Assembly: GCF_041248615.1 (NCBI RefSeq) | Contig: NZ_CP158426.1 | Reading direction: 5' to 3' (one strand) | DNA from: Escherichia coli | GTDB lineage: Bacteria > Pseudomonadota > Gammaproteobacteria > Enterobacterales > Enterobacteriaceae | DNA: 64,000 bases | Shown here: positions 1 through 64,000 of the stretch, piece by piece | Numbering within the stretch: the first letter of the stretch is position 1 | How the letters are laid out: every line of letters starts with the position of its first letter | Position numbers and translations under genes: made by a program | The notes under the pieces: model-generated | The model's database searches: none | The model's input: only the letters and a program-made list of their open reading frames with translations | Told to the model about the DNA's origin: nothing

Positions 1-2
1 AG

Positions 3-626
<624 letters not shown>

Positions 627-651
627 AGCTTAGTACCAAAGAGAGGACACA

Positions 652-1641
652 ATGCAGGGTTCTGTGACAGAGTTTCTAAAACCGCGCCTGGTTGATATCG
701 AGCAAGTGAGTTCGACGCACGCCAAGGTGACCCTTGAGCCTTTAGAGCGTGGCTTTGGCCATACTCTGGGTAACGCACTGCGCCGTATTCTGCTCTCATC
801 GATGCCGGGTTGCGCGGTGACCGAGGTTGAGATTGATGGTGTACTACATGAGTACAGCACCAAAGAAGGCGTTCAGGAAGATATCCTGGAAATCCTGCTC
901 AACCTGAAAGGGCTGGCGGTGAGAGTTCAGGGCAAAGATGAAGTTATTCTTACCTTGAATAAATCTGGCATTGGCCCTGTGACTGCAGCCGATATCACCC
1001 ACGACGGTGATGTCGAAATCGTCAAGCCGCAGCACGTGATCTGCCACCTGACCGATGAGAACGCGTCTATTAGCATGCGTATCAAAGTTCAGCGCGGTCG
1101 TGGTTATGTGCCGGCTTCTACCCGAATTCATTCGGAAGAAGATGAGCGCCCAATCGGCCGTCTGCTGGTCGACGCATGCTACAGCCCTGTGGAGCGTATT
1201 GCCTACAATGTTGAAGCAGCGCGTGTAGAACAGCGTACCGACCTGGACAAGCTGGTCATCGAAATGGAAACCAACGGCACAATCGATCCTGAAGAGGCGA
1301 TTCGTCGTGCGGCAACCATTCTGGCTGAACAACTGGAAGCTTTCGTTGATTTACGTGATGTACGTCAGCCTGAAGTGAAAGAAGAGAAACCAGAGTTCGA
1401 TCCGATCCTGCTGCGCCCTGTTGACGATCTGGAATTGACTGTCCGCTCTGCTAACTGCCTTAAAGCAGAAGCTATCCACTATATCGGTGATCTGGTACAG
1501 CGTACCGAGGTTGAGCTCCTTAAAACGCCTAACCTTGGTAAAAAATCTCTTACTGAGATTAAAGACGTGCTGGCTTCCCGTGGACTGTCTCTGGGCATGC
1601 GCCTGGAAAACTGGCCACCGGCAAGCATCGCTGACGAGTAA
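652..1641 (+). CDS. rpoA: DNA-directed RNA polymerase alpha subunit
   Basis: 329 aa [23 protein letters not shown]... recognised as RpoA; RBS gagagg upstream. Confidence 0.97.
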
Positions 1642-1657
1642 CCGGATCACAGGTTAA

Positions 1658-2065
<408 letters not shown>

Positions 2066-2080
2066 TCTGAAGCAACGTAA

Positions 2081-2108
2081 AAAAACCCGCCCCGGCGGGT
2101 TTTTTTAT
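2081..2108 (+). terminator. rho-independent terminator of alpha operon
   Basis: GC hairpin aaaaacccgccccggcgggttttttt followed by T-run directly after rplQ stop. Confidence 0.85.
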
Positions 2109-2171
2109 ACCCGTAGTATCCCCACTTATCTACAATAGCTGTACTCTTTTTGTTCATCCCCTGGAGTATTT

Positions 2172-2540
2172 ATGTGGTTACTTGACCAGTGGGCAGAGCG
2201 TCATATTACTGAGGCACAATCCAAAGGTGAGTTTGATAATCTTCCGGGAAGTGGCGAGCCATTGATTCTGGATGATGATTCACACGTGCCACCAGAATTA
2301 CGTGCGGGGTATCGCTTGCTGAAGAATGCTGGTTGCTTACCGCCAGAACTTGAGCAGCGGAGGGAAGCAATTCAGCTTCTGGATATCCTCAAAGGTATCC
2401 GTCACGATGATCCGCAATATCAAGAGGTTAGTCGTCGATTGTCATTACTGGAATTGAAGCTGCGACAAGCTGGATTGAGTACCGATTTTTTACGCGGCGA
2501 TTATGCTGACAAGTTGTTGAACAAAATCAACGATAACTAG
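2172..2540 (+). CDS. yhdN: DUF1992 family protein YhdN
   Basis: 122 aa ORF in conserved position between rplQ and zntR. Confidence 0.85.
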   Translation: MWLLDQWAERHITEAQSKGEFDNLPGSGEPLILDDDSHVPPELRAGYRLLKNAGCLPPELEQRREAIQLLDILKGIRHDDPQYQEVSRRLSLLELKLRQAGLSTDFLRGDYADKLLNKINDN

Positions 2541-2550
2541 TGGAGTATGT

Positions 2551-2976
2551 ATGTATCGCATTGGTGAGCTGGCAAAAATGGCGGATGTAACACCCGACAC
2601 GATTCGTTATTACGAAAAGCAGCAGATGATGGAGCATGAAGTACGCACCGAAGGTGGGTTTCGCCTGTATACCGAAAGCGATCTCCAGCGATTGAAATTT
2701 ATCCGCCATGCCAGACAACTTGGTTTCAGTCTGGAGTCGATCCGCGAGTTGCTGTCGATCCGTATCGATCCTGAACACCATACCTGTCAGGAGTCAAAAG
2801 GCATTGTGCAGGAAAGATTGCAGGAAGTCGAAGCACGGATAGCCGAGTTGCAGAGTATGCAGCGTTCCCTCCAACGCCTTAACGATGCCTGTTGTGGGAC
2901 CGCCCATAGCAGTGTTTATTGCTCGATTCTTGAAGCTCTTGAACAAGGGGCGAGTGGCGTTAAGAGTGGCTGTTGA
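2551..2976 (+). CDS. zntR: MerR-family Zn(II)-responsive transcriptional regulator
   Basis: 141 aa, N-terminal MerR HTH (MYRIGELAKMADVTPDTIRYYEKQ), C-terminal Cys residues; synteny. Confidence 0.92.
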   Translation: MYRIGELAKMADVTPDTIRYYEKQQMMEHEVRTEGGFRLYTESDLQRLKFIRHARQLGFSLESIRELLSIRIDPEHHTCQESKGIVQERLQEVEARIAELQSMQRSLQRLNDACCGTAHSSVYCSILEALEQGASGVKSGC

Positions 2977-3031
2977 TTTTTTACACTGGCAGGATTACAC
3001 TCGCGCCGTTAAATAACCAACTGGAGTTTTT

Positions 3032-3250
3032 ATGAGCCGATATCAGCATACTAAAGGGCAGATAAAGGATAATGCGATAGAAGCATTACTACATGATCCC
3101 TTATTCCGACAGCGCGTAGAGAAAAATAAGAAGGGGAAAGGCAGTTACATGCGAAAAGGAAAACATGGCAATCGGGGGAACTGGGAGGCCAGTGGCAAGA
3201 AAGTAAATCACTTTTTTACCACTGGCCTTCTGCTTTCAGGCGCTTGTTAA
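3032..3250 (+). CDS. arfA: alternative ribosome-rescue factor A
   Basis: 72 aa [42 protein letters not shown]... recognised as ArfA (YhdL); 3' end overlaps mscL stop convergently. Confidence 0.88.
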
Positions 3251-3657
3251 GAGCGGTTATTCTGCTCTTTCAGCAAATCACGAATTTCTGTCAGTAATAC
3301 TTCTTCTTTAGTTGGTGCAGGCGCGGCTGCTGGTTCTTCTTTTTTCCGATTCAGTTTGTTGATTAGCTTAATCGCCATAAAGATGGCAAAGGCTACAATC
3401 AGAAAATCAAAGACGTTTTGAATGAAGACACCGTAATGCATCACAACAGCAGGGATATCCCCCTGCGCATCGCGTAGCGTGACAGCAAACTGTTTGAAAT
3501 CGATCCCGCCAATTAATAACCCCAGAGGTGGCATAATGATATCGGCAACCAGTGAAGATACAATCTTCCCGAATGCCGCACCGATAATGACACCCACCGC
3601 CAAATCCACCACGTTCCCGCGCATCGCAAATTCGCGAAATTCTTTAATAATGCTCAT
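3247..3657 (-). CDS. mscL: large-conductance mechanosensitive channel
   Basis: 136 aa, [46 protein letters not shown]... recognised as MscL. Confidence 0.96.
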
Positions 3658-3786
3658 GTTATTCTCCCTATGAAGCCGACAATCATAAGTCTAACAAATG
3701 TTAAGCTATTTTCCTGCCAGGAGTGAATTTAATTAATCCCTGATAATCAAAGGGAAATAATAAGGCGTCATTAGACGCCTTATTAA

Positions 3787-5163
3787 TTACAAGAAGAAAG
3801 GACTTGGCTGGAAGAGTCTTTCGACGTCGGTAATAAACTTTTTATCTGTGAGGAACATAATTACGTGATCGCCTTGCTCAATGCGCAGATTGTCATTGGC
3901 AATCATCACGTCGTTTCCACGTACCACCGCTCCAATAATCGTTCCTGGCGGTAGCTTGATTTCATCAATGACTCTGCCGACAACGCGTGAGGTACTTTCA
4001 TCACCGTGAGCAACGGCTTCAATAGCTTCTGCTACGCCGCGGCGCAATGAGGAAACACCAACAATATCTGCTTTTCGCACATGGCTAAGCAACGCGGAAA
4101 TCGTTGCTTGTTGCGGTGAAATCGCAATATCGATCACGCTCCCCTGAACCAGATCCACATAAGCGCGACGCTGGATCAATACCATCACCTTTTTCGCACC
4201 CATACGTTTGGCGAGCATGGCTGACATGATATTGGCCTCGTCATCGTTGGTGACGGCAATAAACAGATCAACTTGATCGATATGTTCTTCGGCCAGCAGT
4301 TCTTGATCCGACGCATCACCAAAAAAGACGATCGTATTCTGCAACTTTTCCGCCAGTTCGGCAGCGCGCTGCTGATTACGTTCGATGAGTTTGACGCTGT
4401 AATCTTTTTCCAGACGACGCGCCAGCCCTGCACCGATATTACCACCACCAACCAGCATGATCCGCTTATACGGTTTTTCCAGTCGCTGTAATTCACTCAT
4501 CACCGCGCGGATATGCTGTGAAGCGGCAATAAAGAACACTTCATCACCCGCTTCAACAATGGTCGAACCTTGCGGACGAATGGGGCGATCATGGCGGAAA
4601 ATTGCTGCCACACGAGTATCGATATGTGGCATATGCTCGCGCATGGTCGAAAGTGCATTACCAATCAGCGGGCCGCCATAATAGGCTTTAACCACAGCCA
4701 GGCTGACTTTACCCTCAGCGAAGTTCACCACCTGCAATGCGCCGGGATATTCAATCAGTCGGTAAATATTATCGATAACCAACTGCTCTGGTGCGATCAG
4801 ATGATCAATCGGTACAGCATCTGAATGAAATAGCTTATCGGCATCGCGCACGTAGTCTGGTGAGCGGATACGAGCGATGCGATTAGGGGTGTTGAAAAGT
4901 GAGTAGGCTACCTGGCAGGCAACCATATTGGTTTCATCTGAACTGGTTACAGCAACCAGCATATCGGCGTCGTCGGCACCTGCCTCCCGCAATACGCGTG
5001 GATGAGAGCCATGCCCCTGCACGACTCGCAGGTCAAATTTATCCTGCAAGGTCCGCAGACGCTCACCGTTGGTATCGACAACAGTAATATCGTTGTTCTC
5101 GCCAACCAGGTTTTCCGCCAGTGTGCCGCCAACCTGGCCGGCACCCAGAATGATAATTTTCAT
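3787..5163 (-). CDS. trkA: Trk potassium uptake system NAD-binding protein
   Basis: 458 aa, two Rossmann GxGxxG motifs ([21 protein letters not shown]); synteny. Confidence 0.96.
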
Positions 5164-5184
5164 CAGTCGCGACCCGTTATCTCA

Positions 5185-6474
5185 TCACTTTTTGATTAGC
5201 TTAGCGTAAAAGAAGCCGTCGCCCTCTTCGGCACCAGGCAGATTTTGTTTACCCGGTTGCTCTGGTGTTCCTGTTTCGCAAAGTTCGGCATCAGCGGTAC
5301 GTTGCAAAAAGGCTTTAATCTGCAGGCTATTCTCTTCCGGTAACACCGAACAGGTGGCATAGACCAGGGTTCCACCGGATTTTAAATGCGGCCAAATGGC
5401 GTCGAGAATTTCAGACTGCAATTGCGCGAGTTCTGGGATATCGCGATCGCGACGTAACCATTTAATATCCGGATGGCGACGAATCACACCGGTTGCTGAA
5501 CAAGGCGCATCTAATAAAATGCGATCAAACTGTTGCTCGCCACACCATTGGGAAGGGTAACGGCCATCACCTTGTTTCACGGTTGCCTTCATACCAAGGC
5601 GTTTTAAATTGTCGTAAACGCGAGAGAGGCGCTGTTCGTCAATATCAACCGCAACAACCTGCGCTTCTGGTGCCACCTCAAGGATATGCGTTGTTTTACC
5701 GCCGGGGGCGGCACAAAGATCCAGGATGTGTTCACCGTTTTGTGGCGCAAGCCAGGTCATGCAACCTTGTGCTGATGCATCCTGAACGGTAACCCATCCG
5801 TCTTCAAAACCAGGTAGCGCATGAACAGGTGCAGGTGTTTCCAGACGTACAGCATCAGGGTAATCCGCATGCGGGAAACCTTTCATTCCTGCTTCATCCA
5901 GCAATGCAAGCCAGCTGTCGCGGGAATGATGCGTACGATTAACGCGCAGCCACATTGGCGGACGCTGGTTATTGGCTTCGACGATGGATTGCCACTGCTC
6001 TGGATACGCTTTTTGCAGACGCTTCAGCAACCAGGAAGGATGCAGATAACGTGCATCACTGGCATTAAACTCGGCTAATAACTCTTCTTGCTGACGCTGG
6101 AACTGGCGTAATACACCGTTTATCAACCCTTTAAGTTGCGGGCGCTTAATTGCGATAGCGCCTTCAACCGTTTCAGCCAGCGCAGCATGAGGTGGTATGC
6201 GGGTATAAAGCAGTTGATACAAACCAACCATAATCAGGTAATGCACAGTGCGCTGTTTGCCGGTCATCGGACGGGCCATTAACTTATTAATCAGCCAGTC
6301 TAACTGTGAAAGCGTACGCAGTACGCCAAAGCACAACTCTTGAAGAAGTGCTTTGTCTTTATCGGAAACTTTTTGCTGGAGCGGTGGCAGAATGTTGCTT
6401 AATGATTGCCCTTGCTCGACGACTTGTTCAACGGCCTGTGCCGCCATGCTACGTAAATTACGTTGTTTTTTCAT
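5185..6474 (-). CDS. rsmB: 16S rRNA m5C967 methyltransferase
   Basis: ORF 5185..6495; start set at the Met giving 429 aa ([13 protein letters not shown]...); NusB-like N-term plus SAM MTase motifs ([11 protein letters not shown]). Confidence 0.93.
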
Positions 6475-6519
6475 AAGTATAAAAATGCCCGGCAAGACCG
6501 GGCTTAGAAGAGTGGACTA

Positions 6520-7467
6520 TCAGACCAGACGGTTGCCCGGAACAAACCATTCCCGACGAGAATTCAGGAGGTCTTGCGCGCTCATCGCTTTCTTACCCGC
6601 AGGTTGTAACGAGAGCAGGTTCAGGATGCCATCACCAGTCGCAACCTGAATGCCTTGTTTATTGGCTTCAAGGATCGTTCCTGGTGCAGCGTTGGTTGCC
6701 GTATCAATGACCGACGCTTTCCAGACTTTAACCGGCTGTCCTTCAATTTCCAGCCAGCTCATTGGCCATGGATTGAAAGCGCGAATGCAGCGTTCAAGCT
6801 GCGCTGCCGAAAGCGACCAGTCAATACGCGCTTCTTCTTTACTCAACTTTTCGGCGTAAGTGACAAGAGTTTCGTCCTGAACTTCTGGTTTCGCCGTGCC
6901 GTCTGCCAGTTGTTTCAATGTGGTGATAAGCCCTTGTGGGCCAAGCTCTGCCAGCTTGTCGTACAGCATACCACTGGTATCTTCTGTAGTAATCGGGCAG
7001 GAGAGCTTATAGAGCATGTCACCGGTGTCTAAACCAACATCCATTTGCATAATGGTCACACCAGTTTCTGCATCACCCGCCCATAGTGAGCGTTGGATTG
7101 GTGCAGCACCGCGCCAGCGTGGCAACAGTGAACCATGAACGTTGATACAGCCAAGACGCGGCATCTCCAGCACAGCTTTCGGCAGAATTAAACCATAGGC
7201 GACGACGACCATAACATCAGCCTGCAGATCGGCGACCAGTTGCTGGTTTTCTTGTGGACGCAGGGAAACAGGTTGAAAAACGGGCAGACCTTTTTCCTCA
7301 GCCAGAACTTTAACCGGGCTGGGCATCAGTTTTTTACCGCGTCCTGCCGGTCGGTCTGGCTGGGTGAACACGCCAACGACGTTATGACCAGAAGACAACA
7401 GCGCGTCGAGATGACGCGCTGCAAAGTCAGGTGTACCCGCAAAAATAATACGTAGTGATTCTGACAC
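6520..7467 (-). CDS. fmt: methionyl-tRNA formyltransferase
   Basis: 315 aa, [24 protein letters not shown]...; def-fmt operon arrangement. Confidence 0.96.
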
Positions 7468-7481
7468 GTTAATTCTTATCC

Positions 7482-7991
7482 TTAAGCCCGGGCTTTCAGA
7501 CGATCCAGTTTTTCAACTTTCTGACGAATACGTTGTTGTTTCAGCGGTGACAGATAATCCATAAACAGTTTGCCGACCAGGTGATCCATCTCATGCTGAA
7601 TACAGATGGCTAACAGACCGTCTGCTTCCAGTTCAAATGGTTTACCGTCGCGGTCCAGGGCGCGAATTTTAACTTTCTCTGCGCGTGGCACTAAAGCACG
7701 TTGTTCAGGGATCGACAGGCAACCTTCTTCAATGCCTGTTTCGCCGCTTTTTTCTAAAAGCTCCGGATTGATTAACACCAGCCGTTCGTCACGGTTTTCC
7801 GAAACATCAATAACAATGATACGTTGATGGATATCAACCTGGGTTGCCGCCAGGCCAATACCTTCTTCTGCGTACATCGTCTCGAACATATCATCGACGA
7901 TACGCTGAATTTCTGCATTCACTTCTTCTACCGGTTTAGCAACTTTGCGAAGCCGCTCGTCCGGAATATGTAACACTTGCAAAACTGACAT
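7482..7991 (-). CDS. def: peptide deformylase
   Basis: 169 aa, motifs [18 protein letters not shown]. Confidence 0.97.
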
Positions 7992-8120
7992 AAATCTCCA
8001 GAGATGTGTTCAGGAGTTAGAAAGATTATTTCTTCTATTCTAGACAAATCCCCCTCTGATTGACAGCATCACTGACCAATCGCAAAGATTGCTAAGGCTG
8101 CTTATGGCAGGGAGATAAGG

Positions 8121-9245
8121 ATGGTCGATACAGAAATTTGGCTGCGTTTAATGAGCATCAGCAGCTTGTACGGCGATGATATGGTCCGTATAGCTCACTG
8201 GCTGGCAAAACAGTCGCATATTGATGCGGTTGTATTGCAGCAAACTGGGCTTACATTGCGGCAGGCACAACGCTTTCTTTCATTTCCGCGAAAGAGTATC
8301 GAAAGCTCACTTTCTTGGTTGGAGCAACCCAACCATCATTTAATTCCTGCGGAAAGCGAGTTTTATCCTCCTCAACTTCTTGCGACGACAGATTACCCCG
8401 GCGCACTGTTTGTTGAAGGAGAACTGCACGCGCTGCATTCATTTCAGCTTGCCGTAGTGGGGAGTCGGGCGCATTCATGGTATGGCGAGCGATGGGGACG
8501 ATTATTTTGCGAAACTCTGGCGACGCGTGGAGTGACAATTACGAGTGGACTGGCGCGTGGAATCGATGGTGTGGCGCATAAAGCGGCCTTACAGGTAAAT
8601 GGCGTCAGCATTGCTGTATTAGGGAATGGACTTAATACCATTCATCCGCGTCGCCATGCCCGACTGGCTACCAGTTTGCTTGAACATGGTGGGGCTCTTG
8701 TCTCGGAATTTCCCCTCGATGTTCCTCCCCTTGCTTACAATTTCCCACGAAGAAATCGCATTATCAGTGGTCTAAGTAAAGGTGTACTGGTGGTGGAAGC
8801 GGCTTTGCGCAGTGGTTCGCTGGTGACAGCACGTTGTGCGCTTGAGCAGGGGCGTGAAGTTTTTGCCTTGCCGGGTCCATTAGGGAATCCGGGAAGCGAA
8901 GGGCCTCACTGGTTAATAAAACAAGGTGCGATTCTTGTGACGGAACCGGAAGAAATTCTGGAAAACTTGCAATTTGGATTGCACTGGTTGCCAGACGCCC
9001 CTGAAAATTCATTTTATTCACCAGATCAGGAAGACGTGGCATTGCCATTTCCTGAGCTTCTGGCTAACGTAGGAGATGAGGTAACACCTGTTGACGTCGT
9101 CGCTGAACGTGCCGGCCAACCTGTGCCAGAGGTAGTAACTCAACTACTCGAACTGGAGTTAGCAGGATGGATCGCAGCTGTACCCGGCGGCTATGTCCGA
9201 TTGAGGAGGGCATGCCATGTTCGACGTACTAATGTATTTGTTTGA
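8121..9245 (+). CDS. dprA: DNA processing protein DprA (Smf)
   Basis: 374 aa, divergent from def as in E. coli; Rossmann-like DprA core. Confidence 0.9.
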
Positions 9246-9690
9246 AACCTATATTCACACAGAAGCTGAGTTGCGTGTGGATCAAGACAAACTTGAACAG
9301 GATCTTACCGACGCAGGATTTGATCGAGAAGATATCTACAATGCCCTGCTTTGGCTGGAAAAGCTTGCGGATTATCAGGAAGGACTGGCAGAACCGATGC
9401 AACTGGCCTCTGATCCACTCTCCATGCGTATTTATACCCCTGAAGAGTGTGAAAGGCTGGATGCCAGCTGTCGTGGTTTTCTGCTTTTCCTTGAGCAAAT
9501 TCAGGTGCTTAACCTTGAAACCCGTGAAATGGTGATAGAGCGAGTGCTCGCGCTGGATACCGCAGAGTTCGACCTGGAAGACCTGAAATGGGTAATCCTG
9601 ATGGTGTTGTTCAATATTCCGGGCTGCGAAAATGCGTACCAGCAAATGGAAGAATTACTCTTTGAAGTGAATGAAGGTATGCTGCATTAA
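9217..9690 (+). CDS. smg: protein Smg (DUF494)
   Basis: 157 aa, overlaps dprA 3' end by 29 nt; conserved synteny. Confidence 0.88.
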
Positions 9691-9718
9691 TCATTTCTTT
9701 AATTCAGCATAAGTTGTT

Positions 9719-10261
9719 ATGGCAAAATCAGCACTGTTCACGGTGCGTAATAATGAGTCCTGCCCAAAGTGCGGGGCTGAACTGGTTATTCGATCCGGGA
9801 AACACGGTCCGTTTCTTGGATGCTCACAGTATCCGGCGTGTGACTACGTCCGTCCTCTGAAATCTTCAGCGGATGGACATATCGTCAAAGTTCTGGAGGG
9901 GCAGGTTTGCCCTGCATGTGGCGCAAATCTGGTATTACGCCAGGGACGCTTTGGTATGTTTATTGGTTGCAGTAACTACCCTGAATGCGAACATACCGAA
10001 CTTATCGATAAACCGGACGAAACAGCAATTACATGCCCCCAATGCCGGACGGGCCATCTGGTCCAGCGCCGCTCCCGTTATGGCAAAACGTTTCACTCCT
10101 GTGATCGCTACCCGGAGTGTCAATTTGCCATTAACTTCAAACCCATAGCTGGAGAATGCCCTGAGTGTCATTATCCGCTACTCATCGAAAAGAAAACCGC
10201 GCAGGGTGTAAAACACTTTTGTGCCAGTAAACAATGTGGAAAGCCGGTTTCGGCGGAATAA
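9719..10261 (+). CDS. yrdD: topoisomerase-type C4 zinc-ribbon DNA-binding protein YrdD
   Basis: 180 aa with repeated CPxCG...C...C zinc-ribbon motifs ([33 protein letters not shown]). Confidence 0.88.
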
Positions 10262-10265
10262 TAAC

Positions 10266-10838
10266 GTGAATAATAACCTGCAAGGAGACGCTATCGCAGC
10301 TGCGATAGATGTCCTCAATGAAGAACGTGTCATCGCCTATCCAACGGAAGCCGTTTTCGGTGTCGGGTGCGATCCTGATAGCGAAACAGCAGTGATGCGA
10401 CTGTTGGAGTTAAAACAGCGTCCGGTTGATAAGGGGCTGATTCTAATCGCCGCAAATTACGAGCAGCTTAAACCCTATATTGATGACACCATGCTGACTG
10501 ATGCGCAGCGTGAAACCATTTTTTCCCGCTGGCCAGGTCCTGTCACCTTTGTCTTTCCCGCGCCGGCGACAACACCGCGCTGGTTGACGGGCCGCTTTGA
10601 TTCGCTTGCTGTACGAGTCACCGACCATCCGTTGGTGGTTGCTTTGTGCCAGGCTTATGGTAAACCGCTGGTTTCTACCAGTGCCAACTTGAGTGGATTG
10701 CCACCTTGTCGAACAGTAGACGAAGTTCGCGCACAATTTGGCGCGGCGTTCCCGGTTGTGCCTGGTGAAACGGGGGGGCGTTTAAATCCTTCAGAAATCC
10801 GCGATGCCCTGACGGGTGAACTGTTTCGACAGGGGTAA
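10266..10838 (+). CDS. tsaC: threonylcarbamoyl-AMP synthase
   Basis: ORF 10221..10838; start assigned to GTG at 10266 giving 190 aa ([37 protein letters not shown]...), YrdC/Sua5 fold. Confidence 0.88.
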
Positions 10839-10842
10839 CATA

Positions 10843-11661
10843 ATGGAAACCTATGCTGTTTTTGGTAATCCGATAGCCCACAGCAAATCGCCATTCATTC
10901 ATCAGCAATTTGCTCAGCAACTGAATATTGAACATCCCTATGGGCGCGTGTTGGCACCCATCAATGATTTCATCAACACACTGAACGCTTTCTTTCGTGC
11001 TGGTGGTAAAGGTGCGAATGTGACGGTGCCTTTTAAAGAAGAGGCTTTTGCCAGAGCGGATGAGCTTACTGAACGGGCAGCGTTGGCTGGTGCTGTTAAC
11101 ACCCTCAAGCGGTTAGAAGATGGACGCTTGCTGGGTGACAATACCGATGGTGTAGGCTTGTTAAGCGATCTGGAACGTCTGTCTTTTATCCGTCCTGGTT
11201 TACGTATTCTGCTCATTGGCGCTGGTGGAGCATCTCGCGGCGTACTACTGCCACTCCTTTCCCTGGACTGTGCGGTGACAATCACTAATCGGACGGTATC
11301 TCGCGCGGAAGAGTTGACTAAATTGTTTGCGCACACTGGCAGTATTCAGGCGTTGGGTATGGACGAACTGGAAGGTCATGAGTTTGATCTCATTATTAAT
11401 GCAACATCCAGTGGCATCAGTGGTGATATTCCGGCGATCCCGTCATCGCTCATTCATCCAGGCATTTATTGCTATGACATGTTCTATCAGAAAGGAAAAA
11501 CTCCTTTTCTGGCATGGTGTGAGCAGCGAGGCTCAAAGCGTAATGCTGATGGTTTAGGAATGCTGGTGGCACAGGCAGCTCATGCCTTCCTTCTTTGGCA
11601 TGGCGTTCTGCCTGATGTAGAACCGGTCATCAAACTATTGCAACAGGAATTGTCAGCGTGA
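10843..11661 (+). CDS. aroE: shikimate dehydrogenase
   Basis: start at [23 protein letters not shown]... giving 272 aa; NADP-binding GAGGASRG motif. Confidence 0.94.
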
Positions 11662-11915
11662 ATCAGGCCATCCAGTTTCCGGATAGGGAAGAGTGGGACG
11701 AGAATAAAAGATGTGTATGTTTTCCCGCTCTCGTGAATGGTATGCAACTGACATGTGCGATCTCTGGCGAGAGTCTGGCGTATCGCTTTACTGGAGATAC
11801 GCCAGAACAGTGGTTAGCGAGTTTTCGTCAGCATCGCTGGGACCTGGAAGAAGAAGCGGAAAACTTAATTCAGGAACAAAGTGAAGATGATCAAGGTTGG
11901 GTCTGGTTACCTTGA
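11658..11915 (+). CDS. yrdB: DUF1488 protein YrdB
   Basis: 85 aa ORF overlapping aroE stop; synteny. Confidence 0.8.
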
Positions 11916-12445
11916 TCCAGATATTCGTCCTTCCATTTCACGTAGTTATTTGCGGAATAGCGTAACCCAGCCTTCTCTTCATCACTTAACGGGCGGATCT
12001 GTTTGACGGGGCTACCGAGATACAGATATCCGCTCTCCAGCCGTTTATTTTGTGGGACCAGGCTACCTGCACCAATCATCACATCATCTTCTACTATTGC
12101 GCCATCAAGTAAAATTGAGCCCATCCCAACCAAAACTCGATTGCCAATGGTGCAGCCGTGGAGCATCACCTTGTGACCAACAGTGACATCTTCGCCAATG
12201 GTTAATGGGTTGCCATCTGGGTTGTACGAGGATTTATGAGTGACATGCAACATACTGCCATCCTGGATATTGGTGCGTGCTCCGATCTGTACATAATGTA
12301 CATCTCCACGAATAACAACGAGCGGCCAGATCCCCACATCATCAGCCAGACGAACGTCACCAATCACGACGCTGCTATCGTCGATCATTACGCGCTGACC
12401 GATTTGTGGAAAAAGATCGCGGTATGGGCGTAAAACATCAGACAT
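11891..12445 (-). CDS. yrdA: gamma-class carbonic anhydrase-like hexapeptide-repeat protein
   Basis: ORF 11891..12772 trimmed to the MSDVLRPYRDLFPQIG start (184 aa); left-handed beta-helix hexapeptide repeats; the N-terminal extension in the ORF track runs into the rrn promoter region. Confidence 0.88.
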   Translation of the reverse strand: MSDVLRPYRDLFPQIGQRVMIDDSSVVIGDVRLADDVGIWPLVVIRGDVHYVQIGARTNIQDGSMLHVTHKSSYNPDGNPLTIGEDVTVGHKVMLHGCTIGNRVLVGMGSILLDGAIVEDDVMIGAGSLVPQNKRLESGYLYLGSPVKQIRPLSDEEKAGLRYSANNYVKWKDEYLDQGNQTQP

Positions 12446-12597
12446 AATTACCTCAACAATAAATGATTTACTAATGACTTTGGGTGCATTATTGGCCTTG
12501 TGCAAGTCTTTTAGCATGCAAAAAAGCACCGTTTTGTGTGCGAATGCAGCAAAAAGGGTGAAAAAGCAACAAACAGAAAAAAAGATCAAAAAAGTAC

Positions 12598-12626
12598 TTG
12601 TGCAAAAAATTGGGATCCCTATAATG
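12598..12626 (+). promoter_or_regulatory. rRNA operon promoter P1
   Basis: -35 TTGTGC, 16 bp spacer, -10 TATAAT followed by GC-rich discriminator GCGCC; A/T-rich UP-element-like tract upstream. Confidence 0.75.
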
Positions 12627-12705
12627 CGCCTCCGTTGAGACGACAACGTGAAACACTTCACAAGATGGTCGTAACAACAAAGAGAAAAAATCCTGAAATT
12701 CAGGG

Positions 12706-12733
12706 TTGACTCTGAAAGAGGAAAGCGTAATAT
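12706..12733 (+). promoter_or_regulatory. rRNA operon promoter P2
   Basis: -35 TTGACT, 16 bp spacer, -10 TAATAT, about 110 bp downstream of P1 as in E. coli rrn operons. Confidence 0.7.
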
Positions 12734-12773
12734 ACGCCACCTCGCGACAGTGAGCTGAAAGCCGCGTCGCAAC

Positions 12774-12793
12774 TGCTCTTTAACAATTTATCA
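12774..12793 (+). promoter_or_regulatory. rrn leader boxA antitermination element
   Basis: TGCTCTTTAACAATTTATCA matches the rrn boxA consensus; a second spacer boxA (tgctctttaaaaatc) at 14786-14800. Confidence 0.85.
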
Positions 12794-12917
12794 GACAATC
12801 TGTGTGGGCACTCGAAGATACGGATTCTTAACGTCGCAAGACGATAAATGAATACCAAGTCTCAAGAGTGAACACGTAATTCATTACGAAGTTTAATTCT
12901 TTGAGCATCAAACTTTT

Positions 12918-14459
<1,542 letters not shown>

Positions 14460-14527
14460 CCTTAAAGAAGCGTACTTTGCAGTGCTCACACAGATTGTCT
14501 GATGAAAATGAGCAGTAAAACCTCTAC

Positions 14528-14604
<77 letters not shown>

Positions 14605-14646
14605 AATTTGCACCGCAAATTTGAAGAGGTTTTAACTACATGTTAT

Positions 14647-14722
14647 GGGGCTATAGCTCAGCTGGGAGAGCGCCTGCTTTGCACGCAGGAGGTCTGCGGT
14701 TCGATCCCGCATAGCTCCACCA
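14647..14722 (+). tRNA. alaU: tRNA-Ala (TGC)
   Basis: GGGGCTATAGCTCAGCTGGGAGAGC...CTTTGCACG...GCTCCACCA in spacer. Confidence 0.95.
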
Positions 14723-14896
14723 TCTCTGTAGTGATTAAATAAAAAATACTTCAGAGTGTACCTGCAAAGGTTCACTGCGAAGTTTTGCTCTTTAAAAATC
14801 TGGATCAAGCTGAAAATTGAAACACTGAACAACGAAAGTTGTTCGTGAGTCTCTCAAATTTTCGCAACTCTGAAGTGAAACATCTTCGGGTTGTGA

Positions 14897-17801
<2,905 letters not shown>

Positions 17802-17893
17802 ACAACGCCGAAGATGTTTTGGCGGATGAGAGAAGATTTTCAGCCTGATACAGATTAAATCAGAACGCAGAAGCGGTCTGATAAAACAGAATT

Positions 17894-27648: not shown

Positions 27649-28830
27649 TTAGCGTTCAACGATCGCGATGCGGCGGTTATAGATATTCATCAACAGCGAG
27701 ATAGTCAGGCTGATAATCAGATAGACCGACATGGTCATGGCTATCGTCTCGATGGCTTGCCCCGTCTGGTTCAGCACGGTGCCAGCAAACAGCGAAACCA
27801 TATCCGGATAGCCAATCGCGGCGGCAAGAGAGGAGTTTTTGACGATGTTGAGATACTGGCTGGTTAACGGCGGAATAATCACTCGCAGTGCTTGGGGAAT
27901 AATGACCTGGCGTAGCGTAACCGGGTTGGGTAATCCCAGTGACCGTGCCGCTTCATGTTGACCATAAGGCACTGCCTGGATCCCAGCGCGGATAATCTCG
28001 GCGATAAATGCAGAGGTATAAACCGAAAGCGCCAGCGTTAAGGCTGCCAGTTCAGGAATTAAAACCATCCCGCCACGGAAGTTGAAGCCTCGTAGGGCTG
28101 GAACATCCCAGTGTAGTGCTGCGCCAAAAAGCCATTGCGCCAGTAAAGGCAAACCTATGATCAACATAACGGCGACCGGCCAGGTTCGGCGCAATTGTCC
28201 GGTCTTTATCTGGTACGTTTTATTAAAACGGAATAGTCCAACAGAAATGGCTATAGCAATAACAACAGTCACGATAAACGCAATAAATCCGTCTCCCAGC
28301 TGCGGTGACGGAATATAAAGCCCACGATTGCTCAAAAAGGCCAGATCAAACGCGCTCACAGCCTGGCGTGGTCCGGGTAAATTGCGCAACACGGCAAAGT
28401 ACCAGAAGAAGATTTGCAGCAGCGGCGGAATATTACGGAAGATCTCAATATAAATTGTGGAAAGCTTTCGTAGCAGCCAGTTATCCGAAAGTCGCGCCAG
28501 ACCGATAAAGAAGCCCAGAACAGAAGCGAATACAATACACAATGCAGAAACCAGTAGCGTATTGAGTAAGCCAACAATGAAAACGCGTCCGTAGGTATCA
28601 CCCTGCTGGTAATCGATCAAATGCTGGACAATACCGAAGCCAGCGCCGCGATCCAGAAAGGCAAAACCTGAAGTAATGCCACGATTACTGAGATTCGTCA
28701 CAGTGTTGTGAAATAGCCAACCAACAATGCCAACAACAGCAACAACGGCAAGGATCTGGAATAACCAGGCGCGAACCGTAGGGTTGGCAAAGGAGAGTGA
28801 GCCTTTAACGGTTGAGCGGCGATGAGACAT
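27649..28830 (-). CDS. yhdX: amino acid ABC transporter permease
   Basis: 393 aa from MSHRRSTVKG...; multi-TM permease. Confidence 0.92.
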   Translation of the reverse strand: MSHRRSTVKGSLSFANPTVRAWLFQILAVVAVVGIVGWLFHNTVTNLSNRGITSGFAFLDRGAGFGIVQHLIDYQQGDTYGRVFIVGLLNTLLVSALCIVFASVLGFFIGLARLSDNWLLRKLSTIYIEIFRNIPPLLQIFFWYFAVLRNLPGPRQAVSAFDLAFLSNRGLYIPSPQLGDGFIAFIVTVVIAIAISVGLFRFNKTYQIKTGQLRRTWPVAVMLIIGLPLLAQWLFGAALHWDVPALRGFNFRGGMVLIPELAALTLALSVYTSAFIAEIIRAGIQAVPYGQHEAARSLGLPNPVTLRQVIIPQALRVIIPPLTSQYLNIVKNSSLAAAIGYPDMVSLFAGTVLNQTGQAIETIAMTMSVYLIISLTISLLMNIYNRRIAIVER

Positions 28831-28897
28831 AGAAACCTCGGAAAGCATAACGCTGAAGAGAGCGCCGCCGTAGCGACGCTCGTTACCTCACACCGAC

Positions 28898-29923
28898 TTA
28901 ACGCACGGGCGGCGCGTACTGAATTCCGCCGTTATTCCAGAGATTATTTTGCCCACGTTTAATTTTCAGCGGGCTTTCTGAACCTACGTTACGCTCAAAA
29001 ATTTCCGAGTAGTTACCCACCTGTTTGATGATGTTGTAAGCCCATTTATTATCCAGCTTCAGATCCTTGCCGTAATCGCCCTCTTTACCCAGCAGATGTG
29101 CCATATCGGGCGTTGCTGGATTAGCCGCTTTTTCATCGACGTTTTGCGAGTTAACGCCCATCTCTTCAGCATTCAGCATGGCGAAAAGCGTCCAGCGTAC
29201 AATTGAGAACCATTCATCATCGCCACGACGAACTACCGGCCCAAGCGGTTCATTAGAGATAACTTCCGGTAAGACAATCCATTCAGCTGGGTTGCTTAAT
29301 TTGATGCGCAGGGCATACAGTTGTGATTGATCCGAGGCTAGCGTATCGCAGCGACCAGATTCCAGTGCCTTCGCTGATTCGTCAGAGCGATCGAAAGTCA
29401 CTGGTGTGTACTTCATATTGTTTGCCTTAAAGTAATCGGCAACGTTGAGTTCGGTATCAGTACCCGCCTGAATACAGACGGTAGCGCCATCCAGTTCTTT
29501 CGCGCTTTTTAGTCCCGCTTTATCGTGAGTCAGGAAGCCAATGCCGTCGTAATAAGTGACGCCGGTAAATGCCATTCCCATCCCGGCATCGCGAGATGAA
29601 GTCCAGGTCGTATTACGGGAGAGCAAATCCACCTCCCCTGACTGTAAAGCCGTGAAGCGTTCTTTTGCAGTGAGCGGGGTATATTTCACTTTCGTGTCGT
29701 CACCAAATACAGCTGCCGCAACACCACGACAAACATCTACATCAATACCTGAAAACTTACCGTCAGCATCGGCATAAGAGAACCCAGGTAATCCATCACT
29801 GATCCCGCATTGCACAAAACCTTTTTTCTGTACGGCATCAAGCGTCGCGCCAGCATGCGCCTGATTTGCAACGGCAAGCAGCACGCTGGCGGCAGCCAGT
29901 GTGGCTATCATCATCTTTTTCAT
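28898..29923 (-). CDS. yhdW: amino acid ABC transporter periplasmic binding protein
   Basis: 341 aa with N-terminal signal peptide MKKMMIATLAAASVLLAVANQAHA; solute-binding protein fold. Confidence 0.92.
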   Translation of the reverse strand: MKKMMIATLAAASVLLAVANQAHAGATLDAVQKKGFVQCGISDGLPGFSYADADGKFSGIDVDVCRGVAAAVFGDDTKVKYTPLTAKERFTALQSGEVDLLSRNTTWTSSRDAGMGMAFTGVTYYDGIGFLTHDKAGLKSAKELDGATVCIQAGTDTELNVADYFKANNMKYTPVTFDRSDESAKALESGRCDTLASDQSQLYALRIKLSNPAEWIVLPEVISNEPLGPVVRRGDDEWFSIVRWTLFAMLNAEEMGVNSQNVDEKAANPATPDMAHLLGKEGDYGKDLKLDNKWAYNIIKQVGNYSEIFERNVGSESPLKIKRGQNNLWNNGGIQYAPPVR

Positions 29924-30004
29924 AATGCTTCCTGTGAGGCGAAAATTATCGTTATAGGACGTTTGGGAAACGTCTTTTACCTGTCTGTGGCCATCCTCTT
30001 ATAA

Positions 30005-30019
30005 GCAAAAGTAGTGCCA
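30005..30019 (-). promoter_or_regulatory. candidate sigma-54 promoter for yhdWXYZ
   Basis: minus-strand reading TGGCAC-TACTT-TTGC fits the -24/-12 consensus (GG and GC correctly spaced), about 80 bp upstream of the yhdW start. Confidence 0.6.
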
Positions 30020-30108
30020 GTTTTTGCGCACGATTTCGCGTCGCAATAAGCTGAGTGTAGACAGGAAATAATAAAAACAGCGCCCCGCAATGGTGCGAAA
30101 ATGAAACA

Positions 30109-30127
30109 TGCGCCACATTTTGGCGCA
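30109..30127. promoter_or_regulatory. perfect 7-5-7 palindrome TGCGCCA-CATTT-TGGCGCA (NtrC-like enhancer candidate)
   Basis: seen directly; lies about 100 bp upstream of the candidate sigma-54 promoter; a second partial dyad cgcaatggtgcg at about 30084-30096. Confidence 0.45.
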
Positions 30128-30353
30128 AAATATTTACGCGTTTTTTACTAAGCAGAATAATGATTGTTAGCGTGAGTATAATTCTGGTGTGAAGTGTGAA
30201 AATTAAATTGATGCGTTATTTCGAAAGCAGCGAAATAATGCGATATAACATGCTAAATCAGCAGGGAATTAGCCAGCAGAATATAGCAATATTTTATCTT
30301 ATGGTGAGATACTGTATCGTTAAACAGAGCGCGGTACTCCGCGCTCTGTTCAG

Positions 30354-30575
30354 TTATTTCGACAGCGCGATGATCCCCATCGTCAGGCCAGCAACAGCTG
30401 CTGCCCCGCCAGCAATAGCCCCAGCCGTTTCCCAGTTATCCTGAGTCGTGCCTTTCATACAGGTATTAGTGTGAACCAGTCGACCCTGATCGTCATAAAC
30501 CGGAACGCAGGGCGAATCGTGAGCACAGCCCGCCAGCAATGCGGTGAGCAATGCCACAGGAATTAATCTTTTCAT
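30354..30575 (-). CDS. yhdV: small lipoprotein YhdV
   Basis: 73 aa with lipobox LLAGC and Gly/Ala-rich C-terminus; conserved position next to acrF. Confidence 0.85.
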   Translation of the reverse strand: MKRLIPVALLTALLAGCAHDSPCVPVYDDQGRLVHTNTCMKGTTQDNWETAGAIAGGAAAVAGLTMGIIALSK

Positions 30576-30794
30576 GGTGTTACCTCAGTAATAAACGCTA
30601 ACGCTTAATAAGTTAACTCTCTTATTAACGAGCTGAATGCCATTTTATCACTGGAGGTTATAAATCTTGCGGAATGAATAATGACAAATTATGTGAATTG
30701 TAAAAATAGTGAAGGGAGCGGGAACTATAGAAAGTTTTTAAAAAGTGAGTAGAGGAATATCTTATTAATTTTTATGGGTTTCACTGGAAATAAT

Positions 30795-30822
30795 AAAGGC
30801 ACCCGAAAGTGCCTTTATGTTT
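30795..30822 (-). terminator. rho-independent terminator downstream of acrF
   Basis: hairpin aaaggcacccgaaagtgccttt with T-run on the minus strand just after acrF stop. Confidence 0.7.
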
Positions 30823-30827
30823 CTGAT

Positions 30828-33800
30828 TTATCCTTTAAAGCAACGGCGGATCACCACAAAGAACACCGGCACGAAGAAGATTGCCAGCAACGTTGCAGAA
30901 ACCATCCCGCCCATTACCCCGATACCCACTGCGTTCTGCGCGCCACTGCCGGCACCGTTACTGATAGCTAGCGGTAATACGCCGAGAATAAAGGCGAGAG
31001 AGGTCATCAGGATAGGACGCAGGCGCATACGTACTGCCATCAGTGTCGCTTCCACAACACCTTTACCCTCTTTCTCCATGAGATCTTTAGCGAACTCAAC
31101 AATCAAAATAGCGTTTTTAGCCGACAAGCCAATTGTCGTTAGCAAGCCCACCATAAAGTAGACGTCATTTTTTTGATTAAAGAGTGTCGCCGCCAGTAGC
31201 ACGCCGACAATCCCTAACGGCACGACCAACATAACCGAGACAGGAATTGACCAGCTTTCATAGAGTGCAGCAAGGCACAGGAAAACAACCACAAAGGAAA
31301 TTGCTACCAGAGCGGGAGCCTGGTTTCCCGATAAGCGTTCCTGATATGACATACCCGTCCAGTCATAACCAATGCCAGCTGGTAATTGTGATGCAAGGTT
31401 TTCCATCAACGCCATGGCATCGCCGGAACTGGTTCCTGGCGCGGCTTCCCCCTGAATCTCCATTGACGGCAGACCGTTGTAGCGCTCCAGTCGCGGAGAG
31501 CCATACACCCAATGTGCAGTGGTAAAGGCCGAGAATGGCACCATTTCGCCGTTGGCGCTGCGGACATAAAGTTTATCGACATCTTCTGGCAGCATACGGA
31601 ATTTGGCATCCGCCTGAACATACACCTTTTTCACGCGACCACGGTCAATGAAGTCGTTAACGTAAGTCCCACCCAACGCCGTTGAAATGGTCTGATTGAT
31701 GTCAGAAAGTGAAACACCTAATGCCTGCGCCTTTTCCTGGTCAACTTCCAGTTTAAACTGCGCGGTGTCTTCCAGACCATTAGGACGCACGCTGACTAAG
31801 CTGGCAGGATGTTGCGCCGCCATGCCAAGCAACTGGTTACGGGCCTGGGTCAGGGCATCATGACCCAGCCCAGCCTGATCAATTAACTCAAAGTCGAAAC
31901 CCGTTGCCGTGCCCAGTTCAACAATGGCTGGCATATTGAATGGAATGACAAAACCGTCGCGGATCTTGCCCAATTCCATTTTGGCACGATGGATTACCGC
32001 TTCCGCACTGTTTTCGTCACCACTACGCTCTTCCCACGGTTTCAGACTGACGAAAGCCATACCGGCGTTTTGTGCCTGGCCGCTGAAGCTAAAGCCGTTA
32101 ACCGTAAAGACACTTTCTACGTTCGCTTTCTCGTTCTTCAGATAGTAATCCGTCACTTGATCCAACACTTTTTGCGTTCGCTCTTGCGTCGCGCCAGCGG
32201 GTAACTGAATCATAGTCAGAAAGACACCCTGATCCTCTTCAGGTAAGAAGGAAGACGGAAGACGTAAAAACAACACCACCATTCCAGCAACAATTAGTGC
32301 ATAGATCAGTAAATATCGTCCTGTGGAACCGAGGATTTTGCCGACGCTGTTGGTGTAGTGGTTAACGCTATGATCGAAGGTGGTATTAAACCAGCCGAAG
32401 AAACCGCCCTTATTTTCGTGATGCTCAGCAGAGACGGGTTTGAGCAGTGTTGCACATAACGCTGGGGTAAGAATCAATGCCACCAGAACAGAAAGCGCCA
32501 TTGCCGAAACGATGGTGATAGAGAACTGGCGGTAAATTGCCCCAGTAGAACCGCCGAAGAATGCCATCGGAATAAATACCGCTGACAGCACCATCGCGAT
32601 ACCCACCAGTGCGCCCTGAATTTGCGACATCGATTTTTCCGTCGCTTCTTTTGGCGGGAGCTTATCCTCCATCATCACGCGCTCGACGTTCTCCACCACC
32701 ACTATCGCATCATCGACGAGCAGCCCGATGGCAAGCACCATCCCGAACATCGTTAGTGTATTGATGGAGTAACCAAAAGCGGCGAGGATGGCAAACGTCC
32801 CTAACAACACCACGGGTACCGCAATGGTGGGGATCAGCGTTGCTCGCATATTCTGCAAGAACAGATACATCACCAGGAACACCAGCATAATGGCTTCGAA
32901 CAGCGTTTTTACCACTTCGTGAATAGAAAGCTGGACGAATGGTGTGGTGTCATAAGGGTAGAGAACCTTCATTCCCTGCGGGAAGAATGGCTGTAATTCC
33001 GCCAGTTTTGCCTTAATGGCTTTCGCGGTATCGAGAGCATTCGCGCCGGTTGCCAGCTTAATCCCCAGGCCCGCCGCCGGTTTACCGTTGATGCGAGCGA
33101 TAACGTTATAGTTTTCACCGCCAAGTTCAACCCGTGCGACATCTTTCAGGCGTACCACCGAGCCGTCACTGTTTACGCGCAAGGTCACTTTGCCGAATTC
33201 TTCCGGATTTTTTAACCGCGTCTGAGCAATAATCGAGGCGTTCAACTGTTGCCCTGGTAACGCTGGCGTTCCGCCCAACTGTCCGGCAGCGATCTGATCG
33301 TTCTGTACCTTCAACTGGTTAATCACATCAACCGGCGTCAGTTTATATTTGTTTAGCAGATCGGCGTCCAACCAGATACGCATCGCATACTGTGCGCCGA
33401 AAAGCTGTACGTCACCGACGCCATTCAGACGGCTAAGCGTATCTTTAACGTTAGAGGCCACATAGTCCGAGATATCGTCCTGTGTGGTGTCTGGGTTATC
33501 AGAGACAAAGCCCGCCACCATCAAATAGCTGCTACTGGACTTTTCAACACTGATCCCCTGCTGCTGTACTTCCTGCGGCAGCAACGGCGTGGCGAGCTGG
33601 AGTTTGTTCTGCACCTGCACTTGCGCGATATCTGGATCGGTCCCGGACTGGAAGGTAAGGGTAATTGTCACGCTACCGGCGGAATCGCTGGTGGAGGACA
33701 TATACATCAGGTTATCGATACCATTCATATTCTGTTCGATAACCTGCGTCACCGTATCCTGCACAGTCTGCGCATCAGCGCCCGGATAGTTTGCCGAAAC

Positions 33801-33932
33801 AGAAACTGCAGGCGGCGCAATGGTTGGGTATTGGGCGACGGGCAATTGTAGGATCGCCAGTACACCCGCCATCATCAGAATAATGGCCAGCACCCATGCA
33901 AATATCGGTCGTCGAATAAAAAAGTTTGCCAT
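30828..33932 (-). CDS. acrF: RND multidrug efflux pump inner-membrane transporter
   Basis: 1034 aa, [28 protein letters not shown]... AcrB/AcrF family; paired with acrE and acrS. Confidence 0.95.
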
Positions 33933-33943
33933 GTCAGATTGCC

Positions 33944-35101
33944 TTACTTCGATGCAGAATCTGCGGGGGTATCGGTAGTGGCTTTAACCTGCTCTCCCGG
34001 ACGCGCTTTTTGCAGGCCGCTGACAATGACTTGATCGCCAGATTTCAGCCCTTCGCTAATCGACCATTTATCGCCAATCGCCTGGCTGGCAACGACAGGG
34101 CGCGCTTCAACCTGACTTTTATCGTTAACAATCAGCACGGTTGCATCACCACGCGGTGTGCGGCTAACGCCTTGTTGCGGGATAAGAATGGCATCAGATT
34201 GGATGCCTTCATCAATCCGTGCGCGCACAAACATACCAGGTAAAAGCGTATGTTGCGGGTTAGGGAAGACGGCACGTAGGGTTATGGAGCCGGTGCTTTC
34301 ATCAACGGTAACATCGGAGAATTGCAGCGTACCTTTCAGGGGATAGGTTTGACCGTTCTCCATGACCAACTCTACGTTGCTGGTGGCGTTCTCCTTATGC
34401 AAATTTCCTTGCTCTACGGATTGCTTCAGCCTCATAAAATCGTTGCTGGATTGGGTCACATCAACGTAGATAGGATCGAGCTGCTGGACAGTCGCCAGTT
34501 CGGTCGTTTGCCCATTAGTGACAAGAGCGCCTTCGGTTACAGTCGATTTGCCGATACGTCCACTAATTGGCGCAGTCACTTTGGTATAAGCGAGATTGAT
34601 GCGAGCGCTTTCGACCGTGGCTTTTGCGGCAATCACGGCGGCATCGGCCTGGCGAGCATCAGCAATGGCCTGGTCGTACTCCTGCTGACTGATGTATTTC
34701 GTACCCACGAGCGGAACGTAACGTTTTACCGTCAAATGCGCGATGGCGGCGGCGGCTTCACTTTTCGCCAGTTCGCCTTTCGCGCTGTCATAACTTGCCT
34801 GATAGGTCGCGGGATCGATCTGGTACAGAGACTGGCCTGCTTGCACATCGCTGCCTTCAGTGAAATTACGACTCAGTACGATCCCGCTAACCTGTGGGCG
34901 AACTTCGGCTATACGGTAAGCATTGGTGCGGCCTGGTAATTCAGTCTTAACTTCTAACGGGGCCGTTTTCACAATATGAACGGTAACCTGCGGTTCACCG
35001 ACGTGAGCTTTCTCTTCTCCCTTATCGTTACAACCGGCGATTAAAGCCGCGGAGATCAGAATAAAAGAGGGCAGGAGGAAAAACCTGGCATGTTTCGTCA
35101 T
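33944..35101 (-). CDS. acrE: RND efflux membrane fusion (periplasmic adaptor) lipoprotein
   Basis: 385 aa with lipoprotein signal ...SAALIAGC; AcrA-family. Confidence 0.95.
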
Positions 35102-35499
35102 TACTATTCCTCAAAAAACCAAAAGCGCGTTATTTACCCAAAAAGGCAACGCGTTAACTCGCAGAAAGAAAAATACAGTTCGCTATCCTACAAATTATCA
35201 TTCGTCGATGTAAGGAATAGTTATGAATACTGGCGTCTCAAGGCACATAAACACAAAAAAAGATTAATGTTCTACTGTTTTATTTTGACGCGGGTTGAAA
35301 GAGGTAGAATCAAATCCTCGTAAATTGAAATATATATTTATAGAGTGAATGTATTTTAAGTAAATAATAAGTGTTATTTATTTGACGATTTATAGCAACT
35401 CAATATTAGCCTCTCGTATAAATACACATTAGGTGATAGATTAACCTTCGCTATTTTCTCATCCTGTGTCGAATATATTTATTTCCTGAATAATTAATC

Positions 35500-36162
35500 A
35501 TGGCAAAAAGAACCAAAGCTGAAGCCCTGAAGACCCGGCAAGAACTGATTGAAACTGCCATCGCCCAGTTTGCGCAGCATGGCGTAAGCAAGACGACGCT
35601 CAACGACATTGCCGACGCCGCTAACGTTACGCGTGGCGCTATCTACTGGCACTTCGAGAACAAGACCCAACTGTTTAATGAGATGTGGTTGCAACAGCCT
35701 TCATTGCGGGAGTTAATCCAGGAACACTTGACTGCTGGGTTAGAACATGACCCGTTTCAGCAATTGCGAGAAAAATTGATTGTTGGCTTGCAATATATTG
35801 CCAAAATTCCCCGCCAGCAGGCGTTGCTGAAAATCTTATATCACAAATGTGAATTTAATGATGAGATGCTGACAGAGGGAGTGATACGCGAAAAGATGGG
35901 CTTTAATCCGCAGACTCTCCGCGAAGTATTGCAGGCATGTCAGCAACAAGGTTGTATAGCAAATAATCTCGATTTAGATGTTGTGATGATTATTATTGAT
36001 GGTGCCTTCAGCGGAATTGTTCAAAACTGGTTAATGAATATGGCGGGTTATGATCTTTATAAACAAGCACCCGCACTGGTCGATAACGTATTAAGAATGT
36101 TCATGCCAGATGAAAACATAACGAAATTAATTCATAAAACGAATGAATTAAGTGTCATATAA
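35500..36162 (+). CDS. acrS: TetR-family repressor of acrEF
   Basis: 220 aa, N-terminal TetR HTH (VSKTTLNDIADAANVTRGAIYWHFENK); divergent from acrE. Confidence 0.93.
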   Translation: MAKRTKAEALKTRQELIETAIAQFAQHGVSKTTLNDIADAANVTRGAIYWHFENKTQLFNEMWLQQPSLRELIQEHLTAGLEHDPFQQLREKLIVGLQYIAKIPRQQALLKILYHKCEFNDEMLTEGVIREKMGFNPQTLREVLQACQQQGCIANNLDLDVVMIIIDGAFSGIVQNWLMNMAGYDLYKQAPALVDNVLRMFMPDENITKLIHKTNELSVI

Positions 36163-36164
36163 AT

Positions 36165-36344
36165 TCACATTCTGTCCTGAAAATTCAGTTCGTCACAGTT
36201 AACCAGTTTTAGTGGATTAACTGAGTTCATATTGCGGCATTTGTCTGTTTCTGTTGCGAGCAGTTCAATCCACTGCATCAGTAAAGTATCAAACAGAAAA
36301 ACGAAGACAGTGAAAACGACGAGCCACCAATACTTGCGAATCAT
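36165..36344 (-). CDS. yhdU: small membrane protein YhdU
   Basis: ORF 36165..36371; internal Met gives 59 aa with one hydrophobic helix (MIRKYWWLVVFTVFVFLF...); position matches yhdU. Confidence 0.65.
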   Translation of the reverse strand: MIRKYWWLVVFTVFVFLFDTLLMQWIELLATETDKCRNMNSVNPLKLVNCDELNFQDRM

Positions 36345-36427
36345 TACCTGAGCCTGTGCATGTTTAACCAAGTCTGGCAGGAAATATACACGAAATGAAT
36401 AATCTGAAAACCAGGCTTACACTTCCT

Positions 36428-37312
36428 TTACTTTGCAATGAGATCGGGGTCAACTTCGCTTAACCTGCTTCGTTTTGACAGGTTGCCGGTCTTTCTTTTT
36501 TTCACTTTCGCCAGTTCTTCCGCAGAGTAATGCGACGCGACATCCAGCCGTCGAAGCCCCATTTTGATGTACTCGCTGTTGATCTCAATACCAATGAATT
36601 TTCGCCCACTGGCGACGGCTACGGCACCGGTAGTAAAGCTACCAGCAAACGGGTCGAGAACGATATCGCCTGGGTTGGAAGAGGCGAGAATAATGCGTTT
36701 CAGTAAGGCTTCCGGTTTTTGCGTCGGGTGGTTTTCATATTCATCCATCAAATAACGCACGCGCGGAAAATCCCAGACGTTACCCGGTACTTTTTGATGA
36801 TTGTAAGGCTGTGGAGGGTTTTTGCGATAATCGATCAACGCGCGCTGCGATCCGGTTTTGGCTTCTACCAGAATAGCATCACCGTTGAATGTGTAGTTCT
36901 TTGCGTCTTTCACCATCATCAGGATGGGTTCGTACATGGAGCCGTAGTGTTTTTTCGCCTGCACTCCAGAACTGTCATATGACCAGACGATGCGACTTTT
37001 GATGGTAAAAAGCTTGCGGCACTGGAGATCGATAAAGGGCATGTTTTCCGTGCTATTCATGATGTACATGCTGCCCTGCTTTTTCAGAACGCGATGGCAC
37101 TCTGCAATCACTTCAAACAGCCAGTCGATAAACAGATCTTCTTTCCAGGCTTCGATCAGACCATCAAAATTTTTACCGATGTTATACGGTGGGTCGGCAA
37201 AGATCAGATCGACACTTTCGGCGGGGATCTTTTTAAGTTCGGTTAATGCATCACCCTGGATGATGGTCTTTGCTTCATTACCAAATCGGGTCGGTTCACA
37301 TCCTGTTCTCAT
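36428..37312 (-). CDS. yhdJ: DNA adenine (N6) methyltransferase
   Basis: 294 aa from MRTGCEPTRF...; DPPY motif (IFADPPYNIG) typical of N6-adenine MTases. Confidence 0.93.
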   Translation of the reverse strand: MRTGCEPTRFGNEAKTIIQGDALTELKKIPAESVDLIFADPPYNIGKNFDGLIEAWKEDLFIDWLFEVIAECHRVLKKQGSMYIMNSTENMPFIDLQCRKLFTIKSRIVWSYDSSGVQAKKHYGSMYEPILMMVKDAKNYTFNGDAILVEAKTGSQRALIDYRKNPPQPYNHQKVPGNVWDFPRVRYLMDEYENHPTQKPEALLKRIILASSNPGDIVLDPFAGSFTTGAVAVASGRKFIGIEINSEYIKMGLRRLDVASHYSAEELAKVKKRKTGNLSKRSRLSEVDPDLIAK

Positions 37313-37335
37313 GGTCACTCCCTTTGTGACACCTA

Positions 37336-37373
37336 TAAAAAAGGCGCTTCCCCATGCCGAGTAGCGCCTTTTT
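37336..37373 (-). terminator. rho-independent terminator of dusB-fis operon
   Basis: hairpin aggcgctactcggcatggggaagcgcct flanked by A/T runs directly downstream of fis stop. Confidence 0.8.
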
Positions 37374-37397
37374 AATCAAGCATTTAGCTAACCTGAA

Positions 37398-37694
37398 TTA
37401 GTTCATGCCGTATTTTTTCAATTTTTTACGCAGCGTACCACGGTTGATGCCCATCATCAGCGCAGCACGGGTCTGGTTACCACGGGTGTATTGCATCACC
37501 ATGTCCAACAGGGGCTGTTCTACTTCAGCCAGTACCAGCTCATAGAGGTCATTCACATCCTGACCGTTCAGTTGAGCAAAATAGTTCTTCAGTGCCTGTT
37601 TAACCGAGTCACGCAGGGGTTTTTGGGTTACCTGATCCTGAGAGTTAACGGTAGAAACGGTCAGTACGTCAGAATTTACGCGTTGTTCGAACAT
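37398..37694 (-). CDS. fis: nucleoid-associated DNA-binding protein Fis
   Basis: 98 aa, [42 protein letters not shown]...[27 protein letters not shown]. Confidence 0.98.
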
Positions 37695-37719
37695 AGTTCT
37701 GTCAGCTCTTTATTTCTGT

Positions 37720-38685
37720 TTACGCAAAATTTTCGAAGTATGCCTCCAACGCCTCCAGCTGTTCGCTGGCATCCTCAATGGCGTTGAATGTGCGCCGAAA
37801 CTGGTCATTTGGAGCGTGTTCCTGGAGATACCAGGAAACGTGTTTACGTGCAATTCGGTACCCTTTTGCCGGACCATAAAAGTCATGCAGTTCCCGAACG
37901 TGCGCGCAAAGCAAGCGCTTAACCTCTGCCAAAGGCAGCGGGGGCAGCAACTCCCCAGTGTCCAGATAATGCTGGATTTCCCGAAAGATCCAGGGTCTTC
38001 CCTGAGCTGCGCGGCCTATCATCAGGGCATCCGCCCCTGTATAGTCGAGCACAGCTCTGGCTTTAAGCGGGTCAGTAATGTCACCATTCGCGATAACCGG
38101 AATGGAAACTTTCTGCTTAACTGCCCGAATACTGTCGTACTCAGCTTCTCCATTGAACAAACAGGCGCGTGTACGGCCATGAATGGTCAGAGCCTGAATG
38201 CCACAGTCTTCAGCCAGTTGGGCAATCTCTTCGCAGTTACGGTGTTCCGGTGCCCAGCCAGTGCGAATTTTTAGGGTAACAGGAACGTCCACTGCATTGA
38301 CGACCTCGGTAAGGATCGATTTAACGACATCCGGGTACTGCAAGAGGGCTGAACCTGCGAGCTTGCGATTCACTTTTTTAGCCGGGCAACCCATATTGAT
38401 ATCAATAATCTGGGCACCGCTTTCCACGTTAATACGTGCTGCATCTGCCATTTCTTTCGGATCGCTACCAGCAATTTGCACGGTGCGAATACCGGGTTCA
38501 TCAATGTGCACCATCCGTAAACGAGATTTGTCGCTTTCCCAAACCTGAGGGTTAGAAGACATCATCTCGGATACTGTCAATCCGGCTCCCATCTCGTAGC
38601 ACAACGTCCGAAAAGGTCTGTCTGTAATGCCAGCCATGGGCGCTGCGATCAGGCGATTTCTGAGCTGATATTGTCCGATGCGCAT
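37720..38685 (-). CDS. dusB: tRNA-dihydrouridine synthase B
   Basis: 321 aa, TIM-barrel Dus family ([26 protein letters not shown]...), upstream of fis. Confidence 0.96.
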
Positions 38686-39013
38686 GAGTTAAGAAATGAC
38701 CATACTGTGACTGCAAGGCGGCGTATATTACGCATTTTTTGCACGAGATGAAAGGCCAAACTTTGACCAATCCTCTGAGATGGATCAAAGAATTGCATTT
38801 AAAATGAGCGTGGCGCGATAATTACTCATTAAAATCATCATATTAGAAAATGTTGACTAAAATTTACACTCAAAGAAATTTGAGTAAGTTCTCAATTTTT
38901 CTTTATGAATGAAAATTTTGGCACGCAAATTTGCGTAAATAATCGGCAAATTAACGTGCCTTTTGTGACATCGCTCGCACTTCGCTCTGCGTCGCCATAC
39001 GGCGATGCGAAGG

Positions 39014-39895
39014 TTAATTCTTACGACCGGTAATGCGGCACCACTCTTCTTTTTCCACGACCGGGTCCAGAGCGAAGCTGTCGGCATAAGCTTCGCAAAC
39101 GCTCTCTGCCTGGCTTGCCAGAATACCGGAAAGGCCCAGCAAACCGCCTGAAACTGGCAGGACGCTGATTAACGGTGCCAGTTCACGTAATGGGCCTGCA
39201 AGGATGTTAGCGACCACCACGTCGGCTTTCATTTCTTCTGGCTGATCTTTCGGTAAGTAGAGTTCCAGACGATCAGAAACGCCATTACGTTCGGCGTTAT
39301 CGCGGCTGGCCTGGATCGCCTGCGGATCGATATCAATACCAATGGCTTTTGCTGCACCCAGTTTCAGCGCCGCGATAGCCAGAATGCCGGAACCACAGCC
39401 AAAGTCGATGACTGTTTTATCGGTTAAATCGAGGCTGTCGAGCCATTGCAGGCACAGAGAGGTAGTTGGATGGGTACCAGTACCAAACGCCAGCCCTGGG
39501 TCTAACATCACGTTGACGGCGTTTTCGTCCGGCACATCACGCCAGCTTGGGCAGATCCACAGCCGTTCACCAAAGCGCATCGGGTGGAAATTATCCATCC
39601 ATTCGCGCTCCCAGTCTTTATCTTCCAGTTGTTCGATTTTATGCGCGAAGCCTGCGCCGAGCAGCGGATGGTTTTCCAGAATCGCCACCACGTCGTTCAT
39701 ATCGGTTTCAGCGTCGAACAGACCAATCACATCGGTGTCGCCCCACAGGCGCGTTTCGCCCGGCAGCGGCTCAAACACAGGCGTATCGTGGGTATCCTGA
39801 AAAGTGATAGAAACGGCACCCGCTTCCATCAGCGCATCGCTAAGATCTTCCGCGTTCGCGCCGGTGGTGTTCAGTTTCAGTTGGATCCAAGGCAT
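39014..39895 (-). CDS. prmA: ribosomal protein L11 methyltransferase
   Basis: 293 aa, SAM-binding [18 protein letters not shown]. Confidence 0.96.
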
Positions 39896-39906
39896 GGCAA
39901 AACTCT

Positions 39907-41358
39907 TTATTTATCAGTAGTCAAAACGGTAGCTTGCGGGACGGATGTACCGAAACGGTTTCCGACCAGGAAAGCCAGCAAACTTAGTAGTAACGAGGGC
40001 ACGATAGGGTGGAAGCCCAGGTACTGAATATTCAGCGTCGCGAGTACGGCATACAGCACGCCACCAACGATCATCGCACTTAGCGCGCCTTTGGCATTGG
40101 CGCGTTCCCAGTAAAGACCCAGCACTAGCGGCCACAGGAAAACGGCTTCCAGCCCACCGAAGGCCAGCAAATTCAGCCAGATGATCATTTCTGGCGGCTT
40201 CCAGGCGGCAAGCAGCAGCAATGCACCGAGAACTAACGTAATTACCGCCGACATCCGCTTCAGACGCGTCTCGTTTTGCATTTGATCCGGACGGATATTC
40301 AGATAGAGATCTTTAATGATCGTAGCGGAACTTTGCAGCAGTTGGGCGTTAATTGTCGACATGATCGCAGCCATCGGTGCAGCCAGGAAGATCCCTGCGG
40401 CAAACGGTGGCAACACTTTTACCATTAACGTCGGAATCACCAGGTCCGGTACGGTGAGATCGGGGATCACCGCCCGACCTAACGCTCCGGCCAGGTGCAT
40501 ACCGAACATCAGGATTGCGACCACAATCGTACCGATGATGATCCCCCGATGTACGGCTTTGCTGTCTTTATAAGAGATACAGCGCACCGCAGTATGCGGC
40601 AGGCCAATCACGCCAAAGCACACCAGTACCCAGAACGACGTCATAAAGGCAGGCGACAGAATATCGTCAGCGCCTTGTGGCGTAACCAGTTGCGGATCGA
40701 TGGTTTGCAGCGTCTCTACCGCATTGCTTAAGCCGCCAGCAGCATGGACCACGCCAATAAGCAGCACAATGGTGCCAATCAGCATCACCAGCCCTTGCAT
40801 GGTGTCGTTCAGCACGCTGGCGCGAAAGCCGCCAAAGGCGGTGTAGAGCGCAATGCTGATGCCAAAAATCAGCAAACCTGTTTCATAAGGGATACCCGCC
40901 GCGGTTTCCAGCAGACGCGCACCGCCGATAAACTGCACGGTCATCGCACCAACGAACGCAACCAGCAAACTTAAACTCGCCAGCCACACCAGCAGACGAC
41001 TCTGGTAGCGGGCAAATAGCATATCGTTCAGCGTCACCGCATTGTAGCGGCGCGCAAGAATTGCGAACTTCTTGCCGAGAATACCAAGCGAAAGCCAGAC
41101 CGCAGGAAGCTGAATCATCGCCAGTAATACCCAACCCAGGCCGTATTTATAAGCAGCGCCAGGCCCGCCGATAAACGAACTGGCACTGATATAGGTCGCG
41201 GTGAGCGTCATCGCCAGCACAATACCGCCCATAGAGCGGCTGCCGAGGAAATACTCATTAAGGAAGGTGCCGGTGCTCCGTTTGCGCATCGCATAAACAG
41301 AGATACCGAACACCACCACCAGATAGGCGACCAGCGGTAGAATCACTTCAAGCTGCAT
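39907..41358 (-). CDS. panF: sodium/pantothenate symporter
   Basis: 483 aa from [18 protein letters not shown]...; SSS-family transporter. Confidence 0.95.
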
Positions 41359-41590
41359 CGTCATCCTCCAGTGGGATATCGCGATAGATAAATTTCACCA
41401 TCGCCCAGCACAGTCCAATAAACAGCAGCGGCGTCAGGATGCAGGCCATCTCAAACCAGCGCGGAAAGCCGGTAAAACCGGGGGCAACGCCAGGTAAGTA
41501 AGCGGCTACTAACCATACCGCCAGATACAAAAGGGTCAGCCCCAGCGCCCAGCGCGCCTCTTTATGGGCCTGAACAAAACGAGTGTCCAT
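41348..41590 (-). CDS. yhdT: small membrane protein YhdT (DUF997)
   Basis: 80 aa, two TM helices, overlapping panF start as in E. coli. Confidence 0.85.
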   Translation of the reverse strand: MDTRFVQAHKEARWALGLTLLYLAVWLVAAYLPGVAPGFTGFPRWFEMACILTPLLFIGLCWAMVKFIYRDIPLEDDDAA

Positions 41591-41655
41591 TTTTTGTCCC
41601 TGATGGGTGAAGAAAGCGGGGATTGTACCTTATGGGGGTTGTCGATCCCCAGTAA

Positions 41656-41684
41656 TAAAAAAGGCCGGAAAATCCGGCCTTTTG
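41656..41684 (-). terminator. rho-independent terminator of accBC
   Basis: hairpin aaaaaaggccggattttccggcctttt with T-run just downstream of accC stop. Confidence 0.8.
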
Positions 41685-41698
41685 ACGCTTTTGCAGTC

Positions 41699-43048
41699 TT
41701 ATTTTTCCTGAAGACCGAGTTTTTTCTCCAGATAGTGGATATTAGTACCACCATGCTGGAAGTTCTCGTCATTCATGATGCGGATCTGCAGATCAACGTT
41801 GGTTTTGATACCGTCGATGATCAGCTCCTGCAGCGCATTCTTCATGCGGGCAATCGCCACGTCACGGTTTTCACCGTAGCAAATCAGCTTACCGATCATT
41901 GAGTCATAGTACGGCGGTACGGTGTAGCCCGCGTAGATATGAGACTCCCAACGTACGCCAAAACCGCCAGGTGCGTGGAAACGGGTGATTTTGCCCGGAC
42001 TTGGCAGGAAGGTGTTCGGATCTTCGGCGTTGATACGACATTCCACCGCATGGCCGCGAACGTGAACTTCTTCTTGCTTGATCGACAGCGGTTGACCGGC
42101 AGCGATACGCAGCTGTTCTTTGATCAGGTCAACGCCGGTGATCATTTCGGTAACCGGATGTTCTACCTGAATACGGGTGTTCATTTCGATGAAATAGAAC
42201 TCGCCGTTTTCGAACAGGAACTCGAAAGTACCTGCACCGCGATAGCCGATATCAACACACGCTTTAGCGCAACGTTCGCCGATGTAGCGACGCAGTTCCG
42301 GGGTAATGCCCGGTGCTGGTGCTTCTTCGACCACTTTCTGGTGGCGGCGCTGCATGGAGCAGTCACGTTCCGCCAGATAGATAGCGTTGCCCTGACCGTC
42401 AGCCAGTACCTGAATCTCGACGTGGCGAGGATTTTCCAGGTATTTCTCCATGTAAACCATATCGTTGCTGAAAGCAGCTTTCGCTTCCGCACGGGTCATG
42501 GAGATGGATTGTGCCAGTTCAGCGTCGCCGCGCACTACGCGCATACCGCGACCGCCGCCGCCGCCGGAGGCTTTGATAATCACCGGATAACCAATGCGTT
42601 TAGCAATGGCGCGGTTTTTATCCATATCGTCGCCCAGCGGGCCGTCAGAACCCGGTACGCAAGGAACGCCTGCTTTTTTCATCGCCGCGATTGCGGATAC
42701 TTTGTCGCCCATCAGGCGAATGGTTTCTGCTTTCGGGCCGATGAAGATAAAGCCGGAGCGCTCAACCTGCTCGGCAAAGTTGGCGTTCTCGGAGAGGAAG
42801 CCGTAACCCGGATGGATTGCTACTGCGCCGGTGATTTCAGCGGCGCTGATGATTGCCGGGATGTTCAGATAACTTTTTACTGACGGAGCAGGGCCGATAC
42901 AGACCGTTTCATCTGCCAGTAATACGTGTTTTAGATCGCGATCCGCGCTGGAGTGTACAGCGACAGTCTTGATGCCCAGTTCTTTACAGGCACGAAGAAT
43001 ACGCAATGCAATCTCGCCGCGGTTGGCAATAACAATTTTATCCAGCAT
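41699..43048 (-). CDS. accC: biotin carboxylase subunit of acetyl-CoA carboxylase
   Basis: 449 aa from [28 protein letters not shown]...; ATP-grasp; the 13 extra N-terminal residues in the ORF track are upstream read-through. Confidence 0.97.
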
Positions 43049-43058
43049 GTTCGCCTCG

Positions 43059-43529
43059 TTACTCGATGACGACCAGCGGCTCGTCAAATTCTACCGGTTG
43101 TCCACTTTCGACCAGAATTGCTTTCACGGTACCGGATTTGTCCGCTTCGATCTGGTTCATCATTTTCATGGCTTCAACGATGCACAGGGTATCGCCCACG
43201 TTGACTTTCTGACCCACTTCGATGAACGCTTTTGCGTCCGGGCTTGGGGTGCGGTAGAAAGTACCAACCATCGGGGAACGTACGATGTGACCACTGATTT
43301 CCGCTGCTGCTGGCGCTTCCATGGAAGGAACGGTCGCCGGAGCGGCTGCGTTAGATTGAGCTGGCTGCTGCATCATTGGTGCAGCGTAAGCTTGTTGCAT
43401 CACAGGGAAACTTGCGGCAGGAGCTGCACGGCTAATGCGTACTGACTCTTCGCCTTCAGAAATTTCCAGTTCGGAGATGCCTGATTCTTCAACCAGCTCG
43501 ATCAGTTTTTTAATCTTACGAATATCCAT
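43059..43529 (-). CDS. accB: biotin carboxyl carrier protein
   Basis: 156 aa, Ala/Pro-rich linker and biotinylation motif [10 protein letters not shown]. Confidence 0.97.
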
Positions 43530-44506
43530 GAGTGGGTTCCGTACTCTTTGTTTAGTGTGATTGTGACAGGCGTTTCACCGCCGTCTGTAAAGCGTATGCC
43601 CCGACAGCTGTATGCATAGCGATAAATTCCAGCAGGCCGGGACGCCGGTCTATTTTGCCCCAGAGTGTCAATGTTAGACTTGACGGACATTGTGCAGCGA
43701 TCTGCTGCTATCCTCCGGCAAAAAACAAAATATACCTTCGTTGCGCCAATGTCACCTTTTCCGCAGCGCAAAAACTGCGTCAGGGAGGACGAGGTCGCAC
43801 ATTATAACGATTTCGTAGCAATTGGCAGCTAAATACTGGTCTTATCAGGGAAGATAATCAACAGCTAACATGTAAATAACCTTCAACACCGTGTAATTTG
43901 CAACAAGCCGCACAATTCACGAAATTAGCGCCATCATCGACGGAACTTCTTATAACGTAAGGTGAAAAGCTGTAAAGCCAGCCCTGCGAAGATGAGGGGC
44001 TGCAATGAGATAATCTTCACAGACCACAAATAATGTAGGGATGCCAGGATCGCGACAAGATAGACGACATTACGCAGCGGTTGCTGAGGATTACGCAATT
44101 TTCACTTCATCGTCTGGATAGATGTGAATGCTAAAGCACGCAAAATCAACCGTCTGACAATGCTCAGCATCAAATACGTTCGAGTGGTTAATTTGTAGGC
44201 AAATAAAATCAGATTATTCACCCCATGGTACCAGAAATCAGTAACAGGTTAAGCGTAGCGTCGCCCAGGCAAAGCACCATAAACCTAACAGGCGACGGAG
44301 GCGTATCAATAATGGCTGTTTAGTGGAGTAACAGTGCGCATCAATTTATGGTCAGTCGAAATCATGACTTTCCAGTTTGGATGATGTTGTACAACTTCAT
44401 GACCAAGATGTTCGACGAAAGCTGTCCGGCTAACCGCTTTTCCTGTTAACCGATTGAATAATGATTTCAAAATGAGTTCCCTCTCTTATTAATCCTTGCT
44501 AAATGG

Positions 44507-45481
44507 TTAGTTAACCTTCACCAGCGTGCGACCCTGGATCTGGTTATTAATGATGGCCTCGGCAAACTTCGGTGCCTCTGCCAGAGATATCTCTTTTGCC
44601 GCCTGGGTATAGAATGATTCCGGTAAATCGGCGACCAGTCGCTGCCAGGCTTGTGCGCGGCGTGCTGGTGGCGTCATCACTGAATCCACCCCCTGTAAAC
44701 GGACATTACGCAGAATAAATGGCATGACCGTGGTTGGCAGAGTAAAACCACCCGCCAGACCACAGGCCGCCACGCAGCCGCCGTAATTCATTTGCGCCAG
44801 CACTTTTGCAAGCACTTTGTCGCCAACGGTGTCAATTGCCCCAGCCCAGACTTGTTTTTCCAGAGGACGGGATTCGGCAAACTCATCGCGAGGGAGAATA
44901 CGGCTGGCTCCTAAACTTTTCAGATATTCATGGGTACTTTCGCGACCAGAAACGGCAACGACCTGATAACCCAACTTATGCAGCAGCGCCACGGCGGTAC
45001 TGCCGACGCCACCACTGGCACCCGTCACGACAATCTCCCCATCCTGCGGGCGAACACCGGCATCTTCCAGTGCCATCACACACAGCATGGCGGTAAAACC
45101 GGCAGTACCGATAATCATTGCTTTACGCGCGTCCAGCCCTTGCGGCATGGCAACCAGCCAGTCACCTTTCACTCGCGCCTGCTCCGCCAGCCCACCCCAG
45201 TGGTTTTCACCAACGCCCCAGCCAGTGAGTAATACGTCCTGACCGGCATGAAAACGCGGAGCTTCGCTGGTGCGTACAGTTCCGGCAAAATCGATCCCAG
45301 GAATCATCGGAAAATTACGGATGATTTTTCCCTTACCGGTAATCGCCAGCGCATCTTTGTAGTTCAGGCTCGACCAGTGAACATCAACCGTGACATCGCC
45401 CTCCGGCAGGCAACTTTCGTCCAGAGTCTGTACCGATGCGAGAGTTTTGCCGTCCTGCTGTTCTAAAAGTAACGCCTGCAT
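44507..45481 (-). CDS. acuI: acrylyl-CoA reductase / quinone oxidoreductase (MDR family)
   Basis: 324 aa, MQALLLEQQDGKTLASVQTLDE..., NADPH-binding VTGASGGVGS; yhdH position. Confidence 0.92.
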   Translation of the reverse strand: MQALLLEQQDGKTLASVQTLDESCLPEGDVTVDVHWSSLNYKDALAITGKGKIIRNFPMIPGIDFAGTVRTSEAPRFHAGQDVLLTGWGVGENHWGGLAEQARVKGDWLVAMPQGLDARKAMIIGTAGFTAMLCVMALEDAGVRPQDGEIVVTGASGGVGSTAVALLHKLGYQVVAVSGRESTHEYLKSLGASRILPRDEFAESRPLEKQVWAGAIDTVGDKVLAKVLAQMNYGGCVAACGLAGGFTLPTTVMPFILRNVRLQGVDSVMTPPARRAQAWQRLVADLPESFYTQAAKEISLAEAPKFAEAIINNQIQGRTLVKVN

Positions 45482-45632
45482 AAGTGGTCCTCATGTGCAT
45501 GATGGATTGGAAAATAATTTCTGAAGACTATACTCGCTAATGGAAAAGCAAAGCCGATGAAGCGCAATAAATTGCGAGATAAATCTGATTTGCTAGTATG
45601 CCCGCTTCCTCACTATCGGAGTTAACACAAGG

Positions 45633-47573
45633 ATGAGATTAACGACGAAATTTTCGGCCTTTGTTACGCTGCTCACCGGGTTAACAATTTTTGTGACTTT
45701 GCTGGGCTGTTCGCTAAGTTTCTACAATGCCATTCAGTATAAGTTTAGTCATCGCGTTCAGGCGGTGGCGACGGCAATTGATACCCACCTTGTGTCGAAT
45801 GACTTCAGCGCATTAAGGCCACAAATTACCGAATTAATGATGTCGGCAGATATCGTTCGTGTAGACCTGCTGCATGGTGATAAACAGGTATATACCCTGG
45901 CCAGAAATGGAAGTTATCGTCCGGTTGGCACCAGCGATCTGTTTCGCGAACTGAGCGTTCCGTTGATAAAGCATCCGGGGATGTCGCTGCGTCTGGTTTA
46001 TCAGGATCCGATGGGCAACTATTTCCATTCGTTGATGACCACCGCGCCGCTCACGGGGGCGATTGGCTTTATCATTCTTATGCTCTTTCTGGCGGTACGC
46101 TGGTTACAACGGCAACTTGCCGGGCAAGAATTGCTGGAAACCCGGGCTACTCGTATCTTAAACGGTGAGCGTGGCTCTAATGTGTTGGGAACCATCTATG
46201 AATGGCCGCCCAGAACCAGCAGTGCGCTGGATACGCTGCTTCGTGAAATTCAGAACGCACGCGAACAACACAGCCGTCTTGATACGCTGATCCGCTCTTA
46301 TGCCGCCCAGGACATGAAAACCGGCCTCAATAACCGACTCTTCTTCGATAATCAGTTAGCAACGTTACTGGAAGATCAGGAGAAAGTAGGTACCCACGGG
46401 ATCGTGATGATGATTCGTCTACCGGATTTCAATATGTTGAGCGATACCTGGGGGCACAGCCAGGTTGAAGAACAGTTCTTCACTCTGACGAATCTGCTGT
46501 CGACATTTATGATGCGCTACCCTGGCGCACTGCTGGCGCGTTACCACCGCAGTGATTTTGCTGTGCTGTTACCGCACCGGACGTTAAAAGAGGCAGAGAG
46601 CATCGCCGGTCAGTTAATCAAAGCCGTCGATACCTTGCCGAACAATAAAATGCTCGATCGCGACGATATGATCCACATTGGTATCTGCGCCTGGCGTAGT
46701 GGTCAGGATACCGAGCAGGTAATGGAACATGCAGAGTCTGCCACGCGTAATGCGGGATTGCAGGGCGGCAATAGCTGGGCTATTTACGATGACTCGTTGC
46801 CTGAAAAAGGACGCGGTAATGTTCGCTGGCGTACGCTTATCGAGCAAATGCTCAGTCGCGGCGGCCCGCGCCTTTATCAAAAACCGGCAGTTACTCGCGA
46901 AGGTCAGGTTCATCATCGCGAACTCATGTGCCGCATCTTCGATGGTAATGAAGAGGTTAGCTCGGCGGAGTATATGCCGATGGTCTTGCAGTTTGGCTTA
47001 TCGGAAGAGTATGACCGCCTGCAAATCAGCCGTCTTATTCCACTATTGCGTTACTGGCCTGAGGAAAATCTGGCGATTCAGGTTACCGTTGAGTCGCTGA
47101 TTCGCCCGCGTTTTCAGCGTTGGCTGCGCGATACGTTAATGCAATGTGAAAGATCGCAACGAAAACGCATAATTATTGAACTTGCAGAGGCCGATGTAGG
47201 TCAACATATCAGTCGTTTACAACCTGTTATTCGTTTAGTGAATGCTTTAGGGGTACGGGTAGCCGTCAACCAGGCTGGTTTGGCGCTGGTAAGCACCAGT
47301 TGGATCAAAGAACTTAATGTTGAGTTACTCAAGCTCCATCCGGGGCTGGTCAGAAACATTGAGAAGCGAACGGAGAACCAGCTGCTGGTTCAAAGCCTGG
47401 TGGAAGCCTGCTCCGGGACCAGCACCCAGGTTTACGCCACCGGTGTGCGTTCGCGAAGCGAGTGGCAGACCCTGATTCAGCGCGGTGTTACAGGTGGGCA
47501 AGGGGATTTTTTCGCGTCCTCACAGCCACTTGATACTAACGTGAAAAAATATTCACAAAGATACTCGGTTTAA
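45633..47573 (+). CDS. csrD: degenerate GGDEF-EAL protein targeting CsrB/CsrC for RNase E decay
   Basis: 646 aa, two N-terminal TM segments, degenerate GGDEF and EAL domains; upstream of mreB. Confidence 0.92.
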   Translation: MRLTTKFSAFVTLLTGLTIFVTLLGCSLSFYNAIQYKFSHRVQAVATAIDTHLVSNDFSALRPQITELMMSADIVRVDLLHGDKQVYTLARNGSYRPVGTSDLFRELSVPLIKHPGMSLRLVYQDPMGNYFHSLMTTAPLTGAIGFIILMLFLAVRWLQRQLAGQELLETRATRILNGERGSNVLGTIYEWPPRTSSALDTLLREIQNAREQHSRLDTLIRSYAAQDMKTGLNNRLFFDNQLATLLEDQEKVGTHGIVMMIRLPDFNMLSDTWGHSQVEEQFFTLTNLLSTFMMRYPGALLARYHRSDFAVLLPHRTLKEAESIAGQLIKAVDTLPNNKMLDRDDMIHIGICAWRSGQDTEQVMEHAESATRNAGLQGGNSWAIYDDSLPEKGRGNVRWRTLIEQMLSRGGPRLYQKPAVTREGQVHHRELMCRIFDGNEEVSSAEYMPMVLQFGLSEEYDRLQISRLIPLLRYWPEENLAIQVTVESLIRPRFQRWLRDTLMQCERSQRKRIIIELAEADVGQHISRLQPVIRLVNALGVRVAVNQAGLALVSTSWIKELNVELLKLHPGLVRNIEKRTENQLLVQSLVEACSGTSTQVYATGVRSRSEWQTLIQRGVTGGQGDFFASSQPLDTNVKKYSQRYSV

Positions 47574-47751
47574 CCTGCCGTTTAATCCGTTTTCACGTAG
47601 AATAACGCGCGCTGCGTCTCATGGGAGTGTGCTTGTCTGCTCGCCAGATTGTTGCAGCACATATGCAGATGAATGACCTTACGCGGTTGCAAACAGGCGA
47701 GGAATGCTGCTGATGCATTAAGCCTTTCTGGACTCAGGCAGAGATTTGTAA

Positions 47752-48921
<1,170 letters not shown>

Positions 48922-48986
48922 TCGGATGCAGGCAGGGGAAGCGTCTGTTTACCCTGCCTGGTCTGATACGAGAATACGCATAACTT

Positions 48987-50578
<1,592 letters not shown>

Positions 50579-50586
50579 AGGTTTCT

Positions 50587-51180
50587 ATGACTTCTCTGTA
50601 TTTAGCTTCCGGTTCTCCGCGTCGTCAGGAGTTACTTGCGCAACTTGGCGTGACCTTTGAACGTATTGTTACGGGCATTGAGGAGCAGCGTCAGCCGCAG
50701 GAGAGCGCGCAGCAGTATGTTGTGCGTCTGGCGCGCGAGAAAGCACTGGCGGGTGTCGCGCAAACGGCGCAGGATCTCCCGGTGCTGGGTGCGGATACTA
50801 TCGTTATCCTGAATGGAGAAGTGCTGGAGAAACCGCGCGACGCAGAGCATGCGGTGCAGATGTTGCGCAAATTATCGGGTCAGACCCATCAGGTAATGAC
50901 GGCAGTGGCGTTGGCCGACAGCCAGCACATTCTCGATTACCTGGTGGTCACCGATGTGACTTTCAGAACGTTAACAGACGAAGACATCGCGGGCTATGTC
51001 GCCAGCGGTGAACCGTTAGATAAAGCAGGTGCATACGGTATTCAGGGGCTGGGTGGCTGTTTTGTCAGGAAGATAAATGGCAGCTATCACGCCGTAGTCG
51101 GCTTACCGCTGGTTGAAACGTATGAATTATTAAGTAATTTTAACGCACTGCGTGAGAAAAGGGATAAACATGACGGCTGA
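50587..51180 (+). CDS. yhdE: Maf-like nucleoside triphosphate pyrophosphatase
   Basis: 197 aa, [22 protein letters not shown]... Maf family. Confidence 0.93.
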
Positions 51181-52639
51181 ATTGTTAGTAAACGTAACGC
51201 CTTCGGAAACGCGAGTGGCGTATATTGATGGCGGTATTCTGCAGGAAATTCATATTGAACGTGAGGCGCGACGCGGAATAGTAGGCAATATCTACAAGGG
51301 TCGTGTAAGTCGTGTACTTCCGGGTATGCAGGCGGCTTTTGTAGATATTGGGCTGGATAAAGCCGCGTTTCTTCATGCATCTGACATCATGCCGCACACC
51401 GAATGTGTGGCGGGTGAAGAACAAAAGCAATTCACGGTGCGCGACATCTCGGAACTGGTTCGTCAGGGGCAAGATCTGATGGTGCAGGTGGTGAAAGATC
51501 CACTTGGCACTAAGGGTGCGCGCCTGACTACCGATATCACGCTGCCTTCTCGCTATCTGGTATTTATGCCAGGGGCTTCTCACGTTGGGGTTTCCCAACG
51601 AATTGAAAGCGAATCAGAACGTGAACGCCTGAAAAAAGTGGTCGCAGAGTATTGCGACGAGCAGGGCGGGTTTATCATCCGTACCGCAGCTGAAGGGGTT
51701 GGCGAGGCTGAACTGGCCTCCGATGCCGCTTATCTGAAACGCGTCTGGACCAAAGTTATGGAGCGTAAAAAGCGCCCGCAGACCCGTTATCAGCTGTACG
51801 GCGAACTGGCGCTGGCGCAGCGTGTTCTGCGTGATTTCGCCGACGCCGAACTCGACCGCATTCGCGTTGACTCACGCCTGACTTACGAAGCATTGCTGGA
51901 GTTTACCTCGGAGTACATTCCCGAGATGACCAGCAAGCTGGAGCATTACACCGGACGCCAGCCGATTTTCGATCTCTTTGATGTCGAAAACGAAATTCAG
52001 CGAGCGCTGGAACGCAAAGTAGAACTGAAATCCGGTGGCTATCTGATTATCGACCAGACCGAAGCGATGACCACCGTAGACATCAATACCGGGGCGTTTG
52101 TCGGTCATCGCAATCTGGACGACACCATTTTCAATACCAATATTGAAGCGACGCAGGCTATCGCTCGCCAGTTACGGTTGCGTAATCTGGGCGGGATTAT
52201 CATTATTGATTTCATCGACATGAATAATGAAGATCACCGCCGCCGCGTGCTGCACTCGCTGGAGCAGGCGTTGAGCAAAGACCGGGTGAAAACCAGCGTT
52301 AATGGTTTTTCGGCGCTGGGGCTGGTGGAGATGACGCGTAAACGCACCCGCGAAAGCATTGAGCACGTACTATGTAACGAATGCCCAACCTGCCACGGTC
52401 GCGGAACGGTGAAAACCGTGGAAACGGTATGCTATGAAATCATGCGCGAGATTGTTCGTGTACACCATGCTTATGATTCCGACCGTTTCCTGGTCTATGC
52501 TTCTCCGGCAGTAGCTGAAGCCTTGAAAGGCGAAGAGTCACACTCGCTGGCGGAAGTGGAAATTTTCGTTGGCAAACAGGTTAAAGTACAAATTGAACCG
52601 CTCTATAACCAGGAGCAGTTTGACGTCGTAATGATGTAA
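51170..52639 (+). CDS. rng: ribonuclease G
   Basis: 489 aa from [22 protein letters not shown]...; S1 domain plus RNase E/G catalytic core. Confidence 0.96.
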
Positions 52640-52706
52640 ACAGATGCTGGGCCGCCATCCGGCAAAGGGTTTTTGAGTCACATTTTTAGCAGACAAGGAG
52701 TGACGG

Positions 52707-55700
52707 GTGAGGCGATTGCCGGGGATATTACTGCTTACTGGAGCCGCGCTCGTTGTGATCGCTGCCCTGCTGGTTAGCGGCCTGCGTATTGCTTTACCGC
52801 ATCTTGATGCCTGGCGTCCGGAAATCCTCAACAAAATAGAATCCGCGACTGGCATGCCGGTAGAAGCCAGTCAGCTCTCAGCCAGCTGGCAGAATTTTGG
52901 CCCGACGCTTGAAGCACACGACATCCGTGCAGAACTAAAGGATGGCGGCGAATTTTCGGTTAAACGCGTTACTCTTGCGCTGGATGTCTGGCAGAGCCTG
53001 TTACATATGCGCTGGCAGTTTCGCGACCTCACTTTCTGGCAGCTGCGCTTTCGCACCAACACTCCTATCACCAGCGGCGGTGGTAATGATAGCCTGGAAG
53101 CCAGTCACATCAGCGATCTGTTTCTTCGTCAGTTCGACCATTTTGATCTCCGCGACAGTGAAGTCAGTTTCCTGACGCCATCCGGTCAGCGCGCCGAGCT
53201 GGCGATCCCACAACTCACCTGGCTGAACGATCCACGTCGACACCGTGCGGAAGGCCTGGTAAGCCTCTCCAGCCTTACCGGACAGCACGGCGTGATGCAG
53301 GTGCGCATGGATTTGCGCGATGATGAGGGGTTGTTAAGCAATGGTCGCGTCTGGCTCCAGGCGGATGACATCGACCTGAAGCCGTGGCTCGGTAAATGGA
53401 TGCAGGACAATATTGCGCTGGAAACGGCGCAGTTCTCCCTTGAAGGCTGGATGACGATCGATAAAGGCGATGTAACCGGTGGCGACGTCTGGCTGAAACA
53501 GGGCGGTGCCAGCTGGTTGGGCGAGAAGGAAACGCATACGCTGTCGGTGGATAATCTGACCGCGCATATTACGCGTGAAAATCCGGGATGGCAGTTCTCT
53601 ATTCCCGATACACGGATCACGATGGACGGCAAACCCTGGCCGAGCGGAGCATTGACGCTGGCCTGGATACCGGAACAGGACGTTGGCGGCAAAGACAATA
53701 AACGCAGTGACGAACTCCGGATTCGCGCCAGTAATCTGGAGCTGGCAGGCCTGGAGGGCATACGCCCGCTGGCCGCGAAACTTTCACCTGCACTGGGTGA
53801 TGTTTGGCGCTCCACACAACCGAGCGGCAAGATTAACACTCTGGCGCTGGATATCCCGCTTCAGGCGGCAGACAAGACCCGTTTTCAGGCATCGTGGAGC
53901 GATCTGGCCTGGAATCAATGGAAATTATTACCGGGTGCGGAACACTTCTCCGGGACGCTTTCCGGCAGCGTAGAAAATGGTTTGCTTACCGCGTCGATGA
54001 AACAGGCAAAGATGCCTTACGAAACGGTATTCCGTGCGCCACTGGAAATCGCCGACGGCCAGGCAACGATAAGCTGGCTGAACAATGACAAAGGTTTCCA
54101 GCTGGATGGGCGTAATATTGACGTTAAAGCCAAAGCCGTCCATGCGCGCGGCGGTTTTCGTTACCTGCAACCAGCTAACGATGAACCCTGGCTGGGTATT
54201 CTGGCTGGCATCAGTACCGATGATGGTTCACAAGCCTGGCGCTATTTCCCGGAAAACTTGATGGGTAAAGACCTGGTTGATTACTTAAGTGGCGCGATTC
54301 AGGGCGGAGAAGCGGATAACGCGACGCTGGTTTATGGTGGCAATCCGCAACTCTTCCCCTATAAACACAATGAAGGTCAGTTTGAAGTGCTGGTGCCGCT
54401 GCGCAACGCGAAGTTTGCCTTCCAGCCGGACTGGCCTGCATTAACTAACCTTGATATTGAACTGGACTTTATCAACGACGGTTTATGGATGAAAACCGAT
54501 GGCGTTAATCTGGGCGGCGTGCGCGCGAGTAATCTCACCGCAGTGATCCCTGACTACTCGAAAGAAAAACTGCTGATTGACGCTGACATTAAAGGTCCGG
54601 GTAAAGCCGTCGGCCCTTACTTTGATGAGACACCGCTGAAAGATTCTCTGGGTGCAACCCTGCAAGAACTCCAGCTCGACGGCGATGTGAATGCTCGCTT
54701 ACATCTTGATATCCCGCTGAACGGCGAGCTGGTAACCGCGAAAGGTGAAGTGACGCTGCGTAATAACAGTCTGTTTATCAAACCACTCGACAGCACCCTG
54801 AAAAATTTGAGCGGTAAATTCAGCTTTATCAATGGCGATCTGCAAAGTGAACCACTGACAGCAAGCTGGTTTAATCAGCCGTTGAACGTGGATTTTTCCA
54901 CCAAAGAAGGGGCAAAAGCCTACCAGGTTGCGGTGAATCTCAACGGTAACTGGCAACCGGCGAAAACCGGCGTTTTGCCTGAAGCGGTGAACGAAGCATT
55001 AAGTGGCAGCGTGGCGTGGGATGGTAAAGTGGGCATTGATCTGCCTTATCATGCTGGCGCGACCTATAACGTAGAGCTGAACGGCGATCTGAAGAATGTG
55101 AGTAGTCACTTACCTTCACCGTTAGCCAAACCTGCGGGTGAACCACTAGCGGTAAACGTTAAGGTTGATGGCAATCTCAACAGCTTTGAATTAACCGGAC
55201 AGGCTGGTGCGGATAACCATTTCAATAGCCGCTGGTTGCTTGGTCAAAAGCTGACGCTCGATCGTGCTATTTGGGCGGCAGACAGTAAAACGCTCCCGCC
55301 GTTGCCGGAACAAAGTGGCGTTGAACTCAATATGCCGCCGATGAATGGTGCCGAGTGGCTGGCCCTGTTCCAGAAAGGCGCTGCGGAGAGTGTCGGTGGT
55401 GCAGCGAGTTTCCCACAACACATAACGTTACGTACGCCTATGTTGTCACTGGGAAATCAGCAATGGAATAACCTGAGTATTGTTTCGCAACCGACGGCAA
55501 ATGGCACCCTGGTTGAGGCGCAAGGGCGTGAAATCAACGCCACGCTAGCGATGCGTAATAACGCGCCGTGGCTGGCGAATATCAAATATCTTTATTACAA
55601 CCCGAGCGTGGCGAAAACTCGTGGTGATTCAACGCCGTCATCACCTTTCCCGACAACGGAGCGCATTAACTTCCGTGGCTGGCCGGACGCCCAAATACGA

Positions 55701-64000: not shown

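Follow-up and report, generated by a model that had tools for sequence, protein, structure and literature searches.

ArfA is known for the RF2-dependent rescue of non-stop ribosomes (PMC8012679, PMC3989591). In Escherichia coli, the protein is itself made from a non-stop mRNA that has been truncated by RNase III (PMC8012679, PMC3989591, PMC8327144, PMC10070815). According to reviews, the stop codon and about 18 codons are removed by the nuclease (PMC3989591, PMC8327144), and ArfA truncated to 53-55 residues retains full function (PMC3989591). The stem-loop was defined by Garza-Sanchez 2011 and Chadani 2011, and its coordinates, nt 146-206 of arfA, are given in Morra et al. 2023 (PMC10070815). 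According to the same source, RNase III frees a 54-nt 3' fragment, which a further cut divides into nt 166-189 and a piece from nt 190 to the stop. The arfA-derived small RNA is antisense to the 3' UTR of mscL. By lowering the stability of the mscL mRNA, it modulates the MscL-dependent excretion of proteins, and in vitro the mscL 3' UTR is itself cleaved by RNase III (PMC10070815). An RNA-seq survey counts mscL-arfA among the E. coli excludons, that is, transcriptional overlaps (PMC12288877).

RNase III is perhaps not the sole route to the non-stop mRNA, since the stem-loop may act in either of two ways, by ending transcription prematurely or as a target of RNase III (review, PMC8012679). The closest described system of the former type is the terminator-type arfA hairpin of Neisseria gonorrhoeae (Schaub et al. 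2012). In the summary of that work given in PMC8327144, the hairpin lies upstream of or across the stop codon and the product is a non-stop mRNA, as in E. coli.

The DNA analysed here, a stretch of 64,000 nucleotides (the window, whose numbering is used below), is part of an E. coli chromosome. The 801-bp stretch around arfA occurs in 5425 of 5426 complete E. coli genomes, in several of them with 100% identity and annotated as zntR - arfA - mscL. The RefSeq annotation of strain KE55 gives the gene order rpoA-rplQ-yhdN-zntR-arfA><mscL-trkA-rsmB. The nominal arfA ORF occupies positions 3032-3250 of the + strand, with an ATG start and 72 codons plus TAA, and ends in LLLSGAC, both in the ORF list and in RefSeq. 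The mscL coding sequence runs on the - strand at 3247-3657 (136 codons plus TAA; ORF list, Pfam and NCBIfam). The identities of the two genes are secure. ArfA matches Pfam PF03889 over residues 4-45 with 89.5 bits (cut-off 25.5, E = 9.2e-26), and MscL matches its Pfam family at 2.4e-47 and the NCBIfam MscL equivalog at 1.6e-85. An NCBIfam search returned no model matching ArfA. The ArfA protein of the window is identical in 72/72 residues to the ArfA chains of PDB entries 5H5U, 5U9F and 5U9G, and the role in RF2-dependent rescue described in the literature refers to the identical protein.

Among the closest described systems is arfA of E. coli K-12 (yhdL, b4550), with a stem-loop in its 3' coding sequence that RNase III processes (Garza-Sanchez et al. 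2011; Chadani et al. 2011; Schaub et al. 2012). Compared with it, the 72-aa protein is identical, and the DNA agrees in 217/219 nt, with both differences synonymous. One of them, C in the window for T at 3226, turns a G·U pair of the stem described below into G-C and so strengthens it. The zntR-arfA-mscL-trkA synteny and the hairpin coordinates (nt 146-206) match those of K-12 as well. Upstream of the gene, a candidate sigma-70 promoter may be read at 2973-3001 (+), with a -35 element TTGATT (2973-2978), a 17-nt spacer and a -10 element TACACT (2996-3001). It agrees with the consensus at 8/12 positions, under the 9/12 threshold of the promoter scan, and hence is absent from the scan output, which lists no arfA promoter. 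The candidate overlaps the zntR stop codon (2974-2976), and its assignment to arfA is suggested by reading of the sequence. A Shine-Dalgarno motif, GGAG, can be read at 3023-3026 (+), 5 nt upstream of the arfA ATG.

Folding of positions 3150-3260, where the original prediction had expected the RNase III hairpin, gave a stable structure (-42 kcal/mol, z = -4.2). It is dominated by a hairpin at 3177-3237 (+), in the 3' part of the arfA coding sequence. Taken alone, this hairpin folds at -32.6 kcal/mol (z = -6.2), and 0/200 shuffled sequences fold as well, so that the stable 3' structure on which the prediction depended is present. The 26 predicted pairs of the hairpin form stacked segments of 4+14+8, interrupted by single bases at 3181/3233 and at 3196/3218, and the loop (3205-3209) has 5 nt. 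The helix of an RNase III substrate has to extend over roughly two turns, or at least about 20 bp, and this length is reached by the 26 predicted pairs as well as by the 21 pairs of the consensus described below. Comparison with the characterised arfA site, also proposed by the prediction, had the same outcome: the hairpin spans arfA nt 146-206 and coincides exactly with the stem-loop coordinates in PMC10070815, where it is the RNase III substrate.

The RNase III cuts can be mapped from the same source, at 3196/3197 in the 5' arm (arfA nt 165/166) and at 3220/3221 in the 3' arm (nt 189/190), both on the + strand. These positions are second-hand: they rest on Morra et al. 2023, where Garza-Sanchez 2011 and Chadani 2011 are cited, and on the K-12 annotation. 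In that annotation, the 54-nt ncRNA yrdG (b4846), with the RefSeq product name 'arfA-derived small regulatory RNA', corresponds to 3197-3250 (+) of the window with 53/54 nt identity, and its 5' end fits a cut after nt 165. If so placed, the 5'-arm cut would fall exactly at the end of codon 55, which would be the 3' end of the non-stop mRNA. The 3'-arm cut would split the 54-nt fragment into pieces of 24 + 30 nt; in the predicted fold, it lies 1 nt off the position for an ideal 2-nt 3' overhang opposite the first cut. Codons 1-55 (3032-3196, +), which would be retained on the truncated mRNA according to the cut in PMC10070815, encode functional ArfA. Ribosome structures in the PDB were obtained with ArfA constructs of residues 1-55 or 1-60.

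In the proposed mechanism, the arfA transcript would fold in its own 3' coding region into the hairpin at 3177-3237, about 25 bp in length, and RNase III, according to the literature, would cut both arms at the positions mapped above. The 5' product would be an mRNA that ends at codon 55 without a stop codon. As described in the literature, ribosomes would run to the end of the truncated message and stall there. With tmRNA-SmpB available, the nascent ArfA would be tagged and degraded. With trans-translation saturated or absent, untagged ArfA(1-55) would accumulate and recruit RF2, and stalled ribosomes would be rescued. With the message ending at codon 55, decoding of the remaining 17 codons and of the TAA should be rare, if it occurs at all. 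Since the opposite strand of the hairpin DNA encodes the mscL 3' UTR, the released yrdG would be perfectly antisense to it and would lower the stability of the mscL mRNA. What the original prediction says about the synthesis of ArfA from a non-stop mRNA truncated by RNase III agrees with all four literature sources cited for it at the outset. We are highly confident that the locus is E. coli arfA together with the known device by which it limits its own expression, including the cuts, the tmRNA control and the mscL antisense effect known from the literature, and none of the results obtained speaks against this. The gene identities, overlap, hairpin, covariation, strand bias, independence of mscL and drift of the stop codon were computed here, and the RNase III cuts, tmRNA control and antisense effect on mscL were taken from published work.

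Homologues of arfA were collected in one DNA-pattern scan of species-representative genomes, using a back-translated 16-residue ArfA stretch (residues 24-39). The scan gave 120 loci from about 40 genera, belonging to the Enterobacterales and Pasteurellaceae, plus one Shewanella. A strong hairpin that starts near codon 51 is present in all homologues among the matches listed, with stem sequences that vary by clade. An RNAalifold analysis of the 113 distinct arfA homologue sequences defined a core of 21 pairs (3182-3232, +), of which 16 show compensatory changes. In this helix, 97.8% of the cells are paired, with up to six pair types per position. The covariation score was 0.478 versus 0.198 for shuffled alignments, and 0/500 shuffles reached the observed values, although these shuffle statistics are inflated by the pattern selection (residues 24-39) and by the phylogenetic relatedness of the homologues. 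In slid controls, with the partners moved by 1-3 columns, 39-61% of the cells were paired. In view of these controls and of the many pair types, an artefact behind the covariation signal is unlikely. The analysis provides an independent covariation test of the arfA hairpin across about 40 genera.

It is conceivable that the non-stop arfA mRNA of E. coli arises mainly by intrinsic termination, with RNase III in a secondary role. Reviews state that the stem-loop is able to terminate transcription prematurely (PMC8012679) and that the hairpin acts as a terminator in N. gonorrhoeae (PMC8327144), and the Pasteurellaceae homologues have a perfect stem with a 3' arm that ends in GGGUUUUUC. In the window, however, the tail after the helix on the + strand, CUUUCAGG, has 3 U in its first 8 nt and is a poor U-tract. 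The promoter and terminator scan did not report the main hairpin as a terminator on either strand; near the overlap, it found only one weak 5-bp stem, at 3241-3255, and the 4 sites that it counted in all are compatible with chance (1.7 ± 1.5). Termination after the hairpin, at about 3240, would moreover leave the hairpin in the mRNA, and both PMC10070815 and the K-12 annotation describe discrete RNase III products from nt 166. In contrast to the N. gonorrhoeae type, the E. coli hairpin is not followed by a U-tract and is reportedly cut by RNase III rather than terminating (PMC8327144). For E. coli, intrinsic termination as the main route therefore appears unlikely.

In some relatives, the arfA stop codon lies within the hairpin. 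In Rouxiella and Serratia sp. M24T3 (four loci) and in Chimaeribacter (three loci), it is located 21-22 nt before the 3' base of the hairpin, so that a non-stop mRNA could arise only through cleavage of the 5' arm, not through termination beyond the stem. In Xenorhabdus budapestensis DSM 16342 (positions 3392-3556 of locus L031), the arfA ORF has 54 aa, and an extra G immediately before the hairpin causes a frameshift that brings a stop codon into the 5' arm. If this is genuine, the strain would translate ArfA from an mRNA with a stop codon, and the protein could evade control by tmRNA. The extra G could equally be a homopolymer sequencing error.

The hairpin could also be regarded as primarily an element of mscL, a terminator that forms or stabilises the 3' end of the mscL mRNA, with the arfA ORF merely reading through it. 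The 3' UTR of mscL, +1 to +64 after the stop according to the Fig. 2 legend of Morra 2023 (PMC10070815), corresponds to 3183-3246 on the - strand and forms the complementary hairpin; its reported end lies about 5 nt beyond the hairpin. The minus-strand fold is stable (-28.1 kcal/mol, z = -5.5). In most Enterobacteriaceae, the hairpin is located 13-16 nt beyond the mscL stop and there is no separate terminator, and in Serratia, Rouxiella and Pantoea an extra GC hairpin with A and T runs lies between arfA and mscL. However, the minus strand continues after the hairpin without a U-run (UCCCAGUU), so that the U-tract of an intrinsic terminator is found on neither strand, and the terminator scan was silent.

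The comparative data also speak against a primary role for mscL. Read on the opposite (mscL) strand, 82.2% of the cells of the 21 pairs would pair, versus 97.8% on the arfA strand, because G·U predominates in the basal pairs, and in one upper pair, when the arfA strand is read. The full 21-pair helix is thus formed on the arfA strand only, and the minus-strand hairpin of the window is shorter and weaker. Furthermore, the hairpin is kept at the same arfA codon in Xenorhabdus, Pasteurellaceae, Budvicia, Pragia and Shewanella, where a tblastn search of the fetched locus found no convergent mscL. The strand bias and the presence of the hairpin without nearby mscL together show that selection acts mainly on the arfA-sense RNA, and that the adjacency of mscL is secondary. 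A role of the hairpin at the mscL 3' end is plausible as an added or secondary function, but not as the primary one, which we consider very unlikely.

The separate intergenic hairpins were seen in six loci of the Serratia and Pantoea type. They are GC-rich with A-run and T-run flanks, for example AAAAAAGCCATCTTAATAAGATGGCTTTT, and look like bidirectional terminators. One of the six (L116) is labelled Enterobacter ludwigii EnVs2, but it has the Pantoea-type arfA, hairpin and tail that L045 and L113 also show, rather than those of Enterobacter, which suggests that the assembly is mislabelled or mixed. The Enterobacteriaceae lack a separate intergenic hairpin, and their arfA hairpin is found 13-16 nt from the mscL stop (4 nt in Salmonella). 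A coupling of the hairpin with terminating ribosomes through a fixed 13-16-nt spacing to the mscL stop was considered and ruled out, as the distance is 4 nt in Salmonella and 1-4 nt in Providencia and Proteus.

With respect to the antisense pair, the window has the same convergent geometry as described for the yrdG/mscL crosstalk (PMC10070815) and for the excludon (PMC12288877), with the mscL 3' UTR lying under the 3' coding sequence of arfA. There is no difference of substance between the window and the published yrdG/mscL system. We also considered whether RNase III in fact acts on a duplex between the arfA and mscL RNAs instead of the intramolecular hairpin. This possibility is not favoured, since the G·U pairs are specific for the arfA strand and the hairpin is kept without nearby mscL.

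The two coding sequences overlap by the palindrome TTAA (3247-3250), which contains the arfA TAA at 3248-3250 (+) and the mscL TAA at 3249-3247 (-); the length of 4 bp counts both stop codons. The original prediction described the 72 aa arfA ORF as ending 4 bp inside the 3' end of the convergent mscL gene, and the sequence, the ORF list and RefSeq agree on this. The identical 4-nt overlap is annotated by RefSeq in KE55 and in K-12 MG1655 (mscL 3438024-3438434, arfA 3438431-3438649). Morra et al. 2023 (PMC10070815) class the E. coli arfA-mscL pair as 'proximal' and not as 'overlap', despite the 4-nt overlap in RefSeq, which probably reflects how the distances were computed.

Among relatives, the position of the arfA stop is variable. 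Where a convergent mscL is present (83 loci), the arfA and mscL stops lie between -118 nt (overlap) and +125 nt (gap) apart. The mode is 0 in Enterobacter, Klebsiella, Raoultella and Kluyvera, -4 in Escherichia and Citrobacter, and -65 in Salmonella and Trabulsiella, with further modes at -47 and -26. The nominal arfA ORF of the homologues has 48 to 137 aa. Relative to the 3' base of the helix, its stop ranges between 36 nt upstream and 220 nt downstream; in Rouxiella, Chimaeribacter and one Xenorhabdus, it falls within the hairpin. The spacers between hairpin and mscL stop are 13, 14, 15 or 16 nt long, so that the frame of the tail differs between close genera. Such a drift of frame and stop is expected if the arfA tail is untranslated.

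The eye-catching 4-bp overlap is most likely an incidental consequence of the untranslated ORF tail, marking where the first in-frame stop falls after the hairpin in Escherichia. What is conserved and selected is the hairpin rather than the overlap of the coding sequences. That the TTAA overlap is itself selected, for example through interference of ribosomes or polymerases that terminate on both strands, is highly improbable and was rejected: the -4 arrangement does recur in Escherichia and Citrobacter species, but the stop position drifts among the relatives over the whole range given above, the reading frame of the tail is not kept between close genera, and the arfA stop should rarely be reached by ribosomes because the mRNA is cut at codon 55. 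The earlier suggestion that the 3' portion of the ORF serves as regulatory RNA structure no less than as coding sequence is borne out by the covariation of the hairpin and by the lack of conservation in stop position and frame.

A second, smaller hairpin was noticed in the mscL stop region. It has 8 bp and spans 3249-3269 (+), with the DNA sequence AAGAGCGG-TTATT-CTGCTCTT and the RNA sequence AAGAGCGG-UUAUU-CUGCUCUU. The element consists of the mscL stop codon and the seven codons before it (KEQNNRS), with third-codon positions that pair with each other, and its stability is -10.5 kcal/mol on the arfA strand versus -6.5 kcal/mol on the mscL strand. In 22 distinct Enterobacteriaceae sequences with KEQNNRS, the pair between the Arg and Glu wobble positions is G-C in 4, A-U in 15, G·U in 2 and A·C in 1. 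Across the same 22 sequences, the stem is 93.8% paired on the + strand and 75.6% paired when read on the - strand, against about 52-60% for slid controls, which is weak statistical support. The mini-hairpin is confined to Enterobacteriaceae with the KEQNNRS C-terminus and is not conserved outside this group. It may be speculated that it represents a second, undescribed arfA-sense RNA element, which, together with the loss of the intergenic terminator, would make a compacted two-hairpin arfA/mscL module in the Enterobacteriaceae. This interpretation is doubtful at present; if true, the mini-hairpin would define or protect the 3' end of the uncut arfA RNA or of yrdG.

The arrangement had been called known but unusual at the outset, and this is accurate, as it has been studied in Morra et al. 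2023 (PMC10070815) and yrdG is annotated in K-12. The gene, the hairpin, the RNase III/tmRNA circuit, the mscL overlap and the antisense sRNA have all been published and are annotated in K-12, and are thus already known. All computable defining features of E. coli arfA with its RNase III hairpin and of the yrdG/mscL antisense pair were found in the window, and the biochemical features of the arfA/yrdG system have been published for an essentially identical sequence (PMC10070815, PMC3989591, PMC8327144). The present analysis places the known arfA/mscL features precisely on the window. For 3032-3270, Rfam gave no match, whether at E <= 1 or with the gathering threshold, and scans of 2000-5000 (E <= 1) and of the whole window (gathering threshold) gave nothing on arfA or mscL. 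A well-characterised cis-element that is described in papers is therefore without an Rfam model.

Some of the collected loci deserve comment in their own right. In Xenorhabdus miraniensis DSM 17902, arfA appears to be present twice, on two contigs that each encode an identical 66-aa protein. A 383-bp contig assigned to Arthrobacter sp. 18067 (NZ_CACSJJ010000125.1) carries a Raoultella-like arfA together with the 3'-terminal part of mscL, and is almost certainly an enterobacterial contamination. The 104-kb E. coli plasmid pEC81-2 (NZ_CP088132.1; positions 5893-6522 of locus L122) harbours a second, foreign convergent arfA-mscL pair, with 76.5% identity to the chromosomal region and a CDS overlap of 27 bp. 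This pair is boxed in by fragments of Tn3, IS110, IS3 and IS26, so that the two genes have moved together as one unit. Elsewhere in the window, positions 12918-18256 (+) contain a complete rRNA operon with the ordinary layout of E. coli rrnD, in the order 16S, two tRNAs, a StyR-44 match in the spacer before the 23S, 23S, 5S, one tRNA and a second 5S.

What the first reader, a model, noticed from the sequence alone, without database searches (positions are those of the whole stretch)
30000..30130. Sigma-54 promoter plus perfect upstream dyad in front of the yhdWXYZ amino-acid ABC operon
The minus-strand TGGCAC-N5-TTGC sits about 80 bp upstream of yhdW, with a perfect palindrome TGCGCCA-N5-TGGCGCA and a second partial dyad about 100 bp further upstream. 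This geometry is what is expected for an enhancer-dependent (NtrC-type) nitrogen-regulated promoter. It is probably known biology but is clearly legible in the sequence.
Basis: partly seen in the sequence, partly recalled or inferred. Interest (0 to 1): 0.3.

Follow-up and report, generated by a model that had tools for sequence, protein, structure and literature searches.

The report
Known nitrogen-regulated yhdW sigma-54 promoter

Summary
An exact TGGCAC-N5-TTGC lies at 30019..30005 (minus strand). The predicted start is 70 nt before the yhdW ATG. The perfect dyad TGCGCCA-N5-TGGCGCA is at 30127..30109, and a second NtrC-like dyad at 30097..30081.

The window is E. coli. From the dyad to the ATG it differs from K-12 by one base. 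Published K-12 ChIP-seq shows sigma-54 on this motif and NtrC at this promoter in nitrogen-starved cells, and yhdWXYZ is an accepted NtrC-regulon member.

New detail from 79 orthologous loci:
- The -24/-12 element is present in all 79.
- The two dyads keep a fixed 30-bp spacing. They sit at -96/-126 or -107/-137, one helical turn apart, never between. The longer class matches glnAp2.
- The dyads do not covary, so they behave as protein half-sites rather than hairpins.
- The palindrome is perfect only in E. coli.

The region also holds conserved parts the NtrC/sigma-54 model does not explain:
- a -10-like block, CTACACT;
- a covarying hairpin next to the -24 element;
- an upstream sigma-70-like -10;
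- a leader block complementary to GcvB region R3.

No mapped transcription start or NtrC footprint could be retrieved.

The parts
30004..30020 (-). Sigma-54 promoter yhdWp, CTGGCACTACTTTTGCT. The -24 GG is at 30018/30017 and the -12 GC at 30006/30005.
   Evidence: Only exact match in the window. TGGCA[CT]-N5-TTTGC is present in 79 of 79 orthologous loci, with a variable spacer and invariant hexamers. Sigma-54 ChIP-seq peak OS34 falls on the identical K-12 motif.
29993..29993 (-). Predicted sigma-54 transcription start, 19 nt downstream of the motif centre. It gives a 70-nt leader.
   Evidence: Uses the convention of PMC4591121. The same convention places the glnAp2 NtrC sites at exactly -140 and -108. 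The start is not mapped experimentally.
30109..30127 (-). It is centred near -125/-126.
   Evidence: I6. It scores 12/14 to NtrC half-sites with a 5-nt spacer and 10/14 in the canonical 3-nt frame. The conserved form is TTTTGCtCt.attTGTGGCgca. There is no covariation between the arms. The 19-bp frame scores better in 36 of 63 distinct orthologous site pairs.
30081..30097 (-). Proximal NtrC-like site B, CGCACCATTGCGGGGCG, with canonical 17-bp spacing. It is centred at -96.
   Evidence: Scores 10/14. In most genera the left half is a perfect TGCACCA. The centre lies at -96..-98 or -107..-109 in all 79 loci.
30066..30077 (-). T-rich tract TTTTTATTATTT between the enhancer and block C. It is a possible bend or an Lrp/IHF landing site.
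   Evidence: Conserved as a T-rich run. It is deleted in Buttiauxella, with the total enhancer distance compensated. Lrp ChIP lists yhdW as a direct target.
30053..30065 (-). Block C, CCTGTCTACACTC. It is nearly invariant and its role is unknown. It resembles a sigma-S/sigma-70 -10 element (CTACACT).
   Evidence: It is absent, together with hairpin D, only in the Cedecea-like clade. The IHF consensus does not explain it.
30024..30046 (-). Inverted repeat D, TTGCGACGCG-AAAT-CGTGCGCAA. It abuts the -24 element.
   Evidence: It folds in nearly all orthologs, mean z -2.2. Own arms give -10.65 kcal/mol against -7.65 for swapped arms, 0 of 2000 permutations as low. 76.9% of cells are paired against 66.5% in shuffles, and 37 against 16 double-change cells. 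There is no strand preference. RNAalifold on the MAFFT alignment found nothing.
29924..29992 (-). yhdW leader. It holds the conserved block CCACAGACAGG (ACAGACAGG at 29988..29980), the hairpin GACGTTT-CCC-AAACGTC (29979..29953), ATAACGATAA, and the Shine-Dalgarno AGGAAG (29933..29928).
   Evidence: hairpin 2 is 77% paired, 21 against 10.5 double-change cells.
28898..29923 (-). yhdW, an intact 341-aa periplasmic amino-acid-binding protein. It is a pseudogene in K-12.
25770..28848 (-). yhdX, yhdY (permeases) and yhdZ (ATPase), the rest of the operon.
30175..30202 (-). Candidate upstream sigma-70 promoter: TTTTCA, 16-nt spacer, TATACT.
   Evidence: The -10 aligns with a conserved nATATT in most genera. 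No transcription start data were available.
30323..30350 (-). Hairpin just after the yhdV stop codon, AACAGAGCGCGG-N4-CCGCGCTCTGTT. It probably terminates yhdV, which would insulate yhdW from yhdV read-through.
   Evidence: I1; flagged terminator-like on the + strand only.

Best explanation
This is yhdWp, the sigma-54-dependent promoter of the yhdWXYZ polar amino-acid ABC transporter operon, together with its NtrC enhancer.

RNA polymerase carrying sigma-54 sits as a closed complex on the -24 GG / -12 GC element at 30020..30004. Under nitrogen limitation, phosphorylated NtrC binds two weak dyad sites 30 bp apart, centred near -126 and -96. There it assembles into the active oligomer, reaches the polymerase by looping the intervening DNA, and uses ATP to open the promoter. 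The resulting mRNA has a leader of about 70 nt.

Shown by published K-12 data: sigma-54 occupancy of this motif, NtrC occupancy of this promoter region in starved cells, and induction under nitrogen limitation.

Inferred here: which bases NtrC contacts, the start site, and the looping geometry. Each site has one good and one poor half-site. That fits a low-affinity enhancer that fires only at high NtrC-phosphate.
For: - The -24/-12 match is exact, the only one in the window (0.17 expected), and present in 79 of 79 orthologous loci.
- The sequence differs from K-12 by one base across this stretch.
- Sigma-54 ChIP-seq peak OS34 falls on this motif.
- NtrC ChIP-seq peak 17 comes with RNA polymerase binding and induction.
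- yhdW belongs to the NtrC-3 expression module.
- The NtrC scan was validated on known K-12 sites: glnAp2 at -140/-108, glnHp2 at -121/-108, nac at -152. The same scan finds yhdW sites at -126 and -96.
- Both sites are conserved as blocks in 46 non-redundant orthologs.
- Their distance to the promoter takes only two values one helical turn apart: 30 loci at -96..-98 and 49 at -107..-109. At least three independent rearrangements preserve this.
- The long class reproduces glnAp2 geometry.
- The dyad arms do not covary. This fits protein half-sites and argues against hairpins.
Against: - No footprint or mapped start was found. ChIP peaks are 80-bp windows that sit on the promoter rather than the dyads.
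- Site scores are only 10/14 in the canonical frame, and 28 such sites occur in the 64-kb window.
- Site A fits NtrC half-sites better with a 5-nt spacer, which none of the reference NtrC sites showed.
- The right halves carry an invariant non-consensus TGTGGC / GGGC.
- A yhdWp-gfp fusion was among the weakest of the sigma-54 promoters tested.
- A yhdW promoter-lux fusion was assayed in LB and responded to lomefloxacin. This hints at other promoter activity in the region.
Confidence: 0.88

Rival explanations
1. NtrC uses only site B (or B plus unrecognised weak sites). Dyad A, with its 19-bp span, is the operator of a different dimeric regulator that modulates the promoter.
For: - Site A has a 5-nt spacer, whereas every reference NtrC site scanned has 3 nt.
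- The 19-bp frame scores better than the canonical frame in 36 of 63 distinct orthologous site pairs, and worse in 6.
- The invariant TGTGGC and the GTT beyond it are not NtrC consensus.
- Lrp ChIP also reports binding at yhdW.
Against: - Both halves resemble NtrC half-sites at 6/7 each. The TGGCGCA variant also occurs in a site scanned upstream of astC.
- The fixed 30-bp spacing to site B and the phasing shared with glnAp2 fit a pair of NtrC dimers.
- I could match no other known regulator motif (own knowledge only).
Confidence: 0.12
2. The two dyads act as RNA hairpins with U-rich tails. They would be tandem terminators or attenuators of transcripts reading in from yhdV or from an upstream sigma-70 promoter, rather than protein sites.
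For: The consensus scan flags both as terminator-like on the minus strand: TGCGCCAAAATGTGGCGCA followed by TGTTTCATTT, and the site B region followed by CGCTGTTTTT. A conserved -10-like element lies upstream.
Against: - There is no covariation. 70.6% of cells are paired, equal to the shuffle mean, with 7 against 5.9 double-change cells.
- The central pair of dyad A is broken in 42 of 49 sequences, and three of the seven site B pairs are broken in most sequences.
- The stems are short and the tails are interrupted.
- NtrC occupancy is documented at this promoter.
Confidence: 0.04
3. The sigma-54 site is mostly a poised, weakly productive complex. Most yhdW expression would come from sigma-70 or sigma-S type promoters in the same intergenic region (TATACT at 30180..30175, or CTACACT at 30060..30054), with NtrC acting mainly as a switch or repressor of those, as at glnAp1.
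For: - yhdWp-gfp activity was low despite a perfect core promoter.
- A yhdW promoter-lux fusion was assayed in LB, where NtrC is expected to be inactive, and responded to lomefloxacin.
- The -10-like elements are conserved.
- Relative to a start predicted from CTACACT, sites B and A would be centred at -42 and -72 (inference).
Against: - yhdW, yhdX and yhdZ co-vary with rutABCD in an NtrC module under nitrogen limitation.
- RNA polymerase and NtrC are recruited on starvation.
- The -24/-12 element is invariant across genera.
- No start-site evidence for either sigma-70-type promoter could be retrieved.
Confidence: 0.1

Closest known systems
glnAp2 of E. coli glnALG (the NtrC/sigma-54 paradigm)
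   Same: A sigma-54 -24/-12 core with two NtrC dyads about three helical turns apart, upstream of the promoter. In most genera the yhdW sites sit at -107..-109 and -137..-139, almost exactly the glnAp2 positions of -108 and -140. A candidate sigma-70 promoter lies upstream of the NtrC sites, as glnAp1 does.
   Different: The sites are weaker: 10/14 against 12-13/14. In E. coli and Citrobacter the enhancer is one helical turn closer. Site spacing is 30 bp, not 32. The distal site fits a 19-bp dyad better. A conserved -10-like block and a covarying hairpin sit between enhancer and promoter.
rutAp (rutABCDEFG) and other weak-site NtrC promoters
   Same: rutA falls in the same expression module as yhdW. 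Its sigma-54 promoter has a single 10/14 NtrC-like site at -142. Both look like low-affinity enhancers.
   Different: rut has its own repressor, RutR, and a different intervening region. No shared extra motif was seen by eye.
glnHp2 (glnHPQ) NtrC/sigma-54/IHF promoter
   Same: It drives an amino-acid ABC transporter from a sigma-54 promoter with upstream NtrC sites at -108 and -121. IHF-assisted looping at glnHp2 is established knowledge.
   Different: In yhdW an IHF consensus between enhancer and promoter is no better than chance in most genera. The glnHp2 sites overlap, whereas the yhdW sites are 30 bp apart.
aapJQMP general amino-acid permease of Rhizobium leguminosarum
   Same: It is the homologous transporter (YhdW is an AapJ homologue) and is likewise induced by nitrogen limitation (cited in the 2026 preprint).
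   Different: The regulatory DNA is unrelated and was not examined here.

Membership tests
Sigma-54 (RpoN) dependent promoter | GG and GC doublets exactly 10 bp apart within TGGCAC-N5-TTGC, oriented toward a gene | tested here: met
   Exact match at 30019..30005, the only one in the window (0.17 expected). It lies 96 nt before the yhdW ATG and is kept in 79 of 79 orthologs.
Sigma-54 (RpoN) dependent promoter | Sigma-54 occupies the site in vivo | tested here: met
   Published ChIP-seq peak OS34 on the identical K-12 sequence. This is a literature result, not a new measurement.
Sigma-54 (RpoN) dependent promoter | Transcript 5' end about 12 nt downstream of the GC, and loss of transcription in an rpoN mutant | not testable with these tools
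   The promoter is listed as 'predicted' in EcoCyc. The start-site data sets I tried could not be read or lacked the locus.
NtrC-dependent upstream enhancer | Dyad sites matching TGCACCA-N3-TGGTGCA | tested here: inconclusive
   Two sites score 10/14 in the canonical frame. Site A scores 12/14 only with a 5-nt spacer. Reference sites score 11-13/14 with a 3-nt spacer.
NtrC-dependent upstream enhancer | At least two sites about 100-150 bp upstream, on one face of the helix relative to the promoter | tested here: met
   Centres are at -96/-126 in E. coli. Across 79 loci only -96..-98 or -107..-109 occur for site B, and the A-B spacing is fixed at 30 bp.
NtrC-dependent upstream enhancer | NtrC occupancy and NtrC- or nitrogen-dependent expression | tested here: met
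   Published NtrC ChIP-seq peak 17 with induction and the NtrC-3 expression module. These are literature results on a K-12 sequence that differs from the window by one base across this stretch.
NtrC-dependent upstream enhancer | Base-resolution protection of the dyads by NtrC-phosphate | not testable with these tools
   No footprint was found in the searchable literature.
IHF-assisted sigma-54 promoter | A WATCARNNNNTTR site between enhancer and promoter | tested here: inconclusive
   E. coli has ACTCAGCTTATTG, with 1 mismatch. At the same position orthologs mostly have 2-3 mismatches, similar to the best hit in random 75-nt segments.
Dual sigma-70 / sigma-54 promoter pair of the glnAp1/glnAp2 type | A functional sigma-70 promoter upstream of, or overlapping, the NtrC sites | tested here: inconclusive
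   TTTTCA-16-TATACT lies at 30202..30175. Its -10 aligns with a conserved nATATT. No start-site data were available.

The most novel reading that the evidence does not exclude
The yhdV-yhdW intergenic region may be more than an NtrC/sigma-54 cassette. A separable conserved unit lies between enhancer and promoter. It consists of the -10-like block TCTACACT followed immediately by a hairpin whose arms covary. This unit could be a second promoter of the sigma-S or sigma-70 type, whose transcript begins with a protective 5' stem-loop, and on which NtrC sites B and A would fall at about -42 and -72. A further conserved -10 lies upstream, paired with a CRP-type site in most genera. The leader carries a 9-nt block perfectly complementary to the core of GcvB region R3. 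If so, promoter choice and a small RNA would both set transporter output.
Probability: 0.25. Interest if true: 0.45.

Novelty: already known. Interest (0 to 1): 0.15.

Why it matters
It matters little as a discovery. The promoter, its sigma factor and its activator are in the literature and in EcoCyc.

The work adds a base-level model of the enhancer: two weak sites, helical-turn quantised spacing, and glnAp2-like geometry in most genera. It also lists conserved elements that the standard model does not explain. These give concrete handles for anyone studying how this transporter is controlled in strains and species where yhdW is intact. That has some current relevance, because a 2026 preprint links the Citrobacter rodentium system to asparagine binding and early host colonisation.

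Tried and rejected
- **Dyads A and B as hairpins or terminators.** The consensus scan flags them, but the arms show no covariation and the central pairs are broken in most genera. Rejected.
- **IHF site between enhancer and promoter.** E. coli has a 1-mismatch match, but orthologs are no better than random sequence. Not supported, not excluded.
- **Block C pairing with the leader or the Shine-Dalgarno region** (CCUGUCU with AGACAGG). It is energetically favoured, mean z -2.0. However, the most invariant part of block C (CTACACTC) does not take part, and lineages that lost one partner keep the other. Probably secondary.
- **RNAalifold on MAFFT alignments.** It predicted nothing for hairpin D or for the leader. 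The signal appears only with a named structure or an arm-swap test. Those structures were chosen after looking at the sequences.
- **Strand test for hairpin D.** The sense strand is more stable in 27 of 65 sequences, and G-U pairs number 52 (sense) against 97 (antisense). It is uninformative on whether the constraint is at RNA or DNA level.
- **Rfam.** Nothing near threshold.
- **Start-site and sigma-factor data sets.** Cappable-seq, SMRT-Cappable-seq, Kim 2012, Cho 2014 and Peano 2015 were truncated or lacked the locus. Zimmer 2000, Reitzer and Schneider 2001, Thomason 2015 and Kröger 2012 are not held.
- **Full-length GcvB-leader duplex energy.** It is meaningless, worse than shuffles. Only the local 9-nt match is informative.

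Full report
**What is there.** The window is E. coli chromosome. A 901-base query around the finding matches strain KE55 at 100% and is found in 5399 of 5426 complete genomes. On the minus strand the order is acrE, acrF, yhdV, a hairpin just after the yhdV stop codon, a 430-bp intergenic region, then yhdW, yhdX, yhdY and yhdZ. The four downstream products match polar amino-acid ABC transporter families: a binding protein, two permeases and an ATPase. Here yhdW is an intact 341-codon gene, whereas in K-12 it is a pseudogene.

**Checking the observation.** TGGCACTACTTTTGC lies at 30019..30005 on the minus strand. It is the only exact TGGCAC-N5-TTGC in 64 kb, against 0.17 expected. With one mismatch allowed the count is ordinary, 9 against 6.9. 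The perfect dyad TGCGCCA-N5-TGGCGCA lies at 30127..30109. By itself it is not remarkable, because the window has 13 perfect inverted repeats of this arm length and spacing. A second dyad, CGCACCATTGCGGGGCG, lies at 30097..30081, which is 30 bp closer to the promoter. The coordinates and the description are therefore correct.

**Published evidence.**
- From the dyad to the ATG the window differs from K-12 MG1655 by a single base, just upstream of the -24 element.
- Bonocora et al. (PMC4591121) list sigma-54 ChIP-seq peak OS34 on exactly CTGGCACTACTTTTGCT, oriented to yhdW, 70 bp from the gene. The promoter was previously only predicted in EcoCyc.
- Brown et al. (PMC4066584) list yhdWXYZ as NtrC ChIP-seq peak 17 in nitrogen-starved cells. 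They report RNA polymerase recruitment and induction, and count the operon among fourteen known NtrC-regulon units.
- Independent-component analyses group yhdW, yhdX and yhdZ with rutABCD in an NtrC module that rises under nitrogen limitation.
- A gfp fusion to yhdWp was built and found weak despite its perfect core.

**Phylogenetic footprinting.** One scan of species-representative genomes returned 80 orthologous loci, from Escherichia, Citrobacter, Enterobacter, Kosakonia, Lelliottia, Cedecea, Buttiauxella, Atlantibacter and others. All 79 loci with upstream DNA carry TGGCA[CT]-N5-TTTGC 91-115 nt before the ATG. The spacer varies and the hexamers do not.

**Are these NtrC sites?** I scanned for NtrC half-sites (TGCACCA and TGGTGCA) with different spacers. 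On K-12 reference promoters the scan recovers glnAp2 at exactly -140 and -108, glnHp2 at -121 and -108, and nac at -152. All have the 3-nt spacer and score 11-13 of 14. For yhdW the canonical frame gives 10 of 14 at -126 and at -96. Across orthologs the 19-bp frame scores better in 36 of 63 distinct site pairs, and the 17-bp frame in 6. The palindrome is perfect only in E. coli itself; its central pair is broken in 42 of 49 aligned sequences. The register of the distal site is therefore unresolved. Each site has one good and one poor half. That fits a low-affinity enhancer.

**Geometry.** The two sites are always 30 bp apart. The proximal site is centred at -96..-98 in 30 loci and at -107..-109 in 49, with nothing between. 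The difference is one helical turn. It has arisen at least three separate ways:
- an 11-bp difference in the hairpin loop next to the promoter;
- a 10-bp deletion elsewhere in Buttiauxella, which keeps the longer hairpin segment;
- a wholesale replacement of the intervening DNA in a Cedecea-like clade.

This is the signature expected of an enhancer that must face the promoter across a loop. The long class reproduces glnAp2 positions.

**Hairpins or protein sites?** A consensus scan flags both dyads as terminator-like. Counting pairs on an ungapped alignment of 49 sequences shows no covariation: 70.6% of cells are paired, equal to the shuffle mean, with 7 against 5.9 double-change cells. The halves are conserved independently, as protein half-sites are.

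**What the standard model does not explain.**
- *Block C and hairpin D.* Between enhancer and promoter lies the nearly invariant block CCTGTCTACACTC (30065..30053). It is followed at a fixed distance by an inverted repeat with a TTGCG/CGCAA base (30046..30024).
  - The inner arms differ between genera yet stay complementary. Own arms give -10.65 kcal/mol against -7.65 for arms swapped between species, with 0 of 2000 permutations as low.
  - On a named structure 76.9% of cells are paired against 66.5% in shuffles, with 37 against 16 double-change cells.
  - There is no strand bias, and RNAalifold on the plain alignment saw nothing. The level at which this is selected is therefore open.
  - The block and the hairpin are lost together in the Cedecea-like clade, which keeps the enhancer and the promoter. 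This marks them as a separable unit.
  - The block matches the sigma-S style -10 pattern CTAYRCT (from my own knowledge). That would place a start at about 30047, right at the foot of the hairpin. This is a hypothesis.
  - An IHF consensus does not account for the block.
- *Upstream -10.* TATACT at 30180..30175 aligns with a conserved nATATT. Most genera other than E. coli have a perfect CGTGA-N6-TCACA about 25 nt before it.
- *Leader.* It is conserved in blocks and has a modestly supported hairpin. Its most conserved block, ACAGACAGG, is perfectly complementary to nt 153-161 of GcvB. That is the core of the single-stranded region R3, defined as nt 148-174 and mutated at nt 154-158 by Coornaert et al.. 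Only 0.5% of random 70-nt segments do as well, and 65 of 79 orthologs keep at least 9 nt.

**Limits.** No mapped 5' end or NtrC footprint could be retrieved; the data sets I tried were truncated, lacked the locus or were not held. The hairpin structures were chosen after looking at the sequences, and the orthologs are related. The shuffle tests therefore overstate independence.

**Verdict.** The finding is correct and already known, so it scores low. The side observations are leads, not results.

Noticed in passing
window 30024-30065 (minus strand): The nearly invariant block CCTGTCTACACTC is followed by an inverted repeat with a TTGCG/CGCAA base. Its inner arms covary across genera, and its loop carries the 11-bp length difference. 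Block and hairpin are lost together in a Cedecea-like clade. It could be a second promoter with a 5' stem-loop, or an architectural element.
   Followed up: partly
window 29980-29988 (minus strand), in the yhdW leader: ACAGACAGG, the most conserved leader block, is perfectly complementary to GcvB nt 153-161, the core of pairing region R3. At least 9 nt are kept in 65 of 79 orthologs. yhdW does not appear as a GcvB target in the searchable literature.
   Followed up: partly
window 30175-30202 (minus strand); L046 2687-2702: A sigma-70-like promoter, TTTTCA-16-TATACT, lies upstream of the NtrC sites. Its -10 aligns with a conserved nATATT. Most genera, but not E. coli, carry a perfect CRP-type CGTGA-N6-TCACA about 25 nt upstream of it, an odd distance for CRP activation.
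   Followed up: partly
window 30213-30241: The dyad GCATTATTTCG-N7-CGAAATAACGC has 11-nt arms and is perfect in K-12. It lies about 220 bp upstream of the sigma-54 start. It appears specific to Escherichia, occupying roughly the region where other genera have the CRP-type site.
   Followed up: no
window 29953-29979 and 29924-29952 (minus strand): The leader holds the hairpin GACGTTT-CCC-AAACGTC, with some compensatory changes, and then the invariant ATAACGATAA and CGCCACACAGGA around the ribosome-binding site. The two CACAG..AGG blocks in the leader resemble each other.
   Followed up: partly
window 28898-29923: yhdW is intact here (341 aa) and in the 80 orthologous loci, whereas K-12 MG1655 annotates it as a pseudogene. 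Regulatory conclusions drawn from K-12 concern an operon that lacks its binding protein.
   Followed up: partly
L064, L065, L069, L072, L076 (Cedecea-like clade): The DNA between the NtrC-like sites and the sigma-54 promoter is entirely different in these loci, yet the enhancer distance stays in the short class. The leader is about 10 nt longer.
   Followed up: partly

Follow-up and report, generated by a model that had tools for sequence, protein, structure and literature searches.

The acuI and accB genes of Escherichia coli are separated by a gap of unusual length, and the locus raises the question of what fills it. The region was analysed within a 64,000-nucleotide stretch of contig NZ_CP158426.1 (assembly GCF_041248615.1), hereafter the window, to which all coordinates refer. 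Both genes are read from the minus strand: acuI (44507-45481) encodes 324 aa, accB (43059-43529) encodes 156 aa, and the 977 nt in between (43530-44506) host no intact gene. A first-pass annotation of the window had described here a non-coding tract of about 1 kb with no convincing ORF on either strand. Its limits proved exact, and the lack of coding capacity was borne out, as the longest ORF that overlaps the gap (89 aa; minus strand, 43502-43771) enters accB out of frame and all the others measure 55 aa or less. The absence of a long ORF from 977 nt is per se unremarkable; the unusual feature is the length of the gap. The GC content of the tract is 0.41-0.48, versus 0.50-0.62 in the flanking genes. 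Among 5426 complete E. coli genomes, 5425 carry the tract. A repeat search of the tract revealed a 14-nt palindrome only, and neither REP nor IS-like repeats.

Most of the tract had been regarded in the first-pass annotation as having no assigned function. This agrees with the RefSeq annotation of a 100%-identical strain, which reports zero features in the interval, but it does not hold for about 540 nt, which correspond to two pseudogenes, yrdF and yrdE, present in the K-12 record. K-12 yrdF (b4697) and yrdE (b4646) occupy the same site between acuI (yhdH) and accB, and the two strains are 97.2% identical across the 977 nt, with no gaps. There is no substantive difference between them, the RefSeq record of the window strain merely being devoid of the pseudogene annotation. 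Both yrdF and yrdE are given as pseudogenes in a 2020 paper. The tract is in this respect ordinary, and for the most part already annotated, being made of annotated pseudogenes and a known promoter region. It is very probably a mosaic, in which dead genes are joined to one live control region, the accBC promoter and leader.

The pseudogene closer to acuI, denoted yrdF' (44328-44470, minus strand), is a 5' fragment of a DUF1444-family gene. It features a TTG start and about 48 codons, its residual ORF of 54 aa being closed by a stop at 44306, and sits at the position equivalent to that of K-12 yrdF. E. albertii carries an intact 271-aa ORF sharing the yrdF' N-terminus, and a 276-aa DUF1444 protein (WP_000838294.1) is annotated in E. 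coli HCM-27C-1. Matches of the family to the Pfam DUF1444 and NCBIfam PRK13668 profiles are weak, and the full-length protein itself scores 18 bits against Pfam DUF1444, below the cutoff of 23.8. In the window the full-length ORF (about 271-276 aa) is reduced to its first 48 codons or so, after which the sequence diverges. Internal DNA of the DUF1444-family gene was found in 669 of the 5426 E. coli genomes, in which the gene is intact, and over its first 179 nt the tract shares 96.6-98.3% identity with these long alleles. In 12% of E. coli genomes the site is occupied by the other allele, which lacks part of yrdE'. Since short and long alleles each retain sequence missing from the other, the deletion history must be more complex than a single event.

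The second pseudogene, yrdE' (43934-44327, minus strand), is a remnant of msrQ (yedZ) corresponding to codons 69-195, and lies where b4646 is annotated in K-12. A YedZ pseudogene is called at this place by PGAP also in ST131 and in strain A22. With K-12 MsrQ as tblastn query (E = 5e-32 overall), residues 69-95 are aligned at 89% identity (44241-44321) and residues 101-193 at 65% identity (43946-44224). An uninterrupted MsrQ frame of about 200 codons is not found, because the N-terminal 68 codons are missing, one frameshift falls between residues 95 and 101 (near 44225-44240), and one in-frame stop is located near 44099-44101. The stitched translation covers positions 69-193 of the 212 of the NCBIfam MsrQ equivalog NF003831 at 81.9 bits (E = 4.5e-23; cutoff 130), and reaches 13.9 bits against Pfam Ferric_reduct PF01794, the cutoff of which is 28. 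At the sequence level homology to MsrQ is clear, but yrdE' is not a full member of the family. The MsrQ motifs ATLHLTSY and QQLHNFVY read in yrdE' ATLRLTCY and QPLRNVVY, respectively; His91 and His151 are changed to Arg, and His164 is retained. All three are conserved histidines that serve as haem ligands, and as judged from these changes and from the lesions the remnant cannot encode a working haem-binding subunit. The partner gene msrP is missing upstream, as no similarity to MsrP was detected in the tract by tblastn (best E = 4). The DNA of yrdE' is 77% identical to the functional K-12 msrQ, versus 68-70% to the syntenic Citrobacter msrQ. A 101-nt msrQ patch, found in the short allele only, was considered as a product of recent gene conversion; the idea was dropped, since its identity of 82% is not exceptional for yrdE', the remainder of which spans 68-85%.

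The origin of these remnants is illustrated by the organization of the site in related species. In about 45 other Enterobacterales loci, ranging from Citrobacter to Yersinia and including Budvicia (Salmonella was absent from the comparative set), genes follow the order csrD, acuI, msrP, msrQ, (aroQ), accB. An intact msrP-msrQ (yedYZ) pair resides at this site in about 45 genera, and yrdE' aligns to codons 69-195 of MsrQ. The E. coli tract differs in that msrP and the first 68 msrQ codons are not present, and the functional E. coli copy adjoins hiuH. K-12 MsrP and MsrQ match the syntenic Citrobacter proteins at 83-90%, the same level found for AcuI and CsrD, which fits a relocation of the gene pair within the lineage.

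The part of the tract closer to accB has a different ancestry. In 69 of 80 loci an intact aroQ gene immediately precedes accB, at a median distance of 31 nt; the Enterobacter ORF, for example, matches Pfam DHquinase_II (PF01220) at E = 5.8e-60. In the window, the AroQ domain of about 140 residues is represented by 15 C-terminal codons and by the start-codon region alone. The 3' remnant (43552-43599, minus strand) includes the last 15 codons and the TAA stop, and in tblastn with Enterobacter AroQ 14 of the 15 residues are identical (E = 3e-6). Alignment to genera with intact aroQ resolves the accBC leader, taken from the predicted start P1 described below (43530-43794, minus strand), into the ancestral aroQ 5' UTR, the aroQ start codon (43688-43690), a scrambled and deleted aroQ, the aroQ 3' end, and the aroQ-accB spacer. 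The latter (43530-43551, minus strand) contains the accB ribosome-binding region AACAAAGAGTACGGAACCCACTC, of which GAGTACGGAAYC is nearly invariant across Enterobacterales. About 315 nt of aroQ are absent from the Escherichia leader, and the promoter core is separated from accB by 292 nt in Escherichia versus about 605-620 nt in loci with an intact aroQ. Compared to the aroQ-accB-accC operon of other Gammaproteobacteria, promoter block, 5' UTR, spacer between aroQ stop and accB, and ribosome-binding region are the same; the difference is that E. coli keeps the aroQ start region and the last 15 codons, with the deletion in between, and that the former gene is now untranslated leader.

The E. 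coli accBC leader is on these grounds best described as a decayed aroQ, a relic and not a gene, the assignment being based on 15 recognisable codons and on their context. The relic is not included in the K-12 annotation, and no reading of the leader as an aroQ relic was found in the searchable literature. In E. coli aroQ is redundant, since the species relies on the type I dehydroquinase AroD. As in the published accBC system, the distance from promoter to accB is unusually great, and the leader known as "unusually long" is explained as what is left of aroQ, by which accB is preceded in most Gammaproteobacteria.

The presence within the tract of the accBC promoter and of a long leader, already noticed in the first-pass annotation, is supported. 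The interval from about 43530 to 43930 is nearly invariant within E. coli. A 68-bp upstream block (43795-43862, minus strand; consensus GTTGATWATCTTCCCTGATAAGACCAGTATTTAGCTGCCAAWTGCTACGAAATCGTTATAATG) varies at 7 of 68 columns in a ten-genus alignment, and 46 of 51 sequences contain its 22-nt core, at 0-5 mismatches. The block has a nucleotide diversity (pi) of 0 among five E. coli strains and diverges by 2.4% from E. albertii. Two promoter-like elements were singled out by consensus scans. The first, P1 (43801-43828, minus strand), consists of CTGCCA and TATAAT hexamers set 16 nt apart (10/12 consensus positions), and has a predicted start near 43794, corresponding to a leader of about 265 nt; its -10 hexamer is kept in 46 of 46 sequences. 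The second, P2 (43727-43755, minus strand), consists of GTGACA and TATTTT hexamers set 17 nt apart (9/12), and has a predicted start near 43720. The pattern NTGACN-17 nt-TANNNT, with a spacing of exactly 17 nt and a variable spacer sequence, is shared by 45 of 46 Enterobacterales sequences. Hexamers, spacing of 16-18 nt and conservation in relatives, all features of sigma-70 promoters, are found in both, and P1 and P2 are two tandem sigma-70-like elements maintained from E. coli to Yersinia. The published accBC promoter is reportedly located "about 300 bp" upstream, a distance which neither predicted start fits exactly; accB is unmentioned in the SMRT-Cappable-seq supplements.

An imperfect palindrome, CTGATAAGACCAGTATT (43832-43848, minus strand), is invariant in the ten-genus alignment and is a candidate FadR activator site. 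Its centre precedes the predicted P1 start by about 45 nt. The palindrome was compared to the fabA-type arrangement, in which a 17-bp FadR palindrome is placed just upstream of the -35 hexamer, and agrees at 10 of 14 positions with the fabA FadR site CTGATCGGACTTGTT, as derived from a probe sequence (PMC4537474). FadR has been reported as promoting accBC expression. According to reviews, the accBC operon is growth-rate regulated, it is repressed by the AccB N-terminus, and FadR is said to promote its expression.

The two parts of the tract evolve differently. The values of pi are 0.035 for yrdF' and 0.044 for yrdE', versus 0.043 for acuI third codon positions. Because diversity matches that of acuI third positions, this portion (about 540 nt, the upstream 60% or so of the tract) evolves neutrally. 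Across promoter and leader (400 nt) pi is 0-0.004, versus 0.019 at accB third positions, and this downstream portion (about 40% of the tract) is strongly conserved. Conservation had been indicated in the first-pass annotation as a check on the tract, and it turned out not to be uniformly low, parts of the promoter and of the leader being kept as far as Yersinia. Hitch-hiking with the slowly evolving accB could be a partial cause of the low diversity of the leader; at third positions E. coli and E. albertii diverge by 3.9% in accB and by 25% in acuI.

We infer the following order of events. The ancestral Enterobacterales layout would have been acuI, msrP, msrQ, promoter, aroQ, accB, accC. In Escherichia, a copy of msrPQ may have been established beside hiuH, after which a DUF1444-family gene would have taken the place of msrP and of the first third of msrQ. 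In most E. coli another deletion would then have removed most of the DUF1444-family gene, and a deletion of about 315 nt would have destroyed aroQ. Transcription of yrdF' and yrdE' is expected to be weak, and probably due to read-through from acuI. The ancestral promoter region of aroQ-accBC, with the 68-bp block, the FadR-like palindrome, P1 and P2, remains under strong constraint, and the leader that is left (roughly 190-265 nt) is made up of the aroQ 5' UTR and start codon and of the last 15 aroQ codons. RNA polymerase would initiate at P1 and/or P2, probably aided by FadR, and proceed across the leader relic into accBC. The terminal 65 nt or so of the leader, with a hairpin and the accB ribosome-binding region, may have been kept because needed in cis for accB expression.

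This terminal segment may do more than support translation. As a possible, though doubtful, alternative, the last 65 nt or so would be a post-transcriptional control element, involved in the processing or stabilisation of accBC mRNA and perhaps in the action of AccB or OmrA. In Escherichia, Citrobacter, Superficieibacter and Phytobacter, in which aroQ is dead, sequences upstream of about -66 are scrambled, and those downstream are near-identical to the ones found in genera with intact aroQ; conservation of the ribosome-binding region and of the adjacent sequence is however explicable by translation efficiency alone. The segment includes a hairpin, GACGGCG-GUGAAA-CGCCUGUC (43565-43585, minus strand), formed by 7 bp with one bulge. 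Among 50 distinct sequences 92% of the cells are paired. Covariation, confounded by phylogeny and, in most species, by the aroQ coding constraint, is limited to a single pair, which is G-C in 25, A-U in 14 and unpaired in 9. The hairpin is nearly unchanged in the four aroQ-dead lineages.

A Term-seq 3' end mapped in K-12 at 3405373 (43592 in the window, 63 nt before the accB ATG) lies at the 5' border of the 65-nt block. It is classified neither as a Rho-dependent (0.93) nor as an intrinsic terminator (2.1, below the threshold of 3), as expected of a cleavage product; the signal is weak, about 1000 reads versus the 10^4 to 10^6 recorded at many sites. A terminator scan found zero terminator-like sites in the tract, and, with the 3' end at -63 scoring as above, no intrinsic terminator or attenuator was recognized in the leader. 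AccB represses its own operon and is devoid of a DNA-binding motif, but this autoregulation has been reported to be transcriptional. Overproduction of OmrA lowers accBC mRNA, according to the literature. The specific version in which 3' end, hairpin and ribosome-binding region form a cis element setting the fate of accBC mRNA, as a processing site followed by a protective 5' hairpin and possibly targeted by AccB feedback or by OmrA, seems unlikely. If true, accBC would have recruited its regulatory leader from the remains of a dead gene. A control element of this kind is compatible with the mosaic organization of the tract, and would be additional to it. A comparison of the independent aroQ losses points to roughly 65 nt of leader, and to the 68-bp block at the promoter, as the parts that are needed, and specific sequences to mutate become available to those investigating AccB autoregulation, FadR or OmrA.

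Expression of the residual ORFs as functional small proteins is improbable. Three ORFs come into consideration, namely those of the 54-aa YrdF' peptide, a 54-aa MsrQ C-terminal fragment with two hydrophobic helices (43934-44098), and a 62-codon ORF starting at the old aroQ ATG (43502-43690, minus strand) and ending out of frame within accB. The yrdF' start codon and a good Shine-Dalgarno sequence are retained, 36 nt past acuI, and the MsrQ-derived ORF is hydrophobic; yet yrdF' and yrdE' are as diverse as synonymous positions, and the alternative allele of 12% of E. coli genomes is missing part of yrdE'. The 62-codon ORF is shared by E. coli and E. albertii, and in the latter it stays open thanks to two compensating 1-nt indels. 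The old aroQ Shine-Dalgarno GGAG has changed to GCAG in Escherichia, and is mutated in three independent aroQ-dead lineages; the equivalent ORF ends in Citrobacter after 9 codons. Because of the mutated Shine-Dalgarno and of the Citrobacter truncation, its role as a translated uORF is unlikely, and meaningful translation of the ORF is improbable. The K-12 annotation includes none of the three as a protein.

That the tract encodes an unannotated small RNA, as surmised in the first-pass annotation, or a riboswitch-like structured element, is highly improbable, as no Rfam family reaches its gathering score, no consensus structure is formed, published Term-seq data for the interval are limited to two weak 3' ends on the sense strand, terminator-like sites are missing, K-12 has no ncRNA annotated here, and the pseudogene part is neutral. 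A known RNA family was rejected also at a permissive E-value, the scan of 43000-45000 returning sub-threshold matches to Ysr190, ssnA and a snoRNA only. In many Enterobacteriaceae the P1 start is followed by a small stem-loop, the sequence of which varies, but no consensus pairs were obtained by RNAalifold for the first 100 nt of the leader in 45 species, and the whole leader folds no better than shuffled sequences (z = -1.26). A universal hairpin between P1 and P2 was similarly discarded, the median of per-sequence hairpin z values in this segment being -0.96, with 14 of 44 below -1.5. The best Rfam match, to Ysr190 (RF02764; 43727-43826, minus strand), is weak (25.3 bits, E = 0.39; gathering score 66). 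The model begins upstream of the -10 box; what it covers is not a gene standing by itself, but the promoter and the first 75 nt or so of the leader. Its long hairpin, as modelled for Yersinia, lacks conservation in Enterobacteriaceae. The match nonetheless marks homologous DNA, from the P1 -10 box through those first 75 nt, and at the homologous Yersinia and Serratia loci Ysr190 scores above threshold (77-131 bits).

The acuI (45481-44507) and accB (43529-43059) genes are both on the minus strand, and the end of the former and the start of the latter delimit a gap of exactly 977 nt (43530-44506); csrD lies beyond acuI, in divergent orientation. The first-pass annotation had described about 1 kb without convincing ORF between accB and acuI, and inspection of the ORFs in the gap indeed found no intact gene. 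The longest ORF (89 aa) enters accB out of frame, the rest do not exceed 55 aa, and GC content drops from 0.50-0.62 in the genes on either side to 0.41-0.48 in the gap. The tract is present in 5425 of 5426 complete E. coli genomes, and the interval 43400-44650 is 100% identical to NZ_LT599825.1. Its components are known kinds of thing, most of them already annotated. The earlier view that most of the tract lacks assigned function does not hold, since the K-12 pseudogenes yrdF and yrdE are annotated in the upstream 60%. Tract positions (t) correspond to 44507 minus the window position, in the direction from acuI to accB.

K-12 and window tracts are 97.2% identical, without gaps. The remnant yrdF', equivalent to yrdF (b4697, K-12 RefSeq pseudogene annotation), spans 44470-44328 on the minus strand and is recognizable by homology as the 5' start of a DUF1444-family gene. 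An intact 271-aa E. albertii ORF has the same N-terminus, and a 276-aa DUF1444 domain-containing protein is annotated in E. coli HCM-27C-1. Internal DNA of the gene (L084:1212-2042; L numbers denote loci from other genomes, in their own numbering) is found in 669 of the 5426 genomes, and also in E. albertii. At the acuI-accB site the gene is a presence/absence polymorphism, the remaining genomes carrying the truncated yrdF' allele. This short allele, found in the window, K-12 and most strains, shares t1-179 and t281-977 with the long allele, which hosts the full gene; between the common parts are 101 nt (msrQ codons 69-96) in the short allele, and 856 nt in the long one. Each allele retains parts lost from the other; separate deletions therefore gave rise to the two from one ancestral form.

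The adjoining remnant yrdE' (equivalent to yrdE, b4646, in the same K-12 annotation; 44327-43934, minus strand) is, on the alignments, what is left of msrQ. In tblastn with K-12 MsrQ as query (E = 5e-32), MsrQ residues 69-95 (89%) and 101-193 (65%) are matched in different frames, with one in-frame stop. Against the NCBIfam MsrQ equivalog, a stitched translation scores 81.9 bits (E = 4.5e-23), below the 130-bit cutoff, and two of the three conserved MsrQ histidines (His91, His151) are changed to Arg. PGAP calls a YedZ pseudogene over the same stretch in both ST131 and strain A22. No trace of MsrP was found in the tract; functional E. coli msrPQ adjoins hiuH. Among 80 loci sampled from other species with AccB as anchor, about 45 feature the order csrD (divergent)-acuI-msrP-msrQ-accB, and these span Citrobacter, Enterobacter, Kluyvera, Erwinia, Serratia, Yersinia, Hafnia and Budvicia. 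At the DNA level yrdE' is 77% identical to functional E. coli msrQ, against 66-70% to syntenic Citrobacter and Enterobacter msrQ. The similarity of K-12 MsrP and MsrQ to the Citrobacter proteins is 83-90%, and AcuI and CsrD are about equally similar. In the simplest reading, a duplication or relocation of msrPQ would have occurred in the Escherichia lineage, after which the copy left at the original site would have decayed.

Other arrangements were noted in the sample. In about ten genera acuI is missing between csrD and msrP (L007, L010, L017, L018, L023, L028, L031, L037, L046, L048). Photorhabdus and Xenorhabdus (L030, L033, L039, L045) are devoid of msrPQ, the aroQ-accBC promoter coming immediately after acuI. 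The variable presence of acuI and msrPQ therefore marks the neighbourhood as fluid across Enterobacterales. Candidatus Pantoea persica has two accB loci in one genome (L075, L051); csrD, msrP and msrQ are decaying in one, as judged by split tblastn matches, and the second lacks aroQ upstream.

The first-pass annotation had correctly placed the accBC promoter and leader in the tract. Two tandem sigma-70-like elements are predicted on the minus strand, P1 (43828-43801; CTGCCA, 16 nt, TATAAT) and P2 (43755-43727; GTGACA, 17 nt, TATTTT). The upstream block GTTGATWATCTTCCCTGATAAGACCAGTATTTAGCTGCCAAWTGCTACGAAATCGTTATAATG (43862-43795) varies at only 7 of 68 columns in ten aligned genera, and the variable columns fall outside both the TATAAT hexamer and a FadR-like palindrome, CTGATAAGACCAGTATT (43848-43832), located just upstream of the weak P1 -35 hexamer. 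The palindrome resembles the fabA FadR site CTGATCGGACTTGTT, taken from a probe sequence (PMC4537474), and is a candidate FadR site; FadR is said to promote accBC expression. P2 is kept in 45 of 46 sequences with a spacing of exactly 17 nt and a variable spacer sequence, the signature expected of a promoter.

The 22-nt promoter core TTGCTACGAAATCGTTATAATG (43821-43800) shows 0-5 mismatches in 46 sequences. Its distance from accB is 288-292 nt in Escherichia and Citrobacter, and about 605-620 nt in most other genera, where the extra length is an intact aroQ gene (type II dehydroquinase, 150 aa; Pfam E = 5.8e-60). aroQ is found directly upstream of accB, at a median gap of 31 nt, in 69 of the 80 loci, including Vibrio, Aeromonas and Pasteurellaceae. 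Aligned to genera with intact aroQ, the E. coli leader retains the aroQ 5' UTR and the ATG (43690-43688), after which a few codons survive in decayed form. About 315 nt are then missing and the sequence is scrambled; the 3' end of the gene is kept as the last 15 codons and stop (43599-43552; 14 of 15 residues identical), together with the 22-nt spacer that follows and contains the accB ribosome-binding region. On this alignment, the E. coli accBC leader is itself a dead aroQ gene. The relic is absent from the K-12 annotation, and a literature search found no paper connecting aroQ with the E. coli accB leader; this reading of the long leader is a small addition, as is the definition of a conserved 3' block of about 65 nt. 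Gilliamella and Schmidhempelia have likewise lost aroQ, and so have Citrobacter, Superficieibacter and Phytobacter, where the deletion patterns differ. The loci with aroQ loss upstream of accB (L005, L006, L054, L012, L023, L057, L058, L063) belong to several separate lineages, and the enterobacterial ones all retain the final 55 nt or so of aroQ almost unaltered. A 62-codon ORF (43502-43690, minus strand; L004:5840-6028 in E. albertii) runs from the old aroQ ATG to an end inside accB. Two 1-nt indels that compensate each other leave it open in E. albertii. However, the ORF has a mutated Shine-Dalgarno sequence, and in Citrobacter it ends after 9 codons.

Diversity (pi) was computed for a set of five E. 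coli, and divergence by comparing the window with E. albertii. Conservation, a check proposed in the first-pass annotation, is not uniformly low but bimodal: the segment values point to neutral-rate pseudogene drift and to a constrained promoter and leader (t574-977, pi 0-0.004). Pi and divergence are 0.043 and 0.25 at acuI third positions, 0.035 and 0.034 in yrdF', and 0.044 and 0.18 in yrdE'. They are 0 and 0.024 in the 68-bp promoter block, 0.004 and 0.11 in the 5' part of the leader, 0 and 0.024 in the aroQ debris, 0 and 0.014 in the last 72 nt, and 0.019 and 0.039 at accB third positions. Linkage to the slowly evolving accB may be the source of part of the low diversity. Between E. coli and E. 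albertii the difference is 3.4% in the yrdF' segment (44328-44506; L004:4272-4451), against 25% at the adjacent acuI third positions, which suggests a recent exchange of the segment between the two species; at accB third positions the similarity is likewise unusually high (3.9% difference).

The last 65 nt or so before accB are near-identical across all Enterobacteriaceae, aroQ-dead lineages included. A hairpin at 43585-43565 is 92% paired over 50 sequences, with one covarying pair; this is modest and confounded evidence. In Term-seq tables (Adams et al. 2021, PMC7815308), the mreB-dusB interval has only two weak 3' ends on the minus strand. One (K-12 3404827, window 44138, minus strand; 789 reads) is within yrdE'. 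The other (K-12 3405373, window 43592, minus strand; 1014 reads) is 63 nt upstream of the accB ATG, with a Rho score of 0.93 ('No') and an intrinsic-terminator score of 2.1. The latter falls exactly on the 5' boundary of the invariant leader block and, being scored neither Rho-dependent nor intrinsic, may speculatively be a processing site.

An unannotated small RNA, entertained earlier, finds no support, as neither Term-seq end is sRNA-like and the Rfam family Ysr190 ('Yersinia sRNA 190') scores 25 bits in E. coli, against a threshold of 66. Ysr190 is above threshold at the homologous promoter/leader place in Yersinia and Serratia (L038:5380-5481, L060:5380-5481, L040:5238-5339, L025:5379-5480), and covers the -10 box of the aroQ-accBC promoter and the first 75 nt or so of the leader. 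The model starts upstream of the P1 -10 box, and therefore corresponds to promoter plus leader start; Ysr190 probably represents part of a leader and not an sRNA gene in its own right.

Beyond the observed homologies, synteny, neutral pseudogene drift and promoter/leader constraint, FadR would assist initiation at P1 and/or P2, and transcripts would extend across the relic leader to accBC. The 3' block would be retained because needed for accB translation or mRNA stability, and yrdF' and yrdE' would be functionless, transcribed by read-through only. Overproduction of OmrA, and not of OmrB, is reported to lower accBC mRNA (window 43059-43800; 2026 preprint); the OmrA pairing site on this mRNA could lie in the leader.
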